Shown here piece by piece: positions 1-64,000 of a DNA stretch of 64,000 nt; within the stretch, counting starts at the first letter, position 1; the number at the start of each line of letters is the position of its first letter. Under the pieces are notes generated by a model. That model had not been told where the DNA came from. It was given only the letters and a program-made list of their open reading frames with translations, and did no database searches. This DNA comes from Bugula neritina (lineage: Eukaryota > Animalia > Bryozoa): NCBI GenBank assembly GCA_964035545.1, contig OZ037771.1:569628-633627 (forward strand), in the 5' to 3' direction. The position numbers and the translations under genes are program-made.

Positions 1-230
1 TTTATACTTTAAATTTGAGTTGGATTTAAGTAATTTAATGCATGTTATATTCCTTTACCTACTAGTGGAACTGTGGAAAGTGTTAAAACTTGATGCCCAA
101 AATAAAATTCAAATGCTGATTGACAAACTGTTGGGTAACTCCTCATTTGGTTAACACATTATAACAGTGTACTGTTTCTACAATTAGTTTGTATTTGTAT
201 TTAGCTATTGACTGATATGCTGATGTACAG

Positions 231-586
231 GTTGGAATCTCTCCTGGAGGAACGGAGATGGTGGTGCTTTGGGAACCATCTGGCAGTGAAGTACTAGACA
301 GTCAGTTGGACAGCAAGCTGGCGGATATTACCTCTGATATACAGTGAGTTGCTGCTAGTATTGTGTTGTTTCAAACACCCTGCAGCTGGATGTAGTCCAA
401 GTTCATTGATTTGCTTGTTATTTTAGGGAGGAGTTGAGTGCACGCTATCGTTCTGCCAGCGTCCCAAATATACAGTTCCAAATAGAGGCCTCTATAAATT
501 CCAATATATACAATTTGCTAGAAAAGTTGGATGTTGGTAGAGAAGAAGAACTTGAGGAAGATGATGGTGTGTACTCTACTTTATAA
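231..586 (+). CDS. RBFA: 3' exons of mitochondrial ribosome-binding factor A-like gene (partial; exons 231-343, 427-586)
   Basis: AG/GT-bounded exons join in frame to VGISPGGTEMVVLWEPSGSEVLDSQLDSKLADITSDIQEELSARYRSASVPNIQFQIEASINSNIYNLLEKLDVG...STL*; the spacing of V.is....v.W / L / VP.I.F / LL...D.G resembles the RbfA KH-like domain. AATAAA at about 635-640. Confidence 0.6.
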
Positions 587-1374
587 ATATATATATATAT
601 AGACTTATCAAAATACAGTTTAGGACTCACAATCAATAAACAGTTTAGTTTTGGCTAGCTGGTAATTTACAAACAGCGTTTCTCGTAATTTGATAATACT
701 TTTGTCTGTAATATTGTTTTGTAGAATAGTAAAATAGTTGTACATTGGTAAAGTTGGTATCATTAAATAGCCTTAGGTTTTACTTTATCCACCAGGCATA
801 AGGATGTGTGCACCAGAAATATCACTTTTAGCATACAAGAAGGCATTAGTGTGTCCCACGAATGCGTTATGTTACCTCTTTTTGAAAAGTAGTTTGCAAT
901 CTAGTTGATACACAAAAGATAGTATGCAACTTTTAAGATCACATCACACTTATGAACCCATTTTATATGTATTCAGGTGAACTGCTTGCCCGACATTCAC
1001 GGAAAATCACCATTACTCAGGGCGTGTACGACCTTGACAGGACTTCCATGATTCACAAAATCATTAGTTCTAAGAATATGACAAAGTTTGGGGCGCACGA
1101 GAGGTCTACTACAAGTACCCTAACTGTAAAAGAGATTGATTCTGAGAGTAAAAACTGAGCAAAACTATTCAGCTATAAGCAGCTGCTGCAGTTTTGCATC
1201 TTGTCTTCAATGTTTACCACACAAACCTTCTTTTTCTGTGTTTTGAGTTGGTTGCTAATAGTATTACTGTTTTATGTGATGAGAAGTTTATTCTTATGAA
1301 AATAAAACATTTCAATGATTATCTTATGCAAAGAACTTTGCCTGGTGGCCCTTATTAATTACACAGTTACGTAC

Positions 1375-1520
1375 TCAGTCACATAGTTAGTCATTTAGTC
1401 ACACAGTGAGTCACTCAGTCCTTCACTCAGTTGCATAGTTAGTCAGTCACTCACTCAATCGTGAAATTTGTCTGTTACTGCTAGACGTCACACCAGACTT
1501 AAACCAATGAGCTTAGATTT
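1375..1520. repeat. Degenerate (AGTC/ACTC)n microsatellite, possibly part of a non-autonomous element remnant
   Basis: cagtcacatagttagtcatttagtcacacagtgagtcactcagtc... followed by unique sequence; no clear termini seen. Confidence 0.4.
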
Positions 1521-1631
1521 TTTCCCTGCTTCTCCATCTTACAATCATGTAGCTTCTTAGCAGTCTGTCATTGCCTCAACGAACAATATTTTGTTGCACG
1601 CAATGCTATACAGACATTGTTGGTTTTAATA

Positions 1632-4600
1632 ATGGAGTCTATCATGAAACTAACATTCAAGGACTTGTTTGTTTGTCGTGTCTGCAATGTTAGCCAGGAA
1701 ACGCCCATTTTCTTACCATGTTACCATGTTATCTGTCAGGTAATATCTGCATCTCCTTACCATGTTATCTGTCAGGTAATGTCTGCATCTCCTTACCATG
1801 TTATCTGTCAGGTAATATCTGCATCTCCTTACCATGTTATCTGTCAGGTAATGTCTGCATCTCCTTACCATGTTATCTGTCAGGTAATATCTGCATCTCC
1901 TTACCATGTTATCTGTCAGGTAATATCTGCATCTCCTTACCATGTTATCTGTCAGGTAATATCTGCATCTCCTTACCATGCTATCTGTCAAGTAATATCT
2001 GCATCTCCTTACCATGCTATCTGTCAGGTAATATCTGCATCTCCTTACCATATGATGTAATGTTCACAGGAATGTATGAGACAAGTGCGGAACAGGAGTA
2101 ATGATGGCGAGGTTAGGGTATGTGAAGAGAACACAACTAACACACAGGCTGAGTGTGTAGACACTGAGGTAACACCTACTAGACTGGAGCATGAAGGAGT
2201 GGATCAGAGATCAGTTGGTAAAGTAACGAGGGACAGAGAAGTAGACCACACAACTCTCTCCTGCCCTGTCTGTGGATCTCAATTCACTAAAGACTCTGTT
2301 TGCATTCTTACGTCTGAAGTGTTCCAAGACCTTGGCCTAGATAAGTAACTCTAGAGATCTTGCATATGCATATATGTAGAAACTTAGTCTAATGCATGGT
2401 TATTACAATAATATATTCATTAATTCTAGCTGGTCCTATCTGTAGGCACAGAGTAGTTAACATAACTTAACCATTTTGCTGAAGCTAATGTTTAAGTGAG
2501 ATACTTTGGTATGAAAACCTAAGTTACTAAAGCTGTAAGAACAAATAGTAATAGATATAACACATGATTAGTGCTTAGTTAATGACTGTGTGACGTTATG
2601 TTATATAAGACCAGCAGTGGAGCCCTGTAGCACAGTAGCTGAATCGTCGCATACTCCATCCGAGGAGACCACCTGGTGCACTGTCTGCTCTCTACCTCCA
2701 GCATCAAAGGTGCAGTTAACTTAGTGATTCTCTTCCACTCTCTGCTACTACTTGTTGTGATGCATGTTGAAATATGGTGGCTACTAATGAAGTGGTTAGC
2801 TTTTTATTGCAGAGAGTTGAGACGACACATCAGTGTGTAGATTGTTTTGACTTCCTGTGCGAGGAATGCTCGGCAGCGCATCAAAGGACCCGACAGACAC
2901 ATGGCCATGTTGTACTTAAACTATCAGATATACTGGAAGGAAGTCCCGAGCTTGAAATGAAGAAAAGAAGTTGCCTCCCCTGTGCTAATCATACACAAAA
3001 TGCATTGGAGCTTTACTGCATGCCTTGCGAGAAGGTATATCATTGTGGCAACTTTGTGGGCAATAGCAGCCCTTTAATTAATCAGAGTTTAAATTATTGG
3101 AATTCTCAGATAATAGACTTATTATATTGTATTATTATACTTTAAATACCTTTTTATATCTTGACTTTTGGTCTAACATGCTGCACACACATTTATATAT
3201 TTATACCTCATACATGTAGTGTATATTATGTCTGTCTTTTATGCATGTTTATTATGTGTATTCATTGCCAACATTTATACAATAAATCTGTTATAATGTA
3301 TGTTTATTGTGTATATTTTAGCTGCTGTGCATAAAGTGCAAGCTAATTGATCACAATACTCATATCTGCTCAGAAATTCATGCGGCCGCAAAAAGTCATC
3401 GTGGGAAGATAGCCGCTGACAGGATCATTGAAGACACAAAACGCAATATACTGATGGAGAGTTTAGAGAGGTGCTTAGAGGTGAGGTGATGTGTGTGTTG
3501 ACTATGAGATCTGTCAGGTCTACTGTGTTGTAAACATGTAATTATACTGTGCTGTAGCTATTGGCTATTATGTAGACCTCTAAACTTGCTGTGAGTGAGG
3601 AGAAGCACCTGCTGACTAGACTGGATGACAGACTGTCACAACTGAAACACCAACTAGACATCTATTACAAGCACTTGTTCACTCGTGTCACCCAGCATTA
3701 CCAGCAGTTCAAGGAGCTCAACCAGCAGGTGCTCTTTTATTTTCACTGCAAACAAAGTATTTTAAACTTTTGACTTCTATGATATATATACTTGATCTAT
3801 ATACCATAGGTTATCACATTTAGACAGCTGATGAGATTCTAATGAGCGAGAGGTGAAGCACATAAAGTTGTCGTCTTTTTAATGTTTCAATATTGTCAGG
3901 ATACTAAGGCTAGCCTGTGTTCTTTTAGAAAGAAGAGGAACTACGAAAGAAGCTGTGTAATCTGAAAAGCTTGCAAATATTATCTGAGAGAATAGAGGTT
4001 GATGCTACTGACATCCAAGTACTTGCTAGCAAGCACCATTACACCAATAAGCATAAGGTAGAGCATATTATGTGGAGTATAATTAATATAGAGAGAGTAT
4101 GAATAGCGTGAGGTATATAGTAACACGTCATACTAGAGTATAATAATGATATTGTAGAAGTTATGTTCCCATGTCTATCCCCCAACCTTACCCCAATTAG
4201 ACAGCCTCTCTTTGAATGTTCCAAACATCACAGAGTCAGCGGTTGGTATGCTTTTTGGGAATCTGGTTACAGACGTACATAAAGGTAGGGATTCTTATGG
4301 GAAGTTGTACTGTGGTTTTATAGCTCTTAGTGAGCAAGGGCAGAACCTATACATGCTCTGTGTGTTACAGTCAAGGGGGACAGAGCACGCCCCGTCTCGC
4401 CTTGTAGAGCAGATGAGACAGTAGGAACTCATGCTAAACCCTGCGAAGATGGAGAGATCTTGCCCCTACTCTCGCCTTCTGGGAGAATATACGAGGCTTA
4501 TCACGAACTCTTACATTGTGAGTCAAAAGTTGTCAATTGCTTATAATTATAAAACAAAGACCGGCTGCTTTCAGCCATTAAATAAGTGTTAACATGCATC

Positions 4601-7600
4601 TCTTGTCTGTTGCTAGCCGCTGAAGCAGGAGAAGTGGAGGAGAGGTTAAAGCAGGTTGAGGCGGGGGGTCATGCACCTCCCCCACTTCCTGTAACAGAGC
4701 AGGTGGAGACTGGAGACTGCGCTAGGAAGATGAGTTCTGCCAGGATACAGAATCCTGTGATTGGAAGTGCAGAGCTGATGTGGAGCAGTAAATCTCTCAG
4801 CAGTATGTTGCTTTTTACCTGTTATATACTGTACTGTAGTAGTATATACCAGCTGTGTGTATATACTAACTGTGTGTATACTAACTGTATGTGTATACTG
4901 CCAGTATATATACTGTAGTAATACTACCTGCTATATACTGTAGTACTACTAACTGTGTGTATATACTAACTGTGTGTATACTGTACTGTGTATATACTGT
5001 AGTACTACTAACTGTATGTGTATATACTAACTGTATGTGTATACTAACTGTGTATATACTGTAGAACACGCCTCTGTTGTCAAAGTGGCCGTCACATCCG
5101 ATGCTGATCTTGTGTTGGCCGTCTTCTACCGGTTTTACAAAAATCAGGTAATTTTATTTTCATATTCATATAGAGGTTCTGTCTACCCATTCCCATTCCC
5201 TTGTATTAGCATTTCCTGTTTCCTGTATTCCTCTAATCTAAAACATTCTAGATGTTTATCACGGCAGATCTAAATTAAGATCAATTTATTTATGCTCTAT
5301 AGAAGTGTTGTAGGTACTTAGTGTACTGTAGTTTCCTGTGCTCTACTGTAGTGTATAGTGTACTGTAGTGTATATAGTGTACTGTAATGTATATAGTGTA
5401 CTGTAGTGTATATAGTGTACTGTAGTGTATATAGTGTACTGTAGTGTGTATAGTGTACTGTAGTGTGTAGTGTACTGTAGTGTATATAGTGTACTGTAGT
5501 GTGTATAGTGTACTGTAGTGTATATAGTGTACTGTAGTGTGTATAGTGTACTGTAGTGTGTATAGTGTACTGTAGTGTATATAGTGTACTGTAGTGTGTA
5601 TAGTGTACTGTAGTGTGTATAGTGTACTGTAGTGTACTGTAGTGTGTATAGTGTACTGTAGTGTGTATAGTGTACTGTAATGTATATAGTGTACTGTAGT
5701 GTGTATAGTGTACTGTAGTGTGTATAGTGTACTGTAGTGTGCATAGTGTACTGTAGTGTGTATAGTGTACTGTAGTGTGTATAGTGTACTGTAGTGTGCA
5801 TAGTGTACTGTAGTGTGCATAGTGTACTGTAGTGTATATAGTGTATTGTAGTGTATATAGTGTACTGTAGTGTATATAGTGTACTGTAGTGTATATAGTG
5901 TACTGTAGTGTATATAGTGTACTGTAGTGTGTATAGTGTACTGTAGTGTGTATAGTGTACTGTAGTGTATAGTGTACTGTAGTGTATATAGTGTACTGTA
6001 GTGCGTGTAGTGTACTGTATGTAATGTAGGTGCGAAACTGTGATAGAGTGAGACTGATGAAGATTAATTCAAGTGGAGAGGTGAAGATGGACATCCCGTA
6101 TGGTAACATCATACACGGGTTAGCTGTGGGCAGCCATGACCAGATTGTCATCTCTGGCGGAGAGGTTAATGGCAGCCATATTGATGTGCTTTGGACCAAT
6201 CGTAAAGAGGTACGAGATACGCTGTAATAGTGGAGCATATACCACACAGTGTTCATTATAACTAGACCTATGCTATGCTATGCTATGCTATGCTATGCTA
6301 TGCTGTGCTGTGCTGTGCTGTGCTATGCTATGCTATGCTGTGCTATACTCTGCTATGTTATGCTATGCTATGCTATGCTATGCTATGCTATGCACTGTGA
6401 GCTCACCTACTAGTATATTGTCTAATTTAATATTTCTTTAATATTGTTTTGTATTTGCAAACATATCTGAAGGAACATCTTTCTGCAACCAATCCAGGCA
6501 GTTGTGTGTGTTTTAGAGAGCTAGCTTCCAACCTAGATGTGGTACGGGTGGGGTAGCTGTAGATGGCTCTAACAACATTGTCATTGCTGGAGCCAAGACT
6601 ATTGAATACTACAGGATGGAAGGTGAATTTGTCAGTTCCTTCTCTGACGTGGTGCCCAATCTAGGAGATAAATATGGAAATCAGGACTTTGAGTTGATTA
6701 GAAAGGAGATAGCAGTTGGGGTGGATGACAGCGTATTTGTGAGTGATGCCAACACTAACAGCGTCAGAGGTGAGAGACTTGAGATTTTTCTGCTTTGTTT
6801 TGATAACTCAGTTTGCCTTTGTTGTACTCAAATCACTTTGCCTTTCCTTAATGTCTCAAGTCACTTTAGGTTACTCTAGTAAAGGCGAGCTGCTCTTCAC
6901 TTATGGACATCAAGCCCCGCATATCTTACCAATAATTCACCCCAGAGGCATTTCTACTGACAAGTTTGGGCACGTTCTCATCTGTGACGCAAGTGGCCCC
7001 TGTGTAAGTTGTAACTAGTGTAATACATAAATATAATGTACATAGAAAGTATATTATATATTCAGCAGATATAATATAATATATAAAAGGAAAGCATGTG
7101 CTTACATAATACTTCTTATGCAATACTAGTATGATGTAGTAGAATACAATGCCCTGCTTTGCATATTGCATGTCTCCATCTTATAACACATTTGTGCAGT
7201 CATCTATGTGTTGGTATAAAGTATAAATAAATGTATTGGCAGGTTCACATAATAAACAATCTCGGAGCCTTCCAGTGCAAGATATTGGAGAATGAGATCA
7301 ACGGGCCTAGAGACGTGGCCTGTTTTAACTCCGCCTTCCTAGTCATTGGTAAGATTAGAATATTCTATGCACTAATTTATTCTCTTGTATTTCCCTTTTT
7401 ATTTTAGGCTGTGGGGCATAACTTGTATTGATATTGCTATTTGCTATCAACTTCTGTATCAACTAATCTAAAAGATAAGTTTTGTGAAATACCTATAGTT
7501 GCCGCTCTGTGTCAGGTGTTGAGAAGGTGGAACTTATTTTACAGGACAGAATTCTGGTCGCTTGCAAGTCTTTCAGTACATCTTCAATAGAGATGAGACC

Positions 7601-7645
7601 AGCTATTCTCAAGGAAAAGATAACTCCGAACTTATAGTAATTTAG
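1632..7645 (+). CDS. TRIM-family E3 ligase: RING, two B-boxes, coiled coil, C-terminal NHL-like beta-propeller (multi-exon)
   Basis: ATG 1632; RING CRVC..LPCYHVICQ|ECM..CPVC; B-box1 CTVC..CVDCFDFLCEECSAAHQRTRQTHGH; B-box2 CANH..LYCMPCEK|LLCIKCKLIDHNTH; NHL-like HPRGISTDKFGHVLICD and GPRDVAC; last exon from 7544 ends SELIVI* at 7645. Confidence 0.85.
1721..2052 (+). repeat. 36-bp minisatellite x9 spanning the exon 1 donor of the TRIM gene
   Basis: Unit ttaccatgttatctgtcag|gtaatatctgcatctcc; first donor at 1740, last at 2028, acceptor ends 2069. Confidence 0.95.
4826..5062 (+). repeat. Degenerate intronic repeat (tatactaactgtgtg)n ending at an acceptor
   Basis: Imperfect 15-20 bp units; ends ...tatactgtag|aacacg. 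Confidence 0.8.
5343..6019 (+). repeat. 19-bp satellite (agtgtactgtagtgtgtat)n in TRIM intron
   Basis: About 35 copies ending about 10 nt before the acceptor at 6029; source of the [12 protein letters not shown] ORFs. Confidence 0.95.
6268..6392 (+). repeat. (TATGC/TGTGC)n pentanucleotide microsatellite
   Basis: Directly visible, intronic. Confidence 0.95.
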
Positions 7646-8236
7646 CCTTAGGCTATAAACACACTATACACTAGCACTACACACTAGTTTTGAAACAACA
7701 GCAATAAAGGATTTCATACTATATTGTTTTTGCCGCGTTTCAAATACTTATTACATTGAAATTATGTCAGAATTTCAAAGTTCTTGAAGTTTTTGAAAGT
7801 TAGAAAATACCTGCAAACTTGTGGGAGTCTAGCAGCTGCGATTGAATAGAAAACCTGCTAATCACCTGTTTCACACTCCATCATCATCCTGACACACAGT
7901 CATTAGACTCGGTGTCATGCTCTGTGAGCTCATAATCGTCTTAACAAATTTAATTAATTTTTAATTGTTTAATCCCTGTCTTCATCAACTTATATTAGAT
8001 ATTTGCTTATAAAATCCAATCTAGGAAAAACAGTCTACTTCAATTTTGTTAATTGTATAAATGAAGAAAGTAAAACACAAATATCTATAGTCTTGCATTT
8101 AAATCCTTAGTGAATACCTGAAAATTAAAACGTTGACAATTTTGACAAGGATAAAGAATAATGCAAGTTGTTAAGTTGGCTACTGAAGAGTCACGCAAAA
8201 GGTGAATTAGCCATCCGAAGTAAGACTAGTCTTGCG

Positions 8237-8273
8237 TATATAAAGAATCAGCGGGTTTTACTTCTCCAGTCTT
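8237..8273 (+). promoter_or_regulatory. TATA box plus initiator-like element of the small peptide gene
   Basis: TATATAAAG at 8237-8245 and CCAGTC about 30 nt downstream (A at 8268), 60 nt before ATG 8328. Confidence 0.6.
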
Positions 8274-8327
8274 GACAACTGATCGCTACTAAGGTAAGCT
8301 CACTTGGACATTTGTGTAAATTCAAAT

Positions 8328-8897
8328 ATGAAGAGCAGACAACTCTTAATTTGCTTGTGTCTCCTGGCTGGCACAGTTCACGCAGGTAAGTTTATTTTGT
8401 ATATAGCATTAATGGTCTTTGTGCAGTCATTTCGTAAAATGGTAATTGTTCAAAAATTTGATCGCCTGTCAAATTAATTTAGTTTATATTATGGTGTATA
8501 AAATGACTCCATCTATTTGGAGTTACCTCTCTTGAATATCACCCAGCACTCACTGAAACCGCGTAAAAATACTGAATCAGTATGCAATGGATAGAAAAGC
8601 AATCAAACTTGGTTACATGCTTTCAGCAGGATTAAACATCCTATAGGCTATTAGTCCATTACTACTTCACTTCCATGAACTGACCACTTAATTGTAGCAT
8701 TCATGGCTAATAAAGAGGAGGACAACTCCCTCTCCTTTGAAGAACTCGGCCCAAGTGAGATGCAATTCCTTGCGTCTCTGTTCCAGCCAGTTAGGAGGAA
8801 TGGTGAGCTGATGAAGAGAGTCCGTGGATACCCTGGGAGGTACCCCAAGAAAGCTGGTTACTATGTCCCAACTTCCAATACTGAGCAATTACCATGA
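8328..8897 (+). CDS. Small secreted peptide / neuropeptide-like precursor, 85 aa (exons 8328-8385, 8698-8897)
   Basis: Exon 1 encodes signal-peptide-like MKSRQLLICLCLLAGTVHA and ends CAG|GTAAGT (phase 1); exon 2 after TGTAG continues in frame AFMANKEEDNSLSFEELGPSEMQFLASLFQPVRRNGELMKRVRGYPGRYPKKAGYYVPTSNTEQLP*; dibasic RR, KR and KK; AATAAA at 9094-9099. Confidence 0.75.
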
Positions 8898-9113
8898 AGA
8901 GAAATACTTAATTGACACCAAACGCTGTCAGTGTGTAGAAACAAGTTACAAATAATGATTATTTTCTGTTGTGTACTAGTGGAACTGAGTTCAGTTAAGC
9001 TAACCCTGTTGGCATTATTTCAATACTGATAAGTTTGTAATATTTATTTTGTGAATTCCAATACAGCACATAATTATGATATTTTAAGTTTTCAATAAAC
9101 AAATTGAACTGTT

Positions 9114-12100
9114 TTATATATCCTCAGGCCACTCGAATGGTTCAGGCGCGTCAGGCTCAACCCCTTCATCTTCTTCTACTTCTTTCTTTGGACCACCAGC
9201 TATAAATCAACGACTCCAACAAATAAGTACATGACGGTTAATTTCTACGTTTTTGGCATCAGTGATATTATCTAAACCGTTGATTAGTGACGAGCATCTC
9301 ACAAGCACTTATGAAGCAAATGAATTAACGCAGAGTTTAGGAGTTATTCCCTCAACTTGCTTAATTTTCAGACTATTTTCATTGGACAAATGGTGACCGG
9401 AGAGTGTGTAACTGATGTTGAGAACTAATCACGATATAAAGCCACACAGTAACACATAATGCAACATATTTCAAATTGATTTTTTAGACATGGTGATTTA
9501 AAAGTGTGTAACTGATGTGATAGCCTGGTTTGGAACTCATTTTAACATGAAGACGTATAATAACACAACACATATAATATAATACATATAATAATAATAC
9601 TTAATACTATAATAATATATTATTGTGGTTATAAAATATAACAACCAGCAATATACACTACCTTTCACAACTTCCACCAGTTTTTCTTCCTCACCAGGTT
9701 TGGTATCCTTGAGGATAAGTATGCCTCCTGTGCTAACAGGTTTTATTGAAACATAACGAGCTTTGTCAGTGGGCATGCTCAGCACCTGCAACCAATTAGA
9801 GCGCTCGATAAAAACAGGTAGATTAATATGTAATATTTTACAATCAAAATATTGGAACAAGTCAGCTTTACAGTACACTATATACACTACAGTACACTAT
9901 ATACATTACAGTACACTATACACACTACAGTACACTATACACACTACAGTACACTATACACACTACAGTACACTATACACACTACAGTACACTATATACA
10001 CTACAGTACACTATAGACACTACAATACACTATACACACTACAATACACTATACACACTACAGTACACTATACACACTACAGTACACTATATACACTACA
10101 GTACACTATACACACTACAGTACACTATATACACTACAGTACACTATATACACTACAATACACTATACACACTACAGTACACTATACACACTACAATACA
10201 CTATACACACTACAGTACACTATACACACTACAGTACACTATACACACTACAGTACACTATACACACTACAGTACACTATACACACTACAGTACACTATA
10301 CACACTACAGTACACTATATACACTACAATACACTATACACACTACAATACACTATACACACTACAGTACACTATACACACTACAGTACACTATACACAC
10401 TACAGTACACTATACACACTACAGTACACTATACACACTACAGTACACTATACACACTACAGTACACAATACACACTACAGTACACTATAGACAGTACAC
10501 TATGCACACTACAGTACACTATACACACTACAGTACACTACACACTACAGTACACTATACACACTACAGTACACAATACACACTACAGTACACTATAGAC
10601 AGTACACTATATACACTACAGTACACTATACACACTACAGTACACTATACACACTACAGTACACTATACACACTACAGTACACTATACACACTACAGTAC
10701 ACTATATACACTACAGTACACTATATACACTACAGTACACTATACACAATACACTATACACAGTACACTATACACACTCCAGTACACTATATACACTACA
10801 GTACACTATACACAATACACTATATACACTACAGTACACTATACACACTCCAGTACACTATATACACTACAGTACACTATACACAATACACTATACACAC
10901 TACAGTACACTATACACACTACAGTACACAATACACACTACAGTACACTACACACTACAGTACACTATACACACTACAGTCTGTAGCTCACCTTCAACTG
11001 CTGTCTCATCACTCGAGATGGGTTGGACAACAACTCAAATGATGGCTCCTTCTCCTTTACCTTCTTCTCTTCAGTTTTTGCATCTTTTGCTCCGTCTTTC
11101 TTCTCGCTCTGAAAAATCAACACACTATAATCTACTACATCTCTTGGAGTTGTCTACACTCTGTAGTTGATATAACGCAGCATAATGTACTATATCTCTT
11201 AGAGTTGTCTACACTCTGTAGTTGATATAACGCAGCATAATGTACTACATCTCTTGGAGTTGTCTACATATATTTAAGTAGGAGTAATCTATATCAGGTA
11301 GTCAAGTTTCACCCCAGTGACACAACTTACTGTATCCATTTTCTCAGCTTTGCTAACTTCCGTATCAGTGGCTGGAGTTTTCTCTCCTTTCTTCTTCTTG
11401 TGCTTGGCTGTGATGCTGAGAATGGCCGTCTCTACCTTCTCTCTGGTCTTATCCTTTCTTTCTTCCAGTTTGGCAGGGTAACCAAAGAGGGAGGGCTTGG
11501 CATTGCTGGTCACTTCTAGCTCTGGCATCTGCAACCCATACACCACACTTGAAACATACTTTATATAACATGTGACATACTACAACAGGTGATCTACTAC
11601 AACAGGTGACACACTACAACAGGTGACACACTACAACAAGTGACACACTATAACAGGTGACACACTACAACAGGTGACACACTATAACAAGTGACACACT
11701 ACAACAAGTGACACACTATAACAAGTGACACACTACAACAGGTGACACACTAAAACAGGTGACACACTATAACACATGACATCCTACAACAGGTGATATA
11801 CTACAACAGGTGACACACTATAAATGTGACGTACTACAACAGGTGACACACTACAACAGGTGACACACTATAAATGTGACGTACTACAACAGGTGATCTA
11901 CTATAACATGTGACACACTACAACAGGTGCTTTGGGCACCTCACCTTGAGGTCAGAGTTGAGGCAGATGATGGCCGTGGGAGAGAACGCGAGAGAGAGGA
12001 AGTGACTGAGTGGAAACCAGTACCAAAACTGTTGAAATACGAGAAGTCCGACAACTGCTTCCATATTCATGTGCCCAGTGCGCGACTGCAGAGCTACTGT

Positions 12101-15100
12101 TACATTCCTTCCTCCTGAAAATGAGAGCAGAAACTTATCATCTAGTTGAACAATTTGCAACAGCAAGTCCCTGATCTACTGGAAACAACAGCAAGTCCCT
12201 GATATACTGGAAACAAGAGCAAACTGAGTGATGCCTTCCATTCAATAGTTTATTAAAATCAAAGCTTCTATTAACAATCCTAGTTTATTCTGTTATTGAA
12301 TTTAGAGTTCACAAATCAAGAGTGAATAACTCCTTTACTGACTTCTATGAATAACCAGAGCCTGTATTGACAACATCACCATTTCTATTATTGTAGACAC
12401 GTATGCAGGGAGCGTAGGCAGAGTTGAAATATAACTTGATTACCTGCATCAATAATGCCTTGGGCTAAAATAGCGCCGAACTTTGCCATCACATCTTCGT
12501 GCTTGTCTCCGATGACCTTAGTGTATGTCTCCCTGGTCGACTTGACCTTTGAGTAGAACCACATACGAGTGAGCAGCTCTTACAGGAGAACACAACCACA
12601 CATACTGGGTACAGCTCTTACAGGAGAACACAACTTCTCTGCTAACTCATGTTAGACATTATGTTAATCAACTGTAGCCATTTCTCAATTCAAACTGTCA
12701 AGAAATGTGCTTTGTATAATATCACACAGTCTAGCAAAAAAATTGATAGACTAAGAATCTAATAATAGCTATTTGGAGAGTGGAGGTTACCTGTAATCAC
12801 ACAGTGATAGACTCACCTTAGACGAGGTGTGTTCAGTGTGCTGTATTAGGACAAGAGCCGAGGCTATGAGAGCAGCTTGTCTCACGTAGTTAACGGGGTC
12901 GTTGATGAGTGGCTCCAGCAGCAGCATGGCTTCCTGTAAACAGAACAGCTTCTGTAGAGTATATTCCATACCTGCATATTCTACCTGTATACTCTACCTG
13001 TATATTCTACCTGTATATTCTACCTGTATACTCTACCTGTATACTCTACCTGTATCTCTACCTTTATATTCTACCTGTATACTCTACCTGCATATTCTAT
13101 AGAGAGTAGAGTATATTCTATAGAGAGTAGAGTATATTCTATAGAGAATAGAGTATATTCTGTAGAGAGTAGAGTATATTCTATAGAGAGTAGAGTATAT
13201 TCTATAGAGAATAGAGTATATTCTGTAGAGAGTAGAGTATATTCTACACCATTACAGAGTACACAACAGAGAAGGTAGCATCAGTGTTGCTAGTGCACAT
13301 ACCTTGTGAGCAGTGCCGGCACACGCTATGCCCAGTGCCATGGCAGCGCCGTACCTAACATGGCTGTTGTAGCTCTCCGACAGCAGTGAAACTACGCTCG
13401 GACATTGCTCCGGGTTCCTGAAACACCACATCAAACTTAATCAGGTAAAGACTGACAGGATGTGTCAGCGAGACATCTTTGCATGTGTCAACATGATTAG
13501 ACACCTTTCCAATAATCAACACGAGATGTGTTGATTAAAAAGTGTTAACGATTTACCCACATGACTGTCAATTATATAATATACAAATGTCACAATAGAA
13601 TAGCAACTAGTCCTGGGAAAAATATACATGGAAGAATTAAAACAGCCACAGAAATATTATTCAATGTACAACATATATATAAATTATAAATGATAGCCCA
13701 ACACATGGTCTTTTAATCTCAGCCATACGAAGAAGTGTATACTGTATAGTCCAGCACAAGGCTGTCAGCGTAGAGAGGGTAGGCAAGGCTTCACCTCAGA
13801 TATAAAAGTGCTGTCATAATGCAATAACTTATAATGTTCTTTTCTTAAGCTTCAAGTATGCAAGAGTCAGCGATAAATAATTGATTACTCTGAAATAATA
13901 GTTTAGAATTCAATTAATGAAAGTGCAAGCAGCAGCAGTAGCAGCAGCAGGTGTAAGAGAGAGAGACCTGTAAGACGAAATTACTAGAGGGAGGTTCACT
14001 CGATTCAACAGGTATTTGGTGTCTGAAGTAGATAGCTTTAAAGAAAACAGTTATTTGCAAAGCTTTAGTTTATTGTCGCCTACAATAAATGCTTTTGATT
14101 TCTCTAAGATAAATGCATGGATGCAGCATAATACTTTGAAAACAACCATCGTTTGCAATGGGTTACCATGTGAAGTGAAGATTGTGCAAATATTACTGCT
14201 ACCGTTCACAATATTGTGGTTGGCTTCTTGGAGATATCAATTGATATTTTTTCATTTATTATACCTCAAGCAGGTCAAGCACACATAGAAGGTAGAACAA
14301 AAAGAGAGTTGAAGCTTGGCTAACCAATAATGCTTTAGCTGGTGAACTTTGCCTCAAGGTGTGCTTAGTGCTCAAGTATCATCAGAAGCACCATCGACAA
14401 TCATAAGGGAGCTATTTGTAATGGAATCTAGTATATCCAATACATCTGTGACATTATACAACACTACAAAGATCAATGTCGGGGAAGATAGCCTCACTGC
14501 ATATACTAGGTATATGTTATGTTGGTATATGTTATGTTGGTATATGTTGTGTTGGTATATGTTATGTTGGCATATGTTATGTTGGTATATGTTGTGTTGG
14601 TATATGTTGTGTTGGTATATGTTATGTAGGTATATGTTATGTAGGTATATGTTATGTTGGTGTATGTTATGTTAGTATATGATATGTTGGTATATGTTAT
14701 GTTGGTATATGTTATGTTGGTATATGTTATGTTGGTATATGTTATGTTAGTATATGATATGTTGGTATATGTTATGTTGGTATATGATATGTTGGTATAT
14801 GTTATGTTGGTATATGTTATGTTGGTATATGTTATGTTAGTATATGATATGTTGGTATATGTTATGTTAGTATATGATATGTTGGTATATGTTATGTTGG
14901 TATATGTTATGTTGGTATATGTTATGTTGGTATATGTTATGTTAGTATATGATATGTTGGTATATGTTATGTTGGTATATGATATGTTGGTATATGTTAT
15001 GTAGGTATATGTTATGTTGGTATATGTTATGTTAGTATATGATATGTTGGTATATGTTATGTTAGTATATGTTGTGTTAGTATATGTTGTGTTGGTGTAT

Positions 15101-18100
15101 GTTGTGTTAGTATATGGTGTTAGTGATATGGCCGCGCTGGTGTGAGTTGCAATACCATGATTATATAATGCTACATTTAAAGGGTGCAAGTTATGCTGTT
15201 AAAATTGATTTATTAATGCAATAAAAAGAATACAATACTTGAGAATATTTGTTTCAGATATTGGTACGTTTTACTGCTCATCATCAGCTTGGTGGGAGTA
15301 ACTGGTAACCTACTAGTCATCATAGCAGTCTGCACTGTTCAACGACTGAATACTGCAACTAACGTGGCATTATCCTCTCTTGCTATAGCTGACTTGTTAG
15401 TATCAGCACTTGTAGTGCCTTTTAAAACAGCTCAACACATCACAGGTAAGGGCTTACTTGTATATACTTATAGATCCCATGTTCATTGATTTAGATGGTA
15501 TGGGCTGCTATAAACATATTTAAAATGACTTTTATATATAGTTGTAACTTTGAAGGAATTTTCTTCTGCAAAAAACTCAACACTTCAAAAAGCTATGACT
15601 TAAGTTCAATTTTGAAATATATAATTCACATGATAAGGCACAAAAGACAACCTTTTAAACACATTGCTCACTTGCATACCGATGCTGAAGTGAGATATAT
15701 TTATTCCAGAGACCAAAACATGATAAGTTACAATGTTGAGAGGTTTAGACAAACATTTTTCCTTAGAAGATAGGAGAGGTTAAAGGCTACTTAAATGAAG
15801 AGAAGCTTAACAAGGCTGACTTGCAGCTCATTAAAATACTATTTCACCGAGCTAGTATTTTTTGTTGAAATTACAGGTCATTGGCCAATGGATGAGAAAG
15901 TATGCTTGCTGTTTATATTCTTGGATGTAGGTCTATGCACTGCTAGCATTTGGCAGATGTGCATTATTGCATTCAATAGATGCGTTGGAATATATTTTCC
16001 AATTGAAAACTCTGCAAAATTCAAGTGAGTATTAAATTGGTTTCAATGGTCTTCAGTTGTGAAAAACTGGTTTTATTACTGCATTAAAAAGGAAAAACTG
16101 ATGACTAAAACCTTTAAAACAGACTAACTGATTTCTGGCCACGTCTTCACCATGATTTAAAATTATTTTTTGAAATTTTCAGAACTGCCAAAATGAACAA
16201 GATAAAGATAGGAGCAATGTGGCTGATATCGGTGGCTATAGCAAGTCCAGTGCTGGGAAAAGGCATCAACAACCCAACATTCACTTTTATAGGAGACAGG
16301 TGCACTTTAAATGACCCCAAATTTCAGGTAAGCTAATGCAAGCAGCTGCTTCAGTTCTGAATATTCAAGTCAATAGGTAGGAGGCCGCACAACTGGAGTT
16401 TATCTACTAAGTTAGCAGTGACTCCATAGCGTGCAATAGGAACTGGGACTAAATTTATTTTAAGGAAAAAGTTGATTTGTTTTTAAGAGAAATGTAGGTG
16501 GTATCCCACAGCTGCGTCTATGGAAGATTTTATCCTGCACAGAACTTAGTAGCTAGTTGAGTAGCGCAGAGAAAGTGAAATCAGTATATACATAAAATAT
16601 CACCTAGTGTTATAGCTTGTTCTCTGAAAGCATGTATAATTATGCTAGAATACAATACATTTTCAAATCTTGAGATTTATAAGAAAATTACTTGAACAAT
16701 TTTTTTTCTATTCAAAAATACTATTCCTGCTTGACCACTACATTTGGGATGCTGGTCGTATATTTTTGCTGCAATAAATTATTTGTTCACATAAGTTGCT
16801 ATCAAAGCCTGAACAACGGATATAAACTCTATAACAAAGTCCACCAATGAATAACCAACACTCCTATGCTATCAGCTATATTTACACAGCTGACCATCAT
16901 ATTATACAGTCAAACTGTGCACCCCTCAACAATATTCAAAGTTTCACAAAGTGGGAGATTTTGTTGCCAGTCTTTAAAGTATGCATACATAATACTCTTG
17001 TATTTGGGACAGATATATGGCAGTATGGTGGCTTTCTTTGTACCACTGACTCTCATGATAGTCATTTATGGCCTGACCCAAAGACGCCTAAACAGACAAA
17101 GACACATCTTAGAAAGTGGGTTGAGACGAACAACAGGCGTGCCATCAGCAAACTTTGAAAAGTTTTCTCTCGCTAACAAACCTAAGAACTCAAGAATTAA
17201 CCATAAAAACTCAAGAATTAAGATCGAAACAACACCTCTCGTAGAAATGCACATGCACAAAATGAGTAAACCAAAAACTGGAAACATGAAACATGACAAT
17301 TGTGACCAACGTATGAAGAGAAAAGAAGTCACTGGACATCGGATATCGCAGCAGCCCAGCCCACTCCACAGACAACCAGAATCACAGGCTAACCTTGCAC
17401 AGAAACCTTCCTCCAACAACGAAGCACAAAGAACCCTCAGAAGAACCTTAACCAAAACTCTAAGCCGTACGGGTTCACTAAGAAGTGAGAATACAACTTC
17501 CTACAAAGTGGATAAGGAAAAGAAAGCCTCCCATGTGAGTATGTGTGAGGTCCATATAGCTCAGTTTGAATAAGTGTGAGCTAGTGAAACAGAACTAGTA
17601 CTTCACTGAATGGTGCTCTTTTCAGGTGCTTAGCGTAGTCTTCATGGCCTTTGTCATATCATGGACTCCATTCTTCATCATGAACACTATTGACGCAATA
17701 TGCACACTGCAAGGTCGGCCATGTTTTCTGAGGGCTCACGTGGCAATAGACATAGGAGTATGGCTAGGATATGTGTCCAGTATCATCAACCCAATCATAT
17801 ATACCATCATTAATAAGGACTTCCAAACAGCTTTCAAGTAAGTTTATTCCACAACTGTCTAAATTCTGTAGAGTGGTAGAAACTGCAACCCTTCCACACC
17901 ATATTGAAAGCAACTATACACTAGTTAGGTCTTAGAATTTAAATGAAAGAAAAATTAATATGCAATAATGTCATGTGATGTGACGAATGTCCTTTGCCTT
18001 TAGAAATATACTCCGTTGCCAGTGCTATAAGAACGCCAGGTCAAGAAATCATCCTCCGTTAGTGTATACAAGCAGCATAGAGAATAGAAGACGTAGAGAG

Positions 18101-21100
18101 CAAGTCTCGTCCCAGTCACTCTCCTATACAGTGAATACTACGGGAGGCTCATTGAAGAAAAACTATGATGTGTAGGACAATATGTTCGGGAATTTTCATC
18201 TTGTAGAGTAAACGTATATTTCTATGTAATTAAAACTACTACTTATGTGAAACAATTAATGTTACAACAAGCTGCTCAACCAGTTGAGTGAGCAACTGTG
18301 AGAGGAGAATACAACTTTAGCGGCTGATGATGACAATATCTCTCATAAGCTGACACATTTTAATTTACTAGTTGAGTGAACCGTAAACAGAATTTGAGTG
18401 AAAACTACAGGAAACTCTACAGTTACCCTGTAGTAGATATGAAACCAAATACGGTAAAATTATAACTAGAGAAGAGAGCAGACAAATCTAAGTATAAACA
18501 CAGAGAAACTATATAGCAACTATAAATAATGTTATGTCTTTTGTAGAATATTTTTAAAGAGTAAATGGCCAGTGTATTTTATTTGTGTAAATGTGTATGC
18601 GCATGTGTCAAATAATACTAATCCCTCTAGCACACCAGTTTATCTTTTCTGACTTATAAGAGATTTGGTGATGCAGTTTGAAGACAAGTGATTGGAGTAG
18701 AGTGCAGAACCCTAAGAGTTAGACAGGATGAGGAGAAACTAGGCAGCCATGTTGTGCACAGTAATCAGCGCACGCGGTAACTCACACGGTTTATTCAAAG
18801 TAATGAGTTGTTTACCTGAAGAGGAGGAAGCCAAGGGAAGTAACTGCCGTTCTTCTCACATCATCATTAACATCACTCACCTGAAGACAGACAGACAGAC
18901 CAGCATGCACTGAGTGACACAAAACTAACAGTAATATTGATTCAAGGTAAATTCGACAAGTAAAGATGCATATGTTGATTACAGAGAATGGCGCCACTAT
19001 ATCAACTCAGACAACTCAAAGTTACTTGAATTGTCACTCACTATGTTCTAACAGAACTTCATTAAACCAATCATAAGATATGCAATGCAATGTGATGGTG
19101 AACCACAACTCCAATATCAGTAAGACACACCCATTAGACACTCACAGCTACGTGCAGAAGTCTTCTGATGGCCTGGTTGTTTCCTGTGCCAGCATAGGCC
19201 ATGGCGATAGTGTACATGGCACTCCACCTGAGTATGGGGTCTTTATCTCTCTATACAATATAATATACAGTATAACATATACAGCATATAAAATACACTG
19301 TTAGTATAACATATACAGTATATAATATACAGTATAACATATACAGTATATAATGTAGACACAGACACTAGAGAGTAGAGACATTGTAGTCTGAGAGTTG
19401 GTTACCTGAAGGCTATCAATAAGGGGGTCAGCCTCCTCCTCCCGGCCATACATGGTGAGGGCTATGCCCACAGCTAAACCTCTCAGTATCTTCTCATGTT
19501 GAGATTCCTTGGCGTACTACAAACAGTAATGTGCACAGTGTGTACTGTATACTCTACAGTATAACATGTAGTATATACTGTATACACTACAGCAGAACGT
19601 GTTGTGTAAACTGTATAGGCTACAACAGCACATGTTGTGCGTACAGTATACACTACAGTAAGACATGTAGTGCATGCAGTAAACTCACCGTAACCATGTC
19701 TTCAATGGCGCCAGCACTCTTGGTGCCCAGCATAACCAGTCCCATGGCAATCCCGGCAGCTTCCCCGGCGACAGCGTCATCCAGGTACAGATTGCTCTTG
19801 AGCTGTTCGTAGACGTCTGATCGGGCAGTGCCCATGGCTGCCAGGCCTAAGGCTAGGCATCCCCCATGTCTGTTTTGCTAAATACAAACAGATGACAGGT
19901 TGAAGGAACACAGTCTAAACATCGGCAGAGCAATACAGCATATACGTAGAGTAATACAGCATATACGTAGAGTAATACAGCATATACGTAGAGTAATACA
20001 GCATATACGTAGAGTAATACAGCATATACGTAGAGTAATACAGCATATACGTAGAGTAATACAGCATATACGTAGAGTAATACAGCATATACGTAGAGTA
20101 ATACAGCATATACGTAGAGTAATACAGCATATACGTAGAGTAATACAGCATATACGTAGAGTAATACAGCATATACGTAGAGTAACACAGCATATACCTA
20201 GAGTAATACAGCATATACGTAGAGCAATACAGCATATACGTAGAGTAATACAGCATATATGTAGAGTAATACAGCATATACGTAGAGTAATACAGCATAT
20301 ACCTAGAGTAATACAGCATATACCTAGAGTAATACAGCATATGCGTAGAGTAATACAGCATATACGTAGAGTAATACAGCACAAACCTCATCTGTGGCAT
20401 CTTTCAATTGATTGAGGAGATAGTCTGTGATGTTAGCTCCGTGGTTGGCGTGGATCAGACCGAGGGCGTACAGCCCCCCACCCTCACTGTATGGTGACCC
20501 ACCTGGAAATGAGGTAATAAACTATAGCTTAGAGCACAGCAGCGACGTCCTACACAAGTTCAACAATAGAAAGGGAAATGAGGCTAATAACAAAACATAC
20601 ATCACACATGACATACAGGTTATGTTATGAATAGTGTGCACACTAACCGGTGCTATCCCGGGGCAGGTACTGGGCCATGAGGTTGAGAGAGTCACTCTCG
20701 TGTCCTTTATGTACCACACCAAGTGATGCCGTCGCCGTGAACTTGGCCCAGTTGGTGGACTTGGCCAGCCACTCCAGATTGTCTCTAAATGATAACATAT
20801 TTCACCTGCTTTAATGGAAACACAGTGAGAAAACAGGGCCTTTTTTAGTGGCCTTACAAAGCTGATTATAGAAAGACAATTCCAAAGAGAAGATGATGAT
20901 TGACAGAGAAGGGGAGAAGAGAGTATAACGTACCTGAGGAACTGATCACTGGTTGTACCACAGTGCATGTATGCATTGGCTATCACAGTGGCTGAATGGC
21001 AAATGGAGTTCCTCACTGCATCCTGTAAGGATGTGTTACATAATATAGTACGTGTTATTCCATGTAATATTTCATGTCATCTAATGTTATATATAAAACA

Positions 21101-24085
21101 ATACAAGAAATCAGATGCCATGATGTTTGAAAAGAATAAGAGGAGTTGATAGGATAAAGAAGAGAATCACAGTTACCACAAACACCACCAACCTTAGTGT
21201 TCTTCAGTATCAACATGTCTGTTTTATTATTTTTTATAAGAAACTGTAAGTGTAGATTTATTGAATGTTCTCCGTTCAGAATAGTGTCGAGTTTTTCTAG
21301 AGAAGCTTGTATTGCTTTATCCTTGTCAGACTACAATAAGATACAATATACTAGAGAATATAATATACTAGACTCTAGAGATACAAGTAAAGTTACTATA
21401 GAATATAATATACTAGAGATACAAGTATAGTTACCCTAGAATATAATATACTAGAGATACAAGTATAGTTACTATAGAATATAATATACTAGAGATACAA
21501 GTATAGTTACTATAGAATATAATATACTAGAGATACAAGTATAGTTACTATAGTGAAAAGATGTGAGACTGACCAGTGAAGGTTGCTCTACACTCTCTTC
21601 ATCCGTGGAGACAGGTTCTGGGACAGTCTCACCGGGTACAGGAGAACTGGTAACTATAGGGGCGTCAGTCTTAGCCCCACTGCCTCCAGTCCCAAGAGGT
21701 ATTGGAGCGCAGGCTCTAATGCTAGCTTGTACCTGAAGTCACGTGTTTCAGGAAGTTTATTCATCAGTAAACACGATTCATAACACTTTGCATACAGCTA
21801 AGATATCAATGCTAGTTAGGTGAGCCTTAGAAATGAGGTCACAACTCACAATGATACCAAACTCACTTTTTGTATAAACTTCTGAGTTGCAGAATCATAG
21901 AGATCAAAGCCGATCTGGTAGGCCATCAACACAGAGTCCTGGTCGCCAGATTTAACGAGTTGCTCCAAAACATCAGCACAACTCTGCGCGTCATCCAGGA
22001 AGATATAGCACTGCATTGTATATACAGACAACATGTGATTGCATTTATATATTATGGTAGACCAACCTGACATACAGATATATAGTCTGGTAGACCAACC
22101 TGACATACAGATATATAGTCTGGTAGACTAACCTGACATACAGATATATAGTCTGGTAGACTAACCTGACATACAGATATATAGTCTGGTAGACTAACCT
22201 GACATACAGATATATAGTCTGGTAGACTAACCTGACATACAGATATATAGTCTGGTAGACTAACCTGACATACAGATATATAGTCTGGTAGACTAACCTG
22301 ACATACAGATATATAGTCTGGTAGACTAACCTGACATACAGATATATAGTCTGGTAGACTAACCTGACATACAGATATATAGTCTGGTAGACTAACCTGA
22401 CATACAGATATATAGTCTGGTAGACTAACCTGACATACAGATATATAGTCTGGTAGACTAACCTGACATACAGATATATAGTCTGGTAGACTAACCTGGC
22501 ATACAGATATATAGTCTGGAGTCTGGAGACCCAGGTAGAGTCTCACTAACATCTGTAGAATGGTATTCCGGAAGGTTCTGCTGGGTATGAGAGACATGCA
22601 CACCTTCAGACAGTAACTCAGCATCTGAGCAGTGTCGTCTGCTTCCACTATAGCTTTCTCCAGCTTGTCCAGTCTCCTCGTCTCTATGGCGATACCGATA
22701 GCCTGAGTGAACTGCTTGTCGGCAAAACATCTGTCGAACATACGGTCCACCACCGACTCAAGCCTGCAAGAAGAAAGCAGGTGATAAACTGATAGCAGTA
22801 TAAAGTGGTTGCATCAATCTGCAGGATCTGGGAAAGAGTGCCGATACTAATTACTCACCTATGATCAATGGTGGTATGGTACTGCTCATCTGTCTCACAG
22901 TTCTCCACTCTCAGCTTTATATAGTGATCTATGCACTTGGCAATGATGGTCTCCACATACTCACTCGTGTCATTCACATCAAACAGACTACCTAGAGAGA
23001 GATTAGCAGCATTTAGAGCTTCACTGACATAAGCTAGTAGCTGTTAGTCTAAGCTCCTAGTAATGTAATACGGAGGTCAACTCACCTGCCCCCAAGGCAA
23101 AGGTTAGGGAGTCTTCATAGGAACCCAGGTGATAGTAAACTTTACTAGCAACCAGAGCAGCTAACTCACAATAACCAAAGCTCTTGTCTTCATACAATAC
23201 TTCAATTTTATCGATAGACTCAGAAATCTCTGGCCAAAACACATCAACTAATGTGTTTAACTTCTTCAATGAGAATAGTTTAATGTTTGGCTCTGATTCC
23301 TCTAACAAAGCCAACACACCAGCTGAAATAGTATGACAAATCCACATATAAATCACATCCGAAACCCTATACTTTATAGTAAGCTAATTCTGTATTCAAA
23401 ATGACTACTTTTAAATTGAATAGAAACATTTATTTTACATAACTATAGTCTGTAACGCTATTGTCAGGTTGTGTAAATGTTATATTTAAAAACTGGAATT
23501 CAAATTCTTATTAGGATTGATCACTTGAACTAAAACAGTTACACTTATAGTTACAGTATAACTTCCAACATAATGATAACCATAATCATAATGATAATGA
23601 ATAATGATAAACTAAAACCTAAACATTGAAGTTTAAAGTAAAAGTTGATTCATTACATTTAGTTTTACTCATTACTCATTAAACTTAGTCATTTATAGTT
23701 TTAGTTAACTTCTAGTTTTACTTTTAGTCATGAAAGTTACAGTTACTGTTAGTGTTACACATACTCATGGTCACTAATCCAAGTCCTAGAAATGCATAAA
23801 TTGTGATTTAATACACTAGTACCAACATATTATTAGATGTAAAATTACTTAAATCAACTTTAAAATTGACTTTAAGTTTAATAAAAATATTAATAGAATT
23901 CATCAAAATCATTTTGAAAATCAAAATGAGAATATTTTAATTTTAATTTCAATTTAAAATGCCAGTATTAGATTTAGTATATTGATAATTTTATTACGTT
24001 TTACAAAATGATACACAATAAAACAAACTAAAACTAACAAAATACTAAGTAAAATTTTACCTGCCGATGTGACATTAATTCTCAT
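9114..24085 (-). CDS. PSMD1: 26S proteasome non-ATPase regulatory subunit 1 (Rpn2), multi-exon
   Basis: Start MRINVTSA|[21 protein letters not shown]; [27 protein letters not shown]; [10 protein letters not shown]; [32 protein letters not shown]; [16 protein letters not shown]; C-terminus [14 protein letters not shown] (stop 9116-9114). Confidence 0.98.
9869..10980 (-). repeat. 19-bp satellite, reverse complement of the 5343-6019 array, in PSMD1 intron
   Basis: (cactacagtacactataca)n, about 58 copies, starting about 11 nt after the donor at 10991. Confidence 0.95.
11575..11928 (-). repeat. 17-bp minisatellite (acactacaacaggtgac)n in PSMD1 intron
   Basis: About 20 imperfect copies filling most of the intron. 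Confidence 0.9.
12960..13246 (-). repeat. Adjacent 13-bp (tactctacctgta) and 21-bp (gtatattctatagagagtaga) arrays in PSMD1 intron
   Basis: Directly visible compound array. Confidence 0.9.
14421..18175 (+). CDS. Class A aminergic GPCR, 5-HT2-like, 7 exons, nested antisense in PSMD1 intron 13418-18815
   Basis: TM1 GNLLVIIAV; TM2 SLAIADLLV; TM3 [22 protein letters not shown] (Asp3.32); TM5 [11 protein letters not shown]; TM6 [26 protein letters not shown]; TM7 [16 protein letters not shown]; exon phases are consistent from ATG 14421 to stop 18175. Confidence 0.9.
14510..15115 (+). repeat. 15-bp minisatellite (gtatatgttatgttg)n starting exactly at the GPCR exon 1 donor
   Basis: ACTAG|GTATATG at 14509/14510; about 40 copies. 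Confidence 0.95.
19927..20380 (-). repeat. 21-bp minisatellite (agagtaatacagcatatacgt)n in PSMD1 intron
   Basis: About 21 copies starting about 5 nt after the donor near 20385. Confidence 0.95.
21340..21553 (-). repeat. 38-bp tandem repeat in PSMD1 intron
   Basis: (tatagaatataatatactagagatacaagtatagttac) x4-5. Confidence 0.9.
22055..22519 (-). repeat. 33-bp minisatellite x14 spanning a PSMD1 donor
   Basis: Sense unit ccagactatatatctgtatgtcag|gttagtcta; donors from 22495 to 22066 at 33-nt spacing. Confidence 0.95.
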
Positions 24086-24484
24086 GTTTGCTGCTTAAGT
24101 GAAATTCAAGCATATATTAAAATTATTTAGATTTTTATTCTGGGAATTTTCAAGAATCAATGACCAAGCGAATTCGCTCACTCGCTAGTTTCTTCTTCTC
24201 GTTTTGTTCGTTGTGGCTAACCCCTTCAATTAATAAACAACGTGATTATAAAGTCCGACCACTACATTAACTCTTGAACTACATAATTTATATCGATTCA
24301 ACGTAACTTTTCTTTTTCATTATTTCCGCAACAAAAACTTGTATCTATATTGTTACCTATAAAATGATTGCAGACACTATCACAATCAGTATCACAGTGC
24401 TAATAGTAATCCTAATGCCATAGTGCATTACTTTTATTTCATTTGAGCACACAGTTGTTTAATGCAATATACTGCTATTCAACT
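24086..24484. promoter_or_regulatory. Probable bidirectional promoter between PSMD1 and MSL3
   Basis: Divergent start codons (24085 minus, 24485 plus) 400 bp apart; locally more CpG than the flanks. Confidence 0.7.
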
Positions 24485-27400
24485 ATGAGTCATTTGTTTA
24501 ATACAGGTGATCATGTATTGTGCTACGAACCAACGCCTTACCGAGCTAAAGTTTTATATGAAGCTAAGGTAACCATAAGTTTACCATAATATTGATATTG
24601 GTATTATTTATTATACTTACGGTTACTGATGCTGATATTGGATTGTTAATTGGGCTTTTTCATGCGGTATTTTGTATTCGAAGTTGCTATTGCTATTACA
24701 GTATTATCCTTATACTTATAGTAATACTAATAGTAATAGTAATAGCATTACTTAGTAATACTAATAGTAATACTAATACTAATAGTAATAGTTATTACTT
24801 ATTAGTATTACTACTAGCTTACTAGGCCTAGCTCTTATTTTTTCACATCAGTATTACAAATTGAAATATTACTAGTACTAGTACTACTACTAGTAGTAAT
24901 ACTCAGTAATAGTAATATTCATTACTAATACTAATAGTAATAGTAATACTTATACTGTTAATAATACCAATTAGTATTACAGTCATGGCACTAACACTAA
25001 TGGCTAGCTGAAAGTAAATTATTAAATATTATAATAATTTTTACAACTGTAAGTTAGATATACATTGTAATTGTCATTATTATTATGCAAACAGATTTAT
25101 ATATCAATTATTTGTATTTTTTATAGTTATGGTGACAATATTTTTAATTATAGTTAATGTTATACTTACAGTTACACTTGAAGTAATTATTATGTAGTAT
25201 TAGATTTAATTTTTAGTATTATTATAGTTTTATATACATATGTTATTAATTTGAAAGAATACATATAAAGCTACAAATACAAACTTGAGTAAACATGACA
25301 TGTACTTTTGTTCTCATACTAAAGTTAACTGAGAATTAAAGTTAATATGTAAGAATGAAAATTGAAGCAACACTTTTGCTGGTAATTAAAATGGTTAATT
25401 TTTGCAATTTGAAAATGACATTAGTTTTAATGCAATTCATCATGCTTAAAATGTTGCTGTTTTTATTTTGCTAGAAACATATTGTGGTTGTAAACTTGTA
25501 GATTGTAGAAGTGGTTCAAAAGAAATCTGGTGAACCATCTTACAAGCTGAGGGTCAACGATTGGAACAAAATGTGGGTAAACTAATTTTAATTTGGTTTA
25601 CATCCAGGATGATAATGTAAGCCTATAAGCTGATTACTTCAATCATTACTATTTGGTGTTTTATTTTAGATACAAATCTAGGACGAGGAAATTTGGGTAT
25701 GTTTTATTTATAAGTCATAACTGGCTGCTTTATTGTTGCAAATAGTCTGTAGCTCATCTGTGTCTCAGCTTTGAGTCTCATAACAGAAGAATTGTTTGCA
25801 AGCTTTGCTACAAGCATTAAAGTAAAGGTATGTTACTTATTTCCAGCATTGTAGAGGAAGTCGCGGAGTCATTTCTGTGTGCTGTTACCAAAAAACGTCT
25901 TGTGTTGATGAATAAAATAGCAAAGATAGCGAGTGGAATGTAAGTTATACTACATTCTATTAGTATCATTATAATCATTCTATTTTTAGCTGCAATAGAA
26001 AATATATAATCTCCCTGCATATAGAAACTGCTGCGTAACCAATATGTTTCATATAAACTCTGCTTTTGATATTGAATAGTTAGAAATACTTTACTCTTCT
26101 ACTGAATTGCTAATTAGTAAAGGGGAAGTGGAAAGAATTGAAACCGTACGAGAACTGTTAGTAAAGGCATTAGACTTGAAGACTATTAAGGAGTTGCCAC
26201 CTGGACTACAAGATGATGATTCCCAGTCGGAAGTTGCTGAACACGTCAACAATCCAGAAGATTCTGAAGTGTTTTAATTACAAATTTCTTGTGTTCATCT
26301 TATACTAATTTTGTTTGGGAAAATTTATGTTCTAGTTCTAAGTTACCTTCTTGTTTAACAATATTTGTAGATTATTCATAAGTTTGATTATATAGTACTA
26401 TATATGGTGTGTGATATAATACAGGTAGAAGGTGAAACTATATATGGTGTGTGATATAATACAGGTAGAAGGTGAAACTATATATGGTGTGTGATATAAT
26501 ACAGGTAGAAGGTGAAACTATATATGGTGTGTGATATAATACAGGTAGAAGGTGAAACTATATATGGTGTGTGATATAATACAGGTAGAAGGTGAAACTA
26601 TATATGGTGTGTGATATAATACAGGTAGAAGGTGAAACTATATATGGTGTGTGATATAATACAGGTAGAAGGTGAAACTATATATGGTGTGTGATATAAT
26701 ACAGGTAGAAGGTGAAACTATATATGGTGTGTGATATAATACAGGTAGAAGGTGGAACTATATATGGTGTGTGATATAATACAGGTAGAAGGTGAAACTA
26801 TATATGGTGTGTGATATAATACAGGTAGAAGGTGAAACTATATATGGTGTGTGATATAATACAGGTAGAAGGTGAACATCTCGTTACCATAGAACTACAA
26901 GAAGAGCTGAAGGAAGTTCTGGAAAGTGACTTCAGTCAAGTGAAAAATAAACACAAAGTAAGTCCAACCCCAGCAGTTGGTTCGTATGACAACTACAATT
27001 TTAACTATTAATCTGGTTACATATAACTATAACTCTAACTCCAAATTAACGCTAGCCTTACTCTGACTATGTAACTATAACTCCAACTATATCACTATAA
27101 CTCCAACTATGTAACTATAACTCCAACTATATCACTAACTCCAACTATATCACTATAACTCCAACTATGTCACTATGACTATAACTATATGACTATAACT
27201 CCAACTATGTCACTATGACTATAACTATGTAACTATAACTCCAACTATGTAACTATGACTATAACTATGTAACTATAACTCCAACTATGTAACTATGACT
27301 CCAACTATATAACTATAACTCCAACTATGTCACTATGACTATAACTATGTAACTATAACTCCAACTATGTAACTATGACTACATCTGTAGCTACAACTTG

Positions 27401-30400
27401 AGTATGCAGTACAGACTAGTATGTATTTTCATCACTTGACCTCATGTGGATTTAGATGTCACTTAATGGGCCTCCGGTTGCTGAGGTGTTGGAGTCGTTC
27501 CTCCGATCTCATGCACACGCGTTACTGTTTGACAGACCTAAGAATTCAAAGGACGTTTATAAACCAGAAAAAAGGTATTTAATAGAACTCTTGTTCCTCT
27601 TTCACTCCATTGTGAACCTGATGATATACTACAGACTGTAGCAATGCTATTTACTATTAGAGAAATAACCTAAAGAATTAGGAGTTGTGCTCCCGTTATA
27701 TAATGAACTCTCGTATGTTTATACATTGTGACAATTTATAATTCTTAGAATAAGTTTAACTAAAGAAGTACTTGAAGGTATCCGTTGTCTATTTGATGTT
27801 ATTCTCGCTACCAATCTCTTGTACCTGGAGGAACAAAACTCACACTCTCACATCGTGTCAAACACTGATTGGATGGTCACCTCGTAAGTGTAACTTGTTT
27901 TATAAGTAACTAAGTTTATTTTTCTGCTTACAGTATATGTATTGCAATAATATATTCTATTGTATAAATTATATTTTACTACATTACATTTATTTTCTTA
28001 CAAAATCTATAAATCAGTAAGGAAAAATGTTATTACAGCGAATACCTGGCATAATAAACTATAGTTATTACAGTGAACACCTGGAATATTGTATTGTTAT
28101 ACTGTTACTGACTCTAAGAAGTAACACATTATAGTAGGTACAGTGGACACCTTGAGTACTGTATAGTTATACTGTTACTGATTCACTGCATGTAGGAAGC
28201 CTGTCTCCAGACGACAAACTCGCTCATCAGCTGCTGAGACACCTCAGACCGAGGCTACTCCTCCGTTCACTCAATACTCTACTAGTGAGCTGAAAACCCC
28301 TGCAGTCTCCCAGCAGCTTTGTATGTACTTCTTTATCAGTTGTATATTCCCTTTGGTCAAGTATATTCCCTTTAGTCGAGTATATTCCCTTTAGTCAAGT
28401 ATATTACCTTTAGTCAAGTATATTCCCTTTAGTCAAGTATATTCCCTTTAGTCAAGTATATTTCCTTTAGTCAAGTATATTCCCTCTAGTCAAGTATATT
28501 TCCTTTAGTCAAGTATATTCCCTTTAGTCAAGTATATTCCCTTTAGTCAAGTATATTTCCTTTAGTCAAGTATATTCCCTCTAGTCAAGTATATTTCCTT
28601 TAGTCAAGTATATTCCCTTTAGTCAAGTATATTCCCTTTAGTCAAGTATATTACCTTTAGTCAAGTATATTCTCTTTAGTCAAGTATATTCCCTTTAGTC
28701 AAGTATATTCCCTTTAGTCAAGTATATTCCCTCTAGTCAAGTATATTCCCTTTAGTCAAGTATATTCCCTTTAGTCAAGTATATTTCCTTTAGTCAAGTA
28801 TATTGCCTTTAGTCAACTATATTGTAGAAACTACCATTATGTATTCTAACATCTGGTAGTTAAGTTTATTATTTGTAGTTTTTACAGCCCTTCAGTTGTC
28901 GGAAACCATCCATCAGTTATTAGTTAATATTACAGCATACTGAAATTCAATGCTGGAGAAGTAAATTTATAAAACCGTTGTTACATAATTGAATTTGGTT
29001 GACACTCTAGATAGTGAATTGAATTATGATTCATCAGAAATGATATCTTATAAGATTGTAATACGATGACTTGCCTGTCACATGACAGTAATACACACGT
29101 ATATACAGTGTGGCTTACACATAATATGTTTATATGTGGTTTATACGTACCCATCCGCTGCTCGTCAAGTTGCCATCTTTTTATTACGTCATGTTGCGAG
29201 TGTCGAGTGTCGCACTCCCAACTTTTGTACAGCTGACTGACAGCTGACATTCCTTCAACTTTCTCCTTGGCAAAAGTTACCTGAATATTTCCACCTGAAT
29301 CTGTCCTGTAAAACGTCTAATCTTTCATGTACAAAGCTTTACCTTCCCAACACAGCTTGTTTGATTTCACCTACTCACAGCTATTCCATTTTTGAGTACA
29401 ATGTCATACAGCTGATCATATCTATTATAACTTGTCTAGGAACACCTGGTCTAGAAATCACACTCTTTATTTATGTTCTGATTTAGTTAGCAAGTTGGAG
29501 CAGCACACGGGCACCCCTTGCGATGCACCGTCCTGTAAGAAACCAAGGTTATCTTCTCTACAAACCAGTATGCAGAATAGCCCTAGCGGCAGGTCGACTC
29601 CCACTCAAAACTTGCAGGCGGAAGCTCTAATGAAGGAGGTTTGTATAGTGTTGGTTCACAGGCTAGTATTCTACACAGCTGCTAATTGTTGCATTAGCCT
29701 GAGAAATGTGCACAGTAAACTACACTGCCAGCTTTGCACTTCCTGCTTTGGGCTTCTCACAAGAACGCAACGTAACCTCTGCAAAATACATGTCTAGAAC
29801 AGGAAATGATGCAGTCTTCTACTTCCTGTTATTGGACTGTTGCTGAGGCCACTTCCTGTCGGCTACTAAACTTTAAGGTCGAGTTTATTGATTCGTCCGG
29901 CTGTTTCCTGATAGCCATTACTCTGGCCAGCGATCTACCTCTATGATATATCTACAGTATGATTATATATCTATAGTGAATACCTCTATGATATATCTAC
30001 AGTATGATTATATATCTATAGTGAATACCTCTATGATATATCTACAGTATGATTATATATCTATAGTGAATACCTCTATGATATATCTACAGTATGATTA
30101 TATATCTATAGTGAATACCTCTATGATATATCTACAGTATGATTATATATCTATAGTGAATCTTTCTATGATATATCTACAGTATGATTATATATCTATA
30201 GTGAATACCTCTATGATATATCTACAGTATGATTATATATCTATAGTGAATACCTCTATGATATATCTACAGTATGATTATATATCTATAGTGAATACGT
30301 CTATGATATATCTACGGTATGATTATATATCTATAGTGAATACCTCTATGATATATCTACAGTATGATTATATATCTATAGTGAATACTTCTATGATATA

Positions 30401-33400
30401 TCTACAGTATGATTATATATCTATAGTGAATACCTCTATGATATATCTACAGTATGATTATATATCATCTGGTCTATGCTGCTGAAAAGTAGTATCCAGG
30501 GCTGCTTTGGGGTCTCCTGTCATCACCTGACCCGCTGCCTTCCTGCTAGGGTGATGACCCCACATTCTTGATGTGGTCAAGTCCCACACACACACTCACG
30601 CACACTCACCGTGGCAAAACATACCTGCAAAAAGTGTAGCAACTCTGCTATCCCACACCATTAGCTAGCACGTGTTGCTAGCTAACAGTCTTACTTACAT
30701 TTATTATAATAACAAGCTTCTAGCAACAGTTCTTCCCTTTTGTGTCGGCCTCCTGTTATGTCATCAAATAATTGAAGCCACAAATGCATAACCTTTGCAA
30801 GTTTCATTGGCATCTTTTGGAGTATATTATTATCATTAGAGCTTACACAGTTAAACTACAGTTTATATATATTATACTGTGTTGTGTATACTGTGTAGTG
30901 TGTACTGTGTAGTGTATACTGTGTAGTGTGTACTCTGTAGTGTATACTGTGTAGTAGTGTATACTGTGTAGTGTGTACTCTGTAGTGTATACTGTGTAGT
31001 GTGCACTGTGTAGTGTGTACTTTGTAGTGTGTACTGTGTAGTGTATACTGTGTAGTAGTGTATACTGTGTAGTGTATACTGTGCAGTGTATACTGTGTAG
31101 TGTGCAGTGTATACTGTGTAGTGTGTACTCTGTAGTGTATACTGTGTAGTGTGCACTGTGTAGTGTGTACTTTGTAGTGTGTACTGTGTAGTGTATACTG
31201 TGTAGTAGTGTATACTGTGTAGTGTGTACTGTGTAGTGTATACTGTGTAGTGTATACTGTGTAGTGTATACTGTGTAGTGTGTACTGTGTAGTGTGTACT
31301 CTGTAGTGTGTACTCTGTAGTATATACTGTGTAGTATATACTGTGTAGTGTGTACTGTGTAGTATATACTGTGTAGTATATACTGTGTAGTATATACTCT
31401 GTAGTGTGTACTGTGTAGTGTATACTGTGTAGTGTGTACTCTGTAGTGTATACTCTGTAGTGTGTACTGTGTAGTGTGTAGTGAATCATTTCCTGTAACT
31501 TGATGGTGGGCTAAGGTGTTCGTAAACAAAGCACTCGAAAGGTCGCGAGATCAGCTCTTCCTTGAGGCGCTGTTGAACCAGAAGACAACAATTTCTTGTT
31601 GAATATTTGTGACAGCAGTTTAGTCTGTTAACTAACTTGTACATTGCGGGAGGGCAGTTCATGTGCCGTACTGCATGGGTTTTGTGGCATCAGTCTACTG
31701 CCTCAGGATATGACTTGTTTTTGTTCTGGACACATGACTAAAATTAGCTAGACATACTCGCTGCCTTCATGTGACATACTCGCTGCCTTCATGTGACATA
31801 CTCGCTGCCTCCATGAGACATACTCGCTGCCTTCATGTGACATACTCGCTGCCTCCATGAGACATACTCGCTGCCTTCATGTGACATACTCGCTGCCTTC
31901 ATGAGACATACTCGCTGCCTTCATGAGACATACTCGCTGCCTTCATGTGACCAGGCATTACGTTTATATATACTATACACTAGCAGTAATATACTATACA
32001 CTAGCATTAATATATTATACACTAGCAGTAATATGTTATATACTAGCAGTAATATATTGTATGTTGTTTATAAACAGTAGAATAATATATTAATAGCATC
32101 TAGCCACATTAACATCTCTAACTCTGGTTATTAATAGTGTTTTATGTTCACCTCATTATTTATTGTTTCTCATAGGTCACTGATTGGAGGTTGTTACCAC
32201 AAGACTTGCAGGTCAAGGGCACTCTACCTTCCTGTAAATATGGTGCTGTGTATTTACTCAGACTATTTGGTAAGTGTTTGTAGTCTAATGAGAGCTGACT
32301 GTAACGCTGTCTGCGTATTAACATGTTATACTTGATGTTCTCATCTGTTATACTCGATATTCTCATCTGTTATACTTGATATTCTCATCTGTTATACTTG
32401 ATATTCTCATCTGTTATACTCGATATCCTCACCTGTTATACTCGATATTCTCATCTGTTATACTCGATATTCTCATCTGTTATACTTGATATTCTCATCT
32501 GTTATACTTGATATTCTCATCTGTTATACTCGATATCCTCATCTGTTATACTCGATATTCTCATCTGTTATACTCGATATTCTCATCTGTTATACTTGAT
32601 ATTCTCATCTGTTATACTTGATATTCTCATCTGTTATACTTGATATCCTCATCTGTTATACTCGATATTCTCATCTGTTATACTCGATATTCTCATCTGT
32701 TATACTTGATATTCTCATCTGTTATACTCGATATTCTCATCTGTTATACTCGATATTCTCATCTGTTATACTTGATATTCTCATCTGTTATACTCGATAT
32801 TCTCATCTGTTATACTCGATATTCTCATCTGTTATACTCGATATTCTCATCTGTTATACTTGATATTCTCATCTGTTATACTCGATATTCTCATCTGTTA
32901 TACTTGATATCCTCATCTGTTATACTCGATATTCTCATCTGTTATACTTGATATTCTCATCTGTTATACTCGATATTCTCATCTGTTATACTCGATATTC
33001 TCATCTGTTATACTCGATATTCTCATCTGTTATACTTGATATTCTCATCTGTTATACTCGATATTCTCATCTGTTATACTTGATATTCTCATCTGTTATA
33101 CTCGATATTCTCACCTGTTATACTTGATATTCTCATCTGTTATACTCGATATTCTCATCTGTTATACTTGATATTCTCATCTGTTATACTCGATATTCTC
33201 ACCTGTTATAGTCAAACTCCCGGACATACTATCTAAAATGAAGCTGTCGAATGAGTTAAGAAGTTTTCTCCTCAGTGTGTTCCATTACATATTCAGGTCA
33301 GTGAACCTGTTGTGATATTTCAGTTACTCTCACTATACTGTGATATTTTAGTTACTCTCACTATACTCTGATATTTCAGTTACTCTCACTATACTGTGAT

Positions 33401-33870
33401 ATTTCAGTTACTCTCACTATACTGTGATATTTCAGTTACTCTCACTATACTGTGATATTTCAGTTACTCTCACTATACTCTGATATTTCAGTTACTCTCA
33501 CTATACTGTGATATTTCAGTTACTCTCACTATACTGTGATATTTCAGTTACTCTCACTATACTCTGATATTTCAGTTACTGTCACTATACTGTGATATTT
33601 CAGTTACTCTCGCTATATTGTGATATTTCAGTTACTGTCACTATACTGTGATATTTCAGTTACTCTCACTATACTCTGATATTTCAGTTACTCTCACTAT
33701 ACTGTAATATTTCAGTCACTGTCACTATACTGTGATATTTCAGTTACTCTCACTATACTCTGATATTTTAGTTACTGTCACTATATTTTAGTTACCTGAT
33801 AGAAGAGAAGAAGAGATTATTTGACAGCGTATACTACGTCCCTCTGCCGGTATCAGCGTCAGCACTCTGA
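24485..33870 (+). CDS. MSL3: MSL3-like chromo-barrel plus MRG domain protein, multi-exon
   Basis: MSHLFNTGDHVLCYEPTPYRAKVLYEAK|IVEV (MSL3-type VLCxEP..KAxVLYxAK); MRG: TIELQEELKEVLESD, LTKEVLEGIRCLFDVILATNLLYLEE, WRLLP..PSCKYGAVYLLRLF|VKLPDILSKM; stop 33868-33870. Confidence 0.9.
26398..26876 (+). repeat. 40-bp minisatellite x12 spanning an MSL3 acceptor
   Basis: Unit tatatatggtgtgtgatataatacag|gtagaaggtgaaac; only the last copy continues into the exon VEGEHLVTIEL. Confidence 0.95.
27060..27382 (+). repeat. Degenerate (ataactccaactatgtaact)n intronic repeat
   Basis: Hexamer-based (aactat) units. Confidence 0.85.
28341..28822 (+). repeat. 19-bp minisatellite (agtcaagtatattcccttt)n
   Basis: About 25 copies starting 20 nt after the donor at 28321. 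Confidence 0.95.
29935..30466 (+). repeat. 45-bp minisatellite, about 12 copies, MSL3 intron
   Basis: Unit tacctctatgatatatctacagtatgattatatatctatagtgaa. Confidence 0.95.
30877..31482 (+). repeat. 14-bp satellite (actgtgtagtgtgt)n related to the 19-bp family
   Basis: About 42 imperfect copies. Confidence 0.9.
31752..31950 (+). repeat. 22-bp minisatellite (gacatactcgctgccttcatgt) x9
   Basis: Directly visible. Confidence 0.95.
32336..33209 (+). repeat. 22-bp minisatellite (tctcatctgttatactcgatat)n running into an MSL3 acceptor
   Basis: About 40 copies; last unit ends ctgttatAG|tc at 33211. Confidence 0.95.
33312..33795 (+). repeat. 28-bp minisatellite, about 17 copies, each containing tttcag|ttac, last MSL3 intron
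   Basis: Unit gatatttcagttactctcactatactgt; homology-supported acceptor ttttag|ttacctg at 33791. Confidence 0.95.
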
Positions 33871-36821
33871 TACAGCAACTGTCCTACTAAATACATTTCT
33901 CACTATTATCATGTGACTACATAATAATTATATTGTTATTTGTTATACATCCCTTTTCAGTTGTAAAATATTGTAATGTTATTTGGATGCATGTAAATAT
34001 ACATTCACCTCATCCGGTCAGCTCAACCCTTTAATTAAATGCCTAAAGAGAATTTTATGGCTATGTCTATGATAGCAAAAGGTTAAATATAAATAAATGT
34101 ACAAACATAAAACACAATTGCCATAGTAAGTTATATTATATAAATGATTACTTACACTTGTATTTTCTTCTGAAAATGAAACTGACAGTTTTAAATTATT
34201 ACAAATTTAATAACAATTCCACTCTTCATATTAAAACTAATTATCATTATAAACATGTGACTTTACTATATCGTCTCACATTATCTTGCCTAGCTAATGC
34301 AGATAATACTGGTGGTATTTCTGCTATGGTGAGACACTAGAAGGTGAAGCATGTGACACAATGTGGGACATAATGTAATACACCTTAAAATGATGCAGTC
34401 TGTACATCACAAGTTAAAATCAAAGTGAATTTCAAGCAGAGGAGTGGTTCTTTCTCCACTTGTAGCTCATATACTAGGTGCTTCTATTTATATAACTGTG
34501 GAATGATTAGTTGGTACAAATCAATGTTATCAATATGATAAAATCTACAGGTAAAGGAAAACATAAAAAAGAAAGTCTACAGTCAAGTGACTTTGTTCAG
34601 AGTGGCTGAACATATAACACAGTGAAAGGGTATTTGAATATGAATAGCAATTATTGCACAAGCAAATATCTTTTATGTTGTATTGAATGTGCATAAACTG
34701 GTGCCTGGGAGGAATCATGCCACCAGTAATTGCATGCAGCAAACCAATATATCGAATTATAGCTACAGCTTGCGTACACTGTGGGTGTTGTTGCGAGTCG
34801 AAAGGGTGCCCTCACTAGCCACCCAAACATTTATTCAGGATTCTAGAGCCAAACTATCTCAGCCATTTATGTTCTACCAGCTAGGTAACACCACTTAATA
34901 AATAATAGGAGCTTGTGTGCACTCACCATGCATGTATGCTGGATACAATTAAACTTGTTAAAGCACAAAAAATAAAACTCCTAATTTAGTACGTTTCCCA
35001 GAGCTTATGTCTCAAAAAAGATTAAAAGTCTACAATTTTGTATTCTGCAACAGGTTTGGCAATTCACCAAAATTGCCTGCTATTAAGAGTTATCTTCTTA
35101 ATTAGGGAAACCAAATGAAAATTATAATCAGAAATGAAATCAGTCACAAAAGTTGAGTACTGAATGAAAAACTTGGTAGGTTTTTCCTTCAACAGAACTC
35201 AAAGTTATATGAAAAGCCGACTGCATGACTATCCAAACTTTTCAGTTGCTGCATCAAAAAAGCTTTTTGTCACTGACAAAGGCAATTAGAAAAGATTCCA
35301 TTATTCTGAGACTTTTGGGTGGGGGGGGTCATGTTTTCCCTGTGCTATGTAACTTAGTCTGGTTTCTATTGAATGTTCATTCGTTAGCAATGTATTCATA
35401 TCTTGTTTTCAAGACATTCTCAAATGGAATCTGAAAAGGTTTTTTCAGTGTTCAAAATTGCGTCATTGGAATGAAACTGAATTACTCGGCAACAATGTGA
35501 CTGTAATCCCACAACATAGTAGCCAGTTGTATGGCAACATAAAATAATATTATAGTTATGTGCAGTTCAATATATTGTACACAATAATAGGCTGTTCAGT
35601 AGCAATAATACTCTTGCTGAAGTCAGCATTGTCAGCTATGTCCATGTACATCTATCTACACATCTGGAAAGAATAAACCTGATGATGTAGTTGATGATTA
35701 ACTCATAACTCAGCTGTGAGAAGACAGCAATCCTCTCTCCAGATGCTGGCGGCCATATTGAATTTATTACGAAAACTTGTCCTCTGTACCTAATTATTGA
35801 CCTTGATCAAAAAGCTTCTTCATTGATACAGTGTGACTCACAACCTCAGCTCCACAAGCTGCCACAGCAAGAAAGTCGGTGGGGTTTAAGGTTTGCCGTA
35901 GATTGAATTGCACTGACTTTATATAATCAAATAATAGTCATTCTTTTATCTTGAATTGAATTATCGCAACTAGGATGTTTTGAAATTCTTGCTCAGCATT
36001 AGCACCTTAATTGCATTACATTTAGATAAAGTATAGAAAAGACGAAATTGACAAGTTTCATGATTGTATTCGTCTCCCCTCTTATCAACAGCATTATAAA
36101 ACCCAGCACCTCCTTAACATAATATAAAAATTCTCCAATAAACTCAACTCCGTATGCAGTGTTGGCTTTAACATGCAATTAATCACTGGAAAATATTTCA
36201 ACATAAGTAATAGACTAATAGTATACTATGAAGGGTGGCAACAGTACATAAAATCAGTCTTTGAGTATTTAAACTTTGAAAATTTGGACAGAATATCAAT
36301 AAAATGCAGTAACATCATAAAAGACTTGGAAAAATACAAGTGAATTAGTAAGATCTACGGCAGGTGCAGGTGTGTACATGGAGATTCAGTGTACAGTGTG
36401 TGTGTGCGCGTTGTCGGTGTTATAAAGACTAATACTAGGTGAAAGTAACACGCCATGACAATCTGGTAATATGGCTATTACTGAACACTCTCAGTAGAAT
36501 GGTGGAGAAAGAACTACGTTGAACGATTCTAGTCTGTCAGAGTTGAAAGTGCCATTGAATAGCGACACTAGTTAGGAACAAATATCATTTGTTATTTCTT
36601 TAAATAGAACATTGCACAAAAATATCATTAAAACAATAAAACTCTATAAATGTTAATTCAGGAATAATACTTCTAGTATATAGGCTGGAGTTAGACCCCA
36701 TGAAATTTGGAATATGTGAATAAGTGTATTGTACGAGGCAGTTCTACTCTTCGGCTATAACCAACTGCTGGCAATCTGTATTCATAGTTAAAATAATGGC
36801 GGGTTAAACTCTGTGTGAGAA

Positions 36822-37002
36822 TACGCCCCGAGAGTGGTAGTCACGCCCCGAGAGTGGTAGTCACGCCCCGAGAGTGGTAGTCACGCCCCGAGAGTGGTGG
36901 TCACGCCCCGAGAGTGGTGGTCACGCCCCAAGAGTGGTGGTCACGCCCCGAGAGTGGTAGTCACGCCCCGAGAGTGGTAGTCACGCCCCAAGAGTGGTGG
37001 TG
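36822..37002 (-). repeat. 20-bp GC-rich minisatellite (cacgccccgagagtggtagt) x9 just downstream of the GPCR stop codon
   Basis: Begins about 18 nt after the stop at 37020 in the minus sense. Confidence 0.95.
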
Positions 37003-37019
37003 GACATGTGAGGAGGTAG

Positions 37020-40000
37020 TTAGGTGAGGAGAGGTCCATCAGATGCATTGAGCTGGTCGCTCATCTTATACCCGTGTGTATGCTCGTAGTCACTGTCTCC
37101 AGACTTGCAGCATCTGAAATCAAAGGAGAACCAAACTTAACAGAGCTTCTCGGAGCTTAAAGGTCAAAGGTTAAGGAAAATATTGGTTTTGTCAGCAGCT
37201 ACAGCAAAAAGTGTATTTGGATAATGATTGGAGAGGTATCTAGTGGTAGCTGCTCTGTTGACAGGGAAGCTGTGCCAGCTACACTTTTATACCTACAGGC
37301 AAGTAACCAGAGCTGCCGTTACTGGGTGATGCAATGCACTTGCTACCAATGTTTCCGCTGCTGTTCCTTTACTAACAGTTGTGTTAATAACCATTATTCT
37401 AATAAGCAGTTAAGACAAACACGTGAACACGTGGCAGTCATACTTAAGTAAATTATAATTTTAATTTTTATTATCTTTAGGGCAATTTCAAAACTGATAT
37501 TAATAGCTTAGTTGTTGAGAAATTTACTTTAAAATTTTGAATTTATGTCCCTTACAATATACCTGGCAATAAATTTAAGAGTCCTACTTTAAATAGTATA
37601 GGCTAGAAAATATCCTAGATGCAGAGAACAGGTCTGAATGGTTCAGCTAGAGTTGAATAGACTAAACGTAAAATGTATCTGATTCTATCAAATATAAATC
37701 ATCTATATGATAAACATAGACTTGCTACATAAGCCACTTACTTTAGAGCTCTGAAGACAGATTTCCTGAACTGGCTAGAGGCAGTTATATAGACTATAGG
37801 TTTGACCGCCCCTCCAACTATCACCATCACTGTGCCCAGTAGAACTATCATCTCATTGCCGTCTGCAGATGACTGCTGGCTCGGACTCGCGTGTAGTTTA
37901 TAGAAGTAGACGTATCGATATGGGATCCAGAAGACCACGGATATGACTGTCACTACGACCGTACACTTGAGGATCTGAAATATAGAGTAGAGAATATGGA
38001 ATATAGAGAGTATAGAATATGAAATATGGAGAGTATAGAATATGGAATATGGAGAGTACAAGAGGTGTGTCCTGAGACAAGTTGGTCACAGGTAAACTAT
38101 TCATAATCTACTGCTGAGTATAAAGACATCATTCCTGATTCAATGAATATGATTTTAATTACAATCTGAGCAGGAAATAATACCGTTCTTCAAATAAACT
38201 AATCATGTTGATAACACACTTTCCTTAGAGCATATAAATGTCACAGGAAGATAGAACAGCTAGTCTGCTACTCCCTACTATTGCCCCTGCTACTCCCTAC
38301 TATTGCCTCTGCTACTCCCTGCTATTGCCCCTGCTACTCCCTGCTATTGCCCCTGCTACTCCTTACTATTGCCTCTCCTACTCTCTACTATTGCCTTTGC
38401 TACTCCCTACTATTGCCTCTGCTACTCCCTACTATTGCCTCTCCTACTTTCTACCATTGCCCCTGCTACTCTCTACTATTGCCCCTGCTACTCCCTACTA
38501 TTGCCTCTGCTACTCTCTACTATTGCCTCTGCTACTCCCTACTATTGCCTCTCCTACTCTCTACTATTGCCCCTGCTACTCTCTACTATTGCACATACTT
38601 GAGATAATGCCTACTAGAGTGTCTTCTCTGATTTTGTCTCCTGAATATCCAACATCCTGTCAATGGATGCTTATGTAACAAAAACATCTCCAATAAATTA
38701 GTTACAGACAAACTTTAGGCTGCCCAGCATCTCAGGGGGTTAATCAGTCCACTTGGGATAGAAAAGCATTTCAATGATTTCAGCAAATTGAAAGGAGATG
38801 CGGTGCACTTGTTGACTAGCTATTCAGTAACATGTATTCAGAGCTTATGCAATGCCTCAGCTCTACAATCAGCTCTTCAATTCACTATGTTCCCTCAACC
38901 AGGCTTCAACTAAATTCATACAAGATGTACACTTTTTACATTTATTTATATCAAGGGTTTGTTGACAACTGGAGGATTAAAGTTGGCACTGAATTGAATT
39001 TGAAATGTTGTGAACTTTGAAATATTTGAGTTTCTAAAGTCAAATTCTGAGATTGTTTGTTATCTTCTAATGAATAGCAAAAGATCTGCACTGAAATCAA
39101 AAGCTGAAGAATTATTTTGAAAGGCACAGAAATATCAGAGCAGATGTTTCAGACATGAGCTTCTATTTTCTAGTTTTGCTATTCAGGAATTACAACACAG
39201 TGTTTAGGTAACCTATAAACATGTATTTTTTTGTTATTTATAGATTCTTGTTTATGATGCAATAAGCATATATGCTCTGGTATGTTTCTATTGAACCTTT
39301 GGTTACACACTTTCTCCCCTAATCAAGTTGCACTGGAGTAGATCTGAGAACACAATCGCCACCAATCCAATTAATGATGATAATTGAATTATGGGAAATG
39401 GAATATATTGACCTAGATATTAAAGTAATTGGGTTACATATTGTTTAGTAATTTACATTGGCCTGGTGTACACCTCACATGCCAGTTCACACTACTGTAT
39501 GGCAGCTGGTGCCAGGTGCTCTCAGGTTACTCTAAGTTGATAAATTTCACCCAACATTACAATAGAGAAAACAAACAAAGTGAGCCAGGCAAGCAACCTG
39601 CTGCACACTTCACCTGTAATCTGCTCAGTTTCAATAACAAAAATAAGATGAAATCACAAAGTTGGAAATGTGAATGAATGAAGTTTCAATATAAAATGCT
39701 TTCATGTGCTTATACAGTGCTTACTGCATCATGTGCTTATACAGTGCTTACTGCTTCATGTGCTTATACAGTGCGTACTGCACCATGTGCTTATACAGTG
39801 CTTACTGCACCATGTGCTTATATAGTGCTTACTGCACCATGTGCTTATATAGTGCTTACTGCATCATGTGCTTATATAGTGCTTACTGCGCCATGTGCTT
39901 ATACAGTGCTTACTGCACCATGTGCTTATATAGTGCTTACTGCGCCATGTGCTTATACAGTGCTTACTGCACCATGTGCTTATACAGTGCTACAGTGCTT

Positions 40001-42811
40001 ACTGCTTCATGTGCTTATATTAAGTAAGGTAGGTGCTAGTCAACTGCAAGGGGGGGGGGGACAATCTATTAATGTTTTAAGATACATATAATCAATAAGG
40101 CCTTTGTTATGCACAAAAGATTTGCTAAAGATTGTTAAGTCAATATTTGCGAGGTGATGCTAAAACTATGCTCTTGATTATAAGATCTAATGTGCCTTAT
40201 GTTATATAATATCTAATGTGCCTTATGTTATAATAATCTTATATTTGAACTTTTCACATCCCCCAGTTTATTGTAACAAAGAGCAGTCAACGGGCAGCTT
40301 TAGGTCATTGCAGAAGAGAAAAACATGACATTAAGATTCAACAAGTGTGGCAGCATGCATATCGCTGCCGGTGTGCTGAACTGGCAGCTTGGCATGTCTT
40401 TGTAAACAGACTGGAATTCCTTTGTTTCCATATAATTATTTTAGATGACATTTGTACATTTTCATGAAACAACTAGTTGAAGAATTTACTTGAAGAAAAA
40501 TGTATTTTGCTCATCCAAAAATAAAGTCTGTAAAAGTATACCCAGTCCAACCAGCATCTTACATAACAATAAGTTTGAAATCTTTTATATTTTAGAAAAT
40601 CTCAATAATTTTTTAAAGTATTTAGACTAAGCTATTTACCACAGGATTAGTACACATGTTATGATTAGTAGAATATGGCATAGTATGATATAAACATAAT
40701 ATTATAATATAGTGTAATATGCCTTAATATAATAATATTATGGTACATATAAAATGATGTAATAGAATACAACATAATATAATATAACATAATACAATAT
40801 AATATAATATAACATAATACAATACAATATAATATAATATAACATAATACAATATAATATAACATAATACAATATAATATAATATAATGCACTTACATGA
40901 TTCTTAAAATCATCTTTTACGAAATATTCTTCCAGATCAATTCTCCTGGCTTTGCATACTGTACAGATTAGGAAGGCAGCGCTGACTACAGTGGTGATGC
41001 CGTAGAACACACCACCCATCACTGTGAAGTATAACTTCTCTACATCTGGAGGCATGAATAAGTGGCAGGCACCAGTTGTATAAGCATTGCCATCTACACT
41101 GGGGTACTTCAGTGTTACTTCCTTCGTCATGGCTAACAGGGGTGCCAGGATACCTGAAGAATAGACTGAGAGCTATAGACTGAGAGCTATACACTGAGAG
41201 GTATAGACTGAGAGTATAGACTGAGAGTATAGACTGAGAGATATAGACTGAGAGTATAGACTGAGAGATATAGACTGAGAGTATAGACTGAGAGAATAGA
41301 CTGAGAGTATAGACTGAGAGATATAGACTGAGAGTATAGACTGAGAGAATAGACTGAGAGTATAGACTGAGAGATGTAAACTGAAGGTATACACTGAGCA
41401 TTAGATATGACTTCACTTTCAGCTTTGAATGTACGAACCAGAACCAGGAAAACAAGTTGGAAAATATATCGGCCATCAATAAAAGAAAGTTATATTAAGT
41501 TGAATATATTAGCTGTCAGATTGAGCTGAACATACAAGACACTGGGTAGGTTTTCATATGGACACAACAGCCCCAGGTGATAATGCCTGCTGACGTAACC
41601 ACGTAGAGGCAGCATTTCAGAGCTGCTTCAGAGCAGTAACTGAGTCTCAATAGAAGCGTATAGAAAGGTTGCCTAGCTGTTTATGCACATGCAAGCTAAT
41701 CAATGCAATGGCTTTCAAAGCGAATTACATGCGCACCAGTAGCCCTGTGTATACATTCATCAGCTAGTATTGATTGAGTATTTATAGCACTACCTCTGTA
41801 CAACGGGTCAGCATTACAATGTACACTTGACTGTGTCAGCCAGCTGATAGCACTACTTATTGGCTATTACCAGCAAGCTCATCCATTATATTTCACCATC
41901 AAATTTTTCACCCGCATATTGAAATTATTTCAAGCATTATCTATGTCTACACTCTGATTTGATTGGCACTTGATGGGCAAACAATAAGACTATTGTCAGC
42001 CAACAAGAAATTGATGAGTAATTTATTTCTATTCAATGCTGAACCGAGAGAATAAAGAGACATCCAGCCCACATCTTCCCTTATTGCCAACTCAGTCTTG
42101 CCAATGCAGGTACTGCAAGGTGCCAATTCCATACTCCACAGAGAGTGGAACTGACCCCAACATATTTAAGCTAACTCTCACCAGCTAGGTAAAAGCTATT
42201 CCAATAAACCATCACCTATGCAATACAATATGGTATAGTATATACTATTAGTATATACATGTTGAGATACCCAACAAGCGGCCTAAGTTAGCCAAAAAAG
42301 AGAGAATACACGCACCTGCGTTGACCACCCAGGTTATAGCTATTATCCCAGACATCTTGCGAGAGGTGATCCACAATGCACTGTGAGGCCGACACACTGC
42401 ATAGAATCTTTCCCAGCAGCAGACGACCAATAAACAGGAAGTCACGTGTGTAGGCAGAAACTGTAGGAAAACTAGCAGCGTGCATCCTTTGCTGCCGAAT
42501 GTCCAGTAATGTTGATCGGTTTGATGCAGTCTGTAGGCAACTTCTGGAAGACTGAAAGCTACTAGTAGTATAATGTCTGCGAAGGCAATGGCAAAGAGCA
42601 GCTGGAATATTGGAGCTTTTAATCTCGGACTATTTCGTGTTGCTACGATCAGAAGGATGTTTGCAATTAATCCAGCTACTAGTAACACCATAGCTAATGG
42701 AAACCCCACATAGCTGTACACTTGGTCACTCACTGTGGCCTGTGTTCTGTTAACGTAAAGAATAGTGTTATTTATCAGAGTGTATGCTGTTCCCATATCT
42801 AGGTACTCCAT
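37020..42811 (-). CDS. Class A peptide GPCR, TRH/ETH-receptor-like (exons 42811-42316, 41153-40897, 37974-37742, 37113-37020)
   Basis: WTFGSKGCTLLVFLQFL..SCLLVVCCWERFYAVCRP; TM4 WVVNAG|ILAP; TM6 FWIPYR (TRHR has WMPYR); TM7 AVKPIVY..SSQFR; CC in the tail; exon phases consistent, about 360 aa. Confidence 0.85.
38266..38592. repeat. 22-bp minisatellite (tactccctactattgcccctgc)n, mid-intron
   Basis: About 15 copies. Confidence 0.95.
39698..40018. repeat. 27-bp minisatellite (catgtgcttatacagtgcttactgcac)n, mid-intron
   Basis: About 12 copies. Confidence 0.95.
40760..40888 (-). repeat. (AATAT/AACAT/AATAC)n microsatellite next to GPCR donor 40896
   Basis: Directly visible. Confidence 0.9.
41161..41375 (-). 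repeat. 13-15 bp repeat (tatagactgagag)n abutting GPCR acceptor 41154
   Basis: Sense ...ctcagtctattcttcag|gtatcc. Confidence 0.9.
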
Positions 42812-45034
42812 GGTGACTTTAGTAGTTCTAGCGAGGGCACCACTGCTTCACTCCTCAACCTAGCTGCCAGTGAGCTAAAACCCTTCCTCTCTCATTATTT
42901 GAACTATATAGTATGAATGGAGACCAGCTGATGTGTGTAAACCCTGGATTTTCTTTAGCCCGTGGGGCAAGCAATGTTTGAAAAAGCCAGGGTGAACCAA
43001 GTCTACCCCGTTCTACAGTGCAGTATCTTATATAATGCCTAGTGCTTATCAATCTTTTGGTATTGACCAGTTTGACACTAGGAACCGCCCACATGATTGA
43101 TTGACAGGTGCAAGGTAGTGGCCACAACTCCAACTGTTTTTGAATATTTGTAATTTAACATCCCTAAAAATAATAATAGAATTATAAGCATCTATATAAT
43201 ATGTATGTAGGCACTAAATATTGTGTGTTAATTAGATGACAGTACTCTTTTTATTGTAATATAGCTTACATTGATTGTAACTTTCATTATTGTTATTGTG
43301 AAATAATGAAAAAATGATGAAGTAATTATAATATATGAATATGTTTTATTATAGAAAGTGTGTCTAATCTACCATGTAGTATATGTGACGTATACATATA
43401 ATGTATATAATTATATTTATTTTTACGTCACTAATTTATACATGGTATTGGCATGTTTAGATGTTTTTTTATATCAAATATATTTAAAATTTGTACAAAT
43501 GTGAGTGTAAAACATACAATATTATACATTTATGATATCAATATGTCAATATATACTGCAACTTCACGCAAAGCTCATGCATGCATTTGACCTCTTTTGT
43601 AACCAATCTAGAAAACACAGTCTGTCATTGTACTCTCAAAGGAATATTCAGCCAATATACTGTAGCTACCATATTGCACCCCATACTGTCAAACCAGGCT
43701 AATTTAGTGATTATGTGTGCAATTTTTTCTAATAATTTTATGATCAGCTGTAAATAACAAAAAATTCTGTACATTAATAAGAAACATGGAGTTTCCTCCT
43801 CAATCGAGTGCGAGGATAACCAAAGAGTGTCAACAAGGACGTTTGCCTTGTCTACCCACCTCAAAGCAATTTGCACAAAAAGAAACAAAGTTCAAGGATG
43901 TTTTAAAAATTTATCTCAAACAACATAGGGTACCGTTTTTAATGGTAGATAGTCACCAAGTCAACTTTTCATTTCACTTTGTTGTATTTTATAACTTTTG
44001 TGTTGATTTTCAACATGTGATATCTAGAATAACTGGAAGTTATAATTAAAATGAGGTATAGTCATAATCACATAATCATAATAAGTTTATAATCAATCTG
44101 AATGTTAAGTTGAACTTCAATTTCATGTATAATAATAAATAATAAATAATACTTAATAATAATGTCAATGATGATCATAATTATAATATTAATCATAATG
44201 CATTTTAGTTTTACTATTTATTAATTTACTTTTATTTATTACTATAAGTGTAAGTATAACTATTACTATTAGTATTAGTATTAGTATTAAACTTAGTATT
44301 AAATTTAATTAGTATTGATGTTATAATTTTATTCATTTTGATAATTAATTAAAGGATCAAATCTATTGACAGGGACAGTAATAACTAATAACTAATATTA
44401 ATAGTAATAGTAATACTAATTAATTTTAATAGTAATACTAATATTGATAAACTAATAGTAATAGTAATAGCATTATTTCTATTACTATTACTGTATTACT
44501 ATTAGTATTAGTAGTACTACTATTTTCAGTACAAGGTCAAGTAGTAATACTTATACTAATACTATTAGTATTAGTATTAGTTATGGTAATACTATAAGAT
44601 TAGGTTTATGACTATATCTATAAGTATAATATTAATTGTAATCATAATGGTGATGATGTCTCATAATGATAGTGGATAATAAGAATGTTAATTATGACAT
44701 ATATTAAAGATAATTAAAATTATTTAGCTCAGGTTTAAGTGTGCTACAAAACTTTGATGTTGATAACTTAATCACTAATCAGTAAATGTAATCGCCATGA
44801 ATTACTGACTCTGTTGGATTTGGTATAGCTCACACTGAAGCGGTTGCTGTTGCATGTTAATTATTAAAAATATACATACTTTTAATTATTATTTTATATT
44901 TATATTCATAAGATAAATCTAATGCTGCATAATTACGTTTATAGGAATGCATATGGTTGATCATTTAATAAGTTATATTTTAGAACTCTAATTAAAGATT
45001 GAATTTTGCTGAGCCTAGAGAGTTACCTCAATCT

Positions 45035-48000
45035 ATGGATGATCAAGAGATACTCAATTTGAATGTTGGAGGAACGAGGTAGATGTAATACACAAGCGCT
45101 TGTAGATAATATGTAGTGCAGATAAGGCTTGTGTGCTTTTTATGTGAGATTTGTAGAACTTTGCAATGCAATTAATGCATAGAACTTGTTTTATGCTCTC
45201 TTTTAGATTGAAATAGTAAATATATGTGCATCTCTGGTGTTGGTGTAAGTGTAAGTGTAAGTTGACACAATGCTTCATCATAAATTGTCTGCATAATGTT
45301 TTTTTTATTTTTTACTTTAGTTATTGCAATTACTTTGCTGCTTAAAAGACTGTGAATTTTTGTAGATTCTCGACGTCAAAACATACGTTGACTTCTGTAC
45401 CCGACTCTTTCTTTTCGTGTTTAATTAGTGGGCGGATTCCTTCTATCAAAGACGATACTGGAGCAGTAAGTAACTCTAGCTATACTCTAGCTGTACTCTA
45501 GCTGTACTCTAGCATACTCTAGCTATGCTCTAGCTGTACTCTAGCATACTTTAGCTATACTCTAGCTGTACTCTAGCATACTCTAGTATACTCTAGCTGT
45601 ACTCTAGCATACTCTAGCTATACTCTAGCTATAGTGCTATACCCATTACTTATGTTTTCTAAAAGCAGACCATGTTGTTGTAGATATTCATTGACAGAGA
45701 CCCCAGTTTGTTCTCCTGTATTCTTAACTACCTTCGGACTAAAGACATTGACGTCAAGTAAGTACCAACACCTAAAGTAAGTACCAACACCTAAAGTAAG
45801 TACGGCACTCAAATTTTGTGACTTATAGAGCATGTGGGGTAGAGTTACTACAGTATAGATGAATATTAAGAGTTGATGAGTTTTGACTATCACAGGAATC
45901 ATGGCGTAGTCACACTGAGGAAAGAGGCCGAGTACTACGGTATCACTCCACTAGTCAACCAACTCACTCTCTGCAGTGAACTAACAGCAGCTTCCTGCGG
46001 GGGAGTTCTCTTTCACGGCTTCATACCTCCTCCCGACCTCTCTCCACTAGATGTCACCCACTCAGAGCCGTTCCGATGTCGACAGGAAGTGCCCGGTGGT
46101 AGTGGAGAAACATTTCACTCGAGTAAGCAGTGTGTGACTCATCACTGACTGTGAATCTGCATGTGTTAATTTAAGTTATATTCACCCAGTTGTCATTTGA
46201 AGAGTGTGCTCCTATATTTCAGTCTGAATTCGTTCTGTTTTCAGTACCAGTTGCACAGAAATTGAAATCAGCCAATCAAGTCACACTAATTAAGGGCCAC
46301 CATAATTGGATAGCTGCTGCTTATAATCACAACATATGCATTTATAAGTAAGTATATATGTCAGTGTAAGTACTAATATATATATAAGTATATCTGTAAG
46401 TGTATATGTTAGTGTAAGTACTAATATATATGTAAGTATATATGTAAGTGTATATGTCAGTGTAAGTACTAATATATATGTAAGTATATCTGTAAGTATA
46501 TATGTCAGTGTATATGTCAGTGTAAGTACTAATATATACGTAAGTCTATCTGTAAGTATATAGGTCAGTGTAAGTACTAATATATATGTAAGTATATCTG
46601 TAAGTATATATGTCAGTGTAAGTACTAATATACAAAGAGTGAGTGTATATAAACAAGTCATTTTCATAATTATTGCTAGAATTAAAGAGAGAAGCCTGTG
46701 GCACTGCATCTGGACCAGTCCCTACATGGAGCAGCCTATTGAGAGAATAGCCATTAATGCTAAGGCCCAGTCGGGGGCGTCACAAGAGAGCACTCACAGG
46801 CTAGTCGCTGCTTCATATGGCAGCTCTGTGAGAATGTGGCAAGTCACTAGTGCTGGGGAGGCTACAGACATCGGTAATATGTCGTATATACCTGTAATAT
46901 ATCATATATATGCCGGTAATATATCATATATATACTGGTAATATGTCATATATATATGCTGGTAATATATCATATATATACCTGTAATATATCATGTATA
47001 CCCTTAATACATCATATATACTGGTAATATACCATATATATCTGTAATATATCATATATATATACCTGTAATATATCATATGTACTGGTAATATCTATTG
47101 TCGTCACATATATATTACTATCACATATATTATTGCAATATAATACTACGTAATAATATAATCTATTCTTCTATAGGACTGGGACCAGGTAAGCCAACAC
47201 TCAATGATTTCTGCTCTCATAAAATTAAAATAGTTTTCCAATCTCCAGATACGATAATAAATGCACCTCTTTCCTGTGTCGCTAGTTGAGAAAATAGTTT
47301 CACTACTTCCTGTAGTAGTGTTACTATGTAATAGTGTTTCTACTTACTGTACACAGTGTTACTATATAATAGCGTTTCTACTTACTGTACACAGTGTTAC
47401 TATGTAATAACAGTTGTATTTATGCAACAATGTGAATAATGATGATACTTTTGGCCACAATATACAGTATTATAATATACTCTAGTACTGTAGTGTTACT
47501 GCAATACTGCGGTGTTGTCGTGTTCTGGCCTAACCTAGTGTAGAAATAGTCTAGGCAGGTCTTAGCAGGTCTGTAGGGCCTCTATTTCTTCTGGTAGTGT
47601 GACTCATCAGTGCATACATTGCATTGTGGGATAGTGTGATAGAACTATCTCAGGAGTTGCCCCTCCTGACATACTTGTTATTTATGGCTGCATAAGTTGG
47701 TGCAGCTTTTGGCCACCTTTGGTAATCTAAAAGATTAAATTTTATTCTATATTTTCAAACAGCTCTGTTAAAACTAAATTTTCCACCATCCCCAAAAAAG
47801 TTTTAATAATAAGAGTAAAAGTAGCCCAAGTTCATATTCATCTTTTCCAATTATCCCCCCTCATTTCCTATATTTGATGATTTGCCCATTTTCAAGCTCG
47901 CTGGAACCCTGTTGTGATTTTTCTGCCTGCTTAATTTTGAATTTTTTGTTATGAAATTTGTTTAGTTTAAAAAAATGTTTTATAACTTCGGAGAGAATCT

Positions 48001-51000
48001 GTAAATGTTTTCTCTAAGAAAGTTAGGCTATGCAAGTTCAAACGGATTTTCAGTAACTTTGAGCTAACATTCATTACGTAACGGAGTTGTGATTAAATTG
48101 ACACACTTCCACGTTCACCAGACATAAACTATTGTCATCATCACACAACGCTGACTCTGGTTTGATTCACGCAATTAACTGACTAACAACTATAACTCAG
48201 TGCGAGTGTATCACCTCACTCCCTCTGACAGTCTGTCTAACCAGTGTAACTCTTAGTATATAGAATACTTGTGTGCTCTTAGTATATAATACTTGTCTGC
48301 TCTTGACACAAGTGGAGGACAACTCTTTACTTGTCTCAAAATAATGCCGCTGTTGTTGAATGATGGTATAAAATTATGCTCTATTTGTTTTTGATGTTAA
48401 TTAAATCATTTATCGAAATTTTTTTAATTATGCTATTTGATTTTTATATAATCAGTGTGCTACACTATATATTCAATATAATACAATAAAACAATGTTTA
48501 ATTATATTACATATCCAGTATGATAGAAAATCTATGTTTAACTATAGTATCTTAATAGAATATTTTCTCTTGTGATTTTCCAGGAACGTTCAATCTTACT
48601 GTATGTGTGGATGAGCTAATATTTATTGGTCAACAGTTGGTAGCCTTAGGAAAGTCAGGGAAGTTGGGGGTGTGGCACTCCATGTCCCAACACTGGCAGG
48701 TGAGTTCATCAACACTATGCTCTCTCATGTCTACACACACTGCTGCTATTTCAACATCCCTGAACCACCAGGGAGCACCTGCACACCACACTCTTGGCAC
48801 CACTTCTTAGCCAAGTGTAAACTATTAGCATAGTTGGCCCACTCTCAGCATTCACAGCCCATATGCCTATTATCTGTTATGTTACAAATTTAGTTATTGT
48901 CTTCTACTCTCTGTATCAAATGAAGCTAGCATGAAACTAGCGTAAATTTCGTTATATCTGGAACGACATGTTTCTATATTGAGGTGGGATTGCAGATTTC
49001 AATGTCGGCGACACCCTTGTTAGTTTCTAATTTGATTGCTGATTTCTAGTTGCTGATTGCTAGTTGTGGGTTGCTGTATTTTTGGACGTCTTTCAAATTT
49101 AAAGTTGTGTTTAACAATGTTGGTTTTGGCCCTCAGTCAGTTTGTAAACTGATAGATTATCCCACAACAGTTTGAGCTCCTTAGGTTAGCACATCCGTGT
49201 TCGTCTCTGCATCATCTACTCTGTCGCTATCCGCATCTCGTCTGCTAGGTTTCCCGTCATCTTCTTACTCAATGACAGTAACATGATAACTTGAGTATAG
49301 TAAAAGAAAATAGCCATGTTTTGGTTGTGGACGATGAACCAGGACCTGCGCTGTGTTTAGCTCCGGTCACAATCTCAAGGTCATTCCAGTGTCCGGGTCG
49401 TACCGTTTATTCTTAACCTTCTTGTATTGAGTTATGCTTTATATCCTCTTCATCTCATGTTTTAGTTGAGGCTTTTTAGTGATGCTTGCCTGCGTAGACT
49501 ACTAATCAGTTGCTGGGGTTTGTTGTGTTCACTTTCCAGTCTGTTTTTATTCTGAGGAAAACACAAATCCTGTTGCATGTAACCATAATTCATACTAGCA
49601 TTTTGACATTAAAGTTTACCGAGTACAACTATACTATAGGAACTTTGAGTGTGAGTTACATTGTAAGTTAGTACTACTGCTACTAAACACTATAACTGTG
49701 AGTACTACTGTTACTGAGTACTATAACTATGAGTACCACTATTACTGACTACTATTACAGTTGGTTCTACTCTCTCTAGGTTCAAGATGTCACTCCAATC
49801 ACCAGTCACGACGTTGCCGGAACCAATTTGCTCCTTGGCTGTAGAAACGGCTCCATATATTACACAGACATGCAGAAGTTCCCTTTGAGAATGAAAGATA
49901 ATGATTTGTTAATATCTGAGCTGTTCCATGATGTAAACCAGCACGCCATTACAGCTCTTAGTGTTTACGTCTCACCTACGACTAGTAAGACTTTATAAAT
50001 ATATAGATATATTATATAATATCATGTAGTAGTCACTATTGTATAATACCATGTAGTAGTCACTATTATATAATACCATGTAGTAGTCACTATTATATAA
50101 TACCATGTAGTAGTCACTATTATATAATATCATGTAGTAGTAACTATTGTATAATATCATGTAGTAGTCACTATTATATAATATCATGTAGTAGTCACTA
50201 TTATATAATACCATGTAGTAGTCACTATTATATAATACCATGTAGTAGTCACTATTATATAATATCATGTAGTAGTCACTATTATATAATACCATGTAGT
50301 AGTAACTATTATATAATATCATGTAGTAGTCACTATTATATAATACCATGTAGTAGTAACTATTATATAATACCATGTAGTAGTCACTATTATATAATAT
50401 CATGTAGTAGTCACTATTATATAATACCATGTAGTAGTCACTATTATATAATATCATGTAGTAGTCACTATTATATAATATCATGTAGTAGTCACCATTG
50501 TATAATATCATGTAGTAGTCACTATTATATAATATCATGTAGTAGTCACTATTATATAATATCATGTAGTAGTCACTATTGTATAATACCATGTAGTAGT
50601 CACTATTATATAATATCATGTAGTAGTCACTATTATATAATACCATGTAGTAGTCACTATTGTATAATACCATGTAGTAGTCACTATTATATAATACCAT
50701 GTAGTAGTCACTATTATATAATACCATGTAGTAGTCACTATTATATAATACCATGTAGTAGTCACTATTATATAATACCATGTAGTAGTCACTATTATAT
50801 AATATCATGTAGTAGTCACTATTATATAATACCATGTAGTAGTCACTATTATATAATATCATGTAGTAGTCACTATTACATAATATTCAGGTATAAGTGG
50901 TAATAAGGTAGAGCTGGCCTATGGTACAGAACATGGCACAGTAAACATCATTATCCAGCACCCAGAGACGGTGGGCAGGGGGCCACAACTCTTTCAGACC

Positions 51001-52738
51001 TTTTCTGTCCACAGGTGCCCCGTCAAGTGTGTACATCTCTCCGACAAGCACTTGCTCTCAGGTGTCTATTTATACTAATATTGTCAGCAAACGCTACACC
51101 TAATGTTTGATACGTAGTAGGTGTAATGGAGGTGTGTGGATCACATACACACATGTTGTATTCCAAACAGCACATTGTACTTTTGTTGAGTACGCAGCAT
51201 ATAGATTAGTTCCTTCTCTCAGTCTGTATTCTGTTATAATATTCACATCTTATCTTAATTTAGAAATTTTAACTTTTAACTGAAATATCTGACAGTGATG
51301 GCATCTGTCTAACACATGTAAATATTTGAGATACTCTCTAATCATTATGTGGAACATTGCGTGATGCATTTCAAAATAACAAGCCCGTGATTAAGTGTCA
51401 GAGGAATTAGGAAAAGCTGAACTTCCTTTTATTATTGTATAAATATATGTACTGTTATACTACATTACTGCTACTAAATTATATTATTATATGAATATAT
51501 ATAGAATTGCTATATGAATATATATTATATTACTAAATAAATATACTGTAGCTATGTTTCAGTGTGCACCGAGTACAATCACGTCAGAACTTGGAGTCTC
51601 ACAAGATTCAGGGGAATGATCTCTACGCAACCTGGTCCTATACCCAAATCATCCTTCAAACTCTTATCTTTAGAGGATGAGGATCCATTGAATAGCTACA
51701 GAGCAGGTAAAGCTTAGCCTCTGTTTCCAGTATTCCTATGATATGCTGTGAGGGTAGTATGGATAGCACTCCACTTAGGTTTTAGTAAAAGTTATTTGTG
51801 TGATAAAGGTTGCTTAAGGTAAAGGAGTTGTTCTCTCAATATATACCATGTACTCGCATGCCCAGATGTGTCAGACTACAAGGTGAGACATGCTATACCA
51901 TGGAATTGATATCTAACTGCCCTACTAATTCATTGCTTCTAAATGTTGTTAGAGTCACAGTAAAACTTTGCTATTGAGATAGTAAGCTGCAGATAACTAC
52001 CAATACATGTGCTGCAGATAACTACCAATACATGTGATGCAGGTAACCACTTTGGGCCGTATGGTGACGCCAATGATGAGCAGCAGATTCTCGTACAGAA
52101 GGTTGTGCCGGAGACTGACTCTGTATACATTCGTCTGGCGGCTACCGGCCACACTGTATGTGTCATCAGGTCATGTGACGGCAGTGACATCACTTCCTTC
52201 TTTGTACACGACTGCGAAGGGTCCAGCAGACTGGGTTCACCTCCTCGCAGGTAGCAATCCGTTGCTGTGTTTTATTTCTGTTTTCTGTGTGAGCAACCAT
52301 TCATAAGTTGTCGGTCTTCAACATTGCTCTCTATCATTAGTCTATTTTCCAGCTTAAATACAAACATTTAAAGATGTCATTGGCAACAGTTTGCTTTCCA
52401 TACTTCCACTATTTCGAGTTCCATTGGGCACCACATAGACTGATAACTTGTTCTGTTCCAGGTACCTGTTTACTGGCCATTCTAATGGCAGTCTGCAAGT
52501 CTGGGATCTCACCACAGCCTTAGACTTATATTGTAAAGGAGAAAAAGTGGGGGAGGCACCCGGAGGCCCCACAGCTAATGAACTGTTGTCTGTGCTAGGG
52601 TTTTGTGATTTGAGTAACTCAAGACACACAACTCCAAGTGTAAGCCCCTCTCCCAGCTTACTCAGAAATATGCTACAACGCAACACATCACAGGGCCGCT
52701 GCAATCCCACCCACCATTTCAATGTGAGCAATAGTTGA
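45035..52738 (+). CDS. KCTD3: BTB/POZ plus WD40-like protein KCTD3/SHKBP1, multi-exon
   Basis: [15 protein letters not shown]|[24 protein letters not shown]..|[35 protein letters not shown]; HWQ|VQDV; [15 protein letters not shown]; [12 protein letters not shown]; [33 protein letters not shown]; stop 52738. Confidence 0.95.
45472..45630 (+). repeat. 10-11 bp repeat (tactctagctg)n immediately after a KCTD3 donor
   Basis: GCA|GTAAGTA actctagctatactctagctg... Confidence 0.9.
46348..46632 (+). repeat. GTAAGT/GTCAGT-rich compound repeat starting at a KCTD3 donor
   Basis: gtaagtatatatgtcagtgtaagtactaatatatat..., built from donor-consensus hexamers. Confidence 0.9.
50011..50888 (+). repeat. 27-bp minisatellite (attatataataccatgtagtagtcact)n filling a KCTD3 intron
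   Basis: About 32 copies; last unit merges with acceptor attcag at 50890. Confidence 0.95.
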
Positions 52739-53148
52739 GAGGACAGGGCTACAGCTATACTTTGTGTTATGCAGTGAAGTGTGCCTGTAGCAGCTGCACT
52801 TACCCCTGGAGCAATACATGCATTCAGTTTAATGGAGAAACATATATTCTGTATTGTATTATATAATGAATATTCCGCTACATATATTATTCATTGAGTA
52901 GTTATAATGCACTAACAGTTTACTCGTGCTGATAGTTGAAAGTTGATGTATACATGTAAAGTATGTACGTACAGCCACTTGTGCCACCATTTATTTGACA
53001 ATAGACTGGAATATTAATTATATATTATATTTTATTTACAAATCACTGCTTGTATAAGTATTTTAAAATATAGAATATGATTTAAAATCACTAATTAATC
53101 TAGAATATTCAGAAGTACACTAGAAAGTGTAGTCTACGATAACACAGG

Positions 53149-63894
<10,746 letters not shown>

Positions 63895-64000
63895 CTAAGC
63901 AAAAGAAATGTAGTTTAATAAAACTAAACAAGCATTGATTACCAAACACAATTTAAGTTGAGTAATACAAAGTACATTGCTTGCTGCAAATTGCATAACA

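Follow-up and report, generated by a model that had tools for sequence, protein, structure and literature searches.

The proteasome gene PSMD1 of the bryozoan Bugula neritina holds within one of its introns, on the opposite strand, a transcribed gene for a 5-HT2-type receptor. In vertebrates, HTR2B is nested antisense in an intron of PSMD1; HTR2A and HTR2C are not known to be nested. We consider it very probable that the bryozoan receptor gene is genuine, that its arrangement with PSMD1 was inherited, and that entrapment in the host is the likely reason it has been kept. The window analyzed is a stretch of 64,000 nucleotides (contig OZ037771.1, positions 569,628 to 633,627), and all positions below are counted from its first letter.

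The host gene and its intron

Alignments identify the host as PSMD1 (Rpn2), an essential proteasome gene that encodes 26S proteasome non-ATPase subunit 1 and is present as a single copy in the B. neritina genome. Both exons flanking the receptor matched human PSMD1 (E values of 1e-18 and 2e-5) over consecutive residues, 607 to 627 and 630 to 664, leaving a gap of just the split codon 628 and residue 629. The protein encoded by the upstream exon is 100% identical to that of a Watersipora exon (L002:20946-20884), and the downstream exon is 87.5% identical to a zebrafish psmd1 exon (L004:5079-4960). Further PSMD1 exons in the window are colinear with PSMD1 of Watersipora and bowfin, and the orthologous host genes in other species encode the domains RPN2_N, PC_rep, and RPN2_C.

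The exon ends at 18816 and 13417 set the bounds of the host intron at exactly 13418 to 18815 (Table 1). This confirms to the base the 5.4-kb intron between ..GFLLFR and NPEQC.. described in an earlier, sequence-only reading of the window. The joint of 13417 to 18816 that unites the two PSMD1 exons was present in spliced contigs from four of four runs.

Table 1. Features of the nested gene pair, in window coordinates (a slash marks an exon-intron boundary)
Feature	Position	Strand	Description
PSMD1 exon downstream of host intron	13303..13417	minus	Opens cag/G AAC CCG GAG (R/NPEQC)
PSMD1 host intron	13418..18815	minus	5398 nt, phase 2, splits Arg codon AG/G, equivalent to human R628
PSMD1 exon upstream of host intron	18816..18880	minus	Ends VTSLGFLLF + AG/gtaaac; contigs stop or join at 18880
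Receptor exon 1	14421..14509	plus	Start codon and N-terminal tail; NxS/T sites of the N-glycosylation type
Minisatellite	14510..15115	plus	~40 copies of a 15-nt unit, GTATATGTTATGTTG-like; fills most of receptor intron 1
Receptor exon 2	15258..15445	plus	TM1-TM2; 7tm_1 E 5.8e-10; ends at phase-1 intron
Receptor exon 3	15877..16024	plus	TM3; aminergic Asp in FLDVG; DRY position reads NRC; PF00001 E 1e-6
Receptor exon 4	16183..16327	plus	TM4 and extracellular loop 2; from gene model and contig joints
Receptor exon 5	17013..17534	plus	TM5 and long basic third intracellular loop
Receptor exon 6	17626..17837	plus	TM6 SWTPFFIMN, TM7 NPIIY; 7tm_1 E 4e-11
Receptor exon 7	18004..18175	plus	Helix 8, C-terminal tail ending NYDV, stop codon

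Structure and transcription of the receptor gene

The receptor gene model consists of seven exons on the plus strand (14421-18175) with an open frame of 1476 nt, and all six introns are bounded by GT-AG. The predicted product of 491 aa is a complete class A aminergic GPCR with a rhodopsin-type seven-transmembrane domain: Pfam 7tm_1 (PF00001) matches the exons that carry TM1-2, TM3, and TM6-7, and the protein aligns to known 5-HT2 receptors over seven hydrophobic segments. The protein is absent from protein collections, where the best match to the TM6-7 exon was 59 to 62% identical over 70 aa. The first unit of the minisatellite in intron 1 provides the donor GT of that intron; repeat open reading frames run through the array, and the whole array is spliced out in a contig joint.

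Transcript evidence came from Logan contigs of runs X9, X11, and X13, which represent one organism and three studies. Contigs join 15445 to 15877, 16024 to 16183, 16327 to 17013, 17534 to 17626, and 17837 to 18004. A further contig covers 14320-14506 and then skips 748 nt, the length of receptor intron 1, so that six of the six receptor introns are covered. Chance could not nearly account for the agreement between these joints and the predicted bases. The software only guessed the run type "RNA", but DNA could hardly have yielded spliced contigs. The 5' untranslated region extends upstream to at least 14320 and the 3' untranslated region to at least about 18290. The receptor gene is real and transcribed, and the earlier description of a complete seven-exon aminergic GPCR antisense in a PSMD1 intron is borne out by the intact frame and the joints.

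Other haplotypes carry in-frame 3-nt insertions at 17314 in exon 5, and the third-loop indels that separate haplotypes have lengths divisible by three. Half of the listed coding differences between haplotypes (7 of 14) change the protein, and these are clustered in loops.

Placement of the receptor among 5-HT2 receptors

Family assignment by per-exon PDB scores was abandoned. The top PDB matches of exon 6 were 5-HT2A, 2B, and 2C, but scores of this kind hardly separate 5-HT2 from other amine receptors; a paralogue labeled D2-like that served as an outgroup (L010) was itself ambiguous, with 202 bits to D2 and 197 to 5-HT1B. Since the scores discriminated poorly, a tree was built, with eight outgroup rows made up of six paralogues from the B. 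neritina genome and two automatically named proteins. The receptor falls inside a 40-row 5-HT2 clade that includes vertebrate 5-HT2A/2B and invertebrate 5-HT2 sequences (support 100/100). It pairs with the Watersipora receptor (100/99) within a protostome group (93/91), and the branching order of the guest receptors broadly tracks animal phylogeny. An approximately unbiased (AU) test rejected the grouping of the bryozoan pair with the D2-like outgroup (P = 0.018); a tree uniting the other 38 clade members without the pair was not rejected (P = 0.37). The bryozoan receptors are long branches, and their exact place within the 5-HT2 clade is provisional.

Gene structure and motifs agree with this placement. 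A phase-1 intron just past TM2, within extracellular loop 1, is typical of the family; it occupies the same alignment column in the same phase in the window, Haliotis, Saccoglossus, and Capitella; in zebrafish it is one column off in the same phase, and in the Watersipora annotation it is one column off in phase 2. The pocket motifs are present when the receptor is aligned to htr2b of zebrafish and to orthologues from four invertebrates: Asp3.32, G-S-x-x-A-F-F-x-P in TM5, W-x-P-F-F-x-x-N in TM6, and W-x-G-Y in TM7. The TM5 GSxVAFFxPL and TM6 WxPFFxxN patterns agree with the 5-HT2 rows, and the binding-pocket residues and NPxxY are retained. TM3 does not close with D/E-R-Y: the residues there are N-R-C in the window and D-R-C in Watersipora, with the Arg kept, against DRY or ERY in the other aligned species. 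As D/E-R-Y is a general class A feature, this deviation concerns function rather than 5-HT2 membership, and signaling may be atypical. The 5-HT2-like identity suggested earlier is upheld by the tree, the AU test, and the intron after TM2.

Other aminergic genes found in the B. neritina genome were 5-HT1-like or of some other type, and by sequence the nested gene is the single 5-HT2-type receptor found there. Its predicted ligand is probably serotonin, and it is probably coupled to Gq. The automatic names given to these receptor proteins span 5-HT2A, 2B, 2C, D2, alpha-adrenergic, and octopamine.

Nesting across animals

Gene tables place 5-HT2 orthologues antisense inside PSMD1 in a second bryozoan (Watersipora), a mollusc (Haliotis), a nemertean (Tubulanus), two hemichordates (Saccoglossus and Ptychodera), a starfish (Asterias), and two fishes (zebrafish and bowfin). 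With the window, the nested pair is present in nine species from six to seven phylum-level lineages, and the orientation is antisense in nine of nine.

The vertebrate intron was compared using zebrafish and bowfin sequence, and human was included by PSMD1 protein residues. The bowfin PSMD1 exon upstream of htr2b ends GFIMF AG/gt, and the zebrafish psmd1 exon downstream of htr2b opens cag/G ACT CCA GAA (R/TPEQC). Host intron position and phase are identical to those in the window wherever they can be read, which is on the 5' side in Watersipora and bowfin and on the 3' side in zebrafish. Around the receptors of Saccoglossus, Ptychodera, Asterias, Haliotis, and Tubulanus, a tblastn search with the window PSMD1 exons found no PSMD1 exon closer than 10 kb, and for these five invertebrates the same intron is assumed. 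Homology of the host intron, which the earlier reading had left to be checked, follows from the two fish boundaries. Neither of the two outcomes that had been set beforehand as refuting, a receptor outside the 5-HT2 clade or a host intron at a non-homologous position, was found.

In Tribolium the two genes only adjoin: the 3' end of PSMD1 lies 8 kb past the 3' end of the receptor, and the genes are convergent. Linkage of PSMD1 with a 5-HT2 gene was not found in Capitella, in a millipede, or for one Limulus copy. The recurrence of nesting in five other phyla makes an early bilaterian origin probable, which strengthens the ancient bilaterian arrangement proposed from the window alone, with the exact intron illegible in the five non-bryozoan invertebrates.

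The bryozoan pair resembles vertebrate HTR2B/PSMD1 in guest family, host gene, antisense orientation, and the position and phase of the host intron, as well as in the phase-1 receptor intron after TM2. It differs in having seven coding exons rather than the three of zebrafish, with four receptor introns common to Watersipora only, in a host intron of 5.4 kb as opposed to one that must be longer than about 25 kb in fishes, and in the NRC that replaces DRY.

Discussion

Independent entry of aminergic receptors into PSMD1 introns would make the likeness to vertebrate HTR2B/PSMD1 a coincidence, and we regard this as extremely improbable. It is favored by the five nested invertebrate species in which the exact intron is illegible and by the several lineages without nesting. 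Set against these are the uniform antisense orientation, the match among the window, Watersipora, zebrafish, and bowfin in the site and phase of the intron at every legible boundary, the membership of the guests in one well-supported receptor clade that branches broadly as animals do, and the retention of both genes as neighbors in Tribolium. It is also very unlikely that the guest is a divergent aminergic receptor from some other family, such as a D2-like one, that shares only its position with the vertebrate gene. NCBI names the Watersipora protein D2-like, that protein scores 183 bits to D2 and 192 bits to 5-HT2A, per-exon PDB scores barely split the families, and the AU test leaves the long-branched pair free to lie outside the other 5-HT2 sequences. 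Nevertheless, the branch that joins the pair to 5-HT2 has full support, union with the D2-like rows is rejected, the intron after TM2 and the TM5 and TM6 patterns are those of 5-HT2 rows, and the PSMD1 synteny itself marks htr2b in zebrafish and bowfin.

A receptor that is decaying or changed, either a transcribed relic or a protein with altered or constitutive signaling, is unlikely. In its favor, Asp3.49 has become Asn and Tyr3.51 has become Cys, against DRC in Watersipora and DRY or ERY in the remaining aligned species; half of the listed haplotype differences alter the protein, and the branch is long. Yet the frame is intact over seven exons with canonical splice sites throughout, the receptor is spliced in three studies, third-loop haplotype indels preserve the frame, the pocket residues and NPxxY are retained, and the protein-changing differences fall mostly in loops. 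We therefore favor a genuine 5-HT2-type gene in an inherited position.

Under this reading, each of the two genes is transcribed from its own strand and spliced on its own, with host splicing discarding the entire receptor gene. The arrangement is inherited rather than newly formed, the phase-2 intron at the codon of human R628 being the site that holds htr2b in fishes. Entrapment is the most likely reason for its persistence: the receptor would be trapped because breakpoints that moved it would sever an essential single-copy host. Separation would then require either that the intron be lost cleanly or that the guest relocate, and the convergent neighbors in Tribolium look like the product of such an escape. 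A bolder and rather unlikely proposal is that this is among the very few nestings to have stayed in the same intron since the protostome-deuterostome ancestor and that HTR2B is the paralogue at the ancestral locus; in its stronger form, selection through antisense transcriptional interplay, or through regulatory DNA common to a ubiquitous proteasome gene and a neuronal receptor, and not mere entrapment, would have kept the pair together. A comparison of the two bryozoan host introns matched only coding exons and no conserved non-coding DNA, so that regulatory linkage is without support here.

A known counterpart is the synapsin-TIMP pair, an antisense nested pair kept from invertebrates to vertebrates and lost in nematodes (Pohar et al. 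1999; PMC2825198), of which three SYN-TIMP pairs survive the vertebrate genome duplications (PMC2825198). Both systems have an antisense guest in a host intron and lineage-specific loss, the PSMD1 pair being lost in the arthropods sampled. They differ in that PSMD1 is a ubiquitous, essential housekeeping gene whereas synapsin is neuronal, and in that nesting is seen for a single receptor paralogue (2B), compared to three SYN-TIMP pairs. Solda et al. 2008 (PMC2330155) describe few overlaps conserved between Ecdysozoa and vertebrates, all of them nested and antiparallel. The PSMD1 pair resembles the pairs in microsynteny and overlap surveys (Irimia et al. 2012, PMC3514665; PMC2330155) in being a cross-phylum gene pair with no sequence relationship between the partners. 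Neither PSMD1 nor HTR2 is mentioned in the main texts of PMC3514665 and PMC2330155, and a survey based on fly or worm would miss the pair because the sampled arthropods have lost the nesting. Of 38 papers naming both PSMD1 and HTR2B, none was evolutionary, and no paper combined the two with synteny or nesting. We found no paper on deep conservation of PSMD1/5-HT2 nesting, which newly joins the ancient nested pairs already known, such as synapsin-TIMP.

The 5-HT2 receptors of invertebrates and vertebrates are hard to place by sequence alone, and the nesting anchors their orthology by position. It also implies that HTR2B stayed at the ancestral site when the vertebrate genome had been duplicated. 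The pair is a well-defined addition to the short list of nested pairs conserved across Bilateria. With a host that is essential, ubiquitous, and single copy, it would make a clean test case for whether selection or an inability to escape explains the persistence of nested genes, and the neighboring arrangement in Tribolium may serve as a natural "escape" for comparison.

Results

The phase 2 PSMD1 intron that holds the receptor measures 5398 nt, as read from the sequence. Aligned to human PSMD1, the upstream exon covers residues 607-627 and the downstream one 630-664; the gap consists of just residue 629 and the split Arg codon (628), so no host exon is missing. PSMD1 is single copy in this genome. 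The receptor model has GT-AG borders at all six introns, and its joined frame is open over 491 codons. A complete seven-exon aminergic GPCR antisense to PSMD1, between ..GFLLFR and NPEQC.., had been claimed from the sequence alone; the intron limits proved exact by exon boundaries and human alignment, and the intact frame and 7tm_1 matches bear out the receptor.

Coordinates of the nested receptor (gene model), its host intron, and tandem repeats, in window positions (a slash marks a splice junction)
Feature	Position	Strand	Sequence or domain	Joint in contigs
PSMD1 exon downstream of host intron	13303-13417	minus	starts cag/G AAC CCG GAG CAA TGT = R/NPEQC	
PSMD1 host intron	13418-18815	minus		13417/18816
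PSMD1 exon upstream of host intron	18816-18880	minus	ends ...VTSLGFLLF + AG/gtaaac	
Receptor exon 1	14421-14509	plus		
Minisatellite filling receptor intron 1	14510-15115		15-nt unit, ~40 units, GTATATGTTATGTTG-like	
Receptor exon 2 (TM1-2)	15258-15445	plus	Pfam 7tm_1	15445/15877
Receptor exon 3 (TM3)	15877-16024	plus	Pfam 7tm_1	16024/16183
Receptor exon 4	16183-16327	plus		16327/17013
Receptor exon 5	17013-17534	plus		17534/17626
Receptor exon 6 (TM6-7)	17626-17837	plus	Pfam 7tm_1	17837/18004
Receptor exon 7	18004-18175	plus		
Long minisatellites in PSMD1 introns	12900-13250; 19853-20415		long repeat ORFs, both strands	

Logan contigs from four sequencing runs (X5, X9, X11, X13) were aligned over positions 13300-18900. 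Contigs from the three runs of one organism, each from a different study, skip the predicted receptor introns exactly, and contigs also carry a 748-nt skip, the length of receptor intron 1. The PSMD1 joint was found in all four runs. The runs are read as RNA because their contigs are spliced; run type is otherwise a guess. Receptor and PSMD1 are each spliced, as independent genes from opposite strands. Tandem repeats seem unusually frequent in the introns of the locus. Since the minisatellite of receptor intron 1 starts exactly at the donor, nearly every unit has a donor-like GT, and that of the first unit is the sole donor used in spliced contigs.

The contigs diverge from the window by ~3-8% and thus come from another haplotype or sibling lineage; such divergence under the same organism label points to deep polymorphism or to cryptic sibling species. 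The indels seen between haplotypes in the third intracellular loop have lengths divisible by three; in-frame insertions of 3 nt at 17314 are among them. Half of the 14 listed coding differences are silent and the other seven change the protein, mostly in loops, a weak sign of constraint in a small sample. Host sequence is also present in "symbiont metagenome" runs.

The amine receptor families are not separable from single exons. In PDB searches, the TM6-7 exon scored only just higher with 5-HT2A/2B/2C than with D4 and 5-HT1B, and the top scores of the TM1-2 exon were to beta-2 and TAAR9. An exhaustive protein search returned no protein identical to the TM6-7 exon (best match, 59-62% identical). 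When the full-length protein was compared with candidate relatives by local BLAST, the best were Saccoglossus "5-HT2B-like," Haliotis "5-HT2C-like," a millipede protein, insect 5-HT2 receptors, and a protein of the bryozoan Watersipora that carries the NCBI name "D2-like." A maximum-likelihood tree (48 rows, LG+C20+F+G4), with a limited outgroup sample of six intronless paralogues from the same genome and two automatically named proteins, recovered a 40-row 5-HT2 clade on a long stem (support 100/100). The window and Watersipora receptors, both long branches, are sisters (100/99) and fall within a protostome group (93/91). Uniting them with the D2-like rows cost 36.6 log-likelihood units and was rejected (AU test, p = 0.018). 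A tree that groups the remaining 38 5-HT2 rows to the exclusion of the bryozoans was not rejected (p = 0.37), so the pair may sit inside the 5-HT2 clade or at its base. The guest, as the sequence-only reading had proposed, is a 5-HT2-family member, and this membership predicts serotonin as ligand and Gq coupling.

Within reach of the search, the nested receptor is the only 5-HT2-type gene found in the 216-Mb genome. Six aminergic-type receptor genes elsewhere (L006, L009-L013) are intronless, whereas the nested gene has six introns; L006 (G000:C2:15572000-15576500) is clearly 5-HT1A-like, and L010, which matches D2 best in the PDB, is ambiguous. Two further multiexon paralogues are not 5-HT2-like.

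Five orthologues were mapped exactly to their loci and aligned with the window receptor protein. A phase 1 intron directly after TM2 (ITG/HW) falls at one alignment column shared by the window, Haliotis, Saccoglossus, and Capitella; that of zebrafish htr2b is one column off in equal phase. Four more receptor introns are common to the window and Watersipora only; taken with the 95-100% identity of their PSMD1 exons, they suggest that the window comes from a bryozoan or a near relative of one. Binding-pocket positions (Asp; WLGY...NPIIY) align with the 5-HT2 rows. At the DRY motif the window receptor has NRC (15967-15984, residues about 123-128) and Watersipora DRC, against DRY or ERY for the remaining orthologues; NRC may alter G-protein activation or give unusual signalling. 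The annotated Watersipora receptor (L002:17290-17310) ends TTC AGG TAA, exactly at the window's exon 6 donor (TTC AA/gtaagt). That model probably runs into an intron and misses a last exon, of which there are only weak hints ~1.2 kb downstream of the annotated end.

Gene tables around the orthologues were searched for a receptor wholly within an opposite-strand gene with RPN2_N, PC_rep, and RPN2_C. The receptor is nested antisense in PSMD1 in Saccoglossus and Ptychodera (hemichordates), Asterias (echinoderm), Haliotis (mollusc), Tubulanus (nemertean), and Watersipora, as is htr2b in zebrafish and bowfin, in line with the vertebrate nesting that the sequence-only reading had cited. Counting the window, nesting is common to seven phylum-level lineages. 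The Tribolium receptor is not nested; there the two genes are convergent, and PSMD1 ends (3') 8 kb beyond the receptor 3' end. Around the receptors of Capitella, a millipede, and one Limulus copy, no PSMD1 gene or exon was found within 10 kb. In Tribolium, one intron of the 5-HT2 gene contains two oppositely oriented 352-aa Phage_integrase (tyrosine recombinase) genes (L015:37405-40227), which probably represent a mobile element similar to Crypton or DIRS.

Host intron position and phase agree wherever they can be read. PSMD1 exons of the window and Watersipora are 95 to 100% identical, and five upstream exons are colinear; the last, 100% identical to the window's, ends TTC AG/gttagt 3.6 kb from the receptor 3' end, and no host exon was found within 10 kb on the other side. 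In bowfin, the host exon immediately preceding htr2b ends ...GFIMF (TTC AG/gtacgg). In zebrafish, the first one after htr2b starts ctgcag/G ACT CCA GAA (R/TPEQC) and ends AAG/gtgagc, matching the end of the window's exon. A homologous intron is thus supported in Watersipora and bowfin (both 5' side) and zebrafish (3' side); in Saccoglossus, Ptychodera, Asterias, Haliotis, and Tubulanus, no flanking PSMD1 exon lies inside the 10-kb flanks.

Discussion

The suggestion of an ancient bilaterian arrangement is supported by nested orthologues in these lineages, in one intron where readable. We infer that the nesting goes back to the protostome-deuterostome ancestor, with later loss in the sampled arthropods and, it appears, in Capitella; the Tribolium neighbors would be the expected remnant of intron loss on the host side. 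The nesting may persist because PSMD1 is an essential, single-copy gene: a rearrangement freeing the guest would destroy the host. A regulatory reason for retention finds no support here: no noncoding similarity was detected between the two bryozoan host introns, a weak test at that divergence.

The location of mammalian HTR2B within PSMD1 is common annotation; one SNP, for example, is assigned to both genes. The 38 papers found to name both genes included nothing evolutionary, nothing on synteny or nesting, and nothing on conservation outside vertebrates, and the pair is absent from the main texts of microsynteny and overlapping-gene surveys (PMC3514665, PMC2330155). A five-genome survey reported just three overlapping pairs common to Ecdysozoa and vertebrates, each of them nested and antiparallel (PMC2330155); it would have missed PSMD1/5-HT2 because nesting is lost in the arthropods sampled here. 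Long-conserved nesting is itself known from the synapsin-TIMP pair, nested from cnidarians to humans (PMC2825198). The conservation of PSMD1/5-HT2 beyond vertebrates is a new example of this known type of nested pair.
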